A DNA stretch of 62,886 nucleotides, counting the filler, from Bonamia ostreae (Eukaryota): the NCBI GenBank assembly GCA_040357525.1. It is 52 parts of 52 records of this genome, joined end to end, with 100 filler letters (N's around TTAATTAATTAA, not from the genome) between each part and the next. Parts side by side here need not be neighbours in the genome. Positions count along the whole stretch, not along the records: positions 19,467 to 20,579 come from JBDODL010002662.1; 51 more parts are not named here. One strand, given 5' to 3'. Under the pieces are notes generated by a model. The model was not told where the DNA came from, did no database searches, and saw only the letters and a list, made by a program, of their open reading frames with translations. Positions 1 to 62,886 of the stretch are shown piece by piece (within the stretch, counting starts at the first letter, position 1; every line of letters begins with the position of its first letter). Made by a program: the position numbers and the translations under genes.

Positions 1-106
1 TTCGAAGATTTGTCGTTTTTTAAAATAAATTCTAACAATATTTTAAACAGAGCGATTGGATTTAAATCAACTTTAAATTTAAACAGTTCTAACAAATTTT
101 ACAAAA

Positions 107-361
107 TCACTTTTTAAAATTAATTTCTTCTCCGCTAATTCCTTTTTTGACCCCCTCGGCTAACCCGTTAAACGCGACTTTAGCAGCCAAACTTGCAAAG
201 CCAAGCGCTCTCTCAAAATTGTTCGAAGGCACTTTTCTTGCAGACGGGTCAAACTCATTATCATCCATTTTGCATCGTTTGCCCATATGTTTCATTTTCA
301 AAAGACCATTTTTGCATTTTGCTTGTCTACAAATTTTTATAAAATGCGGTGCGCGGAACAT
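107..361 (-). CDS. COQ8: COQ8/ABC1 atypical kinase, N-terminal exon (protist)
   Basis: RKVPSNNFERALGFASLAAKVAFNGLAEGVKK resembles the conserved RKVPS..R..GF..L N-terminal segment of Coq8/ADCK3. The basic N-terminus resembles a presequence. Confidence 0.7.
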   Translation of the reverse strand: MFRAPHFIKICRQAKCKNGLLKMKHMGKRCKMDDNEFDPSARKVPSNNFERALGFASLAAKVAFNGLAEGVKKGISGEEINFKK

Positions 362-446
362 CGCAAATTAAATTATTATTATTATAAGCTCTAAATATTT
401 CGGTTTGTTCGTATTTATACTAAAAACACTAATCTTTTTTGTACTA

Positions 447-740
447 ATGATAAAGCGCTTTAGATCTGAGCCTCAAAAATTATTTGTTTATAAGATGAAA
501 AGTGCTTGCGACCTTAAAGGTAAACCATTTTTACGTTTATGTAGATAAAGTTCATGTTGATCATGAAAACAGATACTTTAATGTGCCCACCCGCATCATG
601 GATGATCTCCTTGATGTCAGTTTAAACGACGCTAACGGTTGTTATGCTTTTTACACTGTTTTATTTTTAATGATCCTAGAAACAGTCAATCGACCAAATC
701 AAACTCAAAAAACTACCATTAGAAATAGTTGTAAGAACAA
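447..740 (+). CDS. Hypothetical spliced protein, divergent from COQ8
   Basis: ATG at 447. A putative 25-nt GT-AG intron (520-544) joins the 502..768 ORF in frame. No recognisable motif. Confidence 0.3.
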
Positions 741-1119
741 GTACCTTTTGTCATATTTTTCGTCTTGAACACTATTCAAATAATCCCAGAAAATATAGAT
801 TTAAAGCCTTATTTTCTTTAAAAAATGAAAGTTTAGAAATGGGAAGTTATGATTACAAATTGTTTAAACTTCAAAAAATAAATTAATTTAATCTGCAATC
901 CAAAATTTTTCATATAATATTGTCCATTTGAAAAATCAAAGGTAATTTATTGTCATAATCCTTACATCTTCGATATTAAATCTCAACTGTAACAAAAACT
1001 CGATGATATTTAAAGCATGGTAGCAATTTTTGCTCAGTCTTAGATTGTTTCTTTCTTTTATAAAACATTCCGCTTCTTTCATCAACCAATAAAATTTCTT
1101 TTTAATTTAACAAAAATAG

Positions 1120-1219
1120 NNNNNNNNNNNNNNNNNNNNNNNNNNNNNNNNNNNNNNNNNNNNTTAATTAATTAANNNNNNNNNNNNNNNNNNNNNNNNN
1201 NNNNNNNNNNNNNNNNNNN
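1120..1219. other. Artificial contig spacer (44 N + TTAATTAATTAA + 44 N); first of 51 identical spacers
   Basis: The same 100-nt block recurs every ~1.2 kb. The core gives TAA stops in all six frames. Contig lengths decrease monotonically from 1119 to 1104. Confidence 0.98.
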
Positions 1220-1357
1220 AGGGCCCAAGGCGTGTGTGACCTGACAAAGGGGTGTTTACTCTTCGTAAGCACCCGGCACCACCTCTGGTGTTTGCCTACT
1301 CTAAATTTTGCATTTTTAACATATTTATTAGATTACTGTTTGTTATCTTCACGTTTC
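1220..1357 (+). repeat. Dispersed host (bivalve-like) repeat; related copies at ~1763-1820 (-), ~11785-11830 (-), ~45520-45675 (+)
   Basis: Shared segments tactcct..ggcac..ccacctctggt..tgtttg and gattgattactgtt..ttatcttcac occur in three different contigs. Confidence 0.7.
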
Positions 1358-2213
1358 TAATTTAGCCATATAATGATCTGAATGAGCGATTTCCCTTAAT
1401 TGAAATTCTTTAGCCGTCTAGTAGAGGAAACAATTGAAAATAAAGACAATCATAGAACCACGAAAGCGGCGAAGAAAAAAATTATTCGGTCTAAGTGTTG
1501 TTTAGATACTGCAGTATGAAAGAATGAACAATTAGGGAAAGTATAGAAAATGTAATTATACAGATAAACCATCATTTTCTGTCTGGTTGTGGAATTTATT
1601 TCACCAATGAGACATGGTTCACAATCTTGAAATTATCCTGAAATACTTGCATCCAACGTGATTTTGCCCTGAACAACTTTAAAATATGGTGTGTATTATT
1701 AGACAAAGGCTTCCAATGACATCACAATACCACAATGAACTATTACATTGACGTCGATAGTGAAAGGTGAAGACAACGACCAGTGATCCATCTCGTAACT
1801 CCCATATGCAATACAAAATAAATATCCAGCTATTTACGTTTAAAGATAAAGGAAGCAAATCAAGGTTGTTATAAATTGTACTCTGACATTCCCGGGAAGT
1901 TATAGGAAAGGGGGAGGGGGTTACAATGCCACTTTCAAAACATCACACCTAGTTTGGGATCATGAAAGAACAGAGAAATATGAAATCTACTCGTCATCAA
2001 ATTTAGTGCTGAAATCTTAAAAATATATCTAAAATCGCATATCGATATCGTTTATCAAACAATAAGAGTTAAAATGTTCATATCCAGGCTTGGATTTCTC
2101 GAAAAAATATCAGACTTAAGTCCATGTTTTGACTCAAGTGTATTTTGAGAAATCCAGGCCTGTCTATCTGAATATAGATTTATCTCTTCTATGAAATTAT
2201 TGTTTTACCGAAG

Positions 2214-2337
2214 ATACCAACAACGACCACAACCAAAAGTTCATCGACAACGACCACAACAAAAGCAACGACAAGTTCACCAACAACGACCACAACAAAA
2301 GCAACGACAAGTTCACCAACAACGACCACAACAAAAG
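2214..2337 (+). CDS. Mucin-like Thr/Ser-rich exon with 36-nt tandem repeat (host)
   Basis: After an AG acceptor at 2213 the frame reads IPTTTTTKSSSTTTTTKATTSSPTTTTTKATTSSPTTTTTK. Confidence 0.55.
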
Positions 2338-2508
2338 NNNNNNNNNNNNNNNNNNNNNNNNNNNNNNNNNNNNNNNNNNNNTTAATTAATTAANNNNNNN
2401 NNNNNNNNNNNNNNNNNNNNNNNNNNNNNNNNNNNNNGCGAATTAGTTGAAAAAATATTATAAAATGTTTAATTTCAAATACAACTTATTCACAAATAAT
2501 TAAAAAAT

Positions 2509-3555
2509 TCAAAACAATAAATTTAATCTGTCGCTCATATTCTTCAAATTCAAAGAAACAGTGAAAGCAGCTTGTATCACCGAATCTTCACTAATAACAG
2601 ATTTTGCAATATTTTCAACAAAATAGATAAGTTTATAAAAGATCGATTTCTCAAATTTTTTAACCAAAAACGAAAAATTTCCAGAATTTGTTATTTTTAG
2701 CAAAACAAACAAAATTCCTTTAAAAAACGCTTCTCTTTGTTTGTTTTTCGACTTTTCATAATTGTTTACGAAAGTTAAAATCGCTCCAATTAAATCAAAA
2801 ATCATTTTTTCTTTTTTTGACTTATTTTCGCAAAGTTCAATCATTTTCCAGAGCGATATCAACGTTTGCGTTGCCAAATTTCCATTTAATTTTGAAGTTT
2901 TGTTCTTTTATTTTTAATTTTTTTTTGTTCAATTTTGAAAAATTAAAATTTCAAACAGAAAAATTTTCGTTAATTTCGTTTAAAATTGGATAAAAGAAAA
3001 TATTCGATATCTCGCAAAATTTATTTGTAACTAAGATTTTATCACTTAATCGATTATTTTGGCTAAATCCGTTTTGGCTAAATTCATCATCATCCAAAAC
3101 CAAATTATTGGACTTATTTATATTAAAAATTTTCATCAAAAGAGGATCTTTTTCAGATTGTCCATTACTAAAATTTAGCTTTTTTTGTATGTTTTCAGAA
3201 GCTATTATTTAGTAAAAATATTTAAATTTAGCCAAAATAATAAATTTATAAAAAATTAAGTTATTTAAATTTAACGTTTGTTTGTTAAAATTTCTTTTTT
3301 AGACAAATTTTCCGCGGTTTTCAGTAAAATCTCTAAAATCGAAAATTTGTCATTTAAACAAAATTTGTTTGAACAAAACGCGTTTGTTAAAACTGGAACG
3401 ACATTTCGAGGATTGTAAAAACAAATTTTAACAACACTTTTTTCCTGAATTTTCTTAAAATTTGCCAATTTGAAGTTGTTTTCTGTTGATATTACAGTTA
3501 TTGCCAGTTTTTTCGCCAATTCTGTTTTTTGTCATTTTTAAAATTTTTAAAATCG
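2509..3555 (-). CDS. TELO2: Telomere length regulation protein Tel2, C-terminal part, 3 exons
   Basis: NPRNVVPVLTNAFCSNKFCLNDKFSILEILLKTAENLS and NKFCEISNIFFYPIL match Tel2 C-terminal motifs. The three ORFs join in frame via GT-AG introns. Confidence 0.7.
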
Positions 3556-3674
3556 NNNNNNNNNNNNNNNNNNNNNNNNNNNNNNNNNNNNNNNNNNNNT
3601 TAATTAATTAANNNNNNNNNNNNNNNNNNNNNNNNNNNNNNNNNNNNNNNNNNNNAATTTTTCGATATTTCAAT

Positions 3675-4430
3675 TTAAAACTTGACAATTTTTGAATTCT
3701 TAAGAATTTCGACTAACGGAGGCAAGACCAGTCCATGCAACTGCTTCTGAATCTGCGGCGCAAAATCTTCGCACATCTGGCCGATGCAATGGATCGCAGA
3801 AAAAACGACGCGCGGATTCTGGTCCTTGTAAAACGCCGAAACAGTGCGCACAAACTTTTCCGCATGTTCGTTGTCCACCGATTCCGCCATTTGGGAAATC
3901 GCTATTAACCCCGCGACGCGCCTTTTCCAATCTTCGTGCGACAAAAATTTGCCGATGAGCGGAATCGCTATTTTGAGCACTCTCGCAGAGCCGAAAGCTT
4001 GCGAAAGTCTGTCCATTGCCACTTCGCCTTCGCTGTAGATTTCGTTTTCCTCTTCGCTTTCGTCGTCCAAATCGTTAATCCAGTTCGGAGGATCGCTGAT
4101 TTCGAGCATCATCACCAACGCCGACATGAAAGCGCGTCGCACATAAAGTTCTGAGCGGCGGTAGACGCCGTTGTCCATCTCGGCCAAAACGACCAAAAAT
4201 TCGAGTGCGAGAATGCGCACTTCTTTGGACATATTGGTCGCCATTGCGGCGTCAGACATGAGCTTGACGAACTGTTCGAAATAAAGTCGGATCGATTTCG
4301 GGTTCAGGTTGACCATATCGATCAAGTCCTCGAAGACTTCAATAAGAGAAGATTCGTCATTGAGTTTGACGACGTCTTCGACAACTTTAAGCATGAGCTT
4401 TAAAAGTTGTTCTTCTTCTTGTGCGTTCTT
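3675..4430 (-). CDS. IPO5: Importin-5 / karyopherin beta-3 (Pse1/Kap121) internal exon
   Basis: HEAT repeats VRILALEFLVVLAE, an acidic loop, AMDRLSQAFG, WKRRVAGLIAISQMAE and DQNPRVVFSAIHCIGQMCEDFAP. Confidence 0.88.
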   Translation of the reverse strand, partial: KNAQEEEQLLKLMLKVVEDVVKLNDESSLIEVFEDLIDMVNLNPKSIRLYFEQFVKLMSDAAMATNMSKEVRILALEFLVVLAEMDNGVYRRSELYVRRAFMSALVMMLEISDPPNWINDLDDESEEENEIYSEGEVAMDRLSQAFGSARVLKIAIPLIGKFLSHEDWKRRVAGLIAISQMAESVDNEHAEKFVRTVSAFYKDQNPRVVFSAIHCIGQMCEDFAPQIQKQLHGLVLPPLVEILKNSKIVKF

Positions 4431-4439
4431 GTTATAAGT

Positions 4440-4773
4440 TAGTCGAAAAAATAATTAGTCAAAAAAATTTAATTTATCAGAAAAAATTTTGCCAAAAAAG
4501 TTTAATTGACAAAAAGAATTTAATTTATAAGATAATATTTCGTCGAACAATAAAAAGTTAATTTAAATGATTAAAAATATTTCGTCAAAAAAATTTAACT
4601 TAAAAATATTTCGTCAAAAAAATTTAATTTATAACATTTCGTCGAACAATAAAAAGTTAATTTAAATGACTAAAAATATTTCGTCAAAAAAATTGAATTT
4701 ATAATATTTCGTCGAACAAATAAAAAGTTAATTTAAATGACTAAAAATATTTCGTCAAAAAAATTGAATTTAT
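4440..4773. repeat. Intronic compound minisatellite (~70-nt higher-order unit containing tttcgtc)
   Basis: ttcgtcgaacaa recurs at ~4539, 4638 and 4708, immediately upstream of the importin exon. Confidence 0.8.
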
Positions 4774-4873
4774 NNNNNNNNNNNNNNNNNNNNNNNNNNN
4801 NNNNNNNNNNNNNNNNNTTAATTAATTAANNNNNNNNNNNNNNNNNNNNNNNNNNNNNNNNNNNNNNNNNNNN

Positions 4874-5057
4874 ATTGTTTGCCGTTTTTGCAAACTTTTT
4901 TTAAATAAATTTTATTTTTGCCGTTTTTGCAAACTTTTTTTTTAAATAAATTTAATTGTTTGCCGTTTTTGCAAACTTTTTTTAAATAAATTTTATTGTT
5001 TGCCGTTTTTGCAAACTTTTTTTTAAATAAATTTTATTGTTTGCCGTTTTTGCAAAT
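4874..5057. repeat. Intronic ~40-nt tandem repeat, ~4.5 copies
   Basis: attgtttgccgtttttgcaaactttttttaaataaatttt is repeated and ends ~10 nt before the AG acceptor at 5068. Confidence 0.9.
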
Positions 5058-5068
5058 TTCGGTTAAAG

Positions 5069-5391
5069 CACCAGAAATGCTGAAAAGAGAAAAATGTGAC
5101 AAGAAAATAGATTGGTGGGGCGTTGGTCTTTTGGGATACTTTATGGCATCCAAAAAACACCCATTTTTAGAAAACAATCGTCTTACGAACGAAGAAGAAA
5201 CCATCGAACGAATAAAAAAATACAATCCAATTTATCCAAATCACTTTACTCAAAACTTCATTCGTCTGTTGAGCCATTTGTTAAAGAAAAATCCAGAACA
5301 ACGACTTTCTTTGGAAAGAAACAACATTGAAGAAATTGCAAACTGTTTCCGCTTTTTGAAAGGAGTTAACTGGGATGAACTTGATAAATAA
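5069..5391 (+). CDS. AGC-family Ser/Thr protein kinase, last exon
   Basis: APE motif, IDWWGVG, LLKKNPEQRL and FLKGVNWD; TAA stop. Confidence 0.8.
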
Positions 5392-5799
5392 TCAAATTTT
5401 TTCTAATTCACTTTTACAAATTCAAAAATTTTATTTTGTGGAACGAACACAAATTTGCAAAAAAAGTTTAATTGCGATTTACTAATTTGTGTTCAAATCT
5501 GCAACAGCGCGGACAAGCGACGAAAGTGGCTAGAACCAAATTAAGCAACATTAATGAAGAATTGACGTAAATCATCGGACTGATTTCCATTTTCGAATCA
5601 AAATATTTTGTATTTAATGAGCTTAAAATAGTCCGAAAAACAGAATCGAATTTTTACAAAATTGTTTTTTGCGTTTTTTAAAAATTTTTTAGTTGAAAAT
5701 TTTTCAGTTCAAAAACAGAAATATTTTATTATTTCAAAATTGATTTTATATTAAAGCTTAAAAAAATCCGAAAAAATGTAGAGACACTTTTACCTAAAT

Positions 5800-5991
5800 T
5801 CACAGCGAAAGAATCCAAATGATTCGGCAGATTCTCCGCACCTCCGCGAAGTCACTGATGTCAATAGTGCTTCTCAACTTCGAAGCGGTTAAAGCGACAA
5901 AATCTGTTCCCGAAACGTTCAAAAAGCGGAATTTGCTCGCGCTCTCGTAACTTATTCCGCAAATCTGAAGGGCGTTTCTGATGTCGTCTGG
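5800..5991 (-). CDS. Possible SAM-domain-like C-terminal fragment
   Basis: Open frame PDDIRNALQICGISYESASKFRFLNVSGTDFVALTASKLRSTIDISDFAEVRRI has a SAM-like F...V.G..F..LT...L pattern. Confidence 0.35.
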   Translation of the reverse strand, partial: PDDIRNALQICGISYESASKFRFLNVSGTDFVALTASKLRSTIDISDFAEVRRICRIIWILSL

Positions 5992-7309
5992 NNNNNNNNN
6001 NNNNNNNNNNNNNNNNNNNNNNNNNNNNNNNNNNNTTAATTAATTAANNNNNNNNNNNNNNNNNNNNNNNNNNNNNNNNNNNNNNNNNNNNCTTACCATC
6101 TGATGATTATTAAAGAGCACAGTAGTACAAAAATACATATCATCCAAGTCCACAGTGTATTAGTATTAGGTTGTATCGTTTCATTTTTTACTAGTATATT
6201 GTAGTATATATGTAAATACGTGTCATATACCAATCAATGGATAAGTGAAATAAACAGAACTATAACAGTTCCATGACTTCCTGGTATAAATCTGTAATCT
6301 CTACACGAATCGGAATTCTGTACCTTAAAATATTTACCTATTGATAGGTAATACCAACGCACAGAACATATTTTCCTATTTCAGCCGTTTGTTTTGGTGA
6401 ATCATGAACAATCATTCAAATGCAGTGCGAGAGTATTCGGAAGTGACCTTCAATTTAATTTCATTTGATACATCACACATATGAATTGACATCTTACATG
6501 CCAATTTTAAACCAAACATTCATGCAGCAAATAGTCTGAAATGATACATTTTGAATGTTTACGTAATAATGATAAGACGGCGGAATAATTGGACGTTTCA
6601 ACCCCAGGTGTTCTATTATTTCAATAATATTTTCACTTAAGTGAACCTAAGCATGATTTTAAATGAAATAAAAATCACAAGATATAAATGTCATTATATA
6701 ATTAAATGATATTAAATTCTAGTTTAAATGTCTTACCTATTCTAATTATCTATTTCAACAAATATTCCGGTATTTTCTTCTCAAAGTGTGTAAGTAATTA
6801 TCATTATTAAGCTAAGAGGCTATATCTTGACAATTGTAGTATTAAATTTGCATTATTATTGTTTAGCAACCAGGTAAATTTATTAACTAATTGTAGATTA
6901 GAAAACCACTTTACAGGAATTCTCATTTGCATATTTCAGTAGCTCTTGTCGCTTTTCAGAGTTTTTCACAAAATAATAATTTAAAAAGCATCAACGACAT
7001 GTAACTGCAATGTCGACAAAATGTTGGGTATGGTGAGAGTTTTGTCATTATCTGTTTATAATCATGAAATTCTAAACCTTCTAAAACGTTTTCTATCATC
7101 AGCAATGTTAATTAATGATACATGATCTTCCATGAGTATATAAATGTGATACATTTCCTGAATCTTAAAGCTTTGTGCTTGTTTTCTTTCTATGTTCTAG
7201 GATTTCAAANNNNNNNNNNNNNNNNNNNNNNNNNNNNNNNNNNNNNNNNNNNNTTAATTAATTAANNNNNNNNNNNNNNNNNNNNNNNNNNNNNNNNNNN
7301 NNNNNNNNN

Positions 7310-8426
7310 ACCTCAACCCCTGTGGGGCCAACTTGCCACCTTGAGGTCAGGGGCCATCAGGGGTGGGGCGAACTTTTTTAGACTCATGATTGATAGGGCC
7401 AGACCAAACCCCTTCTGTGTGAAAAATGTTTTGGTTCCACTGTTGCTCCATGGGTCCGTTGTGGGGCTGGGGAACTAGAAATCTACCATGACTTTACCAT
7501 TCTAAAGGGGTTAACCGAATCCACTCTTGCCCTTTCTTGGGGCTTGCCCTTCAAGGGATCATCAGAGGGCCCTCCCTGGAGGTCCATGTTGAAAAAATAG
7601 GGTGCCTAGGTACCGATATATGGTTACTGTGCTTGCCTGAAAAAGGTGTAAATTTTAAGGGCTATTTAGTTACTTCTAGGGGCTAAAATGGCTTCTTGGT
7701 CAGTGAATTTTTTAGGTGTTTTCTGGCTACACTGGCTGTCTCAGATGAGTGGGGCAAGGGATCCAAAATTCGAACGAGGGGCCCATGTAAGGGGGCGATC
7801 GCAACCTCCCATGGGGTCACCTTGCCCCTTGGCACCAGGGAATCCCATGGGTTGCCCCCTGTGTTTAAGGTGTTGGTGTTATGGATCCGATGGGGCTAGA
7901 GGCCCCAATGGGTTCGAAATCCCCAGTGGGGTGTATCTCGGCCCCTGTGGGGCCAACTAGCCCCATGAAGACAGGGTAGTATGGTTGATCTTTTTTTTAA
8001 ATAACATGTTTCTGTGGGGGTTGATGGGGTTTCAGGGGCTAGTATGAGTTGAAGGGCTCTTCAGGGCATCGAACCGAAACCCTATGGGGCCAGCTGGCCC
8101 CCTAGGGGTCCGGCACCCTATGGATGTTCACTCTTTTTTCTAAGACCTGGTGCTTTAAGGTGGTTGGGGATAGAGGGCCCTCCGATGGGATAGCCCTTGC
8201 CCCCTTATGGGGTCAGGTAGTCCCATTGAGGTCCGAAACCCCTTGGGTGGTCACCTTTTTTTCTAAGGCATACCCTACTAGGGTTATTCAATGGGACCAG
8301 AAGGCCCCGATTTGTGGGAGGGCCCTCAAAAGGGGCGAACTTGACCCCTGTGGGGTCAATTAGCCCCCTTGGGGTCAGGGGTTATCAGGAGTAGGATTAA
8401 GGGTTAGGGTTAGGGTAAAGGCACTT
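7310..8426. repeat. GC-rich degenerate repeat (host-like) ending in a few TTAGGG units
   Basis: cccctgtggggccaac-like motif at ~7316, 7943 and 8345; gggttagggttaggg at ~8401-8415. ORFs here have no protein-like motifs. Confidence 0.6.
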
Positions 8427-8638
8427 NNNNNNNNNNNNNNNNNNNNNNNNNNNNNNNNNNNNNNNNNNNNTTAATTAATTAANNNNNNNNNNNNNNNNNN
8501 NNNNNNNNNNNNNNNNNNNNNNNNNNGATTATGAGGAAAGCGGTATTAACGGTTTGTTGAAGCAACATCCATTCTCCAATAAATATTCTGCCGAAGAGGA
8601 TTTATTTGACGAATTTGAATAAATTTGAATTCCAAATT

Positions 8639-8830
8639 TTACCGAATATTTACTCCGACTGCAAAACACAAACCCAAAATAGCTCCTCTTTGCACAGCAG
8701 AACGAACAACGACGGGAGAAAGGTTTCTTTGCATCAGAGAAGGCAACAAAGTCGTGCTCGTTCCAGCGATAGCGCCCTCAAAAATTTGTTGAGAAAACCA
8801 TTCCAAAACCAAGCAACGATCTTTTAACAT
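8639..8830 (-). CDS. Mgr2/Romo1-like small mitochondrial inner-membrane protein
   Basis: 63 aa. C-terminus [19 protein letters not shown] fits the Romo1/Mgr2 pattern Q.G...G...A.G..IR; N-terminus MLKDRCL. Confidence 0.55.
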
Positions 8831-8911
8831 ACAGCGAAGTGTCCATTTTGTCTAAATAACTTTTTTTGGCTAATTTGTCTTTTTTGCCAAAAAACGTTAA
8901 TAAAAAGTAAT

Positions 8912-9415
8912 ATGGACGAAAATAAAGAGCTTAAAAAAGTAGATGAAATAAAAGAGGCTTTTGAACTTTTCGATAAAAACGGCGATGGGACCATTTCTGC
9001 GCTTGAATTGGGCCAAGTTCTCAGAAGTTTGGGACAGAATCCAACAGAATCAGAGCTTAACGACATGATAAGTGAATTTGATAGCAACGGAAAAGGAAAC
9101 ATTGATTTTGAGGATTTTAAGCGCATAATTTCCACTCACAAATCTGAATTCTCTGCCAAATCTAATGTGAAAGAAGCGTTTAAAGCGTTCGACAAAGACG
9201 GGAACGGATTCATATCTCTGGAAGAGCTCAAATCTGCGATGGAAAGTCTTGGCGAAAAAGTGACGAAAGAAGAATTACAAGAAATGGTAAAAATTGCAGA
9301 TAAAAACAAGTTTGGAATTTTTTTCGTTTTGAAAAAATTTGTTTTTATGATTTGAAAAAGTGACGGAAAGATCGATTATGAAGAGTTTGTGGAGATAATG
9401 CAACATGAAATGTAA
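8912..9415 (+). CDS. Calmodulin-like 4 EF-hand protein; exons 8912-9309 and 9361-9415
   Basis: EF loops [24 protein letters not shown] and [12 protein letters not shown]; removing a 51-nt GT-AG intron (9310-9360) yields the fourth, [15 protein letters not shown] stop. Confidence 0.92.
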
Positions 9416-9429
9416 AATTTGTCGTTTTA

Positions 9430-9628
9430 TAATAATTTGGACATGAATGGTCCGTCTAAATGATATCCGAGTTTTCTGTAATAGTTCCTTGTTCCGACGC
9501 CGGAGATCACTGACATTTTTTTCGAGCCGTGTTCGTTTTTTGCTATTTTTTCGGCTTCGTGCATCAATAGAGTGCCGAATCCCTTTATCGAAATTGTTTT
9601 TTTGATCGATTTTTTTATTTTTGTTCAT
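9430..9628 (-). CDS. Possible bZIP-like fragment
   Basis: [33 protein letters not shown]: basic region plus heptad leucines. The 3' end is unclear because the ORF runs antisense into the calmodulin-like gene. Confidence 0.25.
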
Positions 9629-9743
9629 CGATTTATGTTTTTTNNNNNNNNNNNNNNNNNNNNNNNNNNNNNNNNNNNNNNNNNNNNTTAATTAATTAAN
9701 NNNNNNNNNNNNNNNNNNNNNNNNNNNNNNNNNNNNNNNNNNN

Positions 9744-9990
9744 AATTTTTATTTCCGACTATTAATTTTTATTTTCGACTATTAATTTATTTTCTTTAAC
9801 TAATAATTTTTATTTCCGACTATTAATTTTTATTTTCGACTATTAATTTATTTTCTTTAACTAATAATTTTTATTTCCGACTATTAATTTTTATTTTCGA
9901 CTATTAATTTATTTTCTTTAACTAATAATTTTTATTTCCGACTATTAATTTTTATTTTCGACTATTAATTTATTTTCTTTAGCTAATAAT
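9744..9990. repeat. 61-nt tandem repeat, ~4 copies
   Basis: taataatttttatttccgactattaatttttattttcgactattaatttattttctttaac is repeated. Confidence 0.9.
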
Positions 9991-12261
9991 TTCGACTTAA
10001 ATTTTTATATTTTTCAGTTTAAACAAAATTTTTATTTTCGATTATTATCTTTTATTTACCTTGACTAAGAATTTTAATTTTTAGTCAAAAAAGATTTAAT
10101 CAAATTTCCCTGCTTTTTAATTTTAATCTCTGTGGAAATGTTGATTCTTCGTTTTCGAAGATATGTCATTGAAATTGCTATAAATTAAATTTTCATTAAA
10201 TTATTAATTGTTATTTTCGACTCAAATTTTATTATCGATTATTGTTTTTATCATTTTTACAAAAATGTTTGTTTTTAGACTAACTTAATGCAAAGCTTTA
10301 GAAATTTATTCTTTAATTTGCAAATTTAAAGCATGTTGATCAAAACGCCCTGCGAAGAAACGAACGTGAATTTGCTAATATTACCGAAAAAGCAATTAGA
10401 AAAGTTGCCGAATGGAAGTTTTATGAAGGAAGACAGAAAACAAGTCTTTCGTTGCGCTAAAATCGCCTTCGAAATAGCAGAGAACAAAACCGAAAACTTC
10501 AACGGTTCTATCGGCGTCATTATCGAACACGAAAAAAGCAATTGGTCCATTGTCCGTATGCTGGTTTTAGTCTACTTTAACAGAAACTCATTGTAAATTA
10601 AAGCTCACGTTAAACTGTACATTAAACAATGACAATATATTTGATATCACATTAAAGCAATTTTTAAAGCTTGAAATAAATATCAATTTTGTGGAATATA
10701 ATTTTTTTAAATTAAAAGATTCTAAAGCAGAAACTGATTTCGAAGCATTTGGTTCATGATGTGTGCGAAGGATATGAAGATTGGAAACAACAAAATTTGA
10801 CAGAGACGATCATGTGCCTTTCTTTACTGTCCACAAATTTCTTGAACATTCTGCGAGAANNNNNNNNNNNNNNNNNNNNNNNNNNNNNNNNNNNNNNNNN
10901 NNNTTAATTAATTAANNNNNNNNNNNNNNNNNNNNNNNNNNNNNNNNNNNNNNNNNNNNACTTGCCGTAAGACCTATATTTTCAGCAGGTAAACGGCATA
11001 ATCTATAACGAAAATAAGGAATTGAATGTGTAAAGCAAAGTTTATTGTTTTGTTGCTATATTTCATGTATTTTGTGTTAGTGTGTAATGCATGATTGATT
11101 TTGTGTGTATGGAGTCAAGTCGTCGTCTTTCTGTGAATGAGTTATTTTTCTTTTCCACATGTCAAGGATCAGTTTCAAAAGGAGGGGTTTTCTATCTGGA
11201 GACAAAATTATGTCAGTTTGTCAGAATAGTTTCATCAACATCAGTTGTTTATTTTTTGTAAAAATAGAAGCTGCTTTGGATTAAACGACATCTAGTAAGA
11301 TACCTTAAACTTTATTTTCGTTCAAAATAATCACACGCAGATTTTATATAGGTCAGTGATTGTAATGACTAAAATTATCTTTTCTCTCTATATTTCAGTT
11401 AGACTATCGAAAGTCGTGTGGGGTTTCAGATGAATATACATATACAGGCCTCCCTCATTATGTTACCAACTTTTGCTCAAGATCAATTGGGGCAATAAAA
11501 CAGGGGATGATAGTATAACGAATTCACTATTGCAGACACTTTACCGAGGAGTCAAACGATATCCAAATCTATAAATTTATTTGGGCTCCGTTCTATATAA
11601 ACATTTAAGTAATTTTGCGTTTAATTCAGCAATTATTAGTAATTAAACTGATTACTTGAATATTTTGTCCTTCCTGTCACACCGCATTCAAAATATAGGC
11701 ATGGTTACTAATCGTAATTGGCATTAATATCGAGAGGAAACCTTATAAAATTTGGCCATTTATTTCTGATAATCAGTGGAATGAACGGTGAAGATAACGA
11801 ACGTTAATCAATCTCATAACTCCGATACAGCAAGTTTGGTTACGCGGCAGCTAAGGTTGTGGCCGCTCAGTGTACCTATGAGTTTGTACCAATGAAGCTG
11901 GTGCTATTTCAGCAGAGACAAGTCATCCTTGTGGCAGACATGGACATCGTTTTCGTTGAGGATTTAGATTAACGTTTGAAACCTTTCCATTTTTTTTGCG
12001 TTCCGTTCGAGAATTGTTCCCTCAGATAGGGACATGTATGTGAAGATGTCCTTAAAGACCCAACTTTAAGTTAACNNNNNNNNNNNNNNNNNNNNNNNNN
12101 NNNNNNNNNNNNNNNNNNNTTAATTAATTAANNNNNNNNNNNNNNNNNNNNNNNNNNNNNNNNNNNNNNNNNNNNCTCTACCACTAAGCTACCGCGACCT
12201 TCATCATCGTCCTGTGATATTCAATGCGTCTAATGTTGATATAGGTACAATTGTGTATTTA

Positions 12262-13264
<1,003 letters not shown>

Positions 13265-13752
13265 CTGAGTTATTAGATTAAAGCACGTATTNNNNNNNNN
13301 NNNNNNNNNNNNNNNNNNNNNNNNNNNNNNNNNNNTTAATTAATTAANNNNNNNNNNNNNNNNNNNNNNNNNNNNNNNNNNNNNNNNNNNNTCATTTATC
13401 GAACACAACGAAAACAGTCCTTTGCGTACGAGATTGGCTGTGATCCTAACAAAGGGCATAATTTTACATCCCATCCGACGTTTCACCGTGTATTATTTAG
13501 TTCGACGCTGTGGCCAATATTGAAACTACAATACTACATCTATCATCTCTTATTCGATTGTTATGACACGTTCAGGTATATCAGGACTTTACTTCAAATT
13601 GCTGTTCTTTGACAATCGTTAACACTGCCATATAGCTATTAAAATTTGGTGGTTGTCTCAAGCCTAAATTGACATTTTGGAATGGGTTTTATACATGCGC
13701 TTCAAAATATGCAATCTTTCTTTACTTTTCTATAAATAGATCAATGTGTTAC

Positions 13753-13996
13753 CTCTTGTGCTAGATCCAAATGAATCAAACGTGGTTCCTCTATGTTCGG
13801 AGGTAAAGTGTTTTCCAAAAGGGAAGCCATAACTTCGTCTACGTTTATTTTCCTTTCATGTAATGGAATCGTTACCACTGCGGCACCTATTCTGTTGACA
13901 TTCTTGGATAATTCTTCTAATTTCTCTGATATTCTTCTTTTGTATAAGGTTTTACCAACCCCAGCTCTAAGTGATTTAACTACCCGAACAGTACAT
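13753..13996 (-). CDS. RNF213: RNF213 (mysterin)-like AAA+ exon (host)
   Basis: CTVRVVKSLRAGVGKTLYKRR...VTIPLHERKINVDEVMASLL...PRLIHLDLAQE between CAG and GTAAC splice sites resembles the RNF213 S.RAGVGK..Y / HLD segment. Confidence 0.7.
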
Positions 13997-16457
13997 CTGT
14001 AAGTATCATGGATGATAAATGGATGATAAATGCATGTGAATGTACTCTGAATCTGTAATGATTATCACATTTATAACGTAATGTAAAAGTGAGGTGAGAT
14101 AGCATACTTTATCTTAATTCATAAAAACAATTTCGTTATAAATCAAACACTCTCATTGCATTCTTAAAGCTAAATTCCATATTGAAAATGAACAGTGATG
14201 TCGAAATACTGATTTTCTGGTACAGATGCTGCTGAAAATTTTGAATATGCTTACATCAGTCTGCCTGATGATGTTTACTGATTGAATACGAGAGTTATTT
14301 TATAGTGTATTTTCTCTAACTAAAAGCAAATCTTGTATATTGCTACTTTTGCTGGTAAATCTTGTATATAATTAAATACAATACGTGTATTTAATTTATA
14401 AAATATGTTTTATATGATTATCTAAAAGATCAACTTTACCATTGCTTTACCGTGTATGTTAGTTTTGATTTATCGTGATCACAATGTCATTACATTAAAT
14501 TGTTCTANNNNNNNNNNNNNNNNNNNNNNNNNNNNNNNNNNNNNNNNNNNNTTAATTAATTAANNNNNNNNNNNNNNNNNNNNNNNNNNNNNNNNNNNNN
14601 NNNNNNNGTAAACGGAGCAATAGTACACTCTAGTGGAAGGTGTGTGTATTGTACGTGTGTCACGTATGCTTTGCATGGAGTACACAACATATGTAACGTG
14701 TACATACTTGTTTTAAAAACGTATGTTACACGCGTGTGGTGTTTTATATGGTTCATGAACATGCGAGCACGTACATGAAAGACACGTGTAATGTTGATGC
14801 TATACATACAGTGTTGTTTTGACATTGACCCTTCACAGAAAACTCTAAATATTTATTAACCTCTGCCATTTTATCAAATGCACCGGTAGCATTACTGTGT
14901 AAAATACCTTAATTCTCGACCTAGTAACGTCAGCTTTTACAATTTGTTGCAATTCTCTTGTCTGTCTGTGTTCGATTTTCACAAAAACACTGTCAACTAC
15001 ACGGTTATACTAGCTGACGCAGTGATAATAAAGAAAAGGTTAGTGATGATCACCGAGTACCTCAATGGAACACATGTGAATAATATTTGAATCAGCATTA
15101 AAGACAAAAATTCTGAAGCATGATAATTGATACGATAGATATTCTAAAATACTTCAAACTATAACTTACTTCGATTCATTCCAAACTAAAACTCTCTTCC
15201 AGCTCAATTATGCATCCTCCAATATTTTTCTCCTATGAATATAATAAACACTTGTATTATTCTATTAAGAAATCATTGTCGTTCACATTCCTGGCAAGGA
15301 AAAGTATATATTTCATACACCTGACAGCTACACACCGATTGCTTTCAAATATATGATAGTGCTACGAAATATAAGGAATTTATATATTATCCATTTGTGT
15401 GACCTCTGTAGTTTTCGTATAGGATGTAAAACAATAAGCATACGGCTACGTATTTTTTTCTGCAATGCTGGCTACTTTCATCACCCGATGAAACAATCAA
15501 ACAAGCATTCTATTGTTTGATGAAATCAATTATCCGCAGTAGTACATGTAGAAAATATCCAAAATATGTCAAGCATCATCATATTCCTGAATTCATAAAT
15601 TTCAAAATCCCTTGGACGTTTCATTTTCAGCATTATTACGCAATTACTGTAATTTGAAATGCAAAACATTACAATTAGTGAATGTTATCGCGCATTTTTG
15701 TTTTTCGGAATGAAGCATATACNNNNNNNNNNNNNNNNNNNNNNNNNNNNNNNNNNNNNNNNNNNNTTAATTAATTAANNNNNNNNNNNNNNNNNNNNNN
15801 NNNNNNNNNNNNNNNNNNNNNNTAGTTTAGAATATCTAAAATTTTAGAGGTCGATTTGATGCTTTGCTCTTGCTTTCGCTGCTGTGCTATTTATAGTAAG
15901 GCTGTCAATTTGTGTGCCTAGAGTCAGGACTTTGCTTTTAGCAAAGCTCATCTCACGCTAAAATACGAATAAGTTGATCTCATTTACTCTTACTATAATG
16001 GTTGCGTGATTGATCATTTATGAAAAATACATTTCCGTGATGGTAAAACATGCTCATTTTACAATCAAGACACATGTCAAAGTATAACATGCAGAATATA
16101 ATACAACATTTTCACAGTATGGTGTATAGTTTATGTCTCTGTGTGTCTCTCCAGCCTCGTTGAATGATGAGTTTGCTGTTCATATATTCTGTGTATGGTA
16201 CATGTATATCGGTATGCATACGGTGGGAGCTTCATGAACAAAAACGACGTCTTGTAAGCAAAATAATTGATGAAAAAATAGAGTGCAACAAAATCTAGCC
16301 GCAGATCTCGGGTGGAAATTTTGGGATGTACCAATGAGCTACTTGTATTGATCTAGAAACAGTCCTGTCTATGTAACAATTTCCCCCACAAATATATTCT
16401 ATTTTCAATTGAATCATTCCATTGATAAAAGTTGATAAAAAAATTCACGACTCTCAT

Positions 16458-16529
16458 TAGTCTGGTCTCTGCCCTCGCCGGAATGATTTTGCGTTTTGTG
16501 AACGAAGTGGCGTGCCTGGAACCAAACTA
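16458..16529. mobile_element. Small element with terminal inverted repeats (tagtctggt...accaaacta)
   Basis: Imperfect 9-bp TIR flanking ~55 nt; MITE-like. Confidence 0.35.
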
Positions 16530-18833
16530 GGTTATCACAAGATACAAGAATTATTTTTCAATGTTCCAGAGGTTATTTTACGTCTTGAGCAACTATTAAG
16601 TTTTTATGATATTTTAATCATGATTATGTGTTTATTATAACATGAAGACTGAATATGGTACATGTAGTATTAGAATTCTGGATAATCAACGAGGACAAAT
16701 TGACATGCAATCTAGAACATTGTTACATCTACAAACGAAGCATTTTTAAACTTTGATTTTTCTGTTTTCATGGGACTTTAATGAATATCTCAGGGTATGT
16801 TTGCCTACAGGTATAACTGAAATATATTTCAGCTTAAATATTAAAGATTTGAGGCGGTGAGGTGAAGAATGATAAGAGAACATCCGACCGTGCACAAACA
16901 TATTTCGCTGTAAATTGAAGGTTTTATTTTTAAGTCANNNNNNNNNNNNNNNNNNNNNNNNNNNNNNNNNNNNNNNNNNNNTTAATTAATTAANNNNNNN
17001 NNNNNNNNNNNNNNNNNNNNNNNNNNNNNNNNNNNNNAAGAAAATATGAGACAAATCCTCAAAAGAATTTTTCTACAACCCTTTCCTCACGATTCATAAA
17101 TTTGAAGATTGGGCAAAATAACAGATGTCGAGAATTTTACGCAAATCATTTTTCATTTTTTTTTTCTTCTACTGCCCTTCTCCCTTTATAAAGGATGCTA
17201 TTTTAAGGGCACTTTTAGTCTCTGAAATTTAGGTATTATGGCCAGTCACAAAATATTCATAACAACGACTTGTTGTGAAGTTTGTTTAATTCTTTGAAAT
17301 AAAATCAAAGTAAAGTTTGATATTTTGTGAAAAGGAGAACATACGCTACACACCTAGTGGATTTAATATTATAAAATGCAGTGGGAGCTTTATGTCCAGA
17401 AGCTCTTGTAATTTTTAGAAGGCATGTGTAATCTGCGCAGATACATGTACATGATCACAAAAGGAAATATTTCATAACTTGTTTGCCTGCTCTTAATTAT
17501 AAGGAGCGCTGCTTGGAATTAAATGAACATAATTAAGTGTGTAAGTATGATGTTCTTCATAGCAAAGATATCAATGAGCTTGATCGGAGTTGTCATTAAA
17601 TTTGAGACGAGAGAGAGAGAGAGGGGGGGGGGCACCCTCGCATTCCTGCAAACAGCAGTACTTTTAGCAAAATGTAGTGACGAGGCTAACGATTTTAATA
17701 TTTTTTTCACATACATTTGTATCTTTCATATTGCATATATAAAATATAAAACTACCAAAAGTGAAAAGTGCTATACCAGCAGCATTTTGTTAATGTATTG
17801 ACGTTATTAAATCAATTTTATTTCATAAATACTTCTTTTGTTATGTCTATCCGGTACATATGTATATCACCCAATACATATCACAGTTTTCGCTAGAATT
17901 CAAATAACTGCGAATGTTGATTGGCTGACTATAAATAGCTCTTTGTGCCAAAATACTCTCGGAATATGCATGAAATACACACGGTATTTTATCCAAGATA
18001 ACAATACCAAACTGCAGAATCACATTTCCTAGAAAATATTTAAAATATGTCTCAGTCCAATGCAAGTAAATGAAACTTAAATATGAAAAACACTTTTAAT
18101 TGTGTGTATTTTATCTGCTTGTATACGAATGTATAATTAATTGCTGTTATTANNNNNNNNNNNNNNNNNNNNNNNNNNNNNNNNNNNNNNNNNNNNTTAA
18201 TTAATTAANNNNNNNNNNNNNNNNNNNNNNNNNNNNNNNNNNNNNNNNNNNNAATTTTTGTAATTTTGCGATTTAAATTTTTGAAAAAAACTTAATAAAA
18301 AGTAAAATCGATTTTTCTTTTGACGATAGAAAAATTTTTCAAAAAAGTGAAAAATTTGACACTGACGAATTGGAAATGTCCAAAATCGTCTGAAAAAGAA
18401 AAATTTTCGCCAATTTTTTCTTTTTACTCCAAAAAGTTTAAAATATAAAATGACCATTAAAATCAAAAATTTTAATTTTATTCAAAATTTAAAGAATTCA
18501 AATGTCGAAAAATAAGTTTACGTTTTTGCTGGCGCGCCAATTTTATGTAATGTACGCAGCAAATAATTTTTTTCGTGGAAACAAAAAGTTTTAATTGAAA
18601 ATTTTAAAGAATCCATTTTAGAATAAAAGAAAATTTTTTGCAAAAGTATATTAATCCGTTAAAAAAATTATCGTTCTTCGACGCCATCGAAAACGATATT
18701 GTTACTAGAGAAGTTTAAGATTTGCAAAATTTCAAATTTTTATCAAATCGTAAATAATCAAAATTTGCAAAAATAATTAAATAAAAAGACATTTCGATTT
18801 TTAAGCTTTAAAAATTGGGAAAATCGAAAAATT

Positions 18834-19366
18834 TTGGAATCGTTGATCGACGTTCATTTTATACTAAAATCTTTATTGTTCGAAGGAATAATCTCTTTGC
18901 GAATTCAAGGAATGAGCATATTTTCTGAATACATTAAAATCTATCCAAAAATTTTGCAAAATGGTCAGATTTTTAGTGTTCTGCGCGAAAGATGTCGAGA
19001 TCAAGTTTTTTATAATTTTCGGCGGATTAAAAAAATTGACATTTTCAAAATTTAAAAAGTCTGCTGTTATAAGAGAAATGGCTGTTTCGATTGTTGGAAA
19101 TGTATTTTTGGATAACAACGATAGCGAATTATTGGATTTGTTGCAATCCGTTTTTAAATAAAATTTTAAAATAAAGAGAATTTTGGATTCAAGTGTTGTG
19201 GTTCGGAAAAGTGTAATTGGAACATTTATTGAATATTTGAACAAAAATGAAATTAACGATAATTTTAAAATGATATTTTGTGCACTTTTAGATCGGTTTA
19301 AGAAATTTTTAATAAGTTGTAAAAAAATAATCGAAAATAATTGCAAATCAAACTGTAAAATTAATC
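18834..19366 (+). CDS. NIPBL: Cohesin loader Scc2/NIPBL HEAT region; introns 19005-19059 and 19150-19176
   Basis: Spliced product ILKSLLFEGIISLRIQGMSIFSEY..PKILQ..RCRDQSAVIREMAVSIVG..RILDSSVVVRKSVI matches Scc2 D.S..VRE.A / R..D....VRK.VI. Confidence 0.72.
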
Positions 19367-19572
19367 NNNNNNNNNNNNNNNNNNNNNNNNNNNNNNNNNN
19401 NNNNNNNNNNTTAATTAATTAANNNNNNNNNNNNNNNNNNNNNNNNNNNNNNNNNNNNNNNNNNNNCAATTAATTAAAATCTTTTTATATTTTCTGCAAA
19501 TTGACATTTTGCAATCAAAAATTAAAAACGATATGGAAATTTAGCCATTTGAAAACAACAATTTTAAAATAG

Positions 19573-20420
19573 ACCGCCCGGCACTGGAAAAACAACGACC
19601 GCTTTAATATTGGCCAAAATTTTAAACGGCGAAAAATCAAAACATCTTTCATTGGAAGTTTGTTAAATTTCAATTCCAGCTTAACGCTTCCGACGCGAGA
19701 GGAATCGACACTGTGCGCAACGACATTAAACGATTCGCTGAAATGGGACAACTATTCTCGTTTAGAAATTTAAAACTAAAGAAACGGCACAAAATTTATC
19801 ATTTTGGACGAAGCCGACGCGATGACAAATTCTGCTCAATTCGCTTTAAGAAGAGGTTCTTTTGCGCTTTATTGACCGAAAAATCAAGTAATCGAAAAAT
19901 TTACGAAAAACGTTCGTTTTTGCTTCATTTGCAATCACATCAACAAGATAATCCCAGCCATCCAGTCCAGATGCACAAAAATGCGATTCAATCTTCTGAA
20001 CACACAATCCATTCTTAAAAGACTAAAGTTCATCGCCGAAAAGGAAAAGTTTTGAATTTTGACTAAAACAAAAAAGAATTAAAAACGACGAAGAAGGTCT
20101 GAAAACTATAATCGAACTTTCGAAGAACGATATGAGAAACTGTATAAATATTCTGCAGTGTTGTTGGTACGGCCACAACGAGATAAATGCGGAAAATGTC
20201 TATAAGAGTGCGGGGATCCCGCAGAAGAAGTCGATCGACAAGATCGTCGAATATCTTTTAAACGAGGAATTCCATTTTTGCTTTAAAGTCATTTCGAATT
20301 TTCAAGTCGAAAATGGCGTTTCTTTGGACGTGTTAGTGGCGTTAATATTTGAGAAGGTGCAAAGAATCGATTTTCCGGAGAACGTTTTGTCGTTTGTTAT
20401 AGAAAAAATGGCTCAAACTG
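19573..20420 (+). CDS. RFC5: Replication factor C small subunit (human RFC5 / yeast Rfc3 type); introns 19658-19679, 19760-19781, 19856-19888, 20049-20076
   Basis: Splicing restores PPGTGKTT, LELNASDARGIDTVR, IILDEADAMTNSAQFALRRVIEKFTKNVRF, IIPAIQSRC and DMRNCINILQ. Confidence 0.92.
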
Positions 20421-20424
20421 GTTA

Positions 20425-20579
20425 TTATTTGATCAAATTTTGATTTTTTTTGTCGTTTTACAATATTTTGATCAAATTTTGATTGTTTTTGTCGTTTTAC
20501 AATATTTTGATCAAATTTTGATTGTTTTTGTCGTTTTACAATATTTTGATCAAATTTTGATTGTTTTTGTCGTTTTACA
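20425..20579. repeat. 39-nt tandem repeat starting just inside the next RFC intron
   Basis: caatattttgatcaaattttgattgtttttgtcgtttta x~4 after the GT at 20421. Confidence 0.9.
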
Positions 20580-21369
20580 NNNNNNNNNNNNNNNNNNNNN
20601 NNNNNNNNNNNNNNNNNNNNNNNTTAATTAATTAANNNNNNNNNNNNNNNNNNNNNNNNNNNNNNNNNNNNNNNNNNNNTTTTCCATATTTCAGAAAATT
20701 AGTCTAAAATTCAATAAATGTTTTAGTTTTAAATATTTTCAATAAATGTTTTAAATTTTGGCTATTAGTTTTGGTTGCATTTTATTAGCCTTCGAAATTA
20801 TTTAATTGCATTATAAGATCCTCAGACTTTTCATTTCAAAGTGTTGTTAATGATGTTTTCAGAATTCACCATAAATGTAAATAGAAACTAATTATTATTT
20901 AATCATAACTGTTAATTTCATTAAATAGTTTTATTATTCTTTTCTATTTCTGTAGACCAGAAGTTCTTAAAGTCTATTTTCGCGTCGGTTAACATGCATG
21001 ATGAAAACAAAGATAAAGCAGATAAAAAATTTTGTGTTAAAATATAGTGTATTTAATTTAGATAAAAAAAAAGCGAAAATGGACGACAGGTATACATTGT
21101 GACACTCATTAGCAGTTTTTAATTAGCTTTTTGTAAATTGTCTATTAAAGACGATTTGAGCGTAGACCGTATAAGTTTTTAAACAAATTAATTAGAAAAA
21201 TATTTTCGTATGAAATAGAAGGGTTGGAATATTTCCACTCAATACATTATGCACATTATGATTTAAAAATAGCAATTTTCTCATCGCAAAAAAAGATGCT
21301 TTTTGTATTGATGATTTTTAATTTATTCGTAATACAGGGCCCAATATGTATTTGAATATAAATCTGCCG

Positions 21370-21792
21370 AAGCATTTGTTTGCGTATATGGATTCTGATC
21401 ATCGGTAAATTTTAGTCTAATATATTTCTGAAGGTCTTCTGGTGTTATTTCCATAGTTCGCTCTTGTTGATTATTTCCATCACTAACACCAATTTTGCCA
21501 TATTCGGAACGAAGTTCATTATCAGGTAAATCACTATCCTGACCATGTGGTATATTTTTTTGTTCTCGATGTTCTCGTGGATAAGGATGATATCTATTAT
21601 TCAAGCTTTTATGTCCCGTCTGTGCAGTTCGAGAGGATGGACTTTTTGTTTGTCCATCTTGTTTCGTTTCGAGATACTCTGCCAAAGCATTTGTTTGCGT
21701 GTATGGATTCTGATCATCGGGAAATTTTAGTCTAAGGTCTTGTCGTGTTATTTCAATAGTTCGCTCTTGTTGATTATTTCCAACACTAACAC
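21370..21792. repeat. ~316-nt direct duplication overlapping a 120-aa minus-strand ORF (21323-21685)
   Basis: aagcatttgtttgcgt.tatggattctgatcatcgg and the following ~100 nt recur at ~21370 and ~21686. Confidence 0.7.
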
Positions 21793-23105
21793 NNNNNNNN
21801 NNNNNNNNNNNNNNNNNNNNNNNNNNNNNNNNNNNNTTAATTAATTAANNNNNNNNNNNNNNNNNNNNNNNNNNNNNNNNNNNNNNNNNNNNGTGAATAA
21901 ATAGAATTCCAGTGATTCCATTATTTTCGAAACTATTTTTTAAATTTCTTAATTATTTAAAATGCATATTGATTTTTCTTGTTTTAAAAAGAATTTTTTT
22001 ATTTTTTCTATACCAGGGAGAATCGATCCTAATATTAATTTGCATTTTTAATTTTGTATTATTGTTGCCAATACTATTTTTTTATTAAATTAAATTTTTT
22101 ACACTCAAAAATATCAATTGTTTCTTACTTTTTACCAAAGATATTTTCCACTTTTTACTACTCATTTTAAAAATAAAAATTTGTTAAATTTATATTTTTG
22201 TCAAATCTGATCATACATAAATAAACTGCCGCTTATGTGGCTGCTAATTTTTTTATCTCTAACATTAATTATATCGTTTTAATATTTTTATGCGTTAAAT
22301 TAATTTTATCTTTTCCAAGTTCTGTTTTTCTTTTAATTTTTACAATTTTCTTAAGTTGTGGATTATCTGAATCAAAAAAAGAATCGAAACGATATTTTGC
22401 AATCTCAAAAATGTTTTATTACAAGAATATATTTTTAACCTTTTTATCCAAATTTACTTTGTTACATAATATCCATTTATCTGTCTTAAATAAAAATTCG
22501 TTCGTAGGCAATATGTTTAACCTCTTTGATGCCAAATAGAGTTAAATTTTCTTTTTCCGAATACTGAATTTTATTTAAGACCGTCCATTAAGACATTCAA
22601 GAGCGGAAGTAAATTAGGAGGCTCAGATTAACCTAAATTTCCAATTTTGGTGTCAACTTGGAAACGATAGCACCAAGTTGAAATAATCTATGTACATCTT
22701 TGGAACATTTTTTGTATGTGACAGGTCCCAATATTTTCTTTAGGATTCCTTTACATCTTTCTTGATACTCTGATTTATTTTACATTAAATATTCTTTGGC
22801 TCCTGGAAACTATATTTCCTAAGAGTTTTTATATTTGCTTCGAGGTGGATGCCAGTTGGCGAAGAGCTGACTGTAACCAACAGTGCGAGACCTTACGAAT
22901 AAAATTAGAAATAAAATTTAAATAATTCCGCTTATAGAAAAATAAAAGATGAAACTTCGCCTGTAAAGGAAGTGAAGAGAGATATTTGAGTAAATCAATT
23001 TACTGNNNNNNNNNNNNNNNNNNNNNNNNNNNNNNNNNNNNNNNNNNNNTTAATTAATTAANNNNNNNNNNNNNNNNNNNNNNNNNNNNNNNNNNNNNNN
23101 NNNNN

Positions 23106-24056
23106 TGGCGAGATGTTCGATGCTTCCCGATTCGCCTATATTTACAAAAATCACAAAGTAATTAAATGTTTATGCTCGAAATTCGTCGATAGACGACATG
23201 AGATTTATACAAAACACGAGGTTACTTGCGAATTCGCAGCAAAAGCAATATATAATTTTGCAAAAAGCTAAAAACCCGAAAACGTCTTAAAGATGGTTAA
23301 TTAAAAAAGTTGATACATAATTACATTAGATAAAACCGGAGTGTGGCCTGAAAGAAAAGGTGTTGAGCCCTCTGGATTTCCTCAATCTGTTGAGAGAGGA
23401 GACGTTGGCGTAAATGTAATATGCGTAGACTGCATACGAAGGATTTTCGCTATGGTCCCAATCTTGCGGTTTGGTTTTATAGTCGATTATCTGTTCCGTA
23501 AAATTTTAAAACTTCCAATACACTTTCGTCGTCTACTGTATCGAACCCGCCAACTAAATTTTTTTTAAAAACTCAATTGCAAAAATTTGAATATCTTTGG
23601 GTGGGACTGCGGGTCTAGCGTCGCTTCAAAAATGGGCTGGAAAATGTTAGATAACATGTCTTGAAAAGAGTTTAGCAATCTAAAATTTTTTAGGTAAACT
23701 TGTTTGCTTTATAAATCTCGAAGAGACGCGGAATCTGGATCATCCAGACGTTTTTGCTGGAGACCAGATCGTTGTCTACAATCCATTCCGACAGTTTTCT
23801 CCACTCGTCTCTTTTCCTAAAATCACTTTAAAACTTGCCGTAGATCGATAGGCGGTATTCGTTGAATTGGTATTTCTAAACTTTTAATTTAAACCTGTTC
23901 TTCCAAATATTCGAAGACTTCCTTCGTTAGTTCGGAGAGGTATCTTCCGTTGATGTAATTGGAAGTTTTCAGAAATATCGAACGCAGCAAACTCGATCCG
24001 ACTGGATTGTATTTTTGGTTGAACTTGTCGAATCTGTGGAATGTTTGTTTGTGCGC
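23106..24056 (-). CDS. AMPD: AMP deaminase, internal part; introns 23876-23894, 23817-23834, 23680-23699, 23554-23572, 23491-23512, 23136-23336
   Basis: Spliced product [110 protein letters not shown]. Confidence 0.95.
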
Positions 24057-24318
24057 CTTTAAAAGGGGTCAAATGGATATCGAAAGCTCATGGCAACGAC
24101 TGCCTAAACAAATTTGCTTTCCGGCAAAAATTTAATGGCCAAAATTTGCCTAAGCTCAGGTCGCGCAAAAAATGTTTTCCAACTAAATTTAATCAAAAGA
24201 GGATGGATTCTCCCTGGTNNNNNNNNNNNNNNNNNNNNNNNNNNNNNNNNNNNNNNNNNNNNTTAATTAATTAANNNNNNNNNNNNNNNNNNNNNNNNNN
24301 NNNNNNNNNNNNNNNNNN

Positions 24319-25431
24319 GAATAAACATCGGGCTCGAAACATTGGATACACCTCTCCCGGGGACTAAAATTTGGAGGTGGGATTCTAGTGGTAAACAATC
24401 AGCACTTTGAAAAAATAATGTTGGTAACATCTTTAGATTTGGATATCCATCCCTTTAATTTTCATCCGTAATAAATCACTCTTTGTGAAAAAAAAAAATT
24501 GTTTGGGAAACATTGAAGACCCCTATCCAAAAGCTGATATTTTGAGGATGGGGTTCTAGTGGTCAACTACCACCACTGTAAATAAATGGTGATAGTACCA
24601 TCTCTTGTTTGGGAAATTTGTTCGCACAATTTTATTTATAATGTATCACATGTACCGTAGTGAATAAACGTATGATTTAAAGCATCAACGAACCTCTACA
24701 CCGGGGAGTTATTTTAGGTGATGTATTGTTTATCTACCATGGCTACGATAAAATAGTAATGTTGCCATCTCTTGTATAGAAGAACCAGTTCCTTCAATTT
24801 TTACTCAATTGGTATCTACCTGTGGACTGGAATTCGTAGAGTGGATTTAATTGTCAACTACATGTACCACTGTAAAAATGGTGATGGTGCAATCTCTTGT
24901 TTTGTAGATCCACCCCTTCAATTGTCGTTCATAATGTACATGTATTACACGTAGTGAATAACAATCTGGTTTAAAAAGATCGAAGAACTATGCCCCGGGA
25001 CTATGATTTAGAAGATTAGTTCTCATGGTTAACTGTGAAAAAATAATGATGATACCATCTTTTGTTTTGGAGATCCACCTCTCCAAGTTTTTTTTAATAA
25101 AACATTACACTTATTGTATAAATATCTGATAAGGAAACATCAAGGACCCCTGATCAAGACACTCAAATTTCGAGGGTGGAGTTTCCAGTGCTCAACTATT
25201 ATCACTGTGAAAAATAAGCAATGGTACAATCTTATATTTTGTATATTTGCTCCTTCACTTTTTATTCACCATGTATTTAACTTCGTGAATAAACATCAGC
25301 TTGGGAAACATCGTAGATTCCTACCCCAGTGACTGAATATGGATGATGGATTTGTAGTCAACTACCACCATTTTGAAGAAATAGTGATCGTGTCATCTCA
25401 TGTTTTAAAGATCCACCCCTCCAATTTACAT
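24319..25431 (+). repeat. Degenerate ~165-bp tandem satellite (host)
   Basis: gtgaataaacatc and ccatctcttgtttt..agatccaccc motifs recur every ~150-170 nt. Confidence 0.8.
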
Positions 25432-25654
25432 NNNNNNNNNNNNNNNNNNNNNNNNNNNNNNNNNNNNNNNNNNNNTTAATTAATTAANNNNNNNNNNNNN
25501 NNNNNNNNNNNNNNNNNNNNNNNNNNNNNNNATAATAGAAGAGTAGTTTCTATATGCTGTATAGATTAAACGACATTTTAACTGATTTAACAGAAATATA
25601 ACCGAACATGAGAGTTTAGTGTATTTCCATGGGGATCTGGAATAGCATAGGTTC

Positions 25655-25882
25655 TCAGCACTCCTTGTTTGTCATAGGAAGCAACTAAATTGTAGGGTTC
25701 TTCGGATGATACCGTGAAAACCGAGATCCCGTGTCACGATAAAGACCCCTCTCTGCTTAAAAGCCGCAATCACCAAGAATAGACGTAAATTTTCAACCCT
25801 ACACCGACAATGATGACGTATCCATATTAGTGAACGATTCACGAAAGTGACGTTTTACAATATTCAATCAAACAATCAATCA
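25655..25882 (+). mobile_element. Mollusc-type SINE remnant with (caat)n tail
   Basis: aaaccgag.tcccgtgtcacgataaagacccctc.ctgct.aaa core, then gacgttttacaatattcaatcaaacaatcaatc tail. Confidence 0.55.
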
Positions 25883-28800
25883 TGTCAGTATATATTTCAG
25901 TCAGCTCCAGAGAAAAGGCATCCCAAGGTATTTCACATCACGTTGATATTTGAAGAGGTTACTATACGATAACGGAATTTAACAACTCAGCCTTTGAGAA
26001 ATGAAAATAATTCAGCTTCAACATTACCAACTTTCTATATGTAAGTAATATTCCATTGTCATATGTAGATAATTTCCATGTATCTCATCTAATTTGAAAC
26101 GCGAGAGCTTGTTTTATGTATCATTAATTTTCATACTGATCATCAATGCTCATACTGATACCGAATCTACATACAGTAAGGGGAACTTTAGATAATTTTT
26201 TATTCAAGAAAAAGGAAAAAATGCAGAAAAAAAAACAATATCAATTTGATTTTTTTATTTACATAATTCTACAAACAATAAATACATATAACACAATATA
26301 TAAAAGAAGGTACTTATGGAAGATAATGATATCATATGCACTAATTTAATAATATAAGATAGTAATAGGGAGAGGGATAATATAGGCAGTATATGCTGCC
26401 CAATCCTATTCATTTTGACTAAAAGATCGTTTGAATTAAATTTAATACCAATTTGATACATCGCATAGAAATATAGGAATCTGTCTGACCTAGTGATTAA
26501 CAACATTACACATGATACCACACGAATCAAAAACATGGTATTCGGAATATGAATATTAGTGACAAGCACAGCAAGCAAAATAATCCCCGTATCCACTACT
26601 AATATTTAATTTTAATTGGGAAAACTAGTCTGTGGCAGATATATNNNNNNNNNNNNNNNNNNNNNNNNNNNNNNNNNNNNNNNNNNNNTTAATTAATTAA
26701 NNNNNNNNNNNNNNNNNNNNNNNNNNNNNNNNNNNNNNNNNNNNCCCCTTGCTTGTCGCAAGATTATTGAGTTCTAAATATGAACATGTCAGGAAGCTAA
26801 TCACGTTATTGCAGCCAGTTATAGTCCACTAATATAATTTTGGTAATTTTATCATCTATATGAGTACAACCTATACAGTGGGTTTCTTCCGCATTAAACG
26901 ATGTATATTTGTTTCTTTTAAATCAGTCAGAAACGGATTTAGAGAGCATCAATGAAGTCTTCGTCGTTGAAACAGAGGAAAGTATGCATTTCTCATTACA
27001 TGAACCATAATTCTTATGTCCACTACTAATCATGTTCTTTAACACTTCAAAACCACAAAAGACGTATGATTTTATTTCATGCAGCATCCTACATGTGTAA
27101 TTGATACTAGTACTATATTCTTCAAAAAGGTTAAGATGCCTTCTTTTAGTGAACTTGTTCTTGAATTGCACCATTGGTAACCCAGATTTCGATTGGGATG
27201 GAAAAAAAACATGCGTTTGCGATTGAACCATGCTCCGATTGTCATTCGATCTATTTGCAAAGAATTGTAAGTTTTCAAAATAGGAAAGTAACTCCATTTG
27301 GAATTACTATTTGTTATTCTAAATTACAATACCTGATATTTAGTTTCGTCAATGTTAAAAGCAAGTGGCATAGATTTGGACATTATCTCCTTATCAAGTA
27401 ATATTGATATTAACTAATGACCTTTTGGACCACAATTTAGGGATTTTCATCGTTATCGTCACCTTACCTTTTGACACCAAAATGATTTTTAAGATATGTT
27501 CCTGCTTTAATGTAATCACGTACAAAACTAATATTTGGAGAAAACAAAGTACGGTTTTGGTTAAAATCTGGTCTGTCAAGACAATTCACCAAAACAGAAA
27601 CCTGGTATGACCACCGTTATTCTTTACCTTGCATAGCAACGGTAATTTATTCAACAGAAAACTGTATATTAAAGTGACAACGTCATCAACTTTGAAATTG
27701 ATTTTGACTTAATATACGAAAGTTTTCCCCAAACGATTTTTTGAGACGCCCATTTTTGTACTAATAGTATAATTATATAATACATGGAATTATTATTTTC
27801 AATAAATAAGAAATTATTGTTTTTAGGTTGTTTTTTTTTTTTTTTTTGTTGTTGTTNNNNNNNNNNNNNNNNNNNNNNNNNNNNNNNNNNNNNNNNNNNN
27901 TTAATTAATTAANNNNNNNNNNNNNNNNNNNNNNNNNNNNNNNNNNNNNNNNNNNNTCGTTTTTCGTTATCTTCGTCTTTCATGTACATGTTATCTAATC
28001 AAAAAATGTAATTGCAGTCATAGTAACAGATAATTATATCACTGCATTTGCATTGTTTTTTCTTTTTACAAAAGTATATGAATTCAATACACATTGTACA
28101 CAAACTGTATCACGTATCTAAAACGCTGTATCAATATTCATTGAATTATAATACCATATTTTGAAATGCATATTTGAACACTCCACCCTTTCCTTCACCT
28201 GATGTTGAAATTGAATCATCGATTTTATATTATTGTAAAGACTAAAAAGGATACACTAAAATTGCAATTACCAATTTATGACATATCAAAGCCCCTCACC
28301 ACCCGTTGTAATATTAGCTCTAATGACTGTATATGTATAAAATATCATGTGTTATGTGTAATGAACCAACATTTCTAACTACATGTGTTGAAAATCTAAA
28401 TACTTGTGAGGGAATATTTTGACCTTGACTTGTTACCTAGATATTTTGACCTCAAAACAATGAAGGTATTCTACTTGTAGGTCTACATTTTCATCAGGTT
28501 AGGTGTTCAGATAAATATATTTAATGCATACATGTTGATGTTTTAAACATTGGTATGTGATTTATATCAATTTTCAACATGATAAGAAGGTCTTACCTAC
28601 CACTATATAAATCATGGCCGTATTGAATTTGTTTGGTATGCTGGGAAAGTCAATACATCTAAACTCCAATGGATATTTCATCATCATATCTAGATGGAAT
28701 ACCTTTGTATTAGATTATATATTACAAAACAGACCAAATCTATTCAAACGATGAGCGCACACTATCTTTCTCATTTTCTACATTTGGGCATACATGTACA

Positions 28801-29168
28801 TAGTCATCACAGCTAATCGTCTTCTCATTGGCACAGAGGCGACTACAGTATGACGTCATCTGTTGTCCCAATATAATTTTTTCCAACAAAATAAACCACA
28901 TTTTCTAATGTCCTTTGTAGCGACATAAAAATCGATCTTATTTCCTATTACTTTCCCGAAGGCAAATGTTTGCTTCATAAAGTCATTTTGCTTTTGTGTG
29001 AAATTCACTTTGAAATACATTTTCTTTCTTTAATGGTCCATCCTGTTGTCATAATACTTGTATTTTCTNNNNNNNNNNNNNNNNNNNNNNNNNNNNNNNN
29101 NNNNNNNNNNNNTTAATTAATTAANNNNNNNNNNNNNNNNNNNNNNNNNNNNNNNNNNNNNNNNNNNN

Positions 29169-30279
29169 TACTCATTTTTGAGAAAATGAGGAAACAAGAT
29201 CTAAATTTTGTCAACGCCCACGACCGGACGGGAATTTTACAAATTCTTCTCATTTCTTTAGACATCTAAATTCAAGTGAAACACTTGATTCCTGAACGAA
29301 ATTTATGGCAATGATAAACCGGGAAAATGTAAAGGTTTTTTTTAAAATATAAAACCCGGAAGTTGACGGTTCGACTTCCGGTACGGTTAAGTGTTTTTGA
29401 AATTTCAAAAGAGACCTAATAAAGGGATATAAGTCTTGATTTAAAAGAACAAGTTTAAGAAATTTTGTTTTCTTTTATCACTTCCGTTGACAACTGGAAG
29501 TGACGACAGACGTACTTAATCCGATTCTGCACGTCTACATTGAGAGATCTATATCTGCTATAAGTTTATTTCTCAATCCTTTACTGTCTGAGAAAAAGGG
29601 TGAACAACAAAATTTTCAATTCTTCTACCACTTCCTGTGAAGACAAGGAGTGACGGACAAACAAATAGACAAAATGTATTGAATGAACTATCCGCCGGTA
29701 TCGCTAATCTTTTATCCCTGCAAGTTTCAAGTATCTGTGCTTACTCATTTTTGAGAAAATGAGAAAAAGTGTCAAAATTTGTCAACATGATGTCTGACGA
29801 CCGGAAGTTAATTTTCAAAAATATTTCATAGTACTCTAGACATTGACATTGTCTACAACATATGGTAATGTCATGTCAAACACTTGTTTCATAAGGGAGA
29901 TATGCATGTATGGCACTGAAAAACAAGATGAAAAGTATTTTCGAAATAACCGGAAGTTGTCATTTCGACTTCTGATGGGGTAAACTTTTATTGATACTTC
30001 AAAAGAGACTTCATAAGGTGGTGTGGATTTCATTTTAAACAAAAAGTTTGCATTTTTTAAATTTCGTTTATCACTTCCGATGAGGACCGGAAGTAAGACT
30101 GACATTCTTAACTTCCAACGGCTCGACAACTCCCAAAGTATGGTCTATTACTCGTATAAGTTTGGTGTCTTTATCTTTTAACGTTTCTGAAATATCGTGC
30201 TTAAAATATGTCTTTTAAAAAACGGAAATCGAAAAATAATAGGAAAGTAACTCTTCGGGGTATTTCCATTCTCCATCAT
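29169..30279. repeat. Host repeat rich in ccggaagt/acttccgg motifs with an internal ~575-nt duplication
   Basis: tactcatttttgagaaaatgag at 29169 and ~29743; many ccggaagt / acttccg inverted pairs. Confidence 0.6.
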
Positions 30280-30396
30280 NNNNNNNNNNNNNNNNNNNNN
30301 NNNNNNNNNNNNNNNNNNNNNNNTTAATTAATTAANNNNNNNNNNNNNNNNNNNNNNNNNNNNNNNNNNNNNNNNNNNNATTAATTTTACAAAAAC

Positions 30397-31176
30397 ATCC
30401 ATTACAGCATTCTCTAAGGTCATTCCTTGGCATTTGTGAATAGTGAGCGCCCAGGAAAGATTCAATGGAAGTTGTTTCCGACAAGCGAGTACAGATCCAT
30501 CACCCTTTTCTATCGACCAAGTATTTCGTTCTATTATAATCGGTTCGTTTATCGTCTTAAATTGAACGACCGGCAAATATTCGTCTTCTTTCTTTTCGTA
30601 GAAAAAGTCTGTCACTTTCCCCCTTTTCAATTAAAATCGTTTGTGGTCTAACTAAAGCTAAATCTCGACAGATTTTAAGACAATTTATCAATAAACGATA
30701 ATCCATTCACCAATTCGTCGCTTATGTTTTTGACAAGAATAACAGGCGCCCCGATCTTAAGAACAAGACGCAGTGGCGCAGGGCAATTCGCAAAAAGGTT
30801 CTTCAAATAATCGCTTGGCAATCTGATCGTCGAAGAATCTTTAGCTTCATAAAAGTGCGCCTTAGTTTTTAAAGCTTTCAGCATCAGCGCATTCTTTTTG
30901 GCGACTGTATTTCTGTTATTTTTAAATTGAAAACTAAAACTAAAATTGAAAGCGCAAAAAAATTAAAGATCAAACTTAAAGTTCTGATATTAGAACCTGT
31001 GGCAGTGAATCATGACGGAGTCTTTGGGAAGAACGTTGGTCGAGGTTTGAGATAAAACTGCTTTTGTTTTGGGCGTCATGACGCCTTTTCTGAGTTCAGA
31101 CAACATGTCGATGAAGCTCGTGTCAGTTTGTCTGAAAACTTTTGTCAATTCGAAAATGTTTTCATCTGAGATGCAT
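30397..31176 (-). CDS. PIF1: Pif1 family DNA helicase, 3 internal exons
   Basis: ELTKVFRQTD..FIDMLSELRKG, LVLKIGAPVILVKN...LVNGLSGKV and RKQLPLNLSWALTIHKCQGMTL; exons joined in phase by GT-AG introns. Confidence 0.9.
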
Positions 31177-34011
31177 CTAATTTTTCGTTTTTTGTTATAA
31201 AATTTTTGCGTTTTTAACAAATTTAAATTTTTTTTGTATTGAAGATTTTTGCGTATTTTTATCGAATTTATTTGATTATTTTTGCGTTTTAAATAAATAT
31301 CTTTTCAAAATTTTTGCGTTTTTAATAAATTTTTTTGTTTTGAAGATTTTTGCGATTTTATTACTTTTTCTTGAATATTTTTGCGCTTTTAATAAATTTA
31401 AATTTTTTTGTATTGAATATTTTTGCGTTTTTGATGTATTTTTATCGAATTTATTTGATTATTTTTGCGTTTTAAATAAATATCTTTTCANNNNNNNNNN
31501 NNNNNNNNNNNNNNNNNNNNNNNNNNNNNNNNNNTTAATTAATTAANNNNNNNNNNNNNNNNNNNNNNNNNNNNNNNNNNNNNNNNNNNNATTGGCAGTA
31601 AAGAGTTTTACAAAATATATCATTTTAGTTTCTTTAATTTTCAACACATGAACATCTAAAGTCCCAGTTGTACGTTCGACTGAGTGGTAATATAGTCAAC
31701 AGGATCTATAAAAGAAATATGGTCTTGTTCATTACAATGAACGTAAGGAAACGGATAAAAATAAACGAGCCTACCTCTGAGATTTACAAAAAAATACTTG
31801 GTGAGGTTTATGGATTTCAGTACCAGAGGCAACACAATTTTAATACATGTATATTGAAGATTTTGGTTTGCTTTTGGATAGAATTTTGCCTTTTTTCGAA
31901 ATGATTTATTGTGCTGAAACGTAATTCAATCGGTTGTATTATCATTTTTTCTGTGATATTAATTTTTGATGTTTCACCTAAACCAGGCTAAGGCTAGCAC
32001 CTGTTGTATTTCATTTTTAAGACACATTCTATACATCATAAAAAGAAACTAATGATTGGTTAATATTCAAATGTCTGTGACTTTTAGCATCAAAAGGACT
32101 GAGCGCTATAAAATAGTTATATATTGAAATGTTTGAGGAACATCTGTAACGGTCCCATTGCAATTAGTACTAGTCATTATTTTTTTTTTCTGGTAATGTT
32201 CTCATAAAGAACAGAAAAGATCGATTTGAAACCTTTCAGGATGATAGTGTATCATTTGTAGATGTAGATAACGATATTCATTATCTTCTACACGTGGTTT
32301 TAAGACATTAGTCTTTGTAGCGAAATGTAAAAATTATAAGNNNNNNNNNNNNNNNNACGCTACCAATTTTGATGCACCAGATGCTTCTGAATATACTATC
32401 TTATGTAGGTCAGTATCTTTGATATTATTGAATTGATTATTGATTACTGACATATTATTTGAAATCAGTTATGAACATTTTAGTATCAACTAATCAAATA
32501 TCAGTGCATGCACGTGCATGCACACGCTGTCAAGAAAGTTGAGCATGTCGATGCATTACAAGTTTAGATATCTGATTACAAGATAAATTAAAAAAAATCA
32601 ATGGGAAGGGGAAATATAAAAATAATGCACATGCATACACGCGCATCATGCCTGTGAGTTTTATCACTATCAATAATCTTACGTCGTAGGCTTTTGTAGT
32701 ANNNNNNNNNNNNNNNNNNNNNNNNNNNNNNNNNNNNNNNNNNNNTTAATTAATTAANNNNNNNNNNNNNNNNNNNNNNNNNNNNNNNNNNNNNNNNNNN
32801 NTCTTTCCAATCATTAGGGAAGGCTTCATTTGAAATTCATATAAAATTAAGACCGAGATCTATAAATCCTTGAATGAGTTATCTTCGTATTATTATTTTG
32901 GAAATATCCGTGATGTTAGGTATGTATGCTGTCTTTGCAATTACCGAATTAAAGATTGATAAACGAATGCTCTAATTTTTGGACCCGAAAAGGTTATTGA
33001 ACGAAGTTTGACATACTTTGAAGAATTTGGTATAAATTTAAATAGTACCTTTTTATTCAGATATAATCGGTCAAAAATAAGTGAATTATGACATAAAACA
33101 TTTCAACACAAAGTGCAGACCAAGAAGAAAATCACACGAAGACATACAACGTAGAAAATTTGTATGTTACACAACGTACATGCATACATTCTGAAAATCG
33201 TTTCGTGAATTCTATATTCGTATATATTCATAACAAAGTATATATTCATTTATATATTGACAATTCTTTAACATAATGCAAACAATGAAGTTGATAGGTA
33301 TTTTCTAATGTTTTTAAGTTGCTGAAAAATTAACCTCCTTCATTACGGCGGGAAGTGTTAGTATCGCTCTTTCTTGCATTGATCACATTGAAAAAACAAA
33401 CATCTGTTAAAGAAATATTCTGAATGGTCACCTATTTGAATTGCATCATTTTGTAATTCACAAAAAATATTTTCCCTTGATGATCAAAACGAAATAATTT
33501 CTGAACTGATTTTTTAAATATAGTATTCCATTTGAACAATGAAAGGTGAAGATTNNNNNNNNNNATAATATGGAGAATGTTCTTGTAATGGATTGATGGT
33601 ATATTAAAGAATAAAATACAGGTACAATAAGGTATTGATTTATATTTTGACTCAAATGTCGTAAATGATAAAAAATGCTGAAAATAGATAAACCATTCCT
33701 GTAAAAAATTATTGTTAATGGCAATAGCTACACCATGAAATCTTATATCATTTGCCCCCTCCATTTCCCAACCTTTTGCGCGGATAGTAAAGAAAGAGGG
33801 AAATACAAATATTTTACACACAAATATGATGAAACTGTTTTGAAATATAACCATTGTTAAAGTTTATACCTTAAAACTAAATCTACTTTTAAATTAAATT
33901 TGACTTATCCANNNNNNNNNNNNNNNNNNNNNNNNNNNNNNNNNNNNNNNNNNNNTTAATTAATTAANNNNNNNNNNNNNNNNNNNNNNNNNNNNNNNNN
34001 NNNNNNNNNNN

Positions 34012-34772
34012 AAATAATTTGACGAAATAATGAAAATTGCAAATTGAATGTTTTGGAAACTTTGCTTGACCATTTCGAAATAGCAGAAAAATCGTCAAAA
34101 TTTCGCATAATCGAAATTTGATTAGTTCCAAATTTTTTAAGTGATTTTTGGTTAATAAGTTCCAAATTAGCCCAAATGGAATTTTTGAAAATTGCGATTT
34201 TGTCTTGTTCACCTGTTTTTAACAGGGAATTCAATATTTCACAAATTTCTTTGATTTCACTATCTTCTTCATGATATCTTAAAAGCTTTAAAATGATAAT
34301 TCAACATTATAAAATTTCAATATAAATCTACTCTTGTAGATTATTAAGTTTCTCGTTATAAAAATATTTTTGCGAATGGACAAAACCAAATAATGATTCG
34401 AAATAACGATCGTAATCATCTCAATCAAGGAAAATTAATTTAAGATTTGCAAAAATTTTTTAACATTATATCAACAAGATTTATTAATAAATTTAACAAT
34501 TTAAAAATGGCGCAAACATTATTTAGTTTTTCGCATTGTCGACTATTTTTGTCAATAAAATGTCTTAAAATTTCTATCGAGTTCATTGTTCCGACCGAGG
34601 ACATCAAAAAAGAATCGCAATCTTTTTTGTTGGTGTTTTCGATATTGTTTAGTAGTCCTATTCCAAACGATGTGCACGCATCGCCAAATTTCTTCGTAAC
34701 GAGCATTCCGCAATTTTTCCAGCTTTTAATTATATAACCAAACCAATAAATTCTACTCGAAAATTTAGCCAT
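34012..34772 (-). CDS. Hypothetical multi-exon protein (protist)
   Basis: ATG at 34772; long open segments separated by putative GT-AG introns. No recognised domain. Confidence 0.35.
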
Positions 34773-34782
34773 CGTTGCAAAC

Positions 34783-35121
34783 ATGTTCAAACTGATCATG
34801 TTCCGAAAATCACATCGTATCCACAGACACAACTCAAATAACTTAATAACGAAAAGCTTTAATTCTCTCACAAAACCCGATAACGCTAAAATGGTTGAAA
34901 CTGACAAAGACTTGTTATTTGGCCCGTTTAAAAACGAATTCGCGGTTGAATATACGAAAGAAGAACAGTCTTTAATTCAGAAAGAACTAAGAAACGAAAA
35001 CATTTCAACATTAAAAGTTAAATTTTGAATCTTAAGAAACTCGAGAGGAAAGTACTCGCAGAAGAAATATTTGCCAAGACGGACGAACGCAACGCTCCAT
35101 TAAATTTAAATTTGGCCAAGA
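34783..35121 (+). CDS. Hypothetical protein, N-terminal part, with a 20-nt intron near 35018-35037
   Basis: An 81-aa ORF continues in frame (KLERKVLAEEIFAK) after gttaaattttgaatcttaag. The basic N-terminus resembles a presequence. Confidence 0.4.
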
Positions 35122-35221
35122 NNNNNNNNNNNNNNNNNNNNNNNNNNNNNNNNNNNNNNNNNNNNTTAATTAATTAANNNNNNNNNNNNNNNNNNNNNNN
35201 NNNNNNNNNNNNNNNNNNNNN

Positions 35222-35628
35222 GAAAGAAACGACAACTGACAAGAAACTAATCTCCTTCAAATAATTATCCACAAAATTAATCGCAGCGTCTTTAAATACA
35301 GTCAGTCGTTGAAATCGATCATCTTGTTTAAATAAATTTTGCGATAAATCTAAAATCAAGACGCAGTGTCTGATATGTTCTTTTTCCACCGATTTTTTTT
35401 GTTTTTTGCTGTTTTTTAAAAATCAAATTTTTGTATTTTTAATAATTGCTAATTGTTTCGATAAAATTGCAAATTTTTGCTTTTGATTAAAATTTGCAAA
35501 ATAATTTACGATTTTTTTGAGATTATTTTAGTTTTATTTAAAATGAGCTTTAAGCCCTCCGAAGTTTCGATGATTTTATCACAATTTTTGTTAATTGGCT
35601 TTTCCCATTTCCGCAAAGGTTTATCCAT
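35222..35628 (-). CDS. GTF2H2: TFIIH p44/Ssl1 N-terminus (VWA); exons 35628-35510 and 35408-35222
   Basis: MDKPLRKWEKP... spliced in phase to IRHCVLILDLSQ...DDRFQRLTVFK...FV resembles Ssl1 IRH..L..D.S......D.RP.RL. Confidence 0.6.
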
Positions 35629-35797
35629 TTTTACTAAATTTGTTTAACCAAAAATCAAAAATTTTTAAAAATTAGATTTTCCGTCGACAAAGAGAAATTT
35701 TATAAAATTGTTTTTTTTCGAATTTTGTGACTTAAAAATCGTTTTTATGAAATTTTGTAATTTAAATTTTGATCAAAAATTTTCAAATGTGAATTTA

Positions 35798-36331
35798 TTA
35801 AGCGACCGACTCCATTTCCTGTACAAGAGATTGATCAACTTCGCTTTTAAGTTTTGATGAAGTGAGAAGATGATAATCAAATCCAGAACTAAATTGAGTC
35901 TTCACTGGAAGCACCCAACAAACGGGATTTTTCCCAAAAACGTTTTCAAAATTAGCCTTTTTCCCGCCCAAGTCATATGGACTTACCATCTAATAAAAAA
36001 AATTAGAAAAATTTAGCAAAGAATGGAAATTGCAAAAACAGAATTTCTAAAGTTGGAAAATCTCAATTCCAATTGTGTTTTTTCTGCGAAGACGAGTCGC
36101 AACTGATAATTGAAGAACGCCCACAAAATGAGATTTAGAACGCATTGGAAGAAATATCCTCCGACGAAAATAACTCCTTTTTCGAGTTTGTTCTAAATTG
36201 TATAAAAAAACATTTCTAAAATGGTCGATTATTATTGGCAATCCAGCCAGGATGTAGCACGTGCTAATAATGCTGCCCCAGAATAACAACAAAATGAAAT
36301 ATTTTTGATTGTTTTGGCCGATGCAATTTAA
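35798..36331 (-). CDS. DHHC palmitoyltransferase, C-terminal half; 19-nt intron 36193-36211 and a second ~49-nt intron
   Basis: NCIGQNNQKYFILLLFW, TTxE-like KTQLE and SPYDLGGKKANFENVFGKNPVCWVLP. Confidence 0.85.
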
Positions 36332-38849
36332 NNNNNNNNNNNNNNNNNNNNNNNNNNNNNNNNNNNNNNNNNNNNTTAATTAATTAANNNNNNNNNNNNN
36401 NNNNNNNNNNNNNNNNNNNNNNNNNNNNNNNGTAAAACGTTTCAGGGACTGTATCTTTGTTTATAAGAAATATACCTCAACCTCCAGTATGAAAGAACTA
36501 CCGATTACTTTAATCTGCATATACATACGCTAGATGAGTTCAGTGTGAATTCCATATTTGCAATCCGATTGTTACAGGTATTATGGTATGACGTGATGTA
36601 GTTGAACGAAATCATTGGGCGTCTATGTTTCCCACCAGAGTAACTGAATGTCATTTAATTACTGATTATAATATCAGTGTCAAGGTGTGTTTGTTGTTGT
36701 AAGTTTTAGATTTTCATTCGAATATAAACGCATTTGAATGGTCTTGCGTTTAAACTTCTCTAGATTTCACAGTATTCGTTAATATGTATGAAATCGATAC
36801 GTCTTCTGCTCAAATCCTATATAATTTGTTATAGTGATGTCAATGATAATTTATTGATAAGTTTTTTTTAGTCTCATTCGGTGATTCGGGACGACGTTTC
36901 ACAATTCTTTCAAAGTTGGACACAGCAGTAAGCATCTACAAAATAACGGTTATGGACATTTTGTTTTCATTCTGATGTAGAAATTGTATTAAACAACAAT
37001 GTTTGGAATATCAGGAGATGATAATAAGATTTTTTTCTTCTTACGCAGAGCAGCTTGAAGAAATAGTCTGCACTCTAGTTAGATGTAAAGATAATACTTG
37101 TAACTTCGACAGTAGTAGATGCATGTGCTGTGTAGTCTTATCCAATTGTTGAAAGTTGCTTGAAAATCATCTATATGTACCTATTGCATAATGGTGCACG
37201 TACTGCATGATGTATTCATTGTTTCGATTGGTTTCTATCTTGTTTGATAGATGTATCAGAGACAATCATAAGTCTTACTAAAACGAGTCCGCACTGTGAG
37301 AGAATGCACAACAATGTTATTAAACTTTCATATTGGAAATAAACATATTTCTCATTGTTTGCTGAGTTATAAAGAATAGTTATTTATAATATCTTTTAAA
37401 TTACAAAAATAAACAAAACCATCTTTATAAAATTTATATCTATAAAAAAAGCATATTCCATTATAAAGATTTTAATAATTAATTTTAATTATATAATTTA
37501 TAAAATTTTATTTTAATTAATAATTTTAAATAATATAAAANNNNNNNNNNNNNNNNNNNNNNNNNNNNNNNNNNNNNNNNNNNNTTAATTAATTAANNNN
37601 NNNNNNNNNNNNNNNNNNNNNNNNNNNNNNNNNNNNNNNNCCCCATCCCTTCCCTGATTCCACGTGCTTGCAATGTTTTCCGATAATTGTTTAATGATTT
37701 ACAGCTTATATTCATAAAATCACATCGATCGCGATCTTCAATACCACCATAAGATAGTCGTTAAACCACAGTTAAATTCCTAATTATTACCCCGTTAAGT
37801 TTTAACAGAATTTCAATCTGAAATGACATTTAGATATATCGACAACCTTTCATTTATTCATTTTTAACACAAACCAAGTAAAACAATAGAGTTCACACTT
37901 CGTCGTTCCACTGACCACTGAACGTCTTTGTCTTTGTCGCTTCAATTAACACAGGTCTCTCTCNNNNNNNNNNCATACCACTTGTTTGTAACAAGTTGGA
38001 ACAATATAATTATTTCTATTCACTAAAGTATACCAATATTTCAGAATTCGGAGCTTTTTTTGTGCGTGTACGTATGTATATCAGAATTCATAACTTTCTT
38101 TGCCGGAGAAACACAATTCTTTTTTCTTTTTCTTTTAATCAACATGTACATTTTCTTGATATAAGGGACTTTATGAAATCCCCTTGTTTCACATCCATAG
38201 TGATGAAGAGAACATATGTATCAAATGAAGAGAGTGTAGTCTCATTATTTAAATCATTCTTTTTTATATATATACTCTTTTGTACAAAGAAATTGTACTT
38301 TTTCATCGTGATATTTTTGCATTATTGTTGCAACTGAATTCTGTGTCAAATGTACCGTTGTATTTACAATTAATTAACACCACAGTAAGTAAATATATCA
38401 ACAATATCAAAATCAATATCATTCGAACAGTCGGTGTGTCGACTTGGCAACGTCTGAACCCCTAACACTGGAGTCTGGTGAGGGTCACTCGTAACCAACG
38501 CAGTGTCAGTGCAATGTACACCCCCAACAAAAACCATGACGTAGACTCTGCTAATTCTGTTAACTTGCGGAATAGCAAGACACCAACATCATTTACACAT
38601 TTCATTTATTAAAATCACTCAAATCAATTTACAAGCCGCATGACCAGTGACGAATATATAGATCCAGAAAATTTCCATGCCAGGGGGTGCTATCCAAGTA
38701 TGTACCTTTACCGCCTCCCTGAATACCACCCAATACCCACACAACTAGCNNNNNNNNNNNNNNNNNNNNNNNNNNNNNNNNNNNNNNNNNNNNTTAATTA
38801 ATTAANNNNNNNNNNNNNNNNNNNNNNNNNNNNNNNNNNNNNNNNNNNN

Positions 38850-39010
38850 TTTGTTTATTAATTTTTTTCATTGTTCTTTTTTGTTTTTTTGTTTATTAAT
38901 TTTTTTCATTGTTCTTTTTTGTTTTTTTGTTTATTAATTTTTGCAGTGATTTCATTGTTCTTATTTCTTTTTCGTTTATTAATTTTTTTCATTGTTCTTA
39001 TTTCTTTTAT
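38850..39010. repeat. T-rich ~40-nt tandem repeat at contig end
   Basis: ttgtttattaatttttttcattgttct recurs ~4 times. Confidence 0.75.
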
Positions 39011-39218
39011 TAATTTAAGGGTAAATTTCATCGTTTCAGCTAAAATTGCCCGTAAATAAATAATTGCGTTATTAAATAAATATATTTTATAACGCGAGTA
39101 ACAATAATGGCTTTTGCTTTTTACGGTTTAATCAAAAACATGTCAGTTAAGATTTGCAAACATTTATTAAAGTCGAATAATAATTTGCTTGCAATCAAAA
39201 TAAAAGCAAATAGATAAA

Positions 39219-39482
39219 ATGGTGAATGATTTGAAATACAGTTATAAAGCAAAGTATGTTTATTTTGACGACGAAGATAAAGTAATCAGTACAGATGTTG
39301 TCACCATGGAAAAAGAAGAGTTCAAATTACAACCTTATCGCGTCTTTCCGCGCAATGCAGACAGAGTCGAGATACATCTAAGCATAATGACTTATGGGAT
39401 CAATGGCAGGTCCCTCGATTACATGTTTAGAGAGTCACCGAAAAAAGTGGAAGTCAGTGTTATGAGAGAGCCATATCGATAA
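39219..39482 (+). CDS. Hypothetical 87-aa protein (paralog of 39631-39852)
   Basis: Clean ATG-TAA ORF sharing NDL, F.DE...I.T and PRNA...EI motifs with the downstream ORF. Confidence 0.6.
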   Translation: MVNDLKYSYKAKYVYFDDEDKVISTDVVTMEKEEFKLQPYRVFPRNADRVEIHLSIMTYGINGRSLDYMFRESPKKVEVSVMREPYR

Positions 39483-39630
39483 TTGCCTTGTAAATGTTTG
39501 TTGAATGGCAAATTCTTTTTTTGCAAAAATTGAAGCAATAAATAACAAATTCTTTACTACAAATTTTGATAATTTTACGCGAAATAAAGTTACTGCAAAA
39601 CCAAGCAAACAAGCAAGAACCAAGCAAAAT

Positions 39631-39852
39631 ATGTCGAAAAATGATTTAAGAATGACCGTTCGGTTTGTTGACGAGAATTTATATTTGATAGAAACGCGAA
39701 CATTAAATGTTGTCGATGAGAAAAATTCAATTACTTTGTCAGTGCCCAGGAACGCTTTTCAATGTGAAATTGTTCAAGAGATCATTACTGATATTAACCC
39801 ACCATTAAGGAACTCGCGTGAAGTGTTTGAATTTAAAAATCGATTGGAGTGA
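39631..39852 (+). CDS. Hypothetical 73-aa protein (paralog of 39219-39482)
   Basis: MSKNDLRMTVRFVDENLYLIET...VPRNAFQCEIVQEIITDIN. The internal ATG was chosen by alignment with the upstream ORF. Confidence 0.55.
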   Translation: MSKNDLRMTVRFVDENLYLIETRTLNVVDEKNSITLSVPRNAFQCEIVQEIITDINPPLRNSREVFEFKNRLE

Positions 39853-40495
39853 TTGACTAAATTTCAAATCCAATCTTTAATGTTTTCATTTTAATGAGAA
39901 GATACATTAAATTGACCATTTTATTTGCAAAAACGACATTAAATCGATCACATTAAATNNNNNNNNNNNNNNNNNNNNNNNNNNNNNNNNNNNNNNNNNN
40001 NNTTAATTAATTAANNNNNNNNNNNNNNNNNNNNNNNNNNNNNNNNNNNNNNNNNNNNCGACATATCTTCGAAAACGAAATAAATTAAAATTAGATAATT
40101 TTGTTGAAAGATATAATAGTCTTCTTTACAAAATAAGAAATTTAAAAATTGCCTTTTTCTAGAAAATTTATCACATTTGAAAGTTAACTTTTCCATTTTT
40201 TGAAATTTAAAGATTCAAAAATGTCTTCCTTTTAAATTTAGAGCATTATGTACTGTGAAACTTATTCCCGGCAAGAAAGGTTTCAAAGCATTAAAACAAA
40301 AAATTTTGACAAAATGTTTGTTGAGGGATTAATTTTAATCAAATTGGAGATCAACGGCTGAACTCGGAAGGGTTGGTGGGTGCTATTTACCAAATTTCTT
40401 ATCGTTTTTTATTTATTTCGTTTTTTAATTCTTCGGATCGGGCTTAATTTTATATATGCAATTTCCGAACAAACTGAAATATCAAATAAACCGAA

Positions 40496-40834
40496 ATGCC
40501 AACTACATTCGAAATGTTTAGTCCCGAAAAACTAGATGAATATGATCGCAAAAAGAAAAATCGAGAATCTGCAAAAAAATCTCGATTTAAAGCTGCAGTG
40601 CGCAATCGACAAATAGCCGAAGAACACAAAATACTCAAAATTAAAAAAAATTCTCTCAAAAGCACGTTCGATCGCGAACAAAGTAATTATGAATCGATCA
40701 TCAAAGTTTTGAAAGATACGCTTGAAATCAAACAGGGGTTCAACAAAATTGTCGGAATGGATCAAACAGATAAAAATATTCTTTTGTTAGATAATAGCGA
40801 ACTGAAAAATTGTATGATCGAAAACTTTGAATAA
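40496..40834 (+). CDS. bZIP transcription factor-like protein
   Basis: RKKKNRESAKKSRFK basic region followed by a heptad coiled coil. Confidence 0.75.
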   Translation: MPTTFEMFSPEKLDEYDRKKKNRESAKKSRFKAAVRNRQIAEEHKILKIKKNSLKSTFDREQSNYESIIKVLKDTLEIKQGFNKIVGMDQTDKNILLLDNSELKNCMIENFE

Positions 40835-43687
40835 ATGTTATTTCTTATTTATAATTATTTTTGCAGTTCATCCGATTTAGTTCTAAAAGAAAATATGTTT
40901 AAAATGAATCAAATTTTTTATTAAAAAGCGACTTATTATTAAAATGATTTGTAAAAAAAATCAGAATTTGCATTTTCGTTTTGTAAATATTGAATGTTGC
41001 TTAAATATCTGATTTTACAGGAGTTCATTTCCAATTATTCAGACCCAAACCAACATTCCCTTTCCGGCTTGTTGGCATTTAATGGCTATTTTCGGATATG
41101 TCCCTTTTTTAGACTGTCTATTCACGTCTGTGAAAATCACGTTCTGAAAATTTACATTAATGTGTGTNNNNNNNNNNNNNNNNNNNNNNNNNNNNNNNNN
41201 NNNNNNNNNNNTTAATTAATTAANNNNNNNNNNNNNNNNNNNNNNNNNNNNNNNNNNNNNNNNNNNNGCGGTGTTTTCACATACAATTACTGAAGGCATT
41301 CAAAGTATGAGATACGTGTTTCTAGCATTAAGGTGTTATCAAAAACACTAAAAAGCAAAAACCAGTTGATCGTAATTGTACACATGACAAAATCTTTATT
41401 TGAAGATATGCACCGTTACATTTTCCATGTGAATACAATGTCGTAAAACGTCGTGAAACACTAATGGATCCTATATGTATTCACACCTTCCTACGTCATA
41501 CGATTATGAATTTATAATTTCATGAACACAAATTAAGGTTTCAAGGAAGACAATGTTTTCCTTTGTAATACATGTAGTTTTCTGAATATCAATTAATTGC
41601 AGATAATTCTATGAAACGCCTCCGATATACAGCTGTGTGTGGATCTAGAATTTTTTGCGGGAGAAAGGAGCAATATTTGCATGGGGATCCAACCTCTACT
41701 AGGGTTCACCAAACCACCTGTATTTTATTATCACTTTGCATTTTAAATAGGGGACTAATTCGGTACAGGTTTAGTACACAGTTTTGGTCAATCGCAGCTA
41801 GCAGAAAAGGGCTTCGGGCCCTTGGCTCCCCTTCTGAATACGCGCTTGTTAGTTAAGATTTATTTGGGTTTTCATAAGTCTGTTATTCGTCTTGTGAATT
41901 TGGTATCTGAATTTCATGAATTATGCAGTAAACAAATGTTAACATCTTGTTCCATCTTTGTGTTGCGTATAAACAGCTGATACATAGTTGAAATATTTAT
42001 ACAAACTTCGTGATCTTAAAAATCATCATTATGGTTAAAACTATAAACAATACCTCCCACGACAGTTGGTTTGAAGAAGTTGGGTAAATTTGCTCTAAGG
42101 TAGACCAAGTAGAGAAATTAAACAAAACAAAATACATACATATATGACTGTTCATTTTCTACGTCAGAGCACATCCGATGTTGCATGAATCATAGTGTCA
42201 AGAGAAAAAGAATGTATTTCATATTATAAAATACGACTCTAATCAATATTCAGAAGTAAAATTTTGAAAAAGAAACTGGAGACAGCTGACCTACCCTACT
42301 CACTGTTGGAAAATACATGTATTAATTTTACTTCTCTTGACGATGCTTTCATCGACAGACAAGTCATCTTCATAGTNNNNNNNNNNNNNNNNNNNNNNNN
42401 NNNNNNNNNNNNNNNNNNNNTTAATTAATTAANNNNNNNNNNNNNNNNNNNNNNNNNNNNNNNNNNNNNNNNNNNNATCCTTGTGTGATGCAATCAATTT
42501 CTATTTACTGCTTTTTTTACGTTGTAAAATTATAAAATATTTGCACCTTTTACTGTTGAAATTAATTTACAAGGGATGAATTTCATTTCTTTTTATTTTA
42601 TATGATATAAATATGTTAGACGGCTTTACACTTTCTATAAACCGCTCTGCGATTTATAAGCGTAAATTGTCCCAAACCAATGTGTATCGTAGAAGATGAA
42701 AACATATATTCATCCCTCAAGTACTTTCGTAATATTTTCCAAAATTGCATGATAAAAACTGACGCTGTCAAGAAAGTTATTGTTAAGATGTACAAACATG
42801 TAATAACGTTAGCGTGAGATTACATCACATAAAAAAATTACAACCCCTAAGTGATTCAAATCTAGATGCATGCTATTGGTCCAATTAGTAGATTCCATAT
42901 CGAACCAATGTAATATGTGGATGTGGAAACTCATTTTTAACAATCACAGAGCCTCGCTCTTGTCAATGGAAATTATCAAATGTTTTTCTGTTTCGAAGTA
43001 TTGTCTGAAATCCACGACCGCACAACCAAGAGACGAGCGTTTTAATATGCAGTGAGTTTCCCCTGAAGAGTTAGGATGAATTCAGACCTGTAATTCAGAC
43101 ATTCAAAACAGACCCTCTACTTGATTCTGTTCTTAATATATCAAATCGATGTCGTTGAAAAAGTAATTTTGAGGTGTAAATGACATTTTTCTGTATAGCA
43201 AAATATAATTATTTGACAGTGTTAACGTAGGGATGCGGGCAGATGCATCCGACTTCAGAGCAAGCGGAATATTTCTAAAACAGAGAGTAAAATCCAGAAA
43301 AGACCAAAAAATGACAGGCAAGTTTCGTATTTATAATATAAAGTGATAACATATTCAGCTCTAATAGAACTTGTCATTAAAATGTAGATGCCAATTCAGT
43401 GTTGAAAACGTATAAAATGAAATGATTCCAATGGTTTTAAAAATAAGCCACTTGATTTACTGTTTGGATTCATATTATGTGAAGGTAAGAAATGCAAGTT
43501 TCATAGTGATAAGGAATTAGTGGAATGTAAAACCTGAAGCTGTCTGAGAAATTAACTTATTTTCATCACAATAAGCGGCATATATNNNNNNNNNNNNNNN
43601 NNNNNNNNNNNNNNNNNNNNNNNNNNNNNTTAATTAATTAANNNNNNNNNNNNNNNNNNNNNNNNNNNNNNNNNNNNNNNNNNNNTT

Positions 43688-44050
43688 TTAACATAGCAAG
43701 TTAACATAATCTTCTACAGCCCCGTTTCTGCCATGTACATTTGATTCATAATTATAACATATCCACTGGGAACATTCCTCATAAACATTAGGTGGTATCT
43801 TCGCCTCATTACAAACTTTTATAAAGTTTTCTATATATCTTTCCTGTTCATGTTTCACGCAGTAAATCATAAAAATTCATCGATAAGATTGTTGACAGGT
43901 CACACTCCGATACCTCTTGAACATGTCGTCTTTTCTCCGATGGATGATTTTAGTCACAAGCAATGCATCTCTTCTTTTGAAATACTTTTCTATTTCTTAT
44001 CACATCTTCTGCGCAACATTTTATAACAATATCGTTAAAATCCTTCTATG
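43688..44050 (-). pseudogene. Possible decayed non-LTR retrotransposon gag/ORF1 remnant
   Basis: QWICYNYESNVHGRNGAVEDYVNLLC resembles a decayed CCHC knuckle; upstream frames are interrupted. Confidence 0.2.
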
Positions 44051-46101
44051 AAAAACCGACCTCGGAAAAATTTTCCATGAAAAAGTATATTTATAGGTGT
44101 TTTAAATTCTATAACTTCAATCTTTTTCCACCTTTTTTCATTTGGGATGTTTAAAACATTTCTTCTTTTATTTATATTTTCCTATACGAAGGCTACAAGG
44201 ACATAGATCGGATGCTTCGCCCCCTTAACAAGTTAGGCCCATTTCTACTTATTGATGGGCTATACAGACACGCTCCTTTTGTTCTTCACTTATAATGCTA
44301 ATTTTTCTTGCTTATTTTCTTTTACTTTGGAACAATAATTATTACTTCTTTTGTGTCTTTAAAAGGTTCTATTTTCCTTCCGTACCTAAGACCAAAATCC
44401 TACTGTGCAAGAAAACACAGAATGGCTATTGATAATTCGTCTTTTTTTTTTTTAACAATCTCACATCCTTATTATTGTCAATTCCAAAACAATACAAATT
44501 AGCCATTATTTGGTCCTTTACATTACGTTATTTCTTTGCCTTATTTTATGTACGTATAGTATTGATTTACAGCCCCAGATAAATGACTCAGATAAATGAT
44601 TGTTTCTCTGATGGAGGAGGGGAGAGCTTAACCTATCTGTGCGTTATGGCTCCGACAAGAAATTATATTTAGCTGGAGCTATATCTCCTTGATGGTTATG
44701 ACCCTCTCTGAATCAAACTTTCTGGATTGTCTCCTCTTCCTTTCCACCCCCCAGTTAAACTCCTCCCCGCAGAGCCATACGGACACAGAGCGGNNNNNNN
44801 NNNNNNNNNNNNNNNNNNNNNNNNNNNNNNNNNNNNNTTAATTAATTAANNNNNNNNNNNNNNNNNNNNNNNNNNNNNNNNNNNNNNNNNNNNGTGTACC
44901 AGTATAGCACAGGTAAGAGTACTATATTTTTGATATAAATCTACGTCTACGATTGTTAGTGAATACTTTTGAAATTTGAAAGGTGATTCTCTAAGCAAAA
45001 TATCTCAAGGATTGGTTACATGTGTCTGTGGAAAGTTTGCATGGTTTTTTGAGAAAAGCACTTCAATAGTTAAAGAGATTTTGCCTAGCTCAAGTTTTTT
45101 TTAACGTAGGTCAAACTTGAAAGTTCGAGGTCACAGGGTGGTGAAAACTGTGATACCACAAGGGATACAAATATTAAATATGACCGTCCTATAACTCACA
45201 ATGAAAACATAAGAGCTAAGTTCAAATTGAGTAAAAAGAAGAAGAAAAACCGCAACTGAAGTGATGGGACATAGAATAATTGATTTAGAAAGATGTGCAG
45301 GTTGATGCAACTTAGTGCAGTTTTTGGTAATCTTAAAAATAATTTGTTTTCATTTCATACATACCTATGCATGAGTTTTTGATTTTAATATTATTACACT
45401 ACATCAAGATACTTGTATATCAATGACTAATCACTGATCTTCTGTTATTGAGAAAATTCATAAATATTTTCCTGATGTATTCCCATGTAAAAAGTTGATC
45501 CTAATTGTGGCTTAACTGCAGGTATAAACGACCGACATGTTACTCCTTCTGGGCACTTGGTCCAACACCTGGTATGTCCAGGGTTCCATGTTTGTCCAAA
45601 CCTTAGTTTGTAGGAGTTTATTTTGTAGGACTGGAGATCAGAGATTGATTACTGTTTCTTATCTTCACATTTTCACCCTACCCCCTGAACTCGCATTTTA
45701 AACAAACTTTATTCTGCATATTGGTACTAGTAAGCATAACCATAGTCTTAAAATTATCTTCCTTATCCCAAACGTCGATATCTTCCTACCTAGATATCTT
45801 TTCACATCGCGATGAATAATCATGGTCCTGTTGCAATATTATTCCCATATGTTCACAGGTAAAACTTTGATCCATGTTGTACTTTTAACCTACAACTGGA
45901 TACAAATATTTTAATAATTTTGGATAATGCATGGTCTTTCATTTGAACCAATTTGAATTCTGATTAACAAAAGGTAATCTGTGCCAAATTTGCTTTAAAT
46001 CNNNNNNNNNNNNNNNNNNNNNNNNNNNNNNNNNNNNNNNNNNNNTTAATTAATTAANNNNNNNNNNNNNNNNNNNNNNNNNNNNNNNNNNNNNNNNNNN
46101 N

Positions 46102-46456
46102 CAATGATTCTTCAGAAGATTGTTGTAAAAGATTTCCATATACATGTATCATCACATGGTAAAACGTTGATCCCTAATTGTGGTCCCACCCCACATCCAG
46201 GAGCATTTTGTGAGTAAACTCGAATCTGTATTACGTCAGACATTTGTCATTTGTCAATTTGCTCGATTATTTCACGTTTCATGGAAGCCTGGACCTTCAT
46301 TTGAAGATACTTGAATTTTTTTTTATCAATGGACGGCTTGTACCACGTTTGATTGAAATGTAGAGAAGATCAAAATGTGAAAGGTTTACGGACAGACGAC
46401 GGACGAAAGGTGATAAAAAATTTCACTTTAACTCTCACGTCAGGTGAGCTAAAAAA
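46102..46456 (+). mobile_element. Oyster-type Helentron-associated (HINE/pearl-like) element 3' end; related fragments in 44894-46001 and 60860-61500
   Basis: gaagatcaaaatgtgaaaggtttacggacagacgacggacg microsatellite followed by terminal caggtgagctaaaaa, as recalled for oyster HINEs. Confidence 0.7.
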
Positions 46457-46591
46457 GTAAATCGCGTTATTTTCAAATCAGATCTACTAAAGCGACTCTG
46501 TATACCTAAACTTTATCCTCCAATTTTTGAATAGGGATTAAGTAAAAAATAAACTGCCATCACCAAGATTGTATAATCGCAAGAACCTTAC

Positions 46592-46777
46592 CTTTGTCCT
46601 CACTAACATAAGACTGTCTTGCTACTCCAATCCAACTAGGACTAGTGTGCTTTGGGGATATTCTCTGGCAATCCTGATCAGCATTGTTTAAAGTAACATT
46701 TCCAAACATGTATTCATTCTGACGTTCGCATTTGATCATTGATGCAGTCCAGTTCACATTGATGTTGTCCATGATCT
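46592..46777 (-). CDS. C-type-lectin-like exon (host)
   Basis: VNWTASMIKC...C......SWIGV between a TAG acceptor and a GTAAGG donor. Confidence 0.5.
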
Positions 46778-47334
46778 CTATTAAAGAAATGTGCATTTAT
46801 AAATAAGATTTTTTTTCTCCTTCAAGAGTTTGAACTAGATATTATGTTAAAAGAGGGGATGATTAACTTTAATTGATTCAAAATTGTAACATTTGTCTAA
46901 CGATTTGACAATTTTCTCAATAAACAACAAATATATAAACAGAAAAAATACCTTAATGGCTCACAGGGATATATCAAATCGACATATGAATGAAAGCTAT
47001 CATTGTTAATAGACAAAACGTCATACATAAATATAAAAGTACAATTTAATCTAAAAGCGAACAAATATTAACAACAAAAAAAAAAATATTCCTCTCGGAG
47101 AAATACAAGAAACATTTTCAAATAAATAATTTAATTACGTCATACCGAAACACTAAGCAATTTATAAATCAATCTACAGCATTAACATGAAAACATACCA
47201 ACAAACAAANNNNNNNNNNNNNNNNNNNNNNNNNNNNNNNNNNNNNNNNNNNNTTAATTAATTAANNNNNNNNNNNNNNNNNNNNNNNNNNNNNNNNNNN
47301 NNNNNNNNNTAATATTCATAACGTAATTTTTCAG

Positions 47335-48417
47335 AGTGATTGAAGCATATTACGAAAAATATATAAAAGTCAAATCGAACTTAAAAAACCGCGGGGGCGA
47401 GTCGGAAATTGCCCACAATTTGGCAAAGTTTTCCGCTAATTATCATATGGAAAATTAAAAATTTATAAACTTTAAAGATTGGTTAGCGAATTGGACTCTC
47501 ACAAAGAATTGACTTGTGTGGAGGAGTTAATTGTTTTGATGTCTCGAAACAATAAAATTCCCGATAAGATTGTTCCCGCTCTTTGGGATAATTTTGGTTA
47601 TTTGAATACCATTTTTACGCTTAATTTTCACGCGAATAAATTTTTCTAAAATAGAAAAACAGATTAAAATATTAAAAACGGAGGAAAATTTTGAAGATGG
47701 CCAAAAATTCCAAATTTCAAATCGAATCGATATTTCTTTAAACTCTCTTTTCATCGTTTCGATAATCGCCCAAACTAAGCCGCAAATCGTTTCTGAACAA
47801 TTTGGGCAAATCTGCGACTTTTTCATAGAAAATCTCAAAAATTTTGCTTTTTTCACAAATTCGATGCTCGTTATTTTTTGGATTCGACAAAATTTAGCCA
47901 TTTTTAAAGCTATTTTGCAATGACCAGAAAAGCTAAAATTCGATAAAAATTAGTCATATTCTACAACAATGTACAAATATTTCTTCGAAATTGCCGAACG
48001 ATGCAACAAAAGTTTTAATCGCAAATTCGATAAGTCAAAAAACTGGAACAAACGCAATTAGAAAAAATCGAAAATTTAGCAATTTGGCTAATTTTGGATG
48101 AAAAAGCGATCGACGAAAGAAAATGGTTTTCGGTTGCACAAAAAGCTGTGAACGCCATTTTCTCGTTGTCGGAATCGCCTTCTGATTCGATCACGAAAAC
48201 TCTGAAGCAATTCGCCGAAGAAAAGAATTTCAAGCAGCCAAACGATTTGGCTAAATTTTTGTTTTTAGTCGGGGCCGTTGCAATGGCTGTTTTGGTGTTG
48301 ATGGAAAAACAAGAAAATTCCTTGAAAGCACTAAAAGCGAGAAAAGACAAAATTGATAATTTGATCGCAACGGAAAAGGGAGAAAACGCGAAAAGTTCTG
48401 GTCATTTTTGTGAAATT
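47335..48417 (+). CDS. NCAPD2: Condensin complex subunit 1 (NCAPD2/Cnd1/Ycs4), internal multi-exon part
   Basis: ELTCVEELI, IIAQTKPQIV, WFSVAQKAVNAIFSLSESP and LAKFLFLVGAVAMAVLVLME match Cnd1 motifs. Confidence 0.75.
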
Positions 48418-48715
48418 NNNNNNNNNNNNNNNNNNNNNNNNNNNNNNNNNNNNNNNNNNNNTTAATTAATTAANNNNNNNNNNNNNNNNNNNNNNNNNNN
48501 NNNNNNNNNNNNNNNNNAAATAAAATCTTTTAAAATATTTAATTTTATAGAAATAGCTTTCTAAGTAAATTAAAAACGATATAGTAACAGAATGCATTTC
48601 GGAAGATGAAGACGACAAGTAAAATTTTAAGAAAACAGACCCGATTTTAGACAACAAAATCGATTCCCGTTTGAAAAATTTAAATTTACAAAAAATTAAA
48701 ATTTTCGAAAATAAG

Positions 48716-49215
48716 AGCAGAAAAAACTCAACGACGATAAAAGCGAAAACAACGTCAAAAATGACATCGAAGAAGAAAACATCAAAAGCAAAACACCTCT
48801 CCGCGACAGAGACTCCGACACCACGTTTTTCTCAAACAAAAACGGTTTGCAGTCGATACCAAGTCTCAAAGACTTTTTGGTCTTCGATCGCACCAAAGAT
48901 TACGAGAAAGAGCCGCTGGAGACGTTCTCTCTCGTATTTCCAACGCGCGAGCTATTGAGACCGGGAAACAAGAGACTTTTGGAGTCGTTTCAGAAAAGAA
49001 TAGCCAATTTTTGCATTGGAAAGTATCCGCTTGTTTACGACGTGGAGGATCGGAGAGTGGTCGTTTTGAAGTATAGAGACAAGCGGTGGACGTGGAATCA
49101 GGAATGGGACAAAGAGACGAAATATCCGCGGAGGAAGTACTTTGCGGAGAGTCGGCCGAGAGTAAACGGCAAATTTGCGAAGATAAGAAAAGACGAGTTT
49201 TATGAAGATGAGTGA
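48716..49215 (+). CDS. CCT-domain protein, last exon
   Basis: KYRDKRWTWNQEWDKETKYPRRKYFAESRPRVNGKFAK fits the CCT consensus RY.EKR......K.I.Y..RK..A..RPR..G.F. Confidence 0.82.
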
Positions 49216-50034
49216 ACATTTTTGGCTAAATTTTTATGGCTATTTTTTTGTTTTTAGAATTTGGTCATTTTTCGAAGATTCGTCGTTTTTGAATTTCCGG
49301 TGAAGATAAAAATTTTAATTTCGAAGAACAGAAAATAAAAATTTAAATTAGATGCCAAGAGTCCACAATTTGGTTGTTTTGTCATCGGAGCAAGTTACAA
49401 TTTTAGTGAAATCATGTTTGCACCAATCGACACCGGAAACTTCTTTTTTGTGTTTTTTTAATTTGATCATTTTCTCTTTCGACAACTTTTTATTTATTTT
49501 GAGAAAGATTATTTACATTTTTATTTACTTTTTATTTTTGTGGATCAGCAAATAAACATCAAAACGATAAAATAACAAAATGAAAAAATAACAAAGAGAA
49601 AAAATAACAAAATGAAAAAATAACANNNNNNNNNNNNNNNNNNNNNNNNNNNNNNNNNNNNNNNNNNNNTTAATTAATTAANNNNNNNNNNNNNNNNNNN
49701 NNNNNNNNNNNNNNNNNNNNNNNNNAAAAAAAAATTAACTAAAAAAAGAATAAAATTGAATAAATTTAAAAGATTAAATTTTAATTAAATATTTTACAAT
49801 GCAAAAGCATTTAAACGAAGAGAAAGGGAGAGAGAAAAGATCTCCGAATAACCAAAGTTGTTCCTGTGAACGAAGATATGAAGTAGCGGAGAAATAAAAT
49901 ATTTTTTAAACATATTTTTATAAAATGAGTTCTAAATTTTATAATTGGACTCATTTTTAAAATTTAACAATTTAAAATATTGATTTTTTATATCCGTTTG
50001 AAGATAAATTTTGATATTTGCAAAAATTTAAAAT

Positions 50035-50276
50035 TCAGCTTTGTTTTTTAATGTAATGTTCTTTTAAGTAATTTGAAACGATAGCTTGGGAGCCAAAATA
50101 TTTCAGAACGCATCTGTCAATACAGACGCCTTCGCCAACGTTCAAATCCGCGGAAGAAAAATCGTCTACACATTTCTTGTAACAAATCTCGTGAATACTT
50201 TAATTAAACTCTAAAACTTTCTGTTCAGATTCTCTAACCCTAATTGTGCAATTCTTTTCTCGAAATCGGAATCCAT
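50035..50276 (-). CDS. TIM10: Small Tim chaperone Tim10; 20-nt intron 50198-50217 (absent from the ORF track)
   Basis: 73-aa spliced product with twin CX3C: ICYKKCVDDFSSADLNVGEGVCIDRCVLKY. Confidence 0.88.
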
Positions 50277-50353
50277 TTTAGATTAGTTTAGTAATATTGG
50301 ATTTTATTATATTATATACAATTTAGATAATAAACTCATAAGCTTTTCATAAA

Positions 50354-50811
50354 ATGTCTTTTCTGTCAGCTCTAAAATATTTTGCTAAAAGCATTATTTC
50401 CTATATAATCAACTTAGTCGACAGCTACGCAATGTTATGTATCGGTCTTTTTACAAGTTTATATTTATAATTAAAGCTTCCATAATTGTCTTCTTAAGCT
50501 TCTCCACTGTTTATTTAAACGTCCTTTACAGGTTTTAACTGGAATTAAAAAAAGTCTTCCGATCGCGATTCGATCAAATCCTCTTTTGGCAACACCGACT
50601 CTGCTTTTGTTCATCGCCGCTCAAATTTTGATGTGGCTTAGCTTTCTGCGCGCCGTTTTGACGGACAACTCTGTAAAAAATCACATTCAAATTTCTGATT
50701 TAAATTCGACTGCAGAGAAAAAATGGTGCGTCAAATGTACTTATCTGAAGCCGGAAAATGCTCATCACTGCAGAAAGTGCAACGCTTGTGTCGTTGAAAT
50801 GGATCATCATT
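50354..50811 (+). CDS. DHHC palmitoyltransferase, N-terminal half; introns 50457-50476 and 50532-50554
   Basis: KWCVKCTYLKPENAHHCRKCNACVVEMDHHC; two tiny introns restore the frame from the ATG at 50354. Confidence 0.88.
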
Positions 50812-50933
50812 GTTATATTTTTGCGATTTTTTGNNNNNNNNNNNNNNNNNNNNNNNNNNNNNNNNNNNNNNNNNNNNTTAATTAATTAANNNNNNNNNNN
50901 NNNNNNNNNNNNNNNNNNNNNNNNNNNNNNNNN

Positions 50934-51152
50934 AATGTAAATCAAATTTTTATTGACAAAAAAATAATAATAAAACATGTTTGAAAACGAAGCGTTTGTT
51001 AAAACGAAGCAAAATTTGATACAAAAGACGAAATGTAAATCAAATTTTTATTGACAAAAAAATAATAATAAAACATGTTTGAAAACAAAGCGTTTGTTAA
51101 AGCGAAGCAAAATTTGATACAAAAGACGAAATGTAAATCAAATTTTTATTGA
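50934..51152. repeat. 98-nt tandem repeat, ~2.2 copies
   Basis: aatgtaaatcaaatttttattga at 50934, 51032 and 51130. Confidence 0.85.
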
Positions 51153-51216
51153 TTCGGTTTGTTAAGTAAATCTTTTCTCATAAAAATTAAATACGAAAAA
51201 TTAGAAAAAATCAAAA

Positions 51217-51573
51217 ATGACAAAATCGGAAGAAGGCAAAATCCTTTGGTACAGCAAACTAAAAAAGAAAGGTTTCATTGAAACCGGCGAAGGCGAAGAA
51301 ATATTTTTGAGCGAAATCGCTTTCAAAAACTCTTTCGACAAAAGCAAAATTAGAAAGGACGCAAAAGTTTCATTCGAAATCGGTCTCAGCAAAAGAGGAA
51401 ACAAATACGCTAAAAATGTTCGGATTTTAGAAAATCGCAATATGTGCAATGAGCCATTAAAGTCCGAAGACATGTTTTTGGGGTTTGAAGAATATATGAC
51501 GAAAGAAGACAAAATATGGAAAATGGTTGCTGCAATTGTTTTTAATTATGGCGATTTTGATTTTGTGAACTAA
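51217..51573 (+). CDS. Cold-shock-domain protein
   Basis: GKILWYSKLKKKGFIETGEGEEIFL...VSFEIGLSKRGNKYAKNVR. Confidence 0.75.
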   Translation: MTKSEEGKILWYSKLKKKGFIETGEGEEIFLSEIAFKNSFDKSKIRKDAKVSFEIGLSKRGNKYAKNVRILENRNMCNEPLKSEDMFLGFEEYMTKEDKIWKMVAAIVFNYGDFDFVN

Positions 51574-51575
51574 AT

Positions 51576-51996
51576 TTATTTTCTGAACGACTTTATTTTT
51601 TCCCACTTTTTTTGGGCGCCGTTTTTATAATCGTATTCGAAAAAATTGACTATCGCGTCGTTTATTGAATATAGAGATTGATTCCAATAATACGGATACA
51701 TGTTTTGGAGTGCTTTTTTAGAAGAAAGGTTTTCGGACATTTGAGCAGATAAAATCGGATCTATCTTTCTCTCTGAAATTTGGCAAAGCATTTTGTTCTT
51801 TTGTGATATTCTTCCAAATCTTTCCTGTAAAGTTTAGAGCTTTAATTAAACAAACAGTCAATTTTTTAAGATTTTCGATGTTTTTGCTTATTTCGGACTT
51901 TATCACTCCAAAGTTGCAGTCCAATTTTCTGGTAAACCTGTCATAGGCTATGCCGCTACAGACCAATCCTAACGAAAAGCTTCGGATAATCGACAT
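51576..51996 (-). CDS. Small membrane protein, possibly MICOS Mic12/QIL1-like; one 31-nt intron
   Basis: Two ORFs join in frame via gtttgt...tttacag. N-terminal hydrophobic segment with G..S...AY; C-terminal WN motif. Confidence 0.4.
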
Positions 51997-52561
51997 TATA
52001 TCAGAAATCGCTAAATATTTGTGCGTAACTTAAACATGGGNNNNNNNNNNNNNNNNNNNNNNNNNNNNNNNNNNNNNNNNNNNNTTAATTAATTAANNNN
52101 NNNNNNNNNNNNNNNNNNNNNNNNNNNNNNNNNNNNNNNNTTTTTGTTTTGCAATATTTTAACAATTTTTTTGTCGCAAAAAATTTTTTAATAATATCGT
52201 CTAATCATTAAAATCTGAAAAAATGTCTTCCAATAACGGATAAAATTTTACGAAAAGTTTTAAAGTTTTTATTGACCATTTTAAAAAAAAAATTAAAAAT
52301 GCGATTTGACATTTTAAAAAAAGTTTTTATTGACCATTAAATCGCGATTTTCATACCATTTTTACATATTCGGTCACAAATTGCAGATCGATTGTGAACA
52401 CAATTGCAGAATAATTTTAGACTTCATTAATAAATTTTTATAAAACTGAAATCTCAACAACAACGAAAAAATAGCAAAAAAGGATAAAATTAATGTTTTG
52501 CCAATTAATGCTAAAACGCAATTTAAATTTAGGAATAGTTCTTCTCTTTTGCTTCTTTGCA

Positions 52562-53165
52562 ATGGCCAATACCGAACCAGATTTTGGTAAATTTTTGTGA
52601 CCATTTAGAATCAAAAGATTTCTATAAAATCCTCGGCGTCGAAAGAAATGCCACAAACAAGGAAATCAAAAAAGCGTATCGATATCTCGCCTTAAAATGG
52701 CATCCAGACAAAAATCCCAAAAATCGCCGAATGGCGGAACTAAATTTCAGAAAAATCAGTGAAGCCTTCCAAGTCCTTGGAGACCACAAGAAAAAACGTC
52801 AATACGATCGAGGCGGTTTGGAGAACATAAATTTCGGAAACCATTTCCATTCCGCGGATGATATTTTCAGGAAGTTTTTTGGTACAGACAATCCTTTTTC
52901 GAGTATGTTCGAAGATTTGGGTTTCGGGTCTGGCTTCGAAATGGGCGGTTTTGGTTCCGAGTTTAGTTCCGAGGACGATTTGAAATCAGGAAAGAGTTTT
53001 TATTCTTCTTCAACTACGCGCAAGATAATAAATGGGGAAGAGACTGTGGAAAAGACGATCAACAAGAATGGGAAATTGACTAAAGAAGTTTATGTGAATG
53101 GACAATTGACTAGAAAAATGATCGACGGTGTAGAACAGAATCTGCTCGAAATAAAAGGCGATTAA
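52562..53165 (+). CDS. DnaJ/Hsp40 class B (DNAJB6-like); 22-nt intron 52587-52608
   Basis: J-domain with WHPDKNP, a G/F-rich region and an SSSTTRKIING C-terminal domain. The true ATG is at 52562 after splicing. Confidence 0.92.
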
Positions 53166-56100
53166 ATGTAAATTGAGACTTTATAATTTGCCAAAATTTT
53201 ATGTTTCTTTCGTCACAAAAAATGGACTGTTTTATTTTTTGAAGTCNNNNNNNNNNNNNNNNNNNNNNNNNNNNNNNNNNNNNNNNNNNNTTAATTAATT
53301 AANNNNNNNNNNNNNNNNNNNNNNNNNNNNNNNNNNNNNNNNNNNNACTGAGATATATCGTAAATAAAATGGACATAGTGCGTTTGTGTACCATATATTT
53401 GGCATATACATTTAGTTACATATATCTAGGTTACAAATCACCAATATGTAATTTCTGATATACAATATAAATAAGTCACAGTTGTTTCAACCATGTGTAC
53501 AGTATTACTGAGAAAAGTATACTGTACATATACATGGTGTTTTTGGTTATCGAATGTGTGAGAAACATTGCATTTTTTCGAATTGTGACACATTTTGGTA
53601 CTTTTAATCATTGGACATTGAACGTTTGTCTTCTTGTAAAGCATTTCATTGGTCTTATCCATAATACCTTTAGATAAAAATTATCGACCTCTATTTGTAA
53701 TCTTCAATACATATTTGCATTGTCAGAATTGTTCCCTTGCAATTTGTATAGTGGTAATCACAAGTGTTAAAACATTCCTATATTTAATGGTGATGAGTAT
53801 AAACGGAAAGAAAAACTAAAGAAACATGCGTACATACCTTTGGCATTCGAACCTGGAAATGAAAATAAAACCACATTTAACGATCTATAAGCATTAGTTG
53901 CGATATGATTACTGACTTCACATGTTCCACTAAGGTGTATGAAAACCAATATTATTAGGAAGTTGTTATTGATAATCGTAAAGGTGAACTATCGGTGTCC
54001 AGTCTCAAATCTGATCAACAATTATATAAAATTGTTTGTGATTTTTACCTTTTCATGTATTTGTTAAAGACTTTATTCCAATTCCCAGCACTTTTAGTGA
54101 TTTATGCATGCTAATTTTTGGACAGTATACACACGACTCTCAATGCTAGAATTTGATTTTCCAACATAAGATCGACGCAAGATAAATCAAAATTAAATTA
54201 AGTCCTAGAATTATCAATATAAGTCCTAGACATATGTGCTCATCTCTCTCTTTATCTCTCTCCATATACGTGGCATTGCGGATCAGTTCTTTGGACGAAT
54301 ACTACATTTCGTAATTTTCTCCACATTTAACATTGATTGCCAAACCTAAAACCAAAAAGCTGTACTCAACAATGTAACTATAATTGTAGATTTTAGTATA
54401 TTTTTCGGGGTAGGTGTATTTCTTGCTGTTTTGTTATCCTATTTAACTATTANNNNNNNNNNNNNNNNNNNNNNNNNNNNNNNNNNNNNNNNNNNNTTAA
54501 TTAATTAANNNNNNNNNNNNNNNNNNNNNNNNNNNNNNNNNNNNNNNNNNNNTGAGTGGTGTCATCTACTTACCTGGGTGAAAATAGTCAATGTATAACA
54601 CAGAGGATTTGTTGTATTTTAGGCTTAGTCAATCGTTTTGGGGACATGGACTTTTTCTTTCATATACAGAATGAGCAATGTTATGACATGTCTATCATGA
54701 CGACAATCTGTGCATCTTAACGCCGTGTCTATTATGGGGAATGTTTGAACAGTTTTGCCATGTCTGATTATGAATGCTATGCCATTTCTAACTAAGATGA
54801 ATTCAGATTATCATGGCGAAAGCAATATAGCATATATTTATGATTAAAATCTTGAATTTAACTTGTTTCTTCTGACATTATTATTCATGTATGCTCAACA
54901 CAATTCTTAGAAGATGGTGATACGCATCAAATGTACTGTAGTGTAAAATTTGTTGAGGAAATATTAATTTTTAGTTTTATCAGTCTGCTTCATAGTGCAC
55001 TGTACATGTCTACTTTATTGACAATTTTCCTTTCTGTAGTGCTGTTGCCAAGATCATGGGGCTAAAGAGAATGAAGCAGCCTGATATAGATATGACTGAC
55101 ACTCCAAAACAAAAACGGACCAAAGGGAAAATCCAGTGATTGACTATGACCTATTTACAGATGTCATTCTCAGAATTATCAGTTACTGCTCTATCTCCTT
55201 TCGGTTTGTTGTAGGACACATACACTCTTGCTACAAACACCCGAAGAGACGATGACTTCACCACCAGTCCAGCTGCCCTTTGTCACAATGACTCCGGCTG
55301 TGACACCAATCAATCTGATTTCGCACATTTTTCGATCAGTTGTTTTAGGAGGGTCGAGGGCAAAGCTATATGAATCTAATTTGCCAATATCCATCAATAA
55401 TGGCATTCCTTTAGGTGCTAATATATCCCTTAGAATTAAGCAAAAATGGTCAGATCTGTTTATTAATTTTAAGTGTCCTTACCTAATCTCAAAGAACAAA
55501 CTGTATTCATCCAAATTGACCAACATCTATACAACTATAGAATAGTTATTGACTCGATTTTTATCCCTTAATACTGGCTAATCGCGAGATAACTGTCGTT
55601 TGCTTTTAACATCATAAAGATTGTACAGTTTATCTTACTACAGTGTTCATATTTGACCNNNNNNNNNNNNNNNNNNNNNNNNNNNNNNNNNNNNNNNNNN
55701 NNTTAATTAATTAANNNNNNNNNNNNNNNNNNNNNNNNNNNNNNNNNNNNNNNNNNNNATTTTGAAAAATACGGCGTTTTAATAGTCAAGTTAGCAAGAG
55801 ATTTTAGCAGTTCGCCAAAGTAAAATTTTGATTAATTAAATTTAGTTCGGGATCTGATTACATTTTTAATTCAATCGGATACACTTGCGTTTTTATCTTG
55901 TCTCTTTATATAATAATCAATTTGGGGTTGAGCGGTCGATTTAAAATCGGAAGTAATTTAGTTTTTTGACTAAATTATAAAGTGGAATTTGATCAATATT
56001 TTCGGATTTGGTTTCTTCTTCTCAATCGGAACTTTCTACATTTTTGTCAGCAAAGCAAACTTCTTCATTTCTTTCGGATGTCAATTTTATCTCATTATCG

Positions 56101-56964
56101 TCTTCATGAAGCTTTTTAGTCTACAATTTTATATGTTTTTTAAACTTACTCCAGATCAAATTTGCAAAATTTATTTTTTAAGAAAAATTAAAAATTAATA
56201 AATGAAAAATTAATTAAAGCTACAAATCTAGAAAAAAGGCAAAACGGAAAAATTTGACTTTTAAATGTAAATTTTTAAAATATAGATTATCTCTATTTTT
56301 TGATTGTCCCAACAATAATATTCCAAGAAAATTATCCTCGAACAAAATCAATTCGAATTTAGTAATTAAATTTAAATTTAGCTATTGCCTCAAAAAAGTC
56401 TTTGAAGTCTGCTTTTGCACTATAATCGTAATTTTTATAATGACGCAAGTTTTTTGTTTAAATTTAATCTTTTTTATAATTTTTTGTAAAATTTTGCAAA
56501 GAGATTTTATAAAATCTCTTTTGTTGTTTTTGTAATTTTTGTTTTGAAAAATCTTAGCAATAAATTTTTTAGCAATAAATTTATACAATTTTTTTGTTTT
56601 TACAAAGTACGTCATGCCGTACATTTTCTTACACAACGAATCTGAAAACGCTTTAAATTTAGTCACAAGTGGATTATTCCGAATAATAAAATTTTCATTT
56701 CCAGTCGTATGCGCATGGTTAATGTTTTACTATCAACAATTTTAGAGCTTTCTACGGATTTTTCCATTCATATCTTAATCTTCTTGCAGAATTGACTTAT
56801 TTTGGCGATCGCCTTTTTTACAAGTTTTTTTTTAATAAAAATTTCAGAGATTGGTGGAACTGTGNNNNNNNNNNNNNNNNNNNNNNNNNNNNNNNNNNNN
56901 NNNNNNNNTTAATTAATTAANNNNNNNNNNNNNNNNNNNNNNNNNNNNNNNNNNNNNNNNNNNN

Positions 56965-58069
56965 CCCAATTAGTTTGTGTAGATCGTTTACATCATTTCC
57001 ATTATTTATTTTTTGCCAAAACTCGTGTTTTCTTTGTTTAATTGTATTTTTTATTTTTTTCCGTAGTATGGCCAATTTTTTATGACCTTCAATCATCCAG
57101 ATTTTGTCGTTCCGCAGAATTTTACACCTGAGTGAATTCCGCTCTTTAGTCAAATTCGAGAGTTCTTTTGACCACCATGGGCAGCCATTATATTTTCGTT
57201 GATGGGTTATGATTCTCTTTTTACAAGATAGTCCCATGCAGAGTAGAATAATTTTCTTAGTATCTTTCCAGATATCTTTTTTATTGGCAATATTGTTGAC
57301 ATCTAGTAAGTATTTATTCAATAATTTTTGATATAGTTGTATATTCAGCGTATTTTTGTTGTATCTGATTATTGGTTTTTCTAGTTTTCTTTTTTTCCAA
57401 AATTGTTGATAAACATCGATCAATATAATTTTGTGGTCGGATTCTATAATTGGTTCCTCAGCGTAGTTATTTTCGTATTTCAGATTTTCGTTAATAATAA
57501 AAAAGTCGACTAATCTTTTCGTTCCTTTCGTATTAACGAGTGTTGTTTTCTTCGTAAGCAATATTTTGCACTTGTTATTTTTCGATATATTTTGAATGGC
57601 ATTCTTTAATTTTTCATTTTTCTTTCTTTTGTCATATGCAAAGTTTATGTTAAAGTCTCCTCCAATAATGTCAAACTTGTATTTGATCGTAAATATTTCG
57701 TAAATCCTTTCAATAATTTCAATATTTAGGTTCGGAGGAATGTAAATGTTTCCGATGTAGAAATTATGCTTTTGAATTTTGAGTTTTATCCCCATGAATT
57801 CGATTCCACTCGATTCAAGAATATTAATATTCAGTGTTTCACATTCTATTTCTTTTCTCACATATATTGCTAGACCACCACCTTGTTTATTTTTCCGATT
57901 TTGTGTGTAGCAGTTAAAGTTTTTTTGTTTCAAAATTTGGTTTTTCTTCAACCAAGTTTCTTGAATGAGGAAGACGTCCAAGTTTTTCTCATTAAGTTGT
58001 ATTGTTAATTCGTCATATTTTTGTTTGATGGATCTCACATTTTGAGACGCAATTCTTAAAAAGAAGAAC
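56965..58069 (-). mobile_element. Non-LTR retrotransposon ORF2, APE endonuclease domain and linker
   Basis: Uninterrupted frame with SQNVRSI, DVFLIQETWL, GGGLAIYV, NIYIPP, GGDFN, SDHK and PWWSKEL. Confidence 0.9.
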
Positions 58070-58242
58070 NNNNNNNNNNNNNNNNNNNNNNNNNNNNNNN
58101 NNNNNNNNNNNNNTTAATTAATTAANNNNNNNNNNNNNNNNNNNNNNNNNNNNNNNNNNNNNNNNNNNNAATAAACGCAATTAATATTTAAAACGAGAAA
58201 AATTATAAAATGTAAAGAATCCTAAAAATGACATAAATAAAG

Positions 58243-58806
58243 CTTTGTGACTGTCCAGGCTTAGTCTTCCCTAGTTTGTCTAATTCAAGAGCCGAACTGA
58301 TTTGCAGCGGGATCATTTCAGTCGAGCACAGCAAAAATCTCTTCGAATCTGTTGAACTAATAACGAGGCGAGTGCCAACGCACTATTTTTTGAAAGTGTA
58401 CAAAGGACTAACTCTTCCCGTTAACGAAGAATTTGTGTCTTGTCAACGCGTCCTGTCGACGTTATCAACGCAGAAAGGATGGCTTACCGCTTGCAGTCAG
58501 CCGAACTTGAGCAAATCGGCACGCCAAATTATTAAAGACTACCTCTCTGGCGACTTGCTGTTCTGTTTTGCGCCGCCGGATTTGGGTGAAGAAGAACTGC
58601 AAGATTTCTACAAAATTGAGAAAAAGGGGCTCAAAGAGGAATTAGGAATGCGAAAAGAGACGCCTTTGTTGCTTGAAAAGGAAAAGGTCTTTGATGAGCG
58701 TTTAGGAGGTTCGAAGAAAAAGCACTTCCGCCGAACAAGGGAGTTCAGACGAAAAGAACGGAAAGAAATGAATTCACAGAAGCGGAGTGTTAAGATTTTG
58801 ACTTGA
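58243..58806 (+). CDS. LSG1: Large-subunit GTPase Lsg1, last exon
   Basis: LCDCPGLVFPS...AELICSGI and SARQIIKDYLSGDLLFCFAPP. Confidence 0.88.
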   Translation, partial: LCDCPGLVFPSLSNSRAELICSGIISVEHSKNLFESVELITRRVPTHYFLKVYKGLTLPVNEEFVSCQRVLSTLSTQKGWLTACSQPNLSKSARQIIKDYLSGDLLFCFAPPDLGEEELQDFYKIEKKGLKEELGMRKETPLLLEKEKVFDERLGGSKKKHFRRTREFRRKERKEMNSQKRSVKILT

Positions 58807-58840
58807 TTAAACCCATTTTTATTTTTGCTAAAAATTTGGA

Positions 58841-58911
58841 GATGGCGGCGCAATGGTTGCGCCGAAGCTGTCCTTTAATCTATGTACTGGGCTCGAATCC
58901 CAAAGCTGTCA
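58841..58911 (+). ncRNA. tRNA-like 71-nt element (no convincing anticodon arm)
   Basis: A-box-like GGCGCAATGG hairpin, B-box-like GGGCTCGAATCCC hairpin and GATGGC/GCTGTC end pairing. Confidence 0.3.
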
Positions 58912-58991
58912 TATTCCAATACCTGAAGGCTTTGGTCTAAATTCCAGAATTGTTAAATTATAAGCTCAAATTCTAAATTCAAACGATATTA

Positions 58992-59170
58992 ATGCAATTG
59001 AGCGGATCAGATCTTAGCAAAAAGAGAAGAGCTGTTCTCTACGAAAACTCGAACGTAGAATGGTTTGAAAAGGAAAACCGTTTGGAATATTAAAAATTAG
59101 CTTTTATCGAAAAACCTGTTCCCCTCGACGCCTACGAACGCATTGGACAAATCGGCATCGGCACTTATGG
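58992..59170 (+). CDS. Cyclin-dependent kinase (CDK9/12-like) N-terminus; 21-nt intron 59080-59100
   Basis: Spliced product ends LDAYERIGQIGIGTYG (Gly-rich loop). Confidence 0.7.
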
Positions 59171-59274
59171 GTGATTAAAACAGACAATATTTTGTTGATC
59201 AAAAAAGACAATATTTTATTGATTAAAACAGACAATATTTTGTTGATCAAAAAAGACAATATTTTATTGATTAA
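59171..59274. repeat. 48-nt (2 x 24) tandem repeat starting at the intron donor
   Basis: tgattaaaacagacaatattttgttgatcaaaaaagacaatattttat x2+. Confidence 0.88.
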
Positions 59275-62199
59275 NNNNNNNNNNNNNNNNNNNNNNNNNN
59301 NNNNNNNNNNNNNNNNNNTTAATTAATTAANNNNNNNNNNNNNNNNNNNNNNNNNNNNNNNNNNNNNNNNNNNNACCTATTTCCCTTAGCAACTTACATC
59401 AATTGATTTTTTTTAAACCTTTCCAATGCATGCCAATATCTTGCATACGCGTGTAGTTGATATCCTCGCCCGAAAACATCAACTTATCTGGAAGTAGCTT
59501 TGTTGGATTTAAAATTTCAGCATAAAATTGATATTATGCATCCTTTTAAAGAGCAATTCGTCGGATTCAAGTTTCTTTGATTTTCGTGTAATTGATACAA
59601 ACTGATTTACTCTTCCGAAGATTTCTTCTTATACTATTAACGGAATGCAGTAAACCTGCTTAATTATGCGCAGGCGTTTTCGTTTTGGTAATTTTTTCAG
59701 GTCTACTGCATTCCCTTAAATATTCTTTTAAGAGATAAACTCATCGTACAAGGTCTTTTAACAATGATATTAATTTGCAAGATTTAAATGTGAAAAGGTT
59801 TCATGTATAGCGTTTTGATTCAATCTCACCACCAAAATATATCAATGTAAAATAGTCATATTAATAGTAAATCGAGGGACAAAATACAGCACTGTACCAT
59901 ATGATAGTGCAGTCTTCATCATGCATTAGATAATTGTCCAAAACTTTTATTATCTAACTACATTTAATCAAACAGTTAGGTAAAAAGAAAAACAAGCATT
60001 CATTTTTATTTTTTGGGGTAAAAGACAGCTGATTCAATGAGTACTGTAGTTTTATTATAAGAACGACAAGTTTTAAGATTTTGGTACCAATTAATGATTC
60101 AAAACTCACAACAATAAGATAAAAAGTTTGAAAATGCAACTGATATCAGTGTACTTGTATGTATACCCCTTTATTTTCCATTGATTTTGATGCATGTGAA
60201 TATTCACAATCTTGTTTTGTTTTGTTTTCTGAAGAACCAATGTAATCTCCAGTACCTTCAGCTACTTCCTGTATATCCTTTCCATCATCTACAGAATGGT
60301 ATTTGATTTCTGTTGTTTTTGTGTACGTTCCTGTTCCTCTCGTCTTCCCGAAGGTAATAAAACATTTTTTATATTAATATATTCATTGAATGAATGGGCC
60401 TAATAATATTTATGCTTCTTAATTAATTAAATCCCTCAAACAGTAAATATTTTTCATTTACAAGATATCACCCGGACANNNNNNNNNNNNNNNNNNNNNN
60501 NNNNNNNNNNNNNNNNNNNNNNTTAATTAATTAANNNNNNNNNNNNNNNNNNNNNNNNNNNNNNNNNNNNNNNNNNNNTCTACGTGCAATGATGGAGTTT
60601 TCCGTCTTTTTGTTTTCGTCGAATACCTAATTCTAACGAACAAATATTAAATTCATTCCTTAACACTTGTTATAAGAATGAAGAAATGTAACTTCAGGAA
60701 CGTAATGTCTTTGTTCAGATTTCGAAAAATAAATAATAACCTCACGTGCTACATGTCATATATTCCGGCGATAATCCACATCACAATATTGTTGCAAAGT
60801 CACAATTGTTACTAAACGTAGCGATAAAGCTGCATATCAGTTGGGCAAAATAATCACATAATAAACAAAAAGGTCCATAGGCCATACCGCCACCATTGTT
60901 GCCCCAGGACGTGGTACAAACAAACTAAAATATTAACTACAAAAAAGTACTAACATAGCAATATACTTCAGAGGTGGTTTCTAAAAATACAAATAACACA
61001 CTTAACAATACATGCAGTTACTTTAAAGTGCATTTTAATGTCCCACGGACCGGTTTTTGCAACAGGCAGTGACACGATGAAAAACCCTTAGTGCCTCAGT
61101 GCAACGGACTTGAGAGCAATGCCTTTTAAAGATTCGACACTTCGCATACAACTCATAACGTATCATTATGAATGCAAAATTCTTGAAGGATGCCGGTAAA
61201 GCATTTAACAAAATTGTAATGCACATACAAACAAAATCCCATTCGAAAAGGATTACTGCGGGTTGTGAATTCATACAAGATGTGTTCGATTTTGAAATTT
61301 GGTTCACTCTTCAATGTTACAAGGTCAATTATCATGGTACTAAATGAAAGGTCTTGAAATAAGGAATCTATTTTTAAAGTATGCAAGCATTATCTTCTAT
61401 AGGTCAGGAGATATGGACAAAAGTTAAAAGTAGGTCAAGGTAAAGAAACTTTGAGATTTTGTCACAACAAATGCACATATACTTTATGATTAAGAGCCAC
61501 TTTTAAAGTTGTGATCAAGGTTAAAGTTTTCGACTGACAAACAATACAAAACAAGGTGGCCTTCGATCTTAGATACCGGATATAAGGAATTAACGAAGAA
61601 AACAGCAATGCAACTAACGGTAGTTACTAACTTAAGCCGAGAAACTTGTTTGTACGGGACCCCTGGCCCCGCCAACAGAAAANNNNNNNNNNNNNNNNNN
61701 NNNNNNNNNNNNNNNNNNNNNNNNNNTTAATTAATTAANNNNNNNNNNNNNNNNNNNNNNNNNNNNNNNNNNNNNNNNNNNNAAAACACTGTTTCTTATG
61801 CATATAAAATTATTTGCTGTGTATGGAATTGTTATGTATTCGTTTTGAAAGATAACGGTTTGTTTTGCAATTGTCTGTTCGTCAAGTACCATGTCGTGTT
61901 TTTTGCTTTCATGTATATTTGTTTTGCTAGAAAAGTCCTGGGAACAGGTTCCTCAAACTTAAAATGCCCTCTCCTAATTGATTTTCAACCAGATATTGGA
62001 ATTTAATTTCCATAACGGCATACAATGTAATGCCCTGAATCGGGATAACGCCTTGCCGTGACAAGTTTTTCAGTGTCGCTTTTACCAATTTCATTCTACA
62101 TAATGCTAATACCATACATAGCAAATGAATTTTTTTTAAAAACCACACTACAAAGCCAAACAACAAATTCCAATCCCCAGGTCTTAGATATTTTTCAAC

Positions 62200-62886
62200 C
62201 CGATATCTACATTTTCAAATCCTACGTGTCATTCATTACGAATAACAATTGGAGGAGTGGATGTCCAAGAAGAGATATGGTACCATTACTATTTTCTCAG
62301 AGTGGCGGACTACTACTACCAACTTAAGTCCCCGGGGTAGGGATCTTCGATCTTTTCCAACTTGATTTCTACTTACGAAGTGGTGTAATGCATTATGAAT
62401 AAATATTGGAGAGGTGGATCTTTAAAAGAAGAAAAGTCTTTACACAATGATGCAAGTGGACCACTATTTAGAACCCCGCCCTCAAAATTTCAATAAACTG
62501 TGACATCGATGTTTTCTTTCCGATGTTTATTCACTAGGTGAAATGCATTATAATCAGAAATCGGAGGAGCGGATAGCCAAATGTAAAGATGTTACCATCA
62601 CCCCTAGTATTTTTCAGTCCCAGGCATAAGGGTCTACCATGTATGCGAGCCCGATCTTTATTCACAAAGTGTCATATATCATGATCAAAAGTGGAGGCAC
62701 AGACCTCCAAAATAAGAGATGGTACCAGCACTAGTTTTTTTAAAAAAGGTTTTGGTAGTGGACAAGTAGAACCCTATCCTCCAAATTGCAGTTCCTAGGG
62801 TGAGGGTTTTCGATGTTTCCGAACCTGATGATAGTTCACCAAATGTGATATACAAGTATTGTGAACGATGTTTATTCACTAGGTGC
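62200..62886 (-). repeat. Same ~165-bp satellite family as 24319-25431, opposite strand
   Basis: cgatgtttattcactaggtg (reverse complement of the gtgaataaacatcg motif) at ~62521 and ~62867. Confidence 0.75.

Follow-up and report, generated by a model that had tools for sequence, protein, structure and literature searches.

GTT(T) intron donors and a divergent U1 snRNA gene in Bonamia ostreae: a likely joint change of splice donor and reader RNA

Introns of Bonamia ostreae, a haplosporidian oyster parasite, mostly start with GTT or GTTT, and the donor and the U1 snRNA have likely changed together in this species. The introns would be ordinary GT-AG introns of the major spliceosome, shrunk to mostly 19-22 bases. 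A7 and C8 of U1 would pair with the intron GU, and the A residues at positions 4-6 with U at +3 and +4, possibly also at +5, replacing A, A and G. In such tiny introns a branch A placed about 8 bases before the end would leave a pyrimidine tract no space, and splicing would take the first suitable AG that is preceded by any base except G.

Introns and their donors

The window (the whole stretch of DNA analysed, 62,886 nucleotides) is made of 52 unrelated contigs of 1104-1119 bases each, separated by N-linkers that carry stops in every frame. Parasite-type composition (CpG-rich, TpA-poor) was found in 22 of the 52; the remaining 30, of other composition, are probably host DNA. An exon located on another contig of the assembly is 100% identical to the Bonamia ostreae protein MHBO_000086. 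Minisatellite-type repeats terminate several parasite contigs of the window, and may explain the fragmentation of the assembly. The GC-rich (52%), CpG-poor contig at 7310-8426 has TTAGGG repeats close to its end, and is a subtelomeric repeat. The contig at 56965-58069, of parasite-type composition, features a long minus-strand frame, which by eye resembles a putative non-LTR retroelement endonuclease.

The gene at 19573-20420 is RFC5/Rfc3 of Bonamia ostreae. The five exons (Table 1) tile gap-free on solved homologues, as 54-81, 82-107, split codon 108, 109-132, split codon 133 and from 134 on yeast Rfc3, and as 142-193, split codon 194 and from 195 on human RFC5. Four introns, of 22, 22, 33 and 28 bases, are placed to the base by this tiling. 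Donors are in order GTTT, GTTT, GTTC and GTTT, followed by GTTA in the last intron, and acceptors TAG, CAG, AAG, AAG and AAG. The last intron is enlarged by 3.9 copies of a 39-base minisatellite (20428-20579).

Table 1. Coordinates of the features discussed (positions in the window, unless a locus is named)
Feature	Position	Strand	Remarks
Contig 17 of 52 (G000:C2661)	19467..20579		Parasite-type composition; flanked by N-linkers
RFC exon with Walker A	19573..19657	+	Yeast Rfc3 54-80; the TAG acceptor before it ends at 19572, with the matching donor off the contig
RFC intron, 22 nt, GTTT..CAG	19658..19679	+	Neighbouring exons tile Rfc3 81/82
RFC exon	19680..19759	+	Rfc3 82-107
RFC intron, 22 nt, GTTT..AAG	19760..19781	+	Split codon 108; also predicted by gene model
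RFC exon with Walker B	19782..19855	+	Rfc3 110-132
RFC intron, 33 nt, GTTC..AAG	19856..19888	+	Split codon 133
RFC exon	19889..20048	+	Rfc3 from 134; human RFC5 142-193
RFC intron, 28 nt, GTTT..AAG	20049..20076	+	Human RFC5 split codon 194
RFC exon	20077..20420	+	Human RFC5 198-307
RFC long last intron (start), donor GTTA	20421..20579	+	Ends TAG before short last exon on overlapping contig L002, exon placed by eye
GTTT introns of another parasite gene (contig 20), six predicted, 19-53 nt	23491..24109	-	Donor-blind model only
22-nt predicted intron, minor GTAA class, DnaJ-like gene	52587..52608	+	Donor-blind model only
U2 candidate	L027 368-514 (G000:C951)		24-base insert in stem I, two extra U before branch-pairing segment; head to head with predicted gene

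The first-pass annotation had described donors as mostly GTT and GTTT. Its 29 donors were not individually listed, and the claim was weighed on fresh counts, which bear it out: GTT is found in 5/5 and GTTT in 3/5 donors of the RFC gene, and in 193/219 and 137/219 donors of a genome sample. The sample derives from a gene model given only GT..AG. Its training set comprised 682,755 bases from 75 of the 80 large loci, the five loci with almost no coding score having been dropped before counting. One large contig excluded from the counts (G000:C2, loci L004 and L029) scores nearly zero in the nuclear coding model, and is possibly mitochondrial. In all, 465 introns were obtained, 186 of which measure 19-22 nt and 18 at most 18 nt. 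Out of the 308 introns of 18-35 bases, the 219 without in-frame alternative donor were used as test set. The frequency of GTT in these is to be compared with 47.9% after intergenic GT (p 6e-36) and 78/143 after intron-internal GT (p 1e-12), that of GTTT with 23.6% (p 2e-34) and 42/143 (p 6e-10), respectively. At single positions, U is found at +3 in 193/219 and at +4 in 141/219 donors.

The genome is AT-rich and carries T-runs, T follows 48% of the intergenic and 78/143 of the intron-internal GTs, and background composition does account for the share of AAG acceptors described below; GTTT could accordingly be put down to the richness in T, or be an artefact of the gene model. For donors this explanation, which retains next to no probability, is already refuted. 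GTT reaches 88% in donors against 48-55% in the backgrounds, and its share is alike from AT-rich to GC-rich loci (52/63, 109/126 and 104/119), persisting in the latter. When GTAAGT and YAG were planted at the same sites, the model returned 272/277 GTA, and 7 AAG; it is not pulled towards GTT, a control which holds for the sample and does not prove single boundaries. A second run, informed on acceptors and blind to donors, gave 343/403 GTT and 248/403 GTTT. The donor-blind model applied to the 22 parasite-type window contigs gave 16/20 GTT and 13/20 GTTT, the intron at 19658 having been missed and at least two of the calls looking wrong.

RNA and homology agree with these counts. In RNA contigs from two studies (X1, presumed to be RNA in nature, and X2), 8 of the 25 introns predicted in locus L012 are absent at the predicted size, the other 17 having no evidence in either direction. 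Five of the eight RNA-supported introns start with GTTT, and one each with GTTG, GTTC and GTAA (7/8 GTT). Three NOG1 junctions, gap-free against homologues, are all GTT, and GTT are all the homology-placed donors in RFC and NOG1 (8/8). At L012 6412 the public NOG1 protein P0001 stops three residues past the GTTT donor, reading into the intron; NOG1 homologues run on gap-free with the spliced form. In the same locus an RNA contig skips 37 bases (8081-8117), bounded by GT..AG on the strand opposite to the neighbouring gene. This may be an intron spliced from a divergent transcript, or else a deletion in one allele. Because that part of the contig differs at 7 further places, and because the strand is opposite to that of the adjacent introns, the 8080-8118 skip was kept out of the counts.

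The donor signal stops at +4. Both U at +5 after GTTT (69/137, p 1.0) and G at +6 after GTTTT (18/69, p 0.12), with which the U1 described below could pair, occur at the level of the local background, and the two positions are free of selection. G at +5 is found in only 46/403 donors, and GTTTGT in 6/403. On the exon side, G at -1 is enriched (75 against 49 expected) although the U1 described below has A at position 9; this G is found in 66/248 GTTT, 43/95 other GTT and 19/37 GTAA donors (GTAA versus GTTT, p 0.004). The rise of G with the weakening of the intron side points to loop 1 of U5 snRNA, the role of which at the exon end is established.

GTAA donors form a minor class (37/403, about 9%), one member of which is RNA-confirmed. 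A at +4 follows A at +3 in 37/42 cases, and T at +3 in 25/343; G at +5 occurs in 1/37 GTAA donors. U12-type donors, marked by the GTATCC motif, are not supported, as GTAT is found in 1/403 donors. GTATGT, GTAAGA, GTAACA and GTAAGG, assigned by the first-pass annotation to host-type exons, were encountered as motif matches in other window contigs (14); their placement at exon ends is putative.

The U1 snRNA gene

Divergence of the spliceosome in this lineage had also been proposed. For U1 this is supported by its sequence, as the only match has A at the positions that face intron +3, +4 and +5. The match, the only one at E up to 1 among the 41 of 117 candidates scored in an assembly of 7503 pieces, is located on the minus strand of G000:C1288, at 766-921. 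It covers the full model length with 47.4 bits and E 3.5e-10, under the Rfam cut-off of 69.5. The loops of stem-loops I (70K) and II (U1A-type), a U-rich Sm site and stem-loop IV are all recognizable, the U1A loop having one change and the Sm site ending atypically. The centroid structure is the four-way form, with z -2.56. The 11 bases read gap-free back from helix H are UGCAAAACAUC, the canonical ones (Rfam consensus) being AUACUUACCUG, so that ...CAAAAC is in register with canonical ACUUAC. A7 and C8, which pair with the intron GU, and U10 are kept. A is found at positions 4-6, facing +5, +4 and +3; changes beyond the two opposite +3 and +4 lie at positions 3, 4, 9 and 11, position 9 being A.

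Watson-Crick pairing at +3/+4 tells donors from decoy GTs with an AUC of 0.73-0.81 for this U1 and of 0.39-0.43 for canonical U1, values which restate the donor bias in pairing terms. On the exon side canonical U1 fits better (AUC 0.63-0.71) than this U1 (about 0.50).

A U4 gene was identified above cut-off (94.4 bits). A 15-base upstream element is common to the U1 and U4 genes, at -58 and -60, and each has TATATA at -28. Within the 905,668 bases searched, the exact element is confined to these two genes; random intergenic pairs share 15 bases in 3/3000 cases. The common element and TATA-like box argue for a working snRNA gene, starting near position 1-4. On this reading the gene would be expressed, would supply the main U1 and would select donors by this pairing. 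In metagenomes, 17 loci were found by a pattern search for U1 with an A-run 5' end, two of which are U1-like copies with damaged 5' ends and 15 are unrelated; no relative is among them.

The U1-like gene might alternatively be a dead or minor variant, GTT(T) being picked by U6 or by proteins. The sub-threshold score and the odd Sm site fit this idea, as do the 5'-damaged copies found elsewhere (2/17 metagenome matches), and U at +3/+4 can also pair with the ACAGA of U6 (bioRxiv 10.1101/2022.06.08.495308). We regard it as improbable, because the stems are intact, promoter-like elements are common with U4 at the same spacing, and the changes sit exactly opposite the changed donor bases.

GTAA donors cannot pair with this U1 at +3/+4. 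It may well be, although we would stop short of calling it probable, that donors are selected by two routes: the A-rich U1 would serve GTT, and GTAA would either depend on a second, unassembled U1, or consist of ancestral sites that U5 loop 1 and methylated U6 hold in place. The tie of +4 A to +3 A (37/42 versus 25/343) and the frequent G at -1 in GTAA donors (19/37, versus 66/248 in GTTT) favour two routes; the two factors that PMC10581693 links to +4 A, METTL16 and SNRNP27K, are moreover kept. On the other hand, with G at +5 in 1/37, GTAA donors do not look like canonical U1 targets, and no second U1 match was found at E up to 1 among the 41/117 candidates scored. As the assembly is fragmented and the search covered these candidates, a second U1 may be missing, and the modified U1 may not be the only one.

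The remaining snRNAs are less clear. A U2 candidate (Table 1) is sub-threshold (21 bits, E 0.2); GUAGUA is intact, and the common upstream element is lacking. An intron within the candidate was weighed by eye and dropped. For U6, an Rfam search gave three sub-threshold matches at control level. Two sequence patterns, of which one had been compared with the U4 complement, yielded 7 and 18 matches, none U6-like; absence of U6 does not follow from these searches. The introns belong to the U2 type by their GT..AG ends, removal from RNA and YTRAY-like branch A, and by the presence of U1 and U4 genes.

Acceptors, branch point and splicing proteins

Among 196 unambiguous acceptors, 93 are AAG, 62 TAG, 35 CAG and 6 GAG. 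The A-rich AAG acceptors of the first-pass annotation do make up about half of the total (93/196; 11/20 in the window), and are not in excess over intergenic NAG (43.7%, p 0.31). Measured against background composition, its proposal of non-standard signals holds for donors, which are above background, and fails for AAG, which is no more frequent. A, C and T at -3 jointly fit the background (p 0.14), and GAG is depleted (6/196 versus 16.4%, p 5e-9). Among acceptors set independently by RNA or homology, AAG accounts for only 4/16, a small number coming in part from a GC-rich locus. The acceptor signal is one that has lost the pyrimidine preference and avoids G, not one that prefers A.

The reported lack of a polypyrimidine tract was confirmed, pyrimidines being 0.51 at -12..-4. 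The lack of a branch-point motif was not: at the population level A reaches 0.61 at -8, and TAA ending at -8 is found in 42/292 introns versus 11-12 expected. A also peaks at -7 (0.52). YTRAY with A at -8, a statistical signal, occurs 19/292 times versus about 4 expected. The branch point is weak but positioned, five bases from the acceptor triplet; with the branch A near -8, a tiny intron would have no room for a pyrimidine tract. A shifted U2 register was also considered, as the two extra U of the U2 candidate predict RYAAY. It did no better (2.4-fold) than canonical YTRAY (3.0-fold), and was discarded.

U1-C is present and conserved (63.4 bits). U2AF35 was found on two contigs, and the C-terminal part of U2AF65 on a 649-base contig (154.9 bits, under the whole-protein cut-off). 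The sole SF1/BBP match (L157, G000:C2601; 42 bits) has one in-frame TAA inside the conserved helix-hairpin, three 21-nt GTT..AAG introns recognized by eye, and an atypical composition (CpG 0.8, TpA 0.83); it is either a pseudogene, a sequence error or DNA of another organism. METTL16 is spread on two contigs (PF05971, 125.4 and 37.8 bits), and the stops inside the matches fall, by eye, in readable introns. The first METTL16 intron on L079 (G000:C1632) is of the GTAA class, and the gene adjoining the METTL16 start on the same contig resembles a subunit of the snRNA-promoter-binding complex SNAPc. SNRNP27K is present (PF08648, 75.7 bits), and keeps the Met of the C-terminal QYM motif, which we take to be the equivalent of Met141.

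Budding yeasts exemplify a known path to +4 U with no change in U1, the loss of METTL16 or SNRNP27K (PMC10581693), which is most improbable here. Both genes are present, the METTL16 stops lying in readable introns by eye; their loss therefore does not explain +4 U, and +3 U would be left unexplained in any case. In PMC11069148 (supplement 1, available part), the gene losses of B. ostreae are enriched for mRNA splicing (9/328, FDR 0.006), and one U1-binding orthogroup is listed among the gains, not significant.

As to U2AF, the divergence supposed by the first-pass annotation has one tangible lead, a predicted Leu in U2AF35. In alignments this residue takes the place of Ser34 in S. pombe U2AF23, and of Tyr34 in the S34Y structure 7C08. 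Ser occupies this position in 89/118 and 129/145 parsed homologues (2/120 and 5/150 have an unparsed finger), and Leu, Phe or Tyr in none of either set. U2AF1 S34F and S34Y discriminate little at -3, save for the rejection of G (PMC7505975). Both intron ends could have co-evolved with their readers, Leu34 removing the -3 pyrimidine preference as S34F/Y do; this would add to the joint change of donor and U1 and is tentatively entertained, with some doubt. The -3 profile of the parasite (A 93, T 62, C 35, G 6 of 196) matches that of S34F/Y (PMC7505975). Yet position 34 varies among homologues (T 20, G 5, N 2, V 1 and I 1 of 118), Leu cannot stack as Phe and Tyr do, the gene evidence comes from a single 611-base contig, two neighbouring residues are also unusual, and U2AF35 may matter little where the branch point is only 8 bases short of the intron end.

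Comparison with known systems and significance

Entamoeba has GUUUGU(U) donors and a co-evolved U1 (AACAAAC) (Roy and Bowser, bioRxiv 10.1101/2022.06.08.495308). As in Entamoeba, Bonamia has U at +3/+4 with A opposite both in U1, and as in E. invadens the branch point is about 8 bases before the intron end. Unlike Entamoeba, in which 88-90% of donors are GUUUGU, the donor signal is loose (GTTTGT 6/403, +5 G 46/403), U1 is changed also at 3, 4, 9 and 11, U1-C is conserved, the branch motif is weak, a GTAA class remains, and introns are mostly 19-22 nt. Bonamia belongs to another supergroup (Rhizaria) and has no strict GUUUGU, which makes it an independent variant of the Entamoeba-type pair. In the intron-rich genome of Mastigamoeba balamuthi, as in Bonamia, a compensatory U1 change (ACGUAC) goes with altered donors, having C at +4 (bioRxiv 10.1101/2022.06.08.495308); there, unlike in Bonamia, U1 is changed at one base, and the donor is another.

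Mikrocytids are related ascetosporean parasites with similarly tiny introns, fixed however at 16-17 nt and highly conserved, and only U2, U4 and U6 have been identified in them, according to the part of PMC10245619 available. In Bonamia only 18/465 introns are of 18 nt or less and 186/465 of 19-22 nt, and both U1 and U1-C are kept. Saccharomycotina share with Bonamia the preference for +4 U, but have an invariant U1 and have lost METTL16/SNRNP27K (PMC10581693), the opposite of what is found here. The likeness to U2AF1 S34F/S34Y (PMC7505975; PDB 7C08) consists in a bulky residue 34, and in -3 taking U, C and A, not G. The predicted Bonamia residue is Leu, not aromatic, and a fixed wild-type state of hypothetical effect, whereas S34F and S34Y are cancer mutants.

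Bonamia introns were called canonical in the comparative paper PMC11069148, the available part of which has no passage on snRNAs. The accessible part of PMC13746701 adds nothing on the subject. No report of Bonamia donors or U1 was found in the literature searched, the scope of which excluded most subscription papers, figures and preprint supplements.

The pairing segment of U1 hardly ever varies. It is kept in all 227 plus 9 fungal U1 candidates, even with changed donors (PMC10581693), and the only exceptions named in the available text of bioRxiv 10.1101/2022.06.08.495308 are two amoebae, with Physarum as a mixed case. Bonamia would be a rare case in which a splice signal and its reader have changed together. 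In practice, gene models miss introns of this kind, as illustrated by the public NOG1 protein, which reads into one. The GTAA class may be a remnant of the transition. It is rather unlikely, and yet worth stating, that Bonamia has rewired both intron ends along with their readers, by an A-run U1 reading GUUU with no need of +5 G, a bulky residue naturally fixed in U2AF35 at the cancer hotspot Ser34 and accepting AAG, and a GTAA relic maintained via a second route. Were this so, the S34 mutants would have a genome-wide equivalent in a living organism, and the U1 of the parasite would be the first co-evolved one outside Amoebozoa in the literature searched. Having many introns and loose signals, and having converged from within Rhizaria, independently, on U at +3/+4 and on a branch point at -8, Bonamia would make the joint change of thousands of donors and one RNA open to testing.

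Follow-up and report, generated by a model that had tools for sequence, protein, structure and literature searches.

The AMP deaminase gene of Bonamia ostreae raises a specific question: are the five segments of 18–22 nt that interrupt its reading frame genuine spliceosomal introns, or are they assembly errors, signs of a decaying gene or sequences removed at the DNA level? B. ostreae belongs to the Haplosporida, within the Ascetosporea (Rhizaria), and an RFC exon found here is identical to a public Bonamia ostreae protein. The window, by which we mean the whole 62,886-nt stretch of DNA that was analysed, consists of 52 length-sorted records of 1,104–1,119 nt; with linkers of the form N...TTAATTAATTAA...N it falls into 55 ACGT pieces, and it does not represent one locus. 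The AMP deaminase record occupies 23106–24218 (1,113 nt, G+C 0.376), with the gene on the minus strand, and covers only positions ~249–470 of the 630 in the PF19326 profile. Its features, in the direction of transcription, are listed here, where AMPD stands for AMP deaminase and X1, X2 and X4 are public sequencing runs.

24057..24058, minus strand: AG acceptor of an upstream intron whose donor end was not located; a contig of run X4 leaves the DNA sequence at 24056.
23895..24056, minus strand: AMP deaminase exon 1 of the record (PF19326 positions 249–303, E 3.9e-24; alignment).
23876..23894, minus strand: mini-intron 1, 19 nt, GTTT..TTTAG (gap-free junction against 8/8 AMPDs; unchanged in the X1 and X2 DNA contigs).
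23835..23875, minus strand: exon 2, 41 nt, covering AMPD profile positions 304–316 (alignment).
23817..23834, minus strand: mini-intron 2, 18 nt, with an in-frame TAA seen by eye (alignment and motif).
23700..23816, minus strand: exon 3 (PF19326 positions 317–357).
23680..23699, minus strand: mini-intron 3, 20 nt (alignment; X4 contig ends at both edges).
23573..23679, minus strand: exon 4 (PF19326 positions 353–390).
23554..23572, minus strand: mini-intron 4, 19 nt (alignment and motif).
23513..23553, minus strand: exon 5, 41 nt (alignment).
23491..23512, minus strand: mini-intron 5, 22 nt, 3' end ACAG (alignment and motif).
23337..23490, minus strand: exon 6 (PF19326 positions 411–459).
23136..23336, minus strand: long intron, 201 nt, GTTTTA..ATATAG (X4 joint skipping 201 nt, CT..AC on the plus strand).
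23106..23135, minus strand: exon 7, truncated by the contig end (matches GEAGDTEHL of AMPDs).

The segments are present in the DNA, and once they are spliced out the frame reads as AMP deaminase without interruption. Removal of the GT-AG segments of 19, 18, 20, 19 and 22 nt, together with that of 201 nt, leaves seven exons that join, by coordinate and with a script check, into 652 nt encoding 217 aa. An earlier reading of the DNA, made from the sequence alone, had claimed that AMP deaminase is restored by excising introns of these five sizes within ~400 bp, and the aligned 217-aa frame, with the mini-introns inside 404 bp, bears this out. All eight AMP deaminases tested align to residues 1–216/217 of the spliced frame. 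The best match, a Gonapodya protein, shows 58.9% identity (E 4.9e-95) with a single 2-residue gap away from the junctions, and there is no alignment gap at any of the six junctions. The ORF pieces follow one another along the PF19326 profile (249–303, 317–357, 353–390 and 411–459), and the exon pieces score 40.8–85.4 bits against a cutoff of 27, which places the fragment within the AMP deaminase family. The standard code assumed by the same reading also holds, as both this frame and the spliced RFC frame described below align under it and TGA and TAA end frames. Four of the five mini-introns have frame-shifting lengths (not multiples of three), and the 18-nt one carries the in-frame TAA. All five run from GT to AG and begin with GTTT, as does the 201-nt intron. 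Because the per-position frequency in the window is 0.0082 for GTTT and 0.044 for AG, five such pairs at homology-defined junctions would be far beyond chance. We propose that the five segments are, very probably, genuine 18–22-nt GT-AG spliceosomal introns that make up the short mode of an intron population.

It is homology that carries this case, since statistics based on ORFs alone appear chance-like. Across the window, 212 spliced ORF chains were obtained with GT-AG ends, compared with 173–368 for seven decoy dinucleotide pairs, and of 169,134 deletions of 15–35 nt that bridge ORFs, 412 had GT..AG ends against an expected 398. In a window this AT-rich, GT..AG and decoy ends showed no discriminating power in ORF bridging; decoys bridge ORFs equally well, and frame restoration by deletion of a GT..AG segment therefore proves nothing by itself. 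Motif counts by length showed at most a marginal excess, with 114 GTTT..WWAG units of 18–23 nt in the window and 103.65 in shuffles. The description of the ultra-short introns as dense, given in the sequence-only reading, is thus apt for particular genes but not for the window as a whole.

Public sequencing runs allow the segments to be followed in DNA and, with some caution, in RNA. Nine runs from five studies contain the stretch or part of it, and none of them is recorded as RNA. Four were examined: X1, X2 and X5, from three studies, are DNA-like with a depth of ~3–8x, and X4 is RNA by guess only, with contig depths of 286–1,337 compared with 3–8 in the DNA runs. This RNA-like run contains joins across the 201-nt intron and at the exon-1 acceptor. 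The first appears as a joint of depth 762 from 23134 to 23336, and the 201 nt left out have GT..AG ends on the minus strand; the unspliced contig has a depth of 286, and the intron appears to be retained in roughly a quarter of the X4 depth, contig depths being a rough measure. The second is seen in a 568-nt contig that matches 24027–24056 and then departs from the DNA. Translation of the sequence beyond that point carries the frame on into an AMPD-like upstream exon, and 24056 is therefore a true exon edge. At mini-intron 3, contigs of ~1,094x and 954x stop exactly at the two edges, 23679 and 23700, and the contigs that contain the intron reach only 57x and 25x; its removal from RNA is nearly demonstrated. 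Introns 1, 2, 4 and 5 are presumably removed from RNA as well. The share of sampled words found in X4 is 0.70, compared with 0.67 expected without introns 1, 2, 4 and 5 and 0.85 if all were retained, although with 106 words and one SNP this comparison is suggestive only. X4, which is RNA-like by guess, gave junction rows for none of the five mini-introns; it has no cover over 23372–23637 and 23790–24017, and such holes prove nothing.

These data bear on the alternative that survives best, namely that the introns are real but that some boundaries are misplaced or some introns are often retained, which would make the list of lengths partly wrong. Introns 1, 2, 4 and 5 were placed by homology and motif alone, intron 5 ends in ACAG rather than WWAG, and partial retention has a precedent in the 201-nt intron (286 unspliced vs 762 spliced, roughly one quarter). 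For each mini-intron, however, only one choice of GT..AG ends restores the frame and leaves the alignment gap-free, and we regard errors of this kind as improbable. Less credible is the view that the segments stay in the mRNA, either because the gene is a decaying, frameshifted pseudogene or because ribosomes shift frame or bypass them. The missing junction rows in X4 could be taken in its favour, but a 217-aa frame that keeps 59% identity to distant AMPDs and has gap-free junctions is unlike decay, and X4 depths of 600–1,300x indicate strong expression. At intron 3, the contig ends and the contrast in depth agree with removal from RNA, and public RFC models splice out segments of this kind. 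Taken together, we consider retention in the mRNA very unlikely.

Assembly or sequencing indels in a truly uninterrupted gene were one of the explanations that the sequence-only reading had named as fatal to its own claim, and a window of 52 short records (1,104–1,119 nt), sequenced at a DNA depth of ~3–8x, is the sort of fragmented, low-coverage assembly in which they might be suspected. The X1 DNA contig, however, spans the whole stretch in one piece, those of X2 cover nearly all of it in two pieces separated by a 2-nt gap within exon 5, and those of X5 cover two parts that include introns 3 and 4; every mini-intron covered is kept letter for letter. The contigs differ only by three substitutions, by a 9-nt insertion upstream of exon 1 and by 3 nt missing from the 201-nt intron; exons and mini-introns are unaffected. 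Since the segments are unchanged in DNA contigs of three studies, they are not assembly indels, and random indels would not all take the form GTTT..AG; what probability this explanation keeps is slight. Removal at the DNA level, as in the internal eliminated sequences of ciliates, has in its favour a size similar to that of the short eliminated sequences of Paramecium, but the segments have GT..AG rather than TA..TA ends, all examined DNA contigs retain them where ciliate sequences of this class are missing from somatic DNA, removed forms occur beside retained ones only in the RNA-like run, and the host is a rhizarian and not a ciliate, which leaves this idea with next to no likelihood.

The RFC small subunit gene on 19467–20579 offers a second view of such introns, aided by public gene models. 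Four of its segments were resolved.

19658..19679, plus strand: RFC mini-intron, 22 nt, unused in the public model (homology).
19760..19781, plus strand: RFC mini-intron, 22 nt (same splice in public protein P0275).
19856..19888, plus strand: RFC intron, 33 nt, with an in-frame TGA (homology; spliced in the public model).
20049..20076, plus strand: RFC intron, 28 nt (homology; also spliced in P0125).

Joining across these GT..AG segments of 22, 22, 33 and 28 nt gives a frame of 254 aa; aligned with full-length RFC proteins, it shows one gap of a single residue and 44.8% identity (E 4.9e-77). In a profile-free search of 1.84 billion representatives, a 144-aa public protein was 100% identical to the last RFC exon. 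It and a public protein of 205 aa are both named 'Replication factor C subunit [Bonamia ostreae]'; the 205-aa one is identical to residues 50–254 of the spliced frame, and the second 22-nt intron and the 33- and 28-nt introns are therefore spliced in it. Both public models (144 and 205 aa) begin at an internal Met and are without the P-loop exon (19574–19657), which sits behind the first 22-nt intron, the one of the four that the public model leaves unused. No GT donor was found on the record for the RFC exon expected upstream of 19574; the true 5' exon is not on the record. The record terminates in a 39-nt tandem repeat (20428–20579).

For genes other than AMP deaminase and RFC, introns were assigned by ORF continuity, one-sided Pfam matches and reading by eye.

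50198..50217, minus strand: Tim10 mini-intron, 20 nt; an ATG-started exon joined to the zf-Tim10_DDP ORF (ORF continuity and motif).
50457..50476, plus strand: mini-intron of the first DHHC gene (DHHC-a), 20 nt (ORF continuous from its ATG into the DHHC domain; no homology spans the junction).
50532..50554, plus strand: DHHC-a mini-intron, 23 nt (ORF continuity; no homology across the junction).
36193..36211, minus strand: mini-intron of the second DHHC gene (DHHC-b), 19 nt.
35990..36039, minus strand: DHHC-b intron, 50 nt (read by eye).
52587..52608, plus strand: DnaJ mini-intron, 22 nt, the sole one with a GTAA start; a signal-peptide-like exon joined to the J domain (ORF continuity only).
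30913..30996, minus strand: Pif1 intron, 84 nt (read by eye by comparison with known Pif1 motifs; Pfam Pif1_2B match).
30623..30696, minus strand: Pif1 intron, 74 nt (read by eye).

In all, 18 introns are supported, with lengths of 18, 19, 19, 19, 20, 20, 20, 22, 22, 22, 22, 23, 28, 33, 50, 74, 84 and 201 nt. Twelve fall within 18–23 nt and six within 28–201 nt, and the window therefore does not hold a uniform ultra-short class with a size range of 2–4 nt: the proposed length of 18–22 nt fits all five AMP deaminase mini-introns but does not describe the population. The claim that introns of 19–23 nt recur in other genes stands for RFC (where introns of 28 and 33 nt occur too) and, as read, for both DHHCs, Tim10 and DnaJ, but a CDK example was not confirmed. 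No intron was resolved at the kinase exon 4990–5388, which follows a 41-nt tandem repeat, and an HRDVK match on 44894–46001, tried as a CDK, looks like chance. An importin exon of 259 aa, with only two matches at 25–27% identity, has no intron.

The ends of the introns are far more alike than their lengths. All 18 have the GT and AG ends of U2-type spliceosomal introns, the five in AMP deaminase included; T follows at +3 in 17 of 18 (GTT) and at +4 in 15 of 18 (GTTT). The 3' consensus is W-AG, with A at −7 in 14/18 and at −8 in 11/18, and the introns are 64–90% A+T. GTTT and WAG are common to them and the interiors differ, so that conservation does not extend over the whole intron as it does in mikrocytids. 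Lengths divisible by three are found in one of the 12 mini-introns and in four of all 18 introns.

We propose that the five segments are ordinary GT-AG introns shrunk to near a functional minimum. By intron definition, the spliceosome would recognise each one as a single unit spanning its whole length and cut it out of the pre-mRNA; the 5' site is T-rich (GTTT), and the likely branch A lies ~7 nt before W-AG, within an A-rich stretch. Retention of any of the five would be expected to break the frame or introduce a stop. We infer both the branch site at A(−7) and the dependence on the spliceosome. Because the introns of 28–201 nt have the same GTT 5' end, one machinery, and not a special one for the short introns, probably serves all sizes. 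The usual 5' splice site is GTRAGT, from which the GTTT consensus here departs. Scans of the window for snRNA and tRNA genes found none. A supplementary sheet of PMC11069148 lists 'mRNA splicing, via spliceosome' as enriched among 'B.ostr. losses' (9/328 vs 77/12517, FDR 0.0064). These enriched splicing losses in B. ostreae hint at a reduction of the spliceosome, a hint weakened by the incomplete assembly; the sequence-only reading had proposed a reduced or modified spliceosome.

Several known systems offer points of comparison. The nucleomorph introns of Bigelowiella natans have GT-AG ends. They measure 18–21 bp (as summarised in PMC10245619), and thus resemble those of Bonamia in their ends and almost in their size mode; in B. 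natans, however, the introns are those of a vestigial algal nucleus, span a narrow range of sizes and include no long ones, whereas Bonamia has long introns beside short ones in its own nuclear genome. The suspicion that small introns had already been reported for ascetosporeans proved correct: in Mikrocytos mackini and Paramikrocytos canceri, 217 of 224 introns are 16 nt and seven are 17 nt, according to PMC10245619. Mikrocytid introns are described there as few, highly conserved in sequence and absent from metabolic enzyme genes, and the spliceosome as very small. Judged by this account, mikrocytids share with Bonamia both the class Ascetosporea and spliceosomal introns near the lower size limit. 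The mikrocytid introns, at 16–17 nt, are conserved throughout; in contrast, those of Bonamia are 18–23 nt with a tail to 201 nt, are conserved only at their ends and occur in a metabolic-enzyme gene.

Among ciliates, introns of ~25 bp are given for Paramecium and Nyctotherus (PMC5014332) and of 15–16 bp for Stentor (PMC9505925, PMC10245619, PMC13644364). Short ciliate introns resemble those of Bonamia in having a minimal-length mode and in breaking the frame when retained, but ciliates are free-living with altered or standard codes, whereas Bonamia is a parasite with the standard code. Myxobolid myxozoans and the dicyemid Dicyema japonicum have median introns of 22–27 bp (PMC13644364, 2026). 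On that description they are, like Bonamia, parasites with weak splice-site motifs and a median intron length of twenty-odd nucleotides, but they are animals, and the likeness would be convergence only.

For Bonamia itself, PMC11069148 states, from an annotation by funannotate with transcript reads, that B. ostreae 'carry canonical introns' and gives their mean number per mRNA as 2; intron lengths for the species are found neither in its text nor in four of its supplements. Intron numbers and sizes are said to be drastically reduced in Ascetosporea (PMC13746701, 2026), and PMC9329632 has no word starting with 'intron' or 'splic'. Introns of 18–23 nt or a GTTT 5' site were not found in the open literature for Bonamia or any haplosporidian; older actin-gene papers on haplosporidians may bear on this. 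As far as searched, the tiny introns of B. ostreae are latent in public gene models and have not been described.

The RNA-like run may also record splicing on the opposite strand. One X4 contig, parsed by hand, joins 23669 to 23694–23701 and then to 23724 at a depth of ~75–100x. The two plus-strand skips, 23670–23693 (24 nt) and 23702–23723 (22 nt), both run from GT to AG with a GTTT start and leave an 8-nt exon between them, and their branch points fit the start of the X4 contig 23642–23679 and the end of the contig 23700–23753. They look like chance mini-introns spliced in antisense RNA; a reverse-transcription artefact is possible.

A broader evolutionary reading, tentative and on balance doubtful, is that miniaturisation and the GTTT site are older than mikrocytids and are the main mode in Haplosporida, with the known cases arranged as a gradient along one trend and with a machinery permissive enough to act on antisense RNA. 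If so, introns of 18–23 nt should occur beside longer introns with the same ends in Haplosporida, and the published split between the 'canonical introns' of Bonamia and the tiny introns of mikrocytids would become a gradient. The Bonamia machinery would then remove chance antisense GTTT..AG units of 22–24 nt, leaving an 8-nt exon, and mini-intron 3 (25–57x vs ~950–1,090x) would be spliced more completely than the 201-nt intron (286x vs 762x).

The main import of mini-introns in B. ostreae lies in annotation quality and in the history of intron shrinkage in Ascetosporea. As a pathogen of flat oysters B. ostreae is subject to regulation, and comparative work on the origins of parasitism in Ascetosporea draws on its sole genome annotation. 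If most of its introns are ~20 nt, gene models that are careless of this size lose exons, and gene-loss inferences become less safe. The expectation that ordinary gene callers would miss genes is upheld in part: the RFC model is without its P-loop exon, and AMPD exon 1 is absent from public proteins of at least 105 aa, the best of 340 significant matches (369 candidates) having 73–77% identity, although AMPD models that are shorter or begin further downstream may exist. Nevertheless, in the public RFC protein the 22-, 33- and 28-nt introns are spliced at precisely the boundaries expected from homology. B. ostreae would add a new lineage to those with near-minimal introns, and in it short and ordinary-length introns with the same splice motif occur within one gene, so that splicing efficiency can be compared within the same transcripts. 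Bonamia is also a possible intermediate next to the 16–17-nt introns of mikrocytids.

Other records of the window show features of their own. AT-rich tandem repeats at 4874–5056 (41 nt), 4532–4773 (71 nt) and 9744–10081 (61 nt) adjoin genes or lie inside them; the 41-nt unit upstream of the kinase exon starts with GTTTGCC, and this repeat might lie within an intron. On the minus strand of 12262–13291, two tyrosine-kinase-like domain pieces (profile positions 104–148 and 159–212) stand ~570 nt apart; the spacing may mark a long intron, or else the record stems from another organism. The record 7310–8426, at 52% G+C compared with ~30% elsewhere, has TTAGGG repeats near one end and no Pfam match, and may come from another organism in the sample. 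By eye, the record 24319–25431 has the look of a diverged satellite, with units of ~150–170 nt and a conserved 'catctcttgtttt' core; a tandem-repeat finder reported nothing there at score 150. The CCT motif is found mainly in plants and algae, and an ORF at 48715–49212 (plus strand) carries one (PF06203, E 3.8e-7). An AT-rich frame of 368 aa, open across the record 56965–58068 on the minus strand, has LINE-type endonuclease/exonuclease/phosphatase domains and only two relatives, at 30–32% identity, and is probably a retroelement of the parasite.
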